Below are positions 1 through 32,000 of a stretch of 32,000 bases of DNA, in pieces. The translations under genes and the position numbers were made by a program. Source of the stretch: Mycobacterium leprae TN (lineage in GTDB: Bacteria > Actinomycetota > Actinomycetes > Mycobacteriales > Mycobacteriaceae); contig NC_002677.1 of NCBI RefSeq assembly GCF_000195855.1, positions 2,820,001 through 2,852,000 of the forward strand, given 5' to 3'. Positions within the stretch are counted from its first letter, which is position 1, and each line of letters opens with the position of its first letter. Under the pieces are notes generated by a model. That model was given only the letters and a program-made list of their open reading frames with translations, did no database searches and had not been told where the DNA came from.

Positions 1-1709
1 CCGGGCCCCTCAACCCAATCGGCCAGCATCCCCGCCATCGCTGCCACCCGCGACGCCGTCTTACCCGTCACCACCAACGTCGACACCGCAGTGTTGGAAC
101 TGCATTCTGTGACCGGTGTCAGCTCAGGACCCTGCTCAATGACAACATGCGCGTTCGTCCCACCGAAGCCAAACGATGACACCGCCGCGCGCCGCAGATG
201 CCCTGTATCCGGCCATTCCATATGCTTATCAACAACTTTCATACGCAACTCAGCAAAAGGAATATGCAGGTTCGGGCTTTCAAAACGCTGATTCGGTGGA
301 ATCTGGCCACGCTGCACCGCCAACACTGTCTTGATGAAGCCGGCGATGCCCGCAGCAGCCTCCAAGTGACCCAGGTTAGTCTTAACAGCCCCGATCAGTA
401 GCGGAGAATCCTCGGCACGTCCCCGACCCAGCACCGCACCCAAAGCGCGCGCTTCTATCGGATCTCCCAACAGAGTCCCGGTCCCATGAGTTTCGACGTA
501 GTCAATGGCAGTCGGTGGCATTGCTGCGTTGGCATACGCGGTGCGCAGAACCGCTACTTGGGCCGCCGGGTTAGGAGCCATCAGCCCGTTGGAGCGGCCA
601 TCCTGATTGACAGCAGAACCGCGGATAATGGCAAGCACCCGATCACCGTCGCGCTGCGCATCGGTCAACCGTTTAAGCACCACTACGCCAGCACCTTCAC
701 CGCGCACAAACCCGTCCGCCGCAGCATCGAACGCGCGGCAACAACCGGTAGGCGACAACGCCCCGACCTGGTCGAAGCCACGAAATACGGCCGGAGACAA
801 TAGCAAATTCACGCCCGCCGCAATAGCCAGGTTGGCATCCGCGGTCCGCAGGCTTTGGCAGGCTAAGTGGATCGCTACCAACGACGACGAGCACGCCGTA
901 TCAACCGCCACCGATGGACCACGTAAGTCGAGGAAATACGAAAGGCGGTTCGCTATGATGCTCATCGCGCCACCCGTGTTGCTCCAGCCATCCACTTGGG
1001 AGAGATCGGTGGAAGCGATAGCACCATATTCGCTCAGGCACGATCCGGCGAATACTCCTGTTTGCGAACGACGCAGCGAGTTGGACGAAATTCCCGCGTG
1101 CTCCAACGCCTCCCAAGCCACTTCCAGCAGAAGGCGCTGCTGCGGATCCATCTTGTCAGCCTCGCTGGGTGAGATCTCGAAAAATTCCGAGTCAAAGGCG
1201 TCAATATCCTCCAAGAATGACCCCCACCGCGTAGTACGGGCGAGCAGTGCTTTTACTTCCGGCGAGCCGTCGTCGAAGAGCTCCCACCGTTCATTGGGAA
1301 CCTGTCCGATGGAGGAACGACGGTCACACAGAAACTGCCACAACGCTTCTGGACCAGATATCCCCCCTGGGAAACGACACCCCATCCCGATGACAGCGAT
1401 CGGCTCCTCGAGTGCACCCTGGACCGAGCGCCGTGGCGCCGATTCTGATTCGGGGTCAGGTGCGGGAGCAATGAGATAGGCGGCCAGCGCGTTGATCGTC
1501 GGATGCTCCCAGAAGTCAATCGGGGATACGGTCTTACCCAACAAATCGGTCAATTCCCCGGAGAGCACAACTGCATCACGGGAGCTCATACCCAAGTCGG
1601 TCAACGATAGATTAAGATCGACTTCATCCGGTGTGCAGCCGATATTAGTCACCAAGTAGTTGACTAGCCAGTGGCAAAGGTCAGCTTCGCTACCAATGCT
1701 CGCCGTCAT
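1..1709 (-). CDS. ppsA: Type-I polyketide synthase PpsA (phthiocerol/phenolphthiocerol synthesis), N-terminal ACP + ketosynthase part; continues beyond the window start
   Basis: Absent from the ORF track because it has no in-window stop. Reverse-strand translation from ATG (rc of 1707-1709) gives MTASIGSEADLCHWLVNYLV...LSLTDLGMSSRDAV (ACP phosphopantetheine site), EPIAVIGMGCRFPGG, VDTACSSSLVAIHLACQSL (KS active-site Cys), YVETHGTGT, KTNLGHLEAAAG, FGFGGTNAHVV. No stops or frameshifts seen. The ATG overlaps the fadD26 stop (ATGA, 1706-1709). The order tesA-fadD26-ppsA matches M. tuberculosis Rv2928/Rv2930/Rv2931. Confidence 0.92.
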   Translation of the reverse strand, partial: MTASIGSEADLCHWLVNYLVTNIGCTPDEVDLNLSLTDLGMSSRDAVVLSGELTDLLGKTVSPIDFWEHPTINALAAYLIAPAPDPESESAPRRSVQGALEEPIAVIGMGCRFPGGISGPEALWQFLCDRRSSIGQVPNERWELFDDGSPEVKALLARTTRWGSFLEDIDAFDSEFFEISPSEADKMDPQQRLLLEVAWEALEHAGISSNSLRRSQTGVFAGSCLSEYGAIASTDLSQVDGWSNTGGAMSIIANRLSYFLDLRGPSVAVDTACSSSLVAIHLACQSLRTADANLAIAAGVNLLLSPAVFRGFDQVGALSPTGCCRAFDAAADGFVRGEGAGVVVLKRLTDAQRDGDRVLAIIRGSAVNQDGRSNGLMAPNPAAQVAVLRTAYANAAMPPTAIDYVETHGTGTLLGDPIEARALGAVLGRGRAEDSPLLIGAVKTNLGHLEAAAGIAGFIKTVLAVQRGQIPPNQRFESPNLHIPFAELRMKVVDKHMEWPDTGHLRRAAVSSFGFGGTNAHVVIEQGPELTPVTECSSNTAVSTLVVTGKTASRVAAMAGMLADWVEGP

Positions 1710-3457
1710 ACCGTCACGTCCAGTCGTTTGAATCCGTCACTGCGATAACGTTCGACACAGGCCGAACGTCGGACCTTGCCGCTTGTGGTGATCGGGATTG
1801 AGCCCGGTGACACCAGAACGAGGTCGGCCACATGCAAACTATGTAACTTCGATATAGCGGATGTGACTTCACGCTTCACCGAATGGACTTTGTGCATGTG
1901 GTCTTCCGCGGACGCTCCATGTTCCTTGTATTCAATGATCGCCACCAACTGCTCGGTGAGGTCGTCCGGCACAGTGATCGCCGCGACCCGACCGCCGGTG
2001 ATCTCCTGGATTGTCGCTTCGATGTCGTCCGGGTAGTGGTTGCGACCATCGACAATGAGCAAGTCTTTGATGCGGCCCATGATGAACAGTTCGCCGTCTG
2101 ACATAACACCCAGATCTCCGGTCCGCAGCCACGGACCTTCCGAAGTGCCAGGCGCGGGGTTGACAATCTTTGCATTGAACGTACGTGCAGTCTGCTCGGG
2201 CTTCCGCCAATACCCCATGGCAACGTGGTCGCCCTGTACCCAGATCTCCCCAACCATTCCAGCAGGGTTCTCGATCATGGACTCCGGATCGACGATTCGC
2301 ACAGCCGATGCATCAGGGGAGCCATAACTAATTAGTTCGGTCGCGACACTCCCTTCGGCTCGGCGGGCCTTAGCCTTACTGGCCGTCAGGTATTCGTAGT
2401 CAAAACGAACCGCCTTAGGTGCGGTGCCAGGTTCCGGAGCCGCCACGTACACGGTCGCTTCCGCAAGCCCGTACGAGGGTCGTACCACCGAGGGGCTGAG
2501 ATTGAACCGAGCGAAGCGCTCGGTGAAACGTTTCACCGTTGCGATATGGACTCGTTCGCTGCCGCTGATGATTCCGGCCACATCCCCGAGGTCGAGTCCG
2601 TTCATGTCGTCGTCGGACGTTCTGCGTACGGCCAGCTCAAAGGCAAAATTCGGTGCCGCAGAAAAACACGCCTGGGTAGTGGCAAGAAGTTGCATCCAAC
2701 AGGCGGGGCGCCGCAAAAATGACATAGGGCTCAACAACACCGAGCTTCGCCCCGCGACCATTGGAGCACAGACCCCAAGAATCAAGCCCATGTCGTGAAA
2801 CAAGGGAAGCCATGACACCACGGTCGTGTTCAGAGTTTTTGCGGCATCGCCGAAATAGCCGTTCATGCTTTGCTGCACGTTAGCGATAACGTTCTTATGC
2901 GACACCATAACACCGGCTGGCGTACGTGTCGACCCGGATGTGTATTGGAGGTAAGCCGGGCTAGTAAAAGGCTGGGGGACTTTTGGAAGCGGGAGTGACG
3001 CGTTCAAGTCAAGCAGATCGATCTCAATGACAGACGGAGCGTTCCACCCATCTTGTTCACATGCGTATTTCGCCACGTCACTAACCACAAATGAAGTTGT
3101 AAGAATAGCGATCGGTTGAGAATCCCGTAACACCGCCGAAACGCGTTCGTCGTGAATCGCATACTGCGGTGGCGAAAGAGGTACCGCGATAAATCCGGCC
3201 TGAAGAGCCCCTAAGAACGCGATAATATATTCCAGTCCCTGTGGCGCCAAAATTGCAACTCGATCACCGGGCACACCACACAATTTGAGTTCGTCAGCAA
3301 GGACGCATGAACGCATATAAACTTGCGACCACGTCAAGCTCTCAACAAAACCCTTCGGGTCCGACCCGTAGTCGATGTATGTGTAGGCGGTAGTGTCAGC
3401 CTGCTGATCCGCCCGTTCTTTCAGCAAAGCGGGGACGGAAAAGTTGGTTACGACCAT
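1706..3457 (-). CDS. fadD26: Fatty-acyl-AMP ligase FadD26 (PDIM/PGL biosynthesis), 583 aa
   Basis: ORF 1706..3586, trimmed to ATG at 3457 (MVVTNFSVPALLKERADQQADTTAYTYIDYGSDPKGF...). This start has a GGAAGG Shine-Dalgarno (rc of 3464-3469) 6 nt upstream, and it gives the N-terminus and length I recall for M. tuberculosis FadD26. Contains FAAL/adenylation motifs YLQYTSGSTRTPAGV, TGDLG, GRIKDLLIVDGRNHYPDDIE. Positioned between tesA and ppsA. Confidence 0.93.
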   Translation of the reverse strand: MVVTNFSVPALLKERADQQADTTAYTYIDYGSDPKGFVESLTWSQVYMRSCVLADELKLCGVPGDRVAILAPQGLEYIIAFLGALQAGFIAVPLSPPQYAIHDERVSAVLRDSQPIAILTTSFVVSDVAKYACEQDGWNAPSVIEIDLLDLNASLPLPKVPQPFTSPAYLQYTSGSTRTPAGVMVSHKNVIANVQQSMNGYFGDAAKTLNTTVVSWLPLFHDMGLILGVCAPMVAGRSSVLLSPMSFLRRPACWMQLLATTQACFSAAPNFAFELAVRRTSDDDMNGLDLGDVAGIISGSERVHIATVKRFTERFARFNLSPSVVRPSYGLAEATVYVAAPEPGTAPKAVRFDYEYLTASKAKARRAEGSVATELISYGSPDASAVRIVDPESMIENPAGMVGEIWVQGDHVAMGYWRKPEQTARTFNAKIVNPAPGTSEGPWLRTGDLGVMSDGELFIMGRIKDLLIVDGRNHYPDDIEATIQEITGGRVAAITVPDDLTEQLVAIIEYKEHGASAEDHMHKVHSVKREVTSAISKLHSLHVADLVLVSPGSIPITTSGKVRRSACVERYRSDGFKRLDVTV

Positions 3458-4102
3458 ACCACACCTTCCACCTTCCGTTCGGTTTGACAGCTCATTGGCC
3501 TGACCGCGTTCATGATGTACCCGAACTGTGCTACCCCCCCGATGGATCGCACAGCTCGACTTCCCGACGCTGGGAAACCTCAGCAAGCTGAGCTGACCAG
3601 GCTGCTGTGACGATTACGCAGCTCTAGCTATCGAGGCACGTCTGCGTGCCTACCGAAGCCCATCTGCATGGTGTCAAACCTACTGTCCCTTGACTAAACC
3701 TGCTCCCCATACAATTCCCCCCATACAATCTTCCTGACATGTTAGGGTAATCTCTTCCAGAGACAGCTGGGTGCATTGGTTGAAAAATCCATATGCTTCC
3801 CAGCGATCGTCCACATCATCGACAGGTGCTTCTACTCTATTACTCTATCAGCTAGACCTTGACTGGTCCCTACCCGCGATTTCTACGGCCGTTGGTATGA
3901 CCTGTGGTAAATCGGCGGACGATGGTCGGCCAAGTGCGATTCGTGTTACACAGGGAGCCTGCGGCCAACTTTGGGACTGATGTCCCAATTTGTAACGAGA
4001 TTCACACCTAACTCCAACTGCACCGGTCATGGGTCATGGTGCGTGACAGGGTGGACAACAGTTAGCGTCGAACGCCGACCGATCCGCGACCGATAGACCC
4101 AG

Positions 4103-4933
<831 letters not shown>

Positions 4934-6430
4934 TTACTGAATACTTTGCCTTCGACAGCAACCGATTTGGGCGACATCAGCACGGCACTCAGCGCAGCGA
5001 CGGTCTGCACCCGGTAGACATGCGGAGAACGCTGGAGCGCACGAGCACACTGGCCGCACCGGTACCGTCGGACGACTATCCGGCGAGCAGAGCATGCTGG
5101 GATGGCTAACCTGCTCGAGGTCCGACGCACTCTCGTCAAGGAAGCACCCGCGATGGCAACGAAGAGATGGCCGACAAACGGTTTGGTTTGTGGCCAAGCT
5201 ACCTTGGTGGTGTCCACTCAGTGTTGGGCATTGATCCCGGCGGCAGCACCACAAAATCGAGAACCCAATCCCACGAACAATTTTAATCTCGGTGCAGCAT
5301 GATAGATTGACGCCAACAACGAGAGCAACAAGTTTTCCACATCTTGATTGATCGCTGCTACTGCTTCAACCGGCGTGGAGATCCTTGCCTTGGCTGTTCT
5401 GGCAAAGTTGCGGTCAGCCGGCGCCACTGGGTCCGCATAATCTAGTCCCATATACAGCGGACTTAGCTAGCAGTTCGACTTGTTCGTCGTCAGTGAGCGC
5501 CATTTGCCTATCGTTGTTATACCTAAAAACTATGGCTAACCACGCTGTCAGCCCAGCGGCAGAGTAGGATTACAATCTGTATCTTCAGTGTACTGATGCG
5601 CCACTTGTCCAGGCAAGTTCAGATTGAACCTGTACCCCACTACTATGACACGCGGGCTAGATAGACGCATCTGCCAACATGTTGGCAGATGCGTAAGTGT
5701 TGGCATAACCAATGATCGCATGGCATTGACCGCGTACTCGACAAGATTCCAGTATAATTTGGTTGATCTAGCGCGACGCATCGCCGGGTTGAGTTTTCGC
5801 TCGATTCGACATCGAGCATTAGTACAGCCTGGGGTACAATTCACCTCTAGCACTGAGCATAGAACGCACCGTACCGGCGTTGGCCGACCAATTCGGGCGT
5901 ACGTGAGTGTAAACGATCCCAAAGATCATTCACCCACTGTCCAGTGCGGCAAACACCCAACCATAATCTGGTAGCAAAGTTATGATTATGAGATTATGAT
6001 AGGTGCCGTCGCAAACTCGACTCGAAAGAACCTGATACTGATATGGGCCATTCCACGGGTACTTGATATTCGGCTATGTCAACGAACAAGGTGTCGGTCA
6101 AGTTAGCTCTTTCTCGGCGAACATTTATCTGCCTATTATCGACAATGGCTATCGACTTACGACTGAACAGCAGGATTTTCCTCAAGGTCGAAGCGGGAAA
6201 CCCTTTACGGCGGGACTCGCTAGCATCATTGCTAGGCTAGCGCCGGCGCTCCGCCAGGCAACGTGCTCTTTGGGACGTCCCGTCACGAGCAAGAGCTACC
6301 GATATTGAGCCCCCATCGGGCGGCGACGATTCCATCGTGCACATCAAGGAACGCCATAGCGTCGACTCGGTCGCACGCAGAGACCGGAGCCTGTGCGCGC
6401 CATTCCAGAACCGGGGCTGATCGTGTTGTC

Positions 6431-7100
6431 ATGTGCCGTACTCATGGCAACCCAATCACCGTGCTGGTTATTAACGATGCAGCTGTCCTCGCCGAGTTAA
6501 TGTCGATGACGTTACGCTACGAGAACTGGAACATAGTCGCCGCCCGATAGATCACGGGCGGTCGTGGCAGCTCCGCACGCAGCGACCAGATGTGGCTGTT
6601 CTAGAGGTGATGATACCCGACATGAGCCAGCTCGACGTGCTGCACAAGTTACACGAAGACCACCCCCACTATCGCACGCGGTTAAAGACCGCATCGCTGG
6701 GCTAACTGCAGGCGGCGATGATGTCACTAAACGTTCAGCATCGAGGAGGTTAATGTTGCGGTTACGCGCGGTGCTGCGGTGCATCGGGGTTAAGACGGTA
6801 AACAGCGATGGCGAGGTTGGTGGCCGACAACTTAGTGTTGAACGCGGACAGTCACGCAGTAATGCACGCTGGTCACAAATCTCGTTGACCTCCACCGAGT
6901 TCGAGCTGCTACGATTTACGATGCACACCGCTGAGCGAATATTTGAGCAAGGCTCAGATCCTGGACCGGGTGCGGAGCTACGATTTCGGCGGCCACTCCA
7001 ACATCGTCTAGCTGTACATCTCCTACCTATGGCAAGAAGATAGACAGCAGTCTTAAGCCGATGATCCGCACGCTACGCGGGTTATCCAGCCCGCTAGCGT
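6431..7100 (+). pseudogene. tcrX: OmpR-family two-component response regulator pseudogene (tcrX-like, Rv3765c orthologue by synteny)
   Basis: Receiver-domain start ITVLVINDAAVLAELMSMTLRYENWNIVAAR runs into a stop at 6548-6550. It continues in other frames: DRIAGLTAGGDDVTK, LRLRAVLR, LTSTEFELLRF, ILDRVRSYDFGGHSNIV*LYISYL, IRTLRG. There are at least 2 frameshifts plus an in-frame stop. It is followed by a sensor-kinase remnant and a convergent lpqH remnant, as in M. tuberculosis Rv3765c-Rv3764c-Rv3763. Confidence 0.75.
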
Positions 7101-8470
7101 TTGCCGAGCTTGGTTGCTTCGGCTGGGCGGATACTAGTCGGGCAAGTCGTGGTGCTCACTCTGGTGTGCGTGGGAATTATCGCCACCACCGAATTAGCCT
7201 TGAACCACCATCTGATGGCGTAGCTCGGCGAAACCTCTTATTTATCGCTCCGCGTTTACGTACCTTGAACCCCAGCATCGGGGGTGAAGACGCGAGGAAT
7301 CCATACTAGCTATCCGAGGCCGGGAAGGTCCGAGGTTCCTTAATGCCCCGGTCCAGCCGGCCGACATGGTGGCCGCAGTAGTCAACAACGGCAAGGCAGT
7401 CGATGACGGCCATCTGACCAACAGCGATTTCCATGCCGCATTGACCCCCAGCCGCCCAGGCCCAGCTGAAACTAACCGCCGGCAGGCGTTGACTCCGCCA
7501 TGCTCCGGATGTGGATCGTCTTTGCAATAGTCACCGTGATCGCGCTGAACGCCTAGATAACCGCCGGCATGCTCATAATCAAACGGGCGCTGGCGCCGCT
7601 GAGACGCGTCGTCCAAACCGCGAGCCATGTGGCTGTTCTGCCGCTGGACCGCGGTGATGTTGTATTGCCGGTGGGCAGGTTCCCGAACCCGATGCAAACC
7701 CGCCATAAAGAGGTGGGTCGACTCGGATCGACCCTCAACCAGATGCTCGATCACATCACGGCCGCACCGGGGCACGGCAAGCGAACAAAACCAGTTGCAC
7801 CAGTTCGTCGCCAACGCCAGTCACGAATTGGACACACCGCTGAGCGCCACTATAACCTGATTAGCACAACGGATGGGCCGGATGGTCGAGGCCAGGAGGG
7901 GGTGCACACACGATGAGCTGGGTGTTACCCGAGACCAAGCAGACAACGCACCTCGTCGAGGACCTACTGCTCCTGGCCCGGCTGGACTCCGGTCACCCGT
8001 TAGAGCGCGAACAGGTGGACCCCTGTCTCGACTGGCCGTTGACGCAGTCAGCGAAGCACACGTAACAAGGACCGGGCCACCAGTGGGAGCTTTACCCACC
8101 TGAAGAGCCAGTGATTGTTCCCGGTGATGAGGCGCGGTTTCACCAAGTGATGACTGACCTGCTTGCCAACGTCCGCATCCATCCCGGCGCCAGCACCGTC
8201 GCGGTTGACCACCGACCCCAGCCATAGCATGCTGCAGGTGATAGCCAACGGCCCTGGCATTCCTTTATCACCTAAGTCGGAGGTGTTCGAGCGGTTCGCC
8301 CGCGGGGGAACCGCTCGAACACAAACGGGCAGTATCAAGCTGGGTTAGGCTACCGTATTCTCGGTAGTTAAGGCACACAACGGAAAGATCACGGTGAACA
8401 ATTCACCCGGTCACACCGAGTTCACGGTGCGGTTGCCACTCAACGGGTGGCAACCGCACCGTGAGCTAGT
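7101..8470 (+). pseudogene. tcrY: Sensor histidine kinase pseudogene (tcrY-like, Rv3764c orthologue by synteny)
   Basis: HAMP-like segment LIIKRALAPLRRVVQTA. H-box FVANASHELDTPLSAT is followed directly by a stop (about 7858). ATPase G-boxes VIANGPGIPLSPKSEVFERFARG...KAHNGKITVNNSPGHTEFTVRLPL are spread over several frames with stops. Confidence 0.75.
8427..8459 (+). terminator. Perfect 13-bp stem / 7-nt loop hairpin at the 3' end of the kinase pseudogene (possible intrinsic terminator, no U-tract)
   Basis: GTGCGGTTGCCAC (8427-8439), tcaacgg, GTGGCAACCGCAC (8447-8459); the arms are exact reverse complements. It lies between the convergent tcrY and lpqH remnants. Confidence 0.3.
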
Positions 8471-8719
8471 TCCAGATCACCACATAGCTAGTAGCAGATC
8501 ACGTCGATTTCCAATGGCCTGCTCAACGGCCACAGGGTTGACCAGAGGCACTGGCAACTGTCATTCTAGATAGAGATTGACGCGATTTCGGTTCAACAGG
8601 CGGCCGTGCAGGTTGCCGTACTTGTCCGAGTGGTCGCATTTTTAGGCCCGCTGCTGATGCTGGCCAAACTGTGCGACGACGAAGGCTCGTGCGAGACCGC
8701 AGGCACGGTAATGGCACCC

Positions 8720-9270
8720 GTTCGCATCGGGTCACACGGGCCCTGCAGCACGTGTTCGTCATCACCGCCACCGACCCTACTGCCGCGCCCAGCCTGGACA
8801 CCACGGTAATCTTGCAGCTATTGCCATTCTTGCTGGCCTCTGCCGCATCGATCATTTTAACCGCGATCCGACTTGTATCCCAGCGTCACACCGTTAACCT
8901 TGCCAAGCACAACGGACTTCACCTCGGTAGGATTACAATTTGGTGAGCACGGCGGCGATGCCTGTCGCGGCCCCACCGATCGTGATGTTGACGGTGCCAC
9001 CCGCAGTTATGCATACGACCGCGCCAGTGATGTCTTGGTTCTTCCCGTCTTATGATGCGTCGACCCGTCGGTAACAGCCGATGTAGCGCCTACACTCGAG
9101 GTCCCGCTGCTGTTAGTTGACTTGTTGCTCGAAAAGCCAAAAACACCAGCAACCAAAATTGCCGCCCCGGCTATCGCGACTGTCAGGCCACGCTCCACCT
9201 GTTCTCCTTTGCTCGATCTTTGCGGTTCATCGACGTTGAGTACCGTCTCAGCAATATGCTGAGTTAACAC
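8720..9270 (-). pseudogene. lpqH: 19-kDa lipoprotein antigen LpqH pseudogene
   Basis: Reverse-strand translation gives ERGLTVAIAGAAILVAGVFGFSSNKSTNSSG (signal peptide plus a degenerate lipobox). After a frameshift near 9055 it reads [36 protein letters not shown], then in other frames NPTEVKSVVLGKVNGVTLGYKS and EASKNGNSCKITVVS. This closely parallels my recollection of M. tuberculosis LpqH (CSSNKST...[43 protein letters not shown]...HYKITG). Several frameshifts and stops. Confidence 0.8.
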
Positions 9271-9329
9271 GACTGAACAAAAAATTCGGCGAAAAATTCT
9301 TCTGATAGCCCTCAGTCCTTCGCATGGTT

Positions 9330-11193
9330 ATTACACGGATAGGAAGTGTATACATAACTTTTCTTTCTCCGGAAACCGGATCGATAGCGAGGTATTGCCT
9401 GTGGACCACAAACCCCTACCGCAGTCATCGAATCGTCCCACAGCTAACACACTTTGCCGTTCCACGACACCACGGATTTAGACAACGCTGATCATGGATT
9501 CATTGTTGCCCTATACCCATGCGCGATCAAAAGGACCGACAACAGCATGGGTGGAACAACGACGTGTACTCGTTCCTCGGCGCCTTCGCACCGACTTCGG
9601 TGCATCCCAACCTCTGGCGGCAATAGACCCTAACCACCAAACAAGAAATGTTCGAAGTAGTTCGCGGTATCTATATCTATCCGATCCGCAGCTTCGATAT
9701 ATCGAATATCACCTTCGTTGAAGGCGACACGGGGATTATCGTAATATATTCGTAATTGATCCTCTGGTATCCACCGAAATGACCGCTGCGGCACTGGACT
9801 GGTACGGCAAGCCATCAGGATGGTGACCGTCCCGTCGTCGCGGTTGTCTATACCTATAACCACGTCTAGCTTCGTCGATCATTTCAACAGCGTTCTGGGC
9901 CTGGGCATCACCACACAAACGGACGCGTATCCGGCGATGGCACGGCCTGCAAAACTGCCAGGTGGGCTGCAGGCTCGACCAGGCCTCGTCCACCAGCTAG
10001 ATCACCGTCATCGTCTCGGCCAATCGACATCTGGACGACCGATGAGGCAACACCATCGACAGTGTGGCGGTCCATCAGCAGGACGTGTCGGACACCGAGG
10101 TCCCCACCGAGATGCATTTTCTATTCCCCACGATTTCGCACCCTGTTCATGACCAGGAATGACACCCACAACCACAGCCTGCTGGCTCTGCGGGGCACAT
10201 TGGTGCGAGATCCGCACACCTGGGCGTGCTATCCCTAACCGAAGCGATTGACACCTTCGCCGATCGAACCGATGCAGTGTTCTCCTCGCACCATTGACCA
10301 ACCTGGGGACGAAAGAACATCGTCAAATTCATGTCACTGCAACGCGACATGTATGCATATCTGCACAACCAGACACTGCAACTACTTAACCAGAGGTGCA
10401 CAGGCGTTAACATCGCGAAATTGTTCCAAATGCCACTCGTACTAGAACAGTACCGGGTAACCCCAGCTACTACGGGTTAATCAGCCACAACATGAAGGCG
10501 GCCTACGAGTGCTGCATGGGTTGGTTCGATGGCAATTCAGCACGGCTATAGCCGCACCCCCATAAGCAATCGGGCCCCGTTACGTCGACGCGATGGTCGG
10601 AATCGACCGGATAGTCGAACTTGCCCAAACAGCATTGCAATCCAGCAACTTCCTTTGGGCAGCAAAGCCACTCGATTATGCAATGTTCACCGACAGCTAG
10701 TATGCCACACCCTGGGCAGTGCGCTCCGACACGTTGGAGAAGTTGGCCTACGGTTAAGGAAATACTACATGGAGCAACTGTTGAATAAGGGGGTAAAAGA
10801 ATTAAGCTACAGCAATTTCGACACCGCTAGCACAATCAGCTCCGTATCAATGCTTAATCAGCCAACTCCTGAGCAAATCTTCGACCGGATCGCCATCCGT
10901 GTCAACTGACCGTATTAGCATCTCGATATCGTCATTGACATCACTTTCGCAAACCTTCGCACAAACTACCAACTTCCTTACGTAACGGGGTCATAATTTA
11001 CCGTCATCTCGCAGTTGTATACGCAACAGCAAAAGTTATAATGAAATTGTACAATAAGTTTCGACTACTTGAGTGTGGCGATGAACGATTTCAGTTCACC
11101 TGAACTGGAAGTTTCCAGCGACCGGGCCGGACTGCAGGCATTACTAAATGTGCTTGACGAGCCAGACCCAACTTCAACATCGTCACGCTGTAG
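9330..11193 (+). pseudogene. Metallo-beta-lactamase-fold alkyl/aryl-sulfatase-like hydrolase pseudogene (Rv3762c-like)
   Basis: Family-typical strings are scattered over three frames with many stops: LPFHDTTDLDNADHGFIVAL, APTSVHPNLWRQ*, EMFEVVRGIYIYPIRSFDISNITFVEGDTGIIVI, PVVAVVYTYNHV, THNHSLLALRGTLVRDPHTWA, and the C-terminal SCP2-like end PNFNIVTL followed by TAG at 11191-11193. It is divergent from lpqH, as Rv3762c/Rv3763 are in M. tuberculosis. Confidence 0.7.
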
Positions 11194-11199
11194 CACTCC

Positions 11200-11874
11200 G
11201 GCTGAGAACCTCAAGTGACGTGGATAGCCACCTTGCACTCGGCAACAAATCGGAATACCGACGGTCGATGACCACTCAAGCGGCATAGTCAGTTAATTCC
11301 AGGATTCGAGCCTTCAGGGCCATCCAGATCGTAGTCGACGGTAGCCGCCGCGCTACCGGTATAGCTCAAACTTCTCTGACCTAGACACTGCCGCACAAAC
11401 CCCCACCTTCATGGCCACAGTCAGATCGACAGAAGCTAATTGTAGCCCACCGACAGCACCCAAAACAACAACCGATTCTCCTTGCACGACATGGATAATA
11501 GTCTAAAGGGGACCTCGAAGTTGAGAGCGACCACCGCGGCGAACAAATCCTTGGTGAAGTCGATCAGATTGTCGTAAAGCGGCGACATATCCACGTTGTA
11601 ATCAAGGTATCCACCCTGCCGAAGCACTCGCAAGCTATTTCAACCAAAATCCGTCGATCTGGTCCCAGTGTCCTACTTGCACTTTATAAGCCGCAGCAGC
11701 GCTACCGATTTCGGCCCCAATCTCCTCGGCGGTGGCAATGCATTTATCCATCTTGCGGCTAGCGATAACCCCGCCAGCTCCGCAACGTGCAGCGACAAAA
11801 CCGATTTCGCGTCCCCGTCCGCAGCTGCCACCAGTGATCAATACTACCCGGTAGATGGTACCGAAAGCTGACAT
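11200..11874 (-). pseudogene. Short-chain dehydrogenase/reductase (SDR) pseudogene
   Basis: N-terminus MSAFGTIYRVVLITGGSCGRGREIGFVAARCGAGGVIASRKMDKCIATAEEIGAEIG (Rossmann TGGxxGxG). Stop at 11635, then a frame change into ...YLDYNVDMSPLYDNLIDFTKDLFAAVVALNFEVPFRL. The distal part is not recognisable. Confidence 0.6.
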
Positions 11875-13050
11875 AAATAACCTTATTCGGTGCATCTTGG
11901 TCGGTCGTGACCAGACGAGCTCAGCTGAGGTGGGGATGAGTTGCGGAATCATCGACTCGAAAGTTACGGTGATCTTGACGTCAACTTTGCCGGTTCTTAC
12001 GGCTCCGCGGCGTAGGTCTTCTCCAGATACAATATCAACCTTCCAGTTGTCCAACGCCAGATAGTAGTCTATTTTCTCGACGGAAAACCACCTGACCGTT
12101 TCGGAGCGTTACAGCAACTCGCTGCGAGTTAGCATGCCACGCATGTTCAGATAGACGCCATCGGCGCAGGGGTATTAGCCGTAATAACCCAGCAGATACC
12201 AGAAGAAATCTAACAGCAAGTCACCGATCTTCGTCATCTCCCAGTCCACAATCACTGCCAGTAAAGCCGGAATCCCGTACGCAAACATCACGTTGGCGAC
12301 TAGCGGTCAACTTAACGTTTCATGGAATCCATCGATATGGCGAAAGCCGTCGAGTCCTTAAGCGCGCCAATCCACTCTTCCTAGCTTAGCTGAGCCATAG
12401 ACAAGCTCGAACACCAGCCCGCGACGGGCCCTGCAGAGGTAGATATCAAACGGCGTTTGCTATCCGCAGTCCATCGGGCTCCACCCGTCTACTGCTTGCA
12501 TCACATAGAACGGCATACCGAGCACCGTGTCCGTCTCATCGGCGCGAAACGTCACTGCGCGCCAGAGAACGCCTGTATCAGCCTGATCTTTCGCAACAAG
12601 CCGTCGATACAGCTTGCAGCGGCGGTGTGTACCGGCCATCTAGAGCACCATGCGCGCCACTGCTGGTTTAGGACCTCACTCAATCAAACACAATGTGTTC
12701 TGCGAACAACCCTTTAGTTGTGCCAGCAATAGCTCTTAGCCGCCGCCCGGAGCGCCGTTTTCGTCCAACCACCGACCACACATCCAGCTAGGGCCCGGAT
12801 ACTTGTTGACCATTGTCTACACAACACTCTCCCGATACAGAGACAGAGCATTCTTACTAACGAACTTAGCAGCGCCGACAACCACTATGGGAAGAAACAT
12901 GGAGGTACTCCCGACCCGGCATACGTTACCACTGCGCAACAATACGGTGAGAGCTCCGACCCCGACCTGTCGAATAAAGGCTGGCGTAGGTCGCGGTCTG
13001 CCCGCTGTGGTTGCTTAGTTTACCATAACCCGGGTAGTGATCAGCCCGCA
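11875..13050 (-). pseudogene. Aminoglycoside-phosphotransferase-fold (APH/'FadE-associated' kinase-like) pseudogene
   Basis: Reverse-strand fragments: GMPFYVMQAVDGWSP, VANVMFAYGIPALLAVIVDWEMTKIGDLLLDFFWYLLGYY (Brenner/DWE motif), C-terminal YYLALDNWKVDIVSGEDLRRGAVRTG. Interrupted by stops and frameshifts. Confidence 0.6.
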
Positions 13051-13430
13051 GCGCCGTGCCGACCAAACCGACACACTAGTCGCGGCGGCGTGTAACCCAC
13101 CTGTCGACATAGACGACCGATTCGCGGAATACGACCGTAGCGGACCACTGTATATCCCCATCAAGCAGGTCTGTGCGGAAAATCCCGCGGAATGGGTGCG
13201 GATGACTCAAGGCCATCTGCCCGGTGTGGTCGCGAGGATGTTTTTCTTGCATGCGGCCGCACAGCGGTCAATAACCTGGTTGTCGCCGCCGATCCCGAAG
13301 ACACTGTTGCGATGTTCAGCCATGACGAGGTAATCAACGTGCTTCTGCACGATAGTCTGAGGACGGCCCCACTTTTATCACTTCCCCCCTCAACTAACAC
13401 GTCGCTGACACGGCGGTTGTACTAACGGTC
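13040..13430 (+). pseudogene. Short remnant, possibly the N-terminus of a cytochrome P450
   Basis: Only weak strings: DDRFAEYDRSGPL and, in another frame, TVAMFSHDEVINVLLHDSLRTAP, which resembles the P450 N-terminal 'W.vtrhddv..vL.D..f' region. No haem-binding region is present. Confidence 0.2.
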
Positions 13431-13469
13431 TGATCAGGCAACGGTAGCGACGGTGAATGCAGCCGAACA

Positions 13470-14648
13470 TGTGTGGATCTGTTACCCCGAAATCAGCGGT
13501 GGTGAATCCGGCCGCGACACCAGCGGTGGTAGACAAGTTCGAGTCGACAACAGCTGACCAACTCAAGGGGCTCGACCTGTCTGCATTGGACGGGTATCTG
13601 CGTTCATTCGGCATCGAGCGCTAAAGCAAATTGCGGGCAGACTTTATTTTCGGTGGCCACTCCAATCCGACTGTCCGAATTTACGACGACAAAACGAACT
13701 GGCTGGTTCGGCATCCACCGCTGCATCGGCTAACGCTGTCCACGCACGATATGGCACGAGAGTCGTCGCGCTGCAGGACATGGCCAGTTCCGGTGGCGCG
13801 CACCACCGCCCTGTGTCAGGACAACGCGGTGCTGGGTGCACCGTTTCAGGTCTCAAATTCGTTGCCGGGCAAGTAGTGCAGCGGTGTGTCCAGCTCGAAG
13901 CGTTAGACGGCCGTTACGTAATCGACAGCTGCGTCAACGGATTGATCCGAGTACTCGTCAACTTGCACAGAATTAACTCAAACGCGGTAGGACTGAGTAA
14001 TTTCGGCAAATTCAGCGAATATCTGGAACACCAGGGGCGCCGATGAGGTTCGCAATGGGACCTGGTACGACTACCCGGCAACCACCCCTACGCCGACGTC
14101 GATCGACTACATTCCATTCTGCGCCAAACTATTCCACAACGGGGCCGCACCTCGATCGTGCACAGTTACTACTGGATCGACCACACCATTCTGGACGACG
14201 ACAACCCAACACAAGTTCGAGTTGTTGTGGACTGGGAGCTCTCGACTCTAGGAGGACCCGCTCAAACTATACGGCGTCGATGTGCGTGTACCACTACCCC
14301 GAGCTTGACTTGATCGTCAACGCGCCAACCGTCTGGACATCGCCGCTGCTACCAACATCCGACAAACTTGCAGATCGGTACTTGCTGGTTACCGGCTTGC
14401 CTCTAGCGCATTGGAAATGCTACATGGCGCTGGGCTATTTCAAGCTAGCCATCATGGCCGCGGGCATCGATTTGCAAACGTATGTCAGAACAGGAACAGG
14501 GAAAGACGAAACGTTTAACGACAGGAAGCTTGAAGTCGTAGCAACGTTGATTTCCCTAGAACTGGCGACGCTTCATCACGCTGAGCATGTAGTCAACGGT
14601 TTTAGCACTCATCTCATCACCGATGAGCCGCCACGTAGCGCTTTTTGA
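13470..14648 (+). pseudogene. APH-fold phosphotransferase pseudogene (fadE36/Rv3761c-like)
   Basis: LDGYLRSFGIER*, FIFGGHSNPTVRIYDDKTNWLVRHPPLHRLTLSTHDMARESSR, DNAVLGAPFQVSNSLPGK*, VVDWELSTLGG, HWKCYMALGYFKLAIMAAGIDLQ. These are typical APH-family blocks spread over different frames with stops. It is convergent with the Rv3760-like gene, as in M. tuberculosis. Confidence 0.65.
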
Positions 14649-14958
14649 CCGTGCGGCGCAGCTGAAGGATCCGCGCGGTGCCGACTGCCACTGCTAGCAG
14701 TCCACCACCCACGGCCGACAACATTATGGCTACCCCCAGAGGCAAGCTCCAATGCCAGCCGAAGAAGGTGAAAGGTGTAGACGTAGTGTTTTGTGCGATG
14801 AAAATCAGCAACAGGATCAAGATCAAGAAGCCGGCAAACAATGCCGACCACAAAGCGCCCGCGCGGGTAACCGGGACAGCCCGTTCCCCAGGTGTCAGTC
14901 CGACGGCGGGCGCTGGCTGACTAGGCGGGCCAGAAGGATTGCTGGTCATAAATGCCAT
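14617..14958 (-). CDS. Small conserved membrane protein, DUF1049/LapA-like (Rv3760-like), 113 aa, apparently intact
   Basis: Uninterrupted ORF. Pro-rich N-terminus followed by two hydrophobic helices (ALWSALFAGFLILILLLIFIAQN and WSLPLGVAIMLSAVGGGLLAVAV) and a basic tail ILQLRRTVKKR. Its position matches Rv3760 in the M. tuberculosis-syntenic block. Confidence 0.7.
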   Translation of the reverse strand: MAFMTSNPSGPPSQPAPAVGLTPGERAVPVTRAGALWSALFAGFLILILLLIFIAQNTTSTPFTFFGWHWSLPLGVAIMLSAVGGGLLAVAVGTARILQLRRTVKKRYVAAHR

Positions 14959-14999
14959 CTTGGTCCTATCTCAGGCAAAATGGAACCAAAACGCACGAA

Positions 15000-15950
15000 A
15001 AATCTGCCAGTCCGCACGCAGATGCAGCAACGCCTCATCGTTTCTGACGTTAGAGTCGGCGGTATAGAGATTCCGCAACGCGTGCGTTTGCAATACTGCC
15101 CGTAGAAGCATAGCGCGTCACCAGGTTCCTGGTTGCCTCCTGCAGCAATTCCGATCCGTTCGGGGCACAGACTCGCAGCGTGAAATTCACCGTGATCAAT
15201 TCCGGTGCTTTTCGGAATCTGCGATCACCGCCGAAATCTATGCGCACAAGCGTCGCAGGTCATGGTTTCGACATCGGGTGGCGGATGGGAATGAGCAACT
15301 ACGAAACGTATACCCCGATACTCACTCAAAGACCATTCCATTGACCTAGTACAGAGTACATCAGCAACCTGTTGTTGGTATTTTCAACTTGACTCCACAA
15401 CAACCGTGTTCGACGCAGTCGACTTGGAGCTCTATAAGCTCCGGCCCGGAGACCCATCGATTCTAACGCCATCACCGGCTTCTGACACCGACACGGTAAC
15501 TGTCACCAATCAGACCTCCACCGCGTGGCCACTCGAAAACAATCACTAACTTGGCGAACACATTCGCTGGATGTGAAGTTTGCCGCTCCGCCAGCCGTAC
15601 AAAGGATTGCGACAGAAGTTACTCACTCGATATCAGCCCGAGCAACCTAGTGGTGCCCAACGACTACGGCGGTGCGGTAACCGTGCACACCCCCGGGGAA
15701 GGGAGGGTGACCGCCGCCAACATCCTTCGGTACATCGCAGGCCATCCCACAAAATCACCTGGTGGCACTCGAGGATCCAAAGCACCACTTCCTAGCCAGC
15801 AACATGTTCCGCTGGTCAATTCGCAGCAGAAATCGGACCGTCTCAAAGATGTGCTGGACACGGTTTCAGCTGGTTTGGCCACCGCTGCTTCCCTTGAACT
15901 GCAGGTTGCTGTCGTGTTTGTGTCTGTGGCGGTGAGTTGTTCGGTTGGTT
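15000..15950 (+). pseudogene. Osmoprotectant/glycine-betaine ABC substrate-binding protein pseudogene (proX-like)
   Basis: VRVGGIEIPQRVRLQYCP* resembles the OpuAC start 'i.VGs.nF.E..lla.iya'. Later, PLVNSQQKSDRLKDVLDTVSAGLATAASLELQV resembles 'vvr......l..vLn.vs.kLtt..l..LN'. Heavily disrupted; the call is supported mainly by synteny (Rv3759c next to Rv3760). Confidence 0.35.
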
Positions 15951-16720
15951 TCATAGGTGGTGGGTGAAATGGCTGTTTTTGCGTTTTATGACTGGCCGAT
16001 ATGTTCGGTAGTCGTGGGGGGCAGCCCGGAATCCTGTTGACGTGTTTTGCTGTGTTGCGGGGTTTTTGTTGGTGGGTGGCTGACTGCCTGCTTTCGATGA
16101 GGCTTCGTGTGCTTTGCCGCAGTGGACACGATTAGCGCGGCGCACGTAAGCATGTCGGTGGTGGGTGCTGCTTGGTCTACATGTTGATGATGCCAGGGGC
16201 TGGGCACCTGGGCTGTGCTGAAGGCGATATCGATGCAGGCGTGAGTGTGAGGATAGTTGTTAGCGCCGCGGGGTAGGGGCGTTTTAGTGTGCATGTCATG
16301 GCCTTGAGGTGTCGGCGTGGTCAATGTGGCCGCACCTGAACAGGCACGTCCCCGTGCACGGTATAACTATTCGCACCTGATGTTATCCCTTGCACCATTT
16401 CTGCCGCTGGTATCGGTGTCGGCGGCTTGTTGACCGGCCCTCAGCCAGCAAGCAGGCATGCCGCCGGGTGCAGCAGTATCGTGTTAGTGAACAGTGCATC
16501 GATGATCCGGCCGTCGGCGGCACATACGGCAACCTTCTAGCGCAGATCAACCACCCACACCCCACCAGCCCACCACAACACCACCCTTAGGCCTCAATCA
16601 CCCCAACAATGCCCCGTCCGATGCTGACTCGCACAAAGACCGACAGCGACGATGATCAGATTAGGTGAACAGGTAGTCGGTGAGAGCTGCTGGCTAGCCG
16701 CTTGAGGTCCACCTTCCTCG
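15950..16720 (+). repeat. RLEP, the M. leprae-specific dispersed repeat (element ends approximate)
   Basis: Contains verbatim the widely used RLEP assay sequences. TGCATGTCATGGCCTTGAGG (16290-16309) to the rc of CACCGATACCAGCGGCAGAA (16399-18) gives the 129-bp amplicon. Nested primers TGAGGTGTCGGCGTGGTC and the rc of CAGAAATGGTGCAAGGGA are present. TaqMan set: GCAGTATCGTGTTAGTGAA (16473-16491), probe TCGATGATCCGGCCGTCGGCG (16499-16519), rc of CGCTAGAAGGTTGCCGTATG (16523-16542). No convincing protein-coding potential. Confidence 0.9.
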
Positions 16721-16767
16721 CGCCCACGGCTTCGAGGACAGGCGCCAAAGGATGCGATGCAGTGAGC

Positions 16768-18740
16768 TTACTCCGGATGGAACCGGCGCCTGGTGTCTGA
16801 GCTCATGATGCCGGTGGCGCTGGTTGCCTTGTTGAAAAAGCCTGAGACCAGGATATCCGCTGTTAAAGGCATTCGTACGGAGTTTCTGAGGGCCGAGCTA
16901 GGACCAGTTGCGCTTCCGACGCCGGCCGAGGTTCGGGTTACCCGACTCGAATCCGATGATAAGATGATAACGGCTATAGCCTGGTTTGGCGCGGCTGCGT
17001 TGAGCAAGATCGAGTTTAGATTTGCCCCGTTGAGACCACCCGTTACGTAGCAGCGGCCGGAGTGGAAGAAGCTGACGTTGCCCGGGCCGCCCAGTCCGGG
17101 CGTCTACCAGCCGAGGGTTTCCTAGTACCGGGGTCACGCCGGTGACTTGGGTGATGCCCGCGGTTCCGCTGCGGACGTTACCACTCGCGAAGCTTGCGCT
17201 ATTCGTGCCGATGCTGATACCAAGGTAGCGCAACGTTCGCTGCCCCGAAGCCAATTGCTCAGCCGCTGTAGACACGCAGGCGTGGTACCCCGAACATCGC
17301 ATCTACTTCCCACGCCCACATTATTCTTGTACGCGGCTTAGATGTCGACGATCACGGGAGCCTGTTTTGCACCAACCAGCTTGTGGCCGCTAACACTTGC
17401 ACTAGGACCCGATTGACCGCCACCACCGCAAGCTAGACTGTGGTCGCTACTGTCGCCTCGAACACGGCTGTAGTGGCCTGAGTGCTGCACTAAATCATCC
17501 ACGTTGGCGTCGCCGCAGCCAGCATCGCTGCCGACGACAGAAGGTCCTCGGACAACTGGTTTTTGCTGCAGCAAGCAGTGGCCCCGATCCGGGACCAACG
17601 AACATGAGTACCGAATTGATTTCAGTCGGCAACCAAACGTGATGCCGATGTGTCACAACTCAAACTTAATGGTAAAGACCACTACCGTAACCGTATCATC
17701 CGCACTGGGGCGTGGATTGCAGGACATGTACCAGATTGCCGGGACGGGCATCGGTCGGCAACCTGTTGTCGACTACATACTTGGCCGACAACCACGGTCG
17801 CGACGTAGCTCTCGGCGATCTGGTCGTAGTTGATCACCGGCTTATACACCCGAAGGGTGATGTGGTCGATGACGTTCAGGTCGGGGCCTTGTAGCCGACT
17901 GCGATCCGGCCGCGGTCGGCCGTGCCGGCGACGCAGGCCGGCAAGGAGGTGATTTCACAGGCAACGAGAACCGTCCACGCGCCCAGTCACATGCCCAATC
18001 ACGCCAGGAAGAGCAGTCGGGTAGCTAGTGTCGCAGATCATGCCGTAGCATGTGCCGCCGTCGCGGTGCAGTAGCTTTCCGACGATGTCTCGTGAGTTGT
18101 CTTCTAGGTTGCTGGTCGCGGCAAGCAGCATGACATTACCGTCGTCGAGAACCCGATGTAGGAGACTTACATCGGGTTTTCGACGACAGCCGCGGGTACG
18201 AGTGGCTATGTAGTAATCGCCGGTCGAGTTCGTTATTGGGGTTGGTCCCCTAGTGGGAAATCCAGTACTGTGCCTGCGCCACGTACAGGATCGGATGATC
18301 ATGCCCAGGCTTGTCGGCCAGGATGCGGGCGCTAACCTCGGGCCAGCGTATCTGCACGACGTGCTCGGCCAACGCTAGCTGGGCGATTCCGCGGTAGCTG
18401 GGGTATAACACGAACGGGTTGACGAAGAGCTGCAATCCGATCGTACGCGGCAATAACTGCGCGGGTGAATTGCAAAACCGCCAGCTCCAACCCTAATTTA
18501 CTGGCCTTCTTTATCCGGTCGCGTTGGGTCACCCGCGTAGGCGAAAACCATCGTGAAAGTGACCGACAAGCCGGATCTCCTCGACGACATCGAAAACCTC
18601 CTGCAGCACCGGCTGATAGCCGGTGCTGCAGGAATGTCAGTCACGCATTGGAGCCGGCCACCGCCGCCATCGACCACCCCCTTGGTGATCCCTTTAAATC
18701 TCCTCGCGGGTGGTGTCGTAGCTCGGGATCGGTTGATCCG
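16768..18740 (-). pseudogene. PPE-family (MPTR-type) pseudogene, possibly the PPE10/Rv0442c orthologue
   Basis: N-terminal PPE-domain remnants on the reverse strand: PRTIGLQLFVNPFVLYPSYRGIAQLALAEHVVQIRWPEV (compare NR..L..Lv.tN.lGqNt.aIa..EaeY.emWaqD). C-terminal NxGxGNxG-type degenerate repeats: GISIGTNSASFASGNVRSGTAGIT, GNVSFFHSGRCYVTGGLNGANLNSILLNAAAPNQAIAV, SGFFNKATSATGI. Many frame changes and stops. The 3' end abuts RLEP. Confidence 0.6.
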
Positions 18741-18884
18741 CTCTCGGTCTGGTGTATGGTCAGCAGCTGCTACGCGAAGCCCAACGCTCCAATCTCCATA
18801 GCTTGCTTCGGCCAACGTGCGCATTTACGCGAAATTTCCAGTAGTGGCTGGTTCGCAGTCGGCTCCGCGCTAACTCATAACGTA

Positions 18885-19520
18885 GACCCGCAGCGGAGAA
18901 GGCGGCAAAGTAAGTAGCGACATCAATATCACGTTTGTCGGCTTCCAGGGCATAACAAATACTCAAAGAAAAGTTTACCGGTCCACGGCAGGCCGTCAGT
19001 CACCACAACACTCTAGAGAATGTCCACGACACCCCAGCCATCACGTCGACGAGTACGTCGTGGTCTTCTTGGCTGCACAGCGCGAAGTCAACTCCGCAGT
19101 TTCCCATCCGTTACCCCGTGCGCGGACGACGGGGGTCAGGGCGCTGCCTACCTAGATGGTCTAACCGCTGACGAGGGCGCCACGGCTCGGTGCCCATTGT
19201 TCCTGCGGATGTTCGACCTTGAGGCCGATCGCCACAAATAGTAAACGGTAGTCCGGCAACGGCGACGGCATGTTGTTAATCACCAGCGCGCCCGTGTTTC
19301 GATCGCAACGAGCACATCATCGTGGCCGTCCCGGTAGCCTACGAAACAAAGACGGTCCGCACATCCGGGGCCGCCAAGGTCATTCTCGAGGTCGAGATCG
19401 GTGCGGCCAGCAGCGAGGAAGGACGCGGGGCGACATCAACACCCCGGCGGCAAACGTGTCCGGGGTCACTACGATCGTTGCCGCGGCCGCCAATACTGTT
19501 GGACGCCTACGTAACCGGCC
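18885..19520 (-). pseudogene. rskA: Anti-sigma-K factor RskA pseudogene (N-terminal anti-sigma domain apparently deleted)
   Basis: Reverse-strand fragments: RRRPTVLAAAATIVVTPDTFAAGVLMSP (TM segment), PDVRTVFVS*ATGTATMMCSLR / CDRNTGALVINNMPSPLP (compare the RskA extracellular domain 'APDVRTV...[20 protein letters not shown]'), ICYALEADKRDIDVATYFAAFS (C-terminus). It lies immediately downstream of the sigK remnant. Confidence 0.55.
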
Positions 19521-20080
19521 CGACCCCGTATCGGGTTTCACCGCGGCGAGTTTGGCCGCACGAAGCTGTTCCTGCGGTACAGCCGGTGATCGCCGCCCAA
19601 CATTACCGCCATGGTCTCGCGGACGGCTAGAACTTAGTTGGTAAAAGCGGCTGCGTCCCACCGACAACGCCTCCAGGTAGACGAGTTACCCGACAACGCT
19701 CGTCATTGGTCATCGCCGACTAAGGGACCAGGTCGTGCTCCGCGGCGCTGGCCGGGTCTACACTGGCCACAGCGTAATACGATTCCGGCGGCTGCCGGCT
19801 TCTTCGCTGCGCACCCTGTCCGGGAAACACGACCACCGTCTTACCCACCGACACTGCTTGACCCATCACCACGCCAGCGCCCCACTGCCCGCTCTTGTCA
19901 GAGTACTATTCTCACGCCACTCACGACACCTTGTAAGTAGACATCCTGAGTGGTTTCTTCGCTGTAGCCCGAACCACGCAGCGACCGTATCACGGGTCTG
20001 TAGACCCGCGTCTTAATGACAAGATAGCGCGCGACGAGCACGCGCGGTTGTCGGTGCATGAAATATGCCGTTAGCTTTTG
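19520..20080 (-). pseudogene. sigK: ECF sigma factor SigK pseudogene
   Basis: ARYLVIKTRVYRPVIRSLRGSGYSEETTQDVYLQ (compare SigK FAEFYDHTKSRVYGLVMRVLRDTGYSEETTQEIYLE). After frameshifts: GSGALAW*W...VDRVRSEEA (region 2, 'GSALAWL..AHRRAVDRVR') and LEALSVGRSRFYQLSS...PQEQLRAAKLAAVK (region 4). Stops and frameshifts are present. Confidence 0.7.
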
Positions 20081-20084
20081 ATAT

Positions 20085-20700
20085 TTAGGCGCAACCGAGA
20101 CGGTCTTTCATGTACTTATCGGTGAGTTGGTCCCCGCTCAAGTACATCAGGAAATGGGCTATCACCAACGATGAAACCATCCTGGCCAACGATACCCAGC
20201 CGTTGATCGTGCTCGAGTCACAAAACCCACCACACGCAGACGTCACCAAAGTAGTTGGGGTGGAGCGTCCAGGCTCACAGGTCGCGGTCCATAATGAACC
20301 CGGCAATTGGCCGAGTCGGATTAAATATCCGCAGCTGAGAATTCCCGATAACTGTAGCAGTAATGAAACAAATAGCATCAAGAAGCCATGTAAGAGAAAG
20401 ATTCTTTATACCACGTGACCCGCCGCGGCGTCGTGCAACAGGTTGGCGTAGCGTGTCCCCGCGCTCTTGCCAGCCTTCTTGCGGTAAATGAACTAGCTCA
20501 GCCGCAGAGCCCAGGTCGGCGACAGCACTAGCAGCAGCCACGGCGACAAAGCCCAGGTTCCATGCCACATCAATGATGTTGTAGTGCCCCGACCTCCTAC
20601 CGATGGCAAACGTGATCGAATGCACCACCGCCAGCCGCTAACACCGAAACGTTTGCAATCACCCGAATGCCGTCATCGTTCACAACTCCCGCCGCGCGCG
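20085..20700 (-). pseudogene. DUF1295 (steroid-5-alpha-reductase-like) membrane protein pseudogene (Rv0446c-like)
   Basis: ORFs 20275..20628 and 20085..20381 lie in different frames: HSITFAIGRRSGHYNIIDVAWNLGFVAVA, then ...INGWVSLARMVSSLVIAHFLMYLSGDQLTDKYMKDRLG (compare the family end 'sP.lmt.lL..vSG..l.Ek.m..rpgY'). Frameshifted. Confidence 0.55.
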
Positions 20701-21655
20701 AACGTTCACTGGTAGACACCTAGATAACCGACCCAGAAGCCCAACTTCGCATATACCGCGGTACAGATCGTACATCTGCATCTTCTCGACAACCTCGTCG
20801 AAAAACCAAGTGCTCCAATGTATATAGCGGCTACATGAACCTACCCTGCCAGAGTCGCAGAATTTCGGCATGATGCGTACGCAATAGGGTCATATCGACA
20901 GCACGTACCCAGTTGTGTCGCTCGGTGATACCGACGATGGCCTCCGTGAAGGGTGGAAGGACGTCAGAGAAGAAGATGTACTTCGTGAATCCAAAGTGTG
21001 TTGCAAACGGCCAACATCAGTGCGTTCGGCATGGTTATCGCCTTGATCACGAGGTGCGCCTACCAGCCTTTCCAAGGCGTAACAAAATACCGAGCCCATA
21101 CAATGGTATCCACACCGGCGAAACCATCTACTCTTACCGAACGCAGTCTAACACCCCCAACACAATTCTCAACGTTCTAACAACCAAGGACCACTAGAAA
21201 GTCATAGCTTCTATCGACGTCGCGGTACATAGCGTAGGTCAATCTCGACTTGATACGACAACCCGACTATGACGGCACGTTGTCACGTCAGGACACTGCT
21301 GCTTGATGAGTAAGATAACTGAGCGGGCGTAGGCTCCACAAGTGGCCGCGTGTATGCCCAGCCGACCCACCCAATTCCTATTTCGAGCACCTGTCTGGTC
21401 GCTTTTAGACTCCGGCCATATTGAGCAGACGGTTGATCTTGCGTCGTTGAGTCGCAGCCAAATCGCGCCACCGGGATGTTCGAGTTGGCAGTTGGGTTAA
21501 TAACGCGCATGAGTACGTCATGGCCTGGTAGAGAAACTCCACGAACAGATGGTGACAGGCCACCACCAGAAATCGGCTTAACCACAATGTGATTCCCTGT
21601 ATTCGGCTATGCGTCGCCACCGACAACGGTGCCAGCGGTGAAATTATTTGCATGA
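20680..21655 (-). pseudogene. ufaA1: Cyclopropane-fatty-acyl-phospholipid synthase-like methyltransferase pseudogene (ufaA1/Rv0447c-like)
   Basis: Reverse-strand fragments: VINPTANSNIP, RQVLEIGIGWVGWA (SAM motif I 'VLEIGcGWG'), LTYAMYRDVDRSYDFLVV ('dYRDv.g.yDaivS'), HLVIKAITMP ('lQaItm'), C-terminal FDEVVEKMQMYDLYRGICEVGLLGR ('fde.f.RmW.fYL.yceagF'). Several stops and frameshifts. Confidence 0.6.
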
Positions 21656-21658
21656 TAG

Positions 21659-22340
21659 CTACTTGCCGGGTTGTTGTCGGTCGACGCGCAGGCTGGCTAT
21701 AGCTATAGGAGTCGACCGGTGATTATGGTGCAAGGTAACGGTGATGTGGACCTTGCTGTCGGGTTGTGGTGCGTGCACCGAATAAGACCATCCACCTGAT
21801 TGAACGGGGAAACGTAGCAGGCTTTTGCCGTCGCCACAGGCTGGTCGGCTGATGGTAATCAAGTAGTAATAAATTTTAAAATATAGCGTTCACCGTAGGT
21901 ATCGTGCACTTCGCCGACCGAATGGCACATAAGCCCGTCGCGGGCGCGGTATCAAAAGATACGCTCAACGGGGTAAAGACATGCCCGAGTACACGCGCTT
22001 GTCGCAGTGCGGTGATGCGGCCCTCAGGGAACAGCAACCCAGCGGTCGGTGAAGACGACTTTAAGCAATATAGTTCAGCCGAATGGCGTCATCGTCGTTG
22101 TCGGCGATGGCGTCCTGGTCCTCTAAATTCCAGGTGCTGCGCAGAGCGAATGCATAGTAGGTCAACTCGTCCAAGTATCCGAACGTTGCGCTGCCCACCT
22201 GATATTTGCCGTAGCCGGGGTAGTCTCCGCTTTTACCCAACACCCAGGTAGGTTTAGGGCGTGAGCCTGGTGTGCGGGGTGGTGTTGACCGACTGTGTTG
22301 GGTCTGGCAATGAAATATCCGGATTAGCAGCAACAAGCAG
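21659..22340 (-). pseudogene. DUF1365 protein pseudogene (Rv0448c-like)
   Basis: Weak family resemblance in ORFs 22061..22336 (FGYLDELTYYAFALRSTWNLEDQD, compare 'F.Y....wlvDlDel') and 21659..21862, which are in different frames. The call rests mainly on position between the ufaA1-like and mmpL remnants. Confidence 0.35.
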
Positions 22341-22494
22341 TTAGTAGATCAGTTCTTCGGTGGCGTTTAAGCTGAACAAGAACATCACCGAAAGCACCGG
22401 CAAGATGCACGGCGACATTCCGGTAATCAGGCCACTCAAAATCCGATCTAGCGCGATCGTGTGTATAGCTTGCTATGCGGATAGGGTGAGATTA

Positions 22495-23687
22495 CGGGTG
22501 GGCCGCAGCAACCGCGATGGACACCGAGCCCGCGTGGTCACACCAGCTAACAGTTAGTCGCTGTACACCAGGGACCGGTCTGGAGGTAATCCAACCGGAG
22601 CAGCCACGGTCAACAACGGTCGAGTGCGGCCCTGTTGCGGCCACCAGAACCAGCGTCCCAGCAGGGCAGCGATCGAGGGCATCATGAACGAGCGCACGAT
22701 CAACGTGTCGAACAATAGACCCAGACCGATGGTGGTACCCACCTGCCCGATCACCCGCAGGTCGCTGACGACCATGGATGCCATCGTGAACGCGAACACC
22801 AGCCCAGCGTTCGTCACGACTTTGCCGGTGCCGCCCATCGAACGGATGATGCCGGTCTTCAATCCGGCCTGGATTTCCTGTTTGAACCGCGACACCAGCA
22901 GCAGGTTGTAGTCAGATCCTACCGCCAACAGCACGATAACCGACATCGCAAGCACCAGATAGTGCAATTCGATACCGAGAATATGCTGCCAGAGCAATAC
23001 GGACAGTCCAAAGGAGGCGCCTAGTGAAAGCGCGACCGTACCCACGATAACAGCGGCGGCTACAAAGGCTCGAGTAATGATCAGCATGATGATGAAAATC
23101 AGGCAAAGCGATGAAATCCCCGCGATCACGAGATCCCAGTTAGCGCCCTCGTCGATGTCCTTGAAGACGGCCGCCGTACCGGCCAGGTAGATCTTGGTGT
23201 CCTCCAATGGGGTGCCCTTGAGAGCCTCCTCGGCTGCCGTGCGTATCGCGTTGATACTCGCGATACCCGCGACGCTGGCGGGATCCCCCCGATGTAAAAT
23301 AATGAAGCGAGCCGCGTGTCCATCCGATGACAGGAATGATTTCATCGCGCGCTTGAAATCGGTGTTCTTGAAGACCTCGGGTGGAAGGTAAAATGAGTCG
23401 TCATTTTTGGCAGTGTCGAATGCCTTCCCCATCGTATTGGCGTTGTCGCTCAGCTCGTTCATCTGATCAAAGATCCCAGACATTGTGCTGTGCATGGTCA
23501 GCATGATGGTGCGCATGCTCTCCATGCTTTCGATCATCGGCGGGAATTGCTCCAACATCTGCGGCATCAGCAGATCCATGTTTTTGATGTCACCAACGAT
23601 CGAGTTCAGTCTCTCGTCGATCTGGTCCACGCCGTCCAGCGCATCGAATATTGATCGAAATGACCAGCATATCGGAATGTTAAAACA
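22495..23687 (-). repeat. Left arm of a 1193-bp perfect inverted repeat (mmpL4 3' 1134 bp + 59 bp downstream)
   Basis: Reverse complement of 28573-29765 (paired coordinates sum to 52260). I compared about 250 nt base by base at both ends. Every six-frame ORF inside the arms is letter-identical between copies: the 388-aa main frame, and 22624..22911=29349..29636, 22912..23106=29154..29348, 23126..23323=28937..29134, 23194..23391=28869..29066. Confidence 0.95.
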
Positions 23688-24899
23688 TGGTATGTTGTGG
23701 TCGGTCTCGATCATTAGCAATTTTGGCTTTATCCGGGCCTGGGAAAAATTCCGGGCAGTGTCGGTAGATTCGATTTTCTCGTGGTGCTTTTAGGAAAATA
23801 ACAGAAATTGTCTTAATTAGTCTTGTACCCAAGCAAATAGAGCAATTCGATAAGAGCAATCACGACAGACATAGCAAGAATTTGCTCAGGCTAACGGTAC
23901 CCACCTGTGGCCATCCACGGGTCCGCAACTTCCGTTTGGGTCTAATAAATGGAAAACTGTCGATAGTAAGGACGGCTCACTTCACCGTGGTCGCCGAGAT
24001 CATGACGACCAGCATTCCTACGGAGCACAGCAAGCCGAGCGTTCGGAAATAGGGCAACCGGGTGAAGCAGAGGCAGTACATAGCATCGGTTATGGTCAGA
24101 CCCGAACCGATGGCAACGTGCGCAGTTCCATGGAACATGGTGTAGAAAGTTTTTCCCCGTCCTTACCGAGAGTGCGTGCCTCTTGAGACCATCTAAGGAC
24201 TAATAGTGCATAGTCAGCTCACGGTTCAATGGCCAGCGGTACAAGCAGATTTACCGCTAAGGTTGTGATAGTCCAATGGTGTTATTATAAGCTGAAAAAT
24301 GATACCTTGCCGGGCCACCATGAGCTCAATTACCACCATCACGAGGGTCAGGTTCACCTGAACAACAGAACAGTAGACAAAAAGCAACATAACAATGTCC
24401 ACTAGGAAGGTGATCATCGTGACTTGTTGAACCCTGTGCTCACCCGCCGTTGACTGATCGGCACCGGCTGGAACCGCACCACCGATCATGTAGGCCTTGA
24501 TGTCCGACAGCGCCGGCGTGCCGTTCACGATTTGTTGGACAGACTCGTTGGCTAAGTTTTTGCCCTGGTTACTGGCCAGATACATTTGCACATAGACCGC
24601 TTGATTGTCCGAGCTTTGCGACCCGGCCACCGTCAATGGGTCCTCCAGCAGTTTTGTGACGTGCTGAGTCTGCTTTTATCCACCAAGACGTCCGGATTAA
24701 CTCGCTGTATTATTTATTATCGTGGTGGGTCTCATCGTCAATCTGTTTTGTCGTCTTTTAGGACGATAATAATAGCACTGTCGGTGTTGAACTTATTGAA
24801 CATTTGGCTGGCCCGCTTCATCGCCTGCATGGCCGGTGTATCGTTGGTGGTCATTGATACCGTATGTTCTTTTCCGACGGTTGTGGCACGGGTTTACCG
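22554..24899 (-). pseudogene. Second mmpL-family RND transporter gene, mosaic pseudogene: decayed 5' two-thirds joined to a pristine 3' third identical to mmpL4
   Basis: Reverse-strand fragments with stops and frameshifts: VGKEHTVSMTTNDTPAMQAMKRASQMFNKFNTDSAIIIVLKDDKTD* (compare MmpL4 [45 protein letters not shown]); ORF 24226..24636 (AVYVQMYLASNQG...); [34 protein letters not shown]; LRTRGWPQVGTV; [12 protein letters not shown]. It lacks the first roughly 48 codons and about 400 bp equivalent to mmpL4 28172-28572. From 23687 downstream it is identical to mmpL4. Confidence 0.85.
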
Positions 24900-25210
24900 A
24901 CGGAAAGTGTTGTGGTCGACCGAAAGCGTCCAGGGCAGCGTCGGATTAACTTACCCGTTACAGTTGGGCATATATATATATATATATATTGGCGTTGGCC
25001 ACAGTACTGGCGGGGCCATAAAATTAGTGGACTAAGTGTTTGGTATTAAACGGCTGGGATGTCAGCGGAAAGCCATTGGTAACCGCCTTGTTGTCGTGAA
25101 AGTAAAAGAAGAAGCTGCGGAGCAGATAAACACCGAACTCCATTACTGCAACCACGATCACGATCCGCACTTCTCGCTCCGCGACAGCAACCGGAATCTT
25201 GGCCACTCAA
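24900..25210 (-). pseudogene. mmpS-family pseudogene (partner of the decayed mmpL), 3' part deleted
   Basis: ORF 25024..25206: VRIVIVVAVMEFGVYLLRSFFFYFHDNKAVTNGFPLTSQPFNTKHLV (compare MmpS4 here: [27 protein letters not shown]...[14 protein letters not shown]). Further down, PTLPWTLSVDHNT (compare [12 protein letters not shown]). It then fuses directly to mmpL-like sequence. Confidence 0.65.
24970..24989. repeat. (AT)10 dinucleotide microsatellite
   Basis: atatatatatatatatatat read directly from the sequence, inside the mmpS pseudogene. Confidence 0.95.
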
Positions 25211-25399
25211 TCGTCTTTCACTTATTTGGCGCCCCATTGCTCGTGCGACCGCTTTAACCATCGTTTGCCCCCGCATTGGCATCAGCCGAAACCGTTCCTG
25301 TCCCAGATAAGAAAGCCCGCTAAAATGCCCCTCACCTGAACGTCGCACAAGGCACCGGTGGTCAACGTCCATTTGCTTCGCCACAGCACAACGTCTGTT

Positions 25400-26079
25400 T
25401 CTGCTCACTGCGATTCGGCGATGAGGCCAAGGCAAGTAGCAGTGAGAAATCGAGTCAGCGCTGTGGCAAAGTCAAGGTTTCACTCGGATGGGAGGATCTC
25501 CGGTTATCCGGCATAAGCGTCAGTGAGCTGCTCTGGGGGTGCGCGATTTGCCACACGGTAGCCGCCAGAGAACAGGCAGCCAGCAAGTATGTCTAATGCA
25601 CCCGAACGCCCGAGCACGGGCAACATGTTGCTGGATTGCGTACGCCAAGGTAATCACGGCAGTGGTACTGGCCCACTTGACCTCGACGTCCACTTCGTGT
25701 TCAAGATGCAGTGCAGATTGGCGAGCAAATCGCAGAACAGCGCCCAGGACGTTGGCCAACGTCTCAGCGATCCGCGATGGTGACCTCGGACCGGATTTCG
25801 CCGACGTTTCACACACCGTATTCGACCAACGTATCCCACCCTCGGCGGCGAGGTATAGCAGTACTTCATTTATATTTATAGTTTATGTTTATAAGAGGTG
25901 AAGTAGCGACGCACCGCGGAGTAATGAATTCCGGCATGGCCGGCGTCAGCAGTCAACGTCACCGAAGTCACACCGGTCTCAAGCGCCAGTGGGCATGCGG
26001 TTTCCACGACCGCGGCCGGCCGTTGACGCTTGTTTCCCTCGGTACGGGAGCGCTGGAACGTAAGTTGTGCCACCACCAT
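25400..26079 (-). pseudogene. TetR-family transcriptional regulator pseudogene, divergent from mmpS4 (Rv0452-like)
   Basis: ORF 25876..26079 contains the TetR HTH region (RPAAVVETACPLALETGVTSVTLTADAGHAGIHYSAVRRYFTS) and then stops. The C-terminal-domain-like ORF 25520..25816 is in a different frame. There is therefore at least one frameshift plus a stop. Confidence 0.7.
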
Positions 26080-26365
26080 AGGAATAATTCACAGAATGTG
26101 ATTTGCATAACGCACGGGCATGATTTGCCAGCGGCACAGCAGTGCGCCGTTACGCATGATATATGCGTTACTCTTTCCAAGAGCCCGGCAGGAAGGAAGC
26201 AACAAGGCCCCGTGATTTACTTTGGCAAGACTTGATTGTACTCCGGCCCAAACGCCTTCGGTTCGAACCGACCATCACAAAGGTGTGGCGATCTGAGCTT
26301 GTGGTCCGGGTAGTCCGGCACCACGATCTGAAGTTGAACTTGGTCGAGCGGACATCGGGCCGTCA
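26080..26365. promoter_or_regulatory. Divergent control region between the TetR pseudogene and mmpS4, with operator-like palindromes
   Basis: AATTCACAgaaTGTGATTT (26086-26104; 7 of 8 arm positions pair) starts 7 bp upstream of the TetR start codon. ACGCATgatatATGCGT (26152-26168) has 6-bp perfect arms. No promoter hexamers assigned. Confidence 0.3.
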
Positions 26366-26830
26366 ATGTCCAAACGCCAACGGGGTAAGGGGATTTCAAT
26401 TTTCAAGCTGTTGTCACGAATTTGGATTCCACTTGTCATCCTTGTGGTGCTCGTGGTTGGGGGATTCGTAGTGTACCGTGTCCACAGTTATTTCGCCTCC
26501 GAGAAACGCGAATCCTACGCAGATAGCAACCTGGGAAGCAGCAAGCCGTTCAACCCCAAGCAGATTGTTTACGAGGTCTTCGGCCCACCCGGAACGGTTG
26601 CAGATATCAGCTATTTCGATGCTAATTCCGACCCCCAGCGAATCGATGGGGCACAATTGCCATGGTCGTTACTTATGACCACGACCTTGGCCGCAGTGAT
26701 GGGAAACCTCGTGGCTCAGGGCAATACTGATAGTATCGGCTGCCGGATCATCGTGGACGGCGTAGTCAAAGCTGAGCGAGTTTCCAACGAAGTCAACGCC
26801 TACACCTACTGCCTGGTGAAGTCCGCGTGA
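26366..26830 (+). CDS. mmpS4: MmpS4 accessory protein of the MmpL4 RND transporter
   Basis: Intact 154-aa ORF: [26 protein letters not shown]...[44 protein letters not shown]...[41 protein letters not shown]. Near-colinear with my recollection of M. tuberculosis MmpS4. Its stop overlaps the mmpL4 GTG start (GTGA, 26827-26830). The N-terminal about 15 aa may be an over-extension. Confidence 0.9.
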
Positions 26831-29706
26831 CGGTCAAATGCGCGAACGACCTGGACACCCACACCAAGCCACCGTTCGTCGCAAGGATGATCCACAGATT
26901 TGCGGTACCGATCATCTTGGTATGGTTAGCCATTGCCGTCACCGTTAGTGTCTTTATCCCATCACTAGAAGACGTTGGGCAAGAGCGTTCAGTGTCGCTA
27001 AGCCCTAAGGACGCACCGTCGTACATTGCGATGCAGAAGATGGGTCAGGTCTTCAACGAAGGAAACTCCGACAGTGTAATAATGATCGTCCTGGAAGGCG
27101 ATAAGCCGCTCGGTGACGATGCTCACAGATTTTACGATGGCCTGATTCGCAAGTTGCGGGCAGACAAGCACGTGCAAAGCGTTCAAGACTTTTGGGGGGA
27201 TCCTCTTACCGCGCCCGGCGCCCAAAGCAATGACGGTAAGGCCGCCTATGTCCAATTGAGTCTAGCGGGTAACCAAGGTGAGTTGCTGGCTCAAGAATCC
27301 ATCGATGCGGTCCGCAAAATCGTCGTGCAGACGCCTGCGCCTCCCGGAATAACGGCTTGGGTCACTGGAGCGTCAGCCTTGATCGCGGACATGCATCATA
27401 GTGGCGACAAATCCATGATCCGGATCACCGCAACGAGTGTGATCGTGATTTTGGTGACGTTGCTGCTCGTCTATCGATCGTTCATCACCGTGATTCTGCT
27501 GCTTTTCACGGTCGGGATCGAATCGGCGGTGGCGCGGGGAGTCGTCGCGTTGCTCGGACATACCGGGCTCATCGGTCTGTCCACCTTCGCGGTGAATCTG
27601 CTCACATCCTTGGCCATCGCGGCGGGCACTGACTACGGGATATTTATCACTGGGCGCTACCAGGAGGCCCGCCAGGCCAACGAAAACAAAGAAGCGGCCT
27701 TCTACACTATGTACCGGGGAACTTTCCACGTCATCTTAGGCTCTGGGTTGACAATCTCCGGGGCGACGTTTTGCCTCAGCTTCGCCCGGATGCCCTATTT
27801 CCAAACTTTGGGTGTCCCGTGCGCGGTGGGGATGCTCATCGCCGTGGCGGTCGCACTCACCCTCGGACCGGCGGTGTTGACGGTCGGCAGCCGTTTCGGT
27901 CTGTTTGAACCCAAAAGGCTGATCAAGGTCCGTGGCTGGCGACGGATCGGCACCGTGGTGGTCCGCTGGCCGCTGCCCATTCTCATCACCACCTGCGCTA
28001 TCGCCATGGTCGGTCTGCTGGCTCTGCCCGGATACCGGACTAACTACAAGGACCGGGCGTATCTTCCTGCGTCCATCCCCGCCAACCAAGGATTTGCCGC
28101 CGCGGATCGCCATTTCCCACAGGCCCGGATGAAGCCCGAAATTTTAATGATCGAGTCGGATCATGATATGCGAAATCCGGCCGACTTTTTGATCCTGGAC
28201 AAGCTGGCCAGGGGAATCTTTCGTGTTCCAGGAATTTCCCGGGTCCAGGCGATAACCAGACCCGACGGAACGGCAATGGATCATACTTCGATACCATTTC
28301 AGATAAGCATGCAAAATGCCGGACAAGTACAAACCATGAAGTATCAGAAGGACCGGATGAATGACCTTCTAAGACAGGCAGAAAATATGGCCGAAACGAT
28401 TGCTTCGATGAGGCGTATGCATCAATTAATGGCGTTGCTCACAGAAAATACTCACCACATTTTAAACGACACTGTAGAAATGCAAAAAACTACCAGCAAG
28501 TTGCGTGATGAAATAGCTAATTTTGATGATTTCTGGCGACCGATTCGTAGCTATTTCTACTGGGAAAGACATTGTTTTAACATTCCGATATGCTGGTCAT
28601 TTCGATCAATATTCGATGCGCTGGACGGCGTGGACCAGATCGACGAGAGACTGAACTCGATCGTTGGTGACATCAAAAACATGGATCTGCTGATGCCGCA
28701 GATGTTGGAGCAATTCCCGCCGATGATCGAAAGCATGGAGAGCATGCGCACCATCATGCTGACCATGCACAGCACAATGTCTGGGATCTTTGATCAGATG
28801 AACGAGCTGAGCGACAACGCCAATACGATGGGGAAGGCATTCGACACTGCCAAAAATGACGACTCATTTTACCTTCCACCCGAGGTCTTCAAGAACACCG
28901 ATTTCAAGCGCGCGATGAAATCATTCCTGTCATCGGATGGACACGCGGCTCGCTTCATTATTTTACATCGGGGGGATCCCGCCAGCGTCGCGGGTATCGC
29001 GAGTATCAACGCGATACGCACGGCAGCCGAGGAGGCTCTCAAGGGCACCCCATTGGAGGACACCAAGATCTACCTGGCCGGTACGGCGGCCGTCTTCAAG
29101 GACATCGACGAGGGCGCTAACTGGGATCTCGTGATCGCGGGGATTTCATCGCTTTGCCTGATTTTCATCATCATGCTGATCATTACTCGAGCCTTTGTAG
29201 CCGCCGCTGTTATCGTGGGTACGGTCGCGCTTTCACTAGGCGCCTCCTTTGGACTGTCCGTATTGCTCTGGCAGCATATTCTCGGTATCGAATTGCACTA
29301 TCTGGTGCTTGCGATGTCGGTTATCGTGCTGTTGGCGGTAGGATCTGACTACAACCTGCTGCTGGTGTCGCGGTTCAAACAGGAAATCCAGGCCGGATTG
29401 AAGACCGGCATCATCCGTTCGATGGGCGGCACCGGCAAAGTCGTGACGAACGCTGGGCTGGTGTTCGCGTTCACGATGGCATCCATGGTCGTCAGCGACC
29501 TGCGGGTGATCGGGCAGGTGGGTACCACCATCGGTCTGGGTCTATTGTTCGACACGTTGATCGTGCGCTCGTTCATGATGCCCTCGATCGCTGCCCTGCT
29601 GGGACGCTGGTTCTGGTGGCCGCAACAGGGCCGCACTCGACCGTTGTTGACCGTGGCTGCTCCGGTTGGATTACCTCCAGACCGGTCCCTGGTGTACAGC
29701 GACTAA
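26827..29706 (+). CDS. mmpL4: MmpL4 RND-family inner-membrane transporter (siderophore exporter in M. tuberculosis), 959 aa, intact
   Basis: Uninterrupted 959-aa ORF with MmpL hallmarks throughout: [141 protein letters not shown]. Translationally coupled to mmpS4. Confidence 0.93.
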
Positions 29707-29765
29707 CTGTTAGCTGGTGTGACCACGCGGGCTCGGTGTCCATCGCGGTTGCTGCGGCCCACCCG
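28573..29765 (+). repeat. Right arm of the 1193-bp perfect inverted repeat (3' 1134 bp of mmpL4 + 59 bp downstream)
   Basis: See the left arm. Inner boundary: identity starts at TGTTTTAACATTCCGAT (28573); the preceding bases differ (right ...gacat, left rc ...tacca). Outer boundary: identity ends after ...GCGGCCCACCCG (29765); the next bases are gtggttcatgc on the right versus taatctcaccc on the left rc. Confidence 0.95.
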
Positions 29766-29879
29766 GTGGTTCATGCACTGCCGCTGCCCAGGAATGAGAA
29801 AATAGCCGGCGCCGCAAACACCGGTCGACTCCTGGCAGCCATACTGCACTAATGACGGTAAGTGCGGTTAAAAACCATG

Positions 29880-30350
29880 TCAGCTGGCTAACCGCACGGT
29901 GTTGCGAATGATGTCGCGCAGCTCGTGCAACGGCGCCCCGCACGTCAAACAATATGCACCCCGGTGGCGAGTCAGTTTGCTGACCTGCCGCAGCACGACG
30001 AGCCTGAGGCTGCGCACACAGCAGAGGCACAAGATGTCGACGATGTTTCCGCCCAGGTCCAGATTCGGATTGCTGCATTCATCTACGGCGTGCCGGTGCA
30101 CGATATGGGTAGCCGGATTGGTGCAGCCCGCTTCCGATTGGCACGTGAGCTGATGCCAATCGAGGGAAGCAAGCGTGTCCGGGATCTTGTTACCAGGTAC
30201 TTGGCTCATGTGACAAGCATTGTCTCGCCCGCACCAAGCTGCATCGGCGCGGAGCCGGTCGTGATTCCATAACCGATAACTGTGATGAGCACGATCTAAA
30301 TCCTCACGGTAAGCAGTTCGGCAAGCGCACCAAGGCATGATAACTGCCAC
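29880..30350 (-). CDS. Hypothetical Cys/His-rich protein (156-aa ORF; a 109-aa version from ATG at 30209 is equally possible)
   Basis: Uninterrupted ORF with high third-position GC (about 75% by my count from Met48 onward), which is coding-like for this genome. Cys/His pattern: CQSEAGC...HIVHRH..DEC...CLCC...YCLTCG. I cannot assign a family from memory. Confidence 0.45.
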   Translation of the reverse strand: MAVIMPWCACRTAYREDLDRAHHSYRLWNHDRLRADAAWCGRDNACHMSQVPGNKIPDTLASLDWHQLTCQSEAGCTNPATHIVHRHAVDECSNPNLDLGGNIVDILCLCCVRSLRLVVLRQVSKLTRHRGAYCLTCGAPLHELRDIIRNTVRLAS

Positions 30351-30482
30351 TTCTTCCTGCCGACCCGGCGGGCTCGCGCCGCCGAATAGCTTAATTTAGA
30401 TTATCCTCCTATTGGGCATTGGGGGACAACACGAATCGGTCCGACTCGGCGGGTAAAGCGCCAAATCGCGACTAGAACAGGA

Positions 30483-30944
30483 CTACGGCCAGTTCCACAC
30501 CGACATGTCTCCGGCCTGGTACTGGTTGCAAACCTCGGTGGCTTTGGCGACAACGCCCTTGTTATTGAAGAAAATCTTCGCCCAGTTTCCCCAATGCGTG
30601 GCCATCTGCTCGTAGTAGACGTTTGTAGCGGTGTCCTCGGAATACTGCCTACGGTCGGTGGGGCTCAAGGAATAGAACCAATGGATACGATTGACCGCGG
30701 CCTGCTGGATGTCAGTCGGCTTGTTGTGCATATCGATCATGTACCGCTGGTAGTAGATCGGGCTGGTATCCCTGACGGCCGCCAAATACTGCTCTGCATC
30801 ACAGGTGGTGGCGATTTGCCTGCGGGGGATCGGAAAATCCTCCGTGGAACCATCGGCAACGGCGGTCGTCGGAAATGCCACAGGAATGATACCGAAAACG
30901 AGAAAAACAGCACCTTTACATAGGCTGGTGCTCAGCCGAGACAT
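30483..30944 (-). CDS. Secreted/periplasmic protein homologous to M. tuberculosis Rv0455c (required there for siderophore secretion)
   Basis: ORF 30483..30995 trimmed to [30 protein letters not shown] (signal peptide). Mature part: [44 protein letters not shown]...[31 protein letters not shown]. This matches my recollection of Rv0455c almost block for block. Intact. Confidence 0.8.
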
Positions 30945-30999
30945 GGTGATTAACCGTAACCCTTTCGGGGTTTTGAAGTAGTGCTTCGACAGCAAGTTA

Positions 31000-31944
31000 C
31001 TAGTCTAGGCTTACGAGCCAGCAGGAACAATAGACATGTTGAGGGGTCCGGCCGTAGTTTGGGTACGGCTTGGCTGTAATTGTCGAACGGGCCGTCTCGG
31101 CGTGCGATCACGATCCGTACCCCTTGGGTTTCGGTGGCGCGGATCAAGTCGAGCGCGTCGGGATGTTGCGCGTCAGGCCATCCAGAATGCCACCTAGCAT
31201 CTGGGTAGACGCTAGGTTCATGTATCTCGCAAGCGGCCTGATTAACGATCAGGCTTAGTGCCCACAACTGCGACAATGAGGATGCGTACCAGCTCGGCAG
31301 CAATCTCGGTGACACAAGCTTAGAGGCATTCGAACGGCACCTATTCGTTTATCAGCTTGACTTCAGCTTCCTGGACACCGGTCAACGGCCGGCCAGTAAG
31401 CGGGTGCCACTTGACATTGGCAAGGCCGAGCAAGCATATTTATGCTTTCAATTAGATAAGCTCTATATCCGATTATATGGGTGCCGATCATCGCGTTGTT
31501 GTCGGTAATGGCGATGTCAGTGCATTTGCGTAGTTGCTGAAAATCAGCGACGCATCAGTTTTGCGCCTAGCGATCATCGGCTTAGAGGCTAGTTAAATGG
31601 CCATGAACCTCTCTATAGGCCGAATCTCACGAGCGGTAACTCTAGCGAACTCTTTGCCTGGATACCATTGCCTGTAGGTCATCAGGCCATCGCCCCCGTT
31701 GCTGAAACCCGCCGCCAAAATTATAGCCGTCAGAAAAGGACTGGCTGGCGCCACGCAACACTATAGACTTTGATACCGTGGTCTCGCTCAGCCAGCCTGC
31801 CGATCGTCTCGATCTTGTCGAGAATAGGTGGGACGTTAATATAGTATTAAGGTGCTCTGAGCTATCCAATGTGATGGTGGCGACCGGACCGGTGGCCGCA
31901 TAATGCAGGCTATCAAAATTGACCCCGGATTGGGTTCTAGTCAT
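31000..31944 (-). pseudogene. echA2: Enoyl-CoA hydratase/isomerase-family pseudogene (echA2/Rv0456c-like)
   Basis: ORF 31642..31944: FDSLHYAATGPVATITLDSSEHLNTI...IVLRGASQSFSDGYNFGGGF (crotonase N-terminal pattern), then a stop. The C-terminal-like ORF 30950..31315 (...GVRIVIARRDGPFDNYSQ) is in a different frame. The middle part is not readable in one frame. Confidence 0.55.
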
Positions 31945-32000
31945 AGCAGCAGCGAAGTAAGTCGGGACCCTTGCCGCGATATGCTGCGCGAGTCAGCCCC

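Follow-up and report, generated by a model that had tools for sequence, protein, structure and literature searches.

A perfect inverted repeat around mmpL4 in Mycobacterium leprae and its apparent maintenance by recombination

In the 32,000-nt window of the M. leprae TN chromosome analysed here (NC_002677.1, positions 2,820,001 to 2,852,000), the end of the transporter gene mmpL4 occurs a second time, in opposite orientation, on the far side of a segment that is turned round with respect to both its flanks. How did this arrangement arise, and what keeps the two copies identical?

Geometry and content of the repeat

A repeat search over the whole window places the arms at 22495-23687 (left, minus strand) and 28573-29765 (right, plus strand), 4885 nt apart, and finds no second repeat of at least 60 nt. 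The initial annotation had called the arms exact reverse complements, and the alignment agrees, with 1193 nt each and 100% complementarity, a match far beyond chance. The right arm consists of the 3' 1134 nt of functional mmpL4 and 59 nt downstream, and the left arm of the same mmpL4 3' end. As codons 583-959, the stop codon and the 59 non-coding bases are identical in both, the earlier statement that either orientation encodes the same MmpL4 holds; because the stop codon sits within the arms, inversion of the spacer leaves the 959-aa protein unchanged. The difficulty of placing short reads in this part of the gene is likewise real, with the 3' 39% of mmpL4 not uniquely mappable. The repeat is not a mobile element: the arms are gene-derived (Pfam MMPL), present in two copies, and belong to no dispersed or IS-derived family. 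No description of the repeat was found in the searchable literature.

All features that had been assigned to the spacer (23688-28572, 4885 nt) were located. The intact mmpL4 (ML2378, 26827-29706, plus strand) encodes an RND/MMPL transporter (PF03176, E = 8e-229) that matches MMPL4_MYCLE (CAC31894.1) exactly, and its first 1746 nt (26827-28572) lie inside the spacer. Ahead of it stands the likewise intact mmpS4 (ML2377, 26366-26830, plus strand; 154 aa, PF05423), with 93% identity to M. haemophilum MmpS4 and no stops. On the minus strand there follow a pseudogene of an Rv0452-like TetR-family regulator (25408-26082; 50% identity to the M. haemophilum TetR, five stops in the alignment), whose M. 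simulans counterpart bears TetR_N and TetR_C_34, a remnant of an mmpS' pseudogene (24931-25200; 55% identity to M. haemophilum MmpS', three stops), and only the 5' half of an mmpL' pseudogene (23688-24878; at least five stops), which shows 75-86% nucleotide identity to M. haemophilum mmpL' versus 50-62% to mmpL4. Both divergent promoter regions fall within the spacer.

The ancestral locus, the inversion and the junctions

In M. haemophilum, M. uberis, M. simulans and about 30 other mycobacteria, the divergent operons mmpL'-mmpS' and mmpS4-mmpL4, which are paralogues with 64-72% identity in the mycobacterial outgroups, flank a TetR gene. The ancestral order reads echA, DUF5078 and orf109 in forward direction, then mmpL', mmpS' and TetR in reverse, then mmpS4 and mmpL4 forward again, followed in the same direction by the DsbD-like gene and, further on, sigK and rskA. 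The outgroup mmpS4-mmpL4 operon is thus co-directional with the DsbD-like, amine oxidase, DUF1365, CMAS, DUF1295, sigK and rskA genes on one side and with echA and DUF5078 on the other. In the M. leprae window, mmpS4-mmpL4 reads along the plus strand between two flanks that read along the minus strand. The spacer had been described as inverted relative to the gene order of M. tuberculosis, and this is upheld against the closer outgroups that were read for orientation (M. haemophilum, M. simulans, M. uberis and an uncultured relative): compared with each of them, the M. leprae spacer is inverted relative to both its flanks. The breakpoints fall within the arms; I infer that the repeat had a causal role in the inversion, which may have preceded the perfect repeat or come after it.

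That the structure is an assembly artefact, either by collapsed or duplicated arm sequence or by a mis-oriented reference spacer, is hardly credible. It is true that short-read assemblies cannot resolve an exact repeat of 1.2 kb, that their contigs end exactly at the arm ends (one contig equals 22495-29765), and that the M. lepromatosis reference was template-guided; because the arms collapse in short-read assemblies, arm identity is not independently checkable there. However, the independently sequenced strain Br4923 shows the same structure in the same orientation, and all four junctions (left flank to arm, arm to mmpL' pseudogene, mmpL4 5' part to arm, arm to right flank) are found in Br4923 and in de novo contigs from more than ten other M. 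leprae samples. In addition, the ORF spanning the left junction has a database entry of its own with a cosmid-style name (u1740ab, AAA63000.1), presumably from independent cosmid sequencing, and the two flanks of each arm have distinct, clear ancestral homologues.

Both arms are of the mmpL4 type, differing by 8% from M. haemophilum mmpL4 and by 29% from its mmpL', and the left arm shows 93% amino acid identity to MmpL4 of that species versus 71% to MmpL'. In M. haemophilum and M. uberis, the homologue of the left flank at 22353-22494 lies downstream of mmpL4, at the start of the DsbD-like gene. Remnants of this gene, the ancestral downstream neighbour of mmpL4, extend over 22064-22466 (minus strand; amino acids 1-37 and 405-505 of the M. 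haemophilum protein) and are fuller in M. lepromatosis than in M. leprae; beyond them lies the Rv0448c-like DUF1365 pseudogene (ML2373, 21561-22065, minus strand; PMC8790229). Because its outer flank runs into the ancestral downstream region of mmpL4, the left arm is the original, standing at the ancestral mmpL4 3' site and now joined to the decayed 5' half of mmpL'. The right arm is the copy that took over the 3' part of mmpL', of which a tail of about 92 bp persists behind it (29766-29857, plus strand): window positions 29763-30600 align with 5010-4171 of the M. haemophilum sequence (L085) at 85.6%, and the mmpL' stop there is at 4918. The right flank continues with an intact, conserved 109-aa ORF convergent with the arm (29883-30209, minus strand; 89% identity to its 109-aa counterpart in M. 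haemophilum, no stops) and the intact, Rv0455c-like DUF5078 gene (30486-30944, minus strand).

The two ends of the copied tract differ in kind. At the outer junction, between 29765 and 29766, mmpL4 with its stop and 59 further nucleotides meets mmpL' 92 bp ahead of its stop, out of register by about 90-150 nt and at an imperfect microhomology (CCCACCCG/CCCGTCCG, 6/8 positions), a sign of an illegitimate end. At the inner junction the paralogues are in register, within a block of about 56 nt that is near-identical in both (GATGATTTCTGGCG...TACTGGGAAAG) and is the most conserved they have; this register is kept in M. lepromatosis and points to a homologous event. A one-step inversion by staggered breaks, giving the inverted duplication as a by-product with no homology in its origin and owing its identity to a very recent date, would fit the outer junction, as break-and-fill-in models predict such ends. 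It is nevertheless very improbable, given the exact register of the inner junction and the presence of the structure in two species, whose arms are 5.5% apart between species and 0% within each, so that the structure is old, not recent.

Concerted evolution in the two leprosy bacilli

The M. lepromatosis assembly contains its own repeat of 915 nt with 100% identity, in a reference (FJ924) for which short reads were mapped with M. leprae as the template (PMC9248898), so that small differences between the arms could be collapsed and the spacer orientation is no independent evidence. In this template-guided reference mmpL4 is truncated, and flipping the spacer yields an intact gene. Over the 867 nt shared by the arms of the two species 48 positions differ, and every difference is found in both arms; 23 are derived in M. 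leprae and 24 in M. lepromatosis. The arms diverge by 5.5% between the species; in the neighbouring pseudogenes, among them the 5' half of mmpL', the figure is 16-18% when only substitutions are counted. The dN/dS against M. lepromatosis is 0.09 for the arms and 0.09-0.14 for mmpL4. Homogenisation lacking, the two arms of M. leprae would be expected to show about 135 differences and those of M. lepromatosis about 100; none is observed. With pseudogene rates and a Poisson model, the most recent homogenisation in either lineage falls in about the final 2-3% of the period since the two species separated. The comparison with M. lepromatosis thus demonstrates recurrent arm-to-arm recombination over evolutionary time, that is, concerted evolution, and with it the left arm, nominally part of a pseudogene, would evolve at the slow rate of the functional gene under purifying selection.

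Selection on two proteins, MmpL4 and a half-transporter encoded by the left arm, could in principle replace recombination as the cause of identity. A 386-aa frame with an ATG is open across the left junction (22554-23714, minus strand; u1740ab), where RefSeq calls a 377-aa 'MMPL family transporter, partial' from the first arm codon (CFNIPICW); the counterpart in M. lepromatosis is 397 aa long, and transcription has been reported for all M. leprae pseudogenes (PMC8790229). However, selection on proteins cannot account for identity at synonymous or non-coding sites. Both arms share all 48 changes, of which 35 fall at third codon positions, and their 59-nt non-coding tails are identical as well, which makes this explanation extremely unlikely. 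No Shine-Dalgarno-like motif precedes the ATG of the 386-aa ORF, and a promoter scan gave nothing above chance. The ORF is probably an untranslated by-product, held open by conversion.

The repeat might also stem from copying that took place recently and independently in each of the two species, in which case the arms would not have evolved in concert over the long term. Neither junction is directly common to the two species, each having deleted one: the inner in M. leprae, where a deletion of about 0.4 kb in mmpL' adjoining the left arm (a gap corresponding to 28174-28572) removed the innermost 48 bp of the ancestral repeat, and the outer in M. lepromatosis. Since neither is common, a single origin rests on parsimony. 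Two events would mean that one combination of donor, recipient and architecture came about on two recent occasions, although no high-identity tract of this kind occurs in about 30 other species that have the paralogue pair. Moreover, a mere 48 nt separate the inner junction of M. lepromatosis from the end of the M. leprae arm, inside of which it lies and where M. leprae has a secondary deletion, and even two events would still require recurrent recombination between both genes. I therefore consider them improbable, and the evidence favours one origin, in the ancestor of the leprosy bacilli.

Most probably, then, recombination between two ancient inverted paralogues both produced the repeat and keeps it up; it is no fresh duplication but the 3' homogenisation of the mmpL'/mmpL4 pair, whose members are about 70% identical. 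In the M. leprae/M. lepromatosis lineage, once it had separated from M. uberis and M. haemophilum, a stretch of 1.24 kb from the 3' end of mmpL4, including the 59 nt beyond its stop, would have replaced the matching part of mmpL', and a crossover between the copies would have inverted the 4.9-kb spacer, the order of these steps being my reconstruction. The crossover would have fused the original mmpL4 3' end to the dying 5' half of mmpL' on the left and joined the functional 5' part of mmpL4 to the copied 3' end on the right. The arms would then have been homogenised repeatedly in both species by intrachromosomal homologous recombination, presumably RecA-dependent, non-crossover events giving gene conversion and crossovers giving inversion; the pattern is observed, and the mechanism is proposed to account for it. 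In M. leprae the left copy was later shortened at its inner side by a local deletion, which leaves a repeat of 1193 nt; in M. lepromatosis a local deletion shortened the right copy at its outer side, which leaves 915 nt.

Relation to known inverted repeats

What is new here is the perfect 915-nt repeat of M. lepromatosis, whose comparison with that of M. leprae indicates concerted evolution of the arms, held identical by repeated recombination across millions of years in a genome commonly regarded as recombination-free. In Salmonella and other enterobacteria, the inverted duplicates tufA and tufB undergo concerted evolution by RecA-dependent gene conversion, and the segment between them can invert. 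As at mmpL4, the copies are near-identical within species and divergent between species, and the same recombination leads to conversion or inversion. At mmpL4, however, the repeat covers no more than the 3' 40% of the gene, with a pseudogene fragment as one of the partners; the spacer measures 4.9 kb and not hundreds of kb, and the host genome is decaying, clonal and that of an obligate intracellular organism.

Arm-to-arm gene conversion and flip-flop isomers are also known from the palindromes of the human Y chromosome and the large inverted repeats of plastids, in the latter with the spacer in both orientations. These share with mmpL4 the (almost) perfect arms, the sharp boundaries, an identity higher within than between species, and a non-recombining or clonal setting. 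They differ in that the mmpL4 arms are of kilobase scale and contain a portion of a single gene instead of entire gene families; and whereas plastid isomers coexist, present-day flip-flop of the M. leprae spacer is presumed. At the sap locus of Campylobacter fetus, RecA-dependent inversion takes place between the conserved ends of oppositely oriented sapA homologues. There, too, homologous and not site-specific recombination acts at conserved parts of inverted paralogues around an invertible segment of several kb, as would be the case for the M. leprae inversion. In C. fetus, however, the 5' ends are conserved, the segment holds one promoter and a flip switches the protein, whereas in M. leprae the 3' ends are shared, both promoters are inside the segment and the product is the same after a flip.

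Within M. leprae itself, the dispersed repeats RLEP, REPLEP, LEPREP and LEPRPT are sites of rearrangement, as described in a review (PMC12035532, citing Cole et al. 2001). As would apply at mmpL4, homologous recombination at repeats is offered there as the explanation of gene-order breaks relative to M. tuberculosis (PMC12035532); unlike those families, the mmpL4 arms form a two-copy, gene-derived repeat.

The inverted repeat and its genes

The perfect inverted repeat claimed in the initial annotation holds on comparison of its arms: 22495-23687 and 28573-29765 are 100% complementary over 1193 nt and lie 4885 nt apart, and searches of 20000-32000 and of the whole window returned this one long repeat only. 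A weaker pair at 24001-24147 / 27700-27846 (70%) reflects old paralogy of two mmpL genes in their 5' halves. The right arm covers mmpL4 codons 583-959 and continues through the stop and 59 bases of non-coding sequence; the left arm is identical throughout, the non-coding tail included. The arms translate to an MMPL domain (PF03176, E = 9e-108), the RefSeq protein of 377 aa that begins at the first arm codon is named 'MMPL family transporter, partial', and the ORF at the left junction is u1740ab in an old cosmid entry. No prior description of the repeat was found in the literature searched, the original genome paper lying outside that search.

The region was mapped with M. haemophilum proteins and Pfam scans, which agree with the spacer content first read from the sequence. 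On the minus strand lie pseudogenes of rskA, sigK, DUF1295, CMAS/ufaA1-like and DUF1365 (ML2373; together 19233-22065), remnants of a DsbD-like gene (22064-22466), the left arm (22495-23687), the 5' half of an mmpL' pseudogene (23688-24878, at least 5 stops), an mmpS' pseudogene (24931-25200) and a TetR pseudogene (25408-26082, 5 stops), mmpL' and mmpS' being the paralogues of mmpL4 and mmpS4 in the divergent operon. The plus strand carries mmpS4 (26366-26830), mmpL4 (26827-29706, an ORF of 959 aa), the right arm (28573-29765) and the last ~92 bp of mmpL' (29766-29857). Back on the minus strand follow an intact 109-aa ORF (orf109, 29883-30209, 89% identity to M. haemophilum, no stops), an intact DUF5078 gene (30486-30944) and an echA pseudogene (31028-31944).

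The product of 26827..29706 (+) matches MMPL4_MYCLE exactly (TN, Br4923, Kyoto-2) and is 91% identical to M. haemophilum MmpL4, with matches named 'siderophore exporter MmpL4'. An MmpL of ~960 aa with two MMPL domains, an mmpS gene directly upstream that overlaps it (by 4 nt) and synteny with Rv0450c/Rv0451c identify the pair as a MmpL4/MmpS4 RND transporter operon, in line with the equation of ML2377/ML2378 with Rv0451c/Rv0450c (PMC6300501). Cluster members P0123-P0128 are all M. leprae fragments.

The TetR pseudogene (25408-26082, -) lies between the divergent mmpS/mmpL operons, and M. lepromatosis and M. uberis likewise have a disrupted TetR gene. With this regulator a pseudogene, mmpS4-mmpL4 is probably expressed without a local repressor. 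A scan of 21500-30500 for promoters and terminators gave counts at the level of shuffled sequence. On the right, orf109 has an M. haemophilum homologue without a recorded Pfam family and a stop in its M. lepromatosis copy; as the spacer now lies, it converges with mmpL4, so that mmpL4 read-through would be antisense to it. On the left, the DsbD-like gene is decayed and near full length in M. lepromatosis (L007, the FJ924 sequence, 3857-5248), and M. leprae has lost ~1 kb of it and, beyond it, the PE/PPE and amine oxidase genes found next in M. haemophilum. ML2373 (21561-22065, -; Rv0448c-like) is reported to be the most highly transcribed M. leprae pseudogene in mouse footpads (PMC8790229). 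On the minus strand it comes immediately downstream of the left arm, from which the DsbD-like remnants alone separate it, and its transcription could be explained by read-through from a de-repressed mmpS'/mmpL' promoter or, with the spacer flipped, from mmpS4-mmpL4. Inside the spacer, an (AT)10 microsatellite (24970-24989), possibly the typing locus known as (TA)10, has 10 copies in the window, 8 in Br4923, and 9 (L090) or 7 (L081 and L082) in sequences from M. leprae samples.

Ancestral gene order and the origin of the arms

M. haemophilum, an uncultured relative, M. simulans, M. innocens, M. szulgai and M. uberis (two sequences) have one arrangement in common. Read in the direction of mmpL4, echA, DUF5078 and orf109 come first and point forward, mmpL', mmpS' and TetR point backward, and mmpS4 and mmpL4 point forward again, followed by the DsbD-like gene, (PE/PPE), amine oxidase, DUF1365, CMAS, DUF1295, sigK and rskA; mmpL4 thus runs in the direction of both flanks. 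The window departs from this: mmpS4-mmpL4 are on the plus strand, opposite to both flanks, which are on the minus strand, while the internal order mmpL'-mmpS'-TetR-mmpS4-mmpL4 is kept; the segment from mid-mmpL' to mid-mmpL4 is therefore inverted, as had been proposed from the gene order of M. tuberculosis. The breakpoints lie inside the arms, the left arm bordering on what was ancestrally the sequence downstream of mmpL4, and the right arm on the mmpL' tail. In M. uberis, mmpL4 is intact (962 aa), mmpL' is a pseudogene with its own diverged 3' end, and the mmpS4 alignment (L001 9540-10001) contains a stop, the longest ORF being 140 aa. The overall interpretation of the initial annotation is supported, and to it are added the origin of the repeat in an ancient inverted paralogue pair and its recurrent homogenisation across two species.

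Judged by p-distance (8% to M. haemophilum mmpL4, 29% to M. haemophilum mmpL'), the arms are of mmpL4 type. Outside the arm, the left copy is orthologous to mmpL', with 75-86% identity to that gene in M. haemophilum against 50-62% to M. haemophilum mmpL4. A search of the arms for leftovers of mmpL' gave only 3-4 matching sites, which is compatible with chance. The left arm is the original copy, because the sequence on its outer side (22353-22494 and further) carries on as that found after mmpL4 in M. haemophilum, M. uberis and M. lepromatosis, and the right arm is the copy. At the outer junction of the right arm (between 29765 and 29766) the 59th base after the mmpL4 stop meets mmpL' 92 bp before the mmpL' stop, with imperfect microhomology (CCCACCCG/CCCGTCCG); this junction is out of register and illegitimate. 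The inner junction, kept only in M. lepromatosis, passes from mmpL'-type to mmpL4-type sequence exactly in register, within a block (GATGATTTCTGGCG-CCGATTCGTAGCTA-TACTGGGAAAG) that is almost identical between M. haemophilum mmpL' and mmpL4, and it is homologous. In the M. leprae pseudogene copy an in-frame deletion of ~0.4 kb has taken away this junction along with the ancestral repeat's innermost 48 bp.

The simplest history comprises one copy event, initiated by homology and terminated at microhomology, and one crossover, in either order. None of ~30 other species that carry the paralogue pair has a high-identity tract, the pair being 64-72% identical over ~3 kb. The structure is peculiar to the leprosy bacilli, and a single origin in their common ancestor is the simplest account of it.

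Homogenisation of the arms in two species

M. lepromatosis FJ924 has a repeat of its own, 915 nt long and 100% identical (L007 5599-6513 / 11699-12613). Between the two species the arms differ at 48 of 867 common positions (5.5%), each difference being present in both arms, and within either species they differ at 0%. Polarised with M. haemophilum, these differences comprise 23 changes on the M. leprae side, 24 on the M. lepromatosis side and 1 that is ambiguous; 35 of the 48 fall in third codon positions. The identity ends abruptly: in M. lepromatosis the two 150-nt windows just inside the repeat are 46-65% identical between copies, and in M. leprae, whose left copy has lost this stretch, identity in what is left of the 5' half is 41-62%.

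Counting substitutions only, interspecies divergence is 5.5% in the arms, 7.3% in the mmpL4 5' part, 7.7% in mmpS4 and 16-18% in the neighbouring pseudogenes, including the mmpL' 5' half attached to the left arm. For dN/dS the values are 0.09 (arms) and 0.14 (mmpL4 5' part). The non-functional left copy evolves at the rate of the functional one; with arms more alike within than between species and identity that stops sharply, this is the pattern of concerted evolution by gene conversion. Selection on the protein was rejected as the cause of arm identity, as synonymous and non-coding sites are identical too. If, since the species split, the left arm had changed as fast as the pseudogenes and the right arm as fast as the gene, ~135 differences between the arms would be expected in M. 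leprae and ~100 in M. lepromatosis; 0 are observed. By Poisson reasoning, the last homogenisation falls within roughly the last 2-3% of the time since the split in each lineage. So late a single random event in both lineages is very unlikely, and homogenisation has therefore been recurrent.

The leprosy bacilli are commonly said to have clonal, decaying genomes without recombination. The mmpL4 repeat provides sequence-level evidence of intrachromosomal homologous recombination that was active throughout the divergence of both species, and a piece of a pseudogene has been spared from decay because conversion tethers it to a selected gene. For variant analyses, mmpL4 is a candidate gene for efflux and virulence, and reads from its last 1134 nt have no unambiguous mapping position; a variant in a single arm would appear at ~50% allele frequency. 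With long reads, the locus could serve as a natural assay of inversion and conversion rates in an uncultivable pathogen.

Orientation of the spacer and comparison with known systems

The window and Br4923 have the same spacer orientation. Short-read contigs either stop at the arm ends or cross an arm, and assemblies break at 22495 and 29765. Among the arm-crossing Logan contigs, which carry no linkage over 1.2 kb, 7 join the mmpL' pseudogene through the arm to the left flank as in the reference, and 1 (L098, from ERR1883821; 1595 nt) joins the mmpL' pseudogene side of the spacer through a complete arm to the right flank, as in a flipped spacer. Contigs of a k=31 de Bruijn graph cross a 1.2-kb repeat only if low coverage or tip clipping has removed a branch, and the flipped contig is most likely an artefact of graph traversal. 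De novo contigs were accordingly set aside as evidence of orientation, the junction k-mers being equal both ways.

The M. lepromatosis right arm is cut short by a 367-bp deletion that corresponds to window 29440-29806 (L007 12601-12613, GGCACCGGCAAA directly followed by CACCGATCGG) and lies at an imperfect direct repeat of 11-12 nt (GGCACCGGCAAA / GGCGCCGCAAA). In the deposited orientation mmpL4 is consequently an 888-aa ORF without its last 88 residues. The left copy (L007 5332-6525, -) retains the complete 3' end, and the mmpL4 5' part joined to it gives a 2880-nt ORF without stops or indels, collinear with M. leprae mmpL4, so that a flip of the spacer would restore an intact mmpL4 of 959 codons. 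The FJ924 assembly was made by aligning short reads to an M. leprae template and closing 12 repeat-flanked gaps by PCR (PMC9248898), and its spacer orientation is therefore not independent evidence. It is possible that M. lepromatosis mmpL4 was truncated recently, that the true or predominant orientation is the ancestral one, or that both orientations coexist. The M. lepromatosis reference may well have an orientation or annotation problem at mmpL4. A hypothetical full-length M. lepromatosis MmpL4 and the M. lepromatosis left ORF, looked up as exact sequences, had no match in a protein collection whose only M. lepromatosis entry is the 888-aa FJ924 protein.

Flip-flop of a perfect 1.2-kb inverted repeat would be expected in any cell capable of homologous recombination; recA itself is not within the window. 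That the repeat is an active and functionally relevant invertible structure seems to me rather unlikely. If it were, spacer orientation would decide between full-length and truncated MmpL4 in M. lepromatosis, because the right arm lacks the last 88 codons, and would act as an ON/OFF switch driven by homologous recombination; alternatively, the M. lepromatosis reference would be mis-oriented and an intact gene mis-annotated as truncated. In both species the palindrome would then work as those of Y chromosomes do, offering a decaying, non-recombining genome a repair template for half of one of the few surviving MmpL transporters.

Among other kinds of repeat, the dispersed repeat and IS families of M. 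leprae (RLEP, REPLEP, LEPREP, LEPRPT) were rejected, as the arms are MMPL coding sequence orthologous to the 3' end of mmpL4 in other species, copy number being assessed within the window. A site-specific recombinase or mobile element was rejected as well: the spacer is collinear with M. haemophilum and holds no extra gene, the pseudogenes of mmpL', mmpS' and TetR together with mmpS4 and the 5' part of mmpL4 making up the whole. Site-specific invertons and shufflons have repeats of tens of nt and a nearby recombinase, whereas the arms are 1.2 kb of coding sequence. The mmpL4 repeat bears the marks of inversion by homologous recombination, namely long inverted copies of high identity and a spacer inverted relative to the ancestral order, with breakpoints in the copies. 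Formally, it is like the sap locus of C. fetus, where inversion is RecA-dependent. It also resembles plastid inverted repeats and the palindromes of Y chromosomes, and it combines concerted evolution with inversion as the tufA/tufB pair does.
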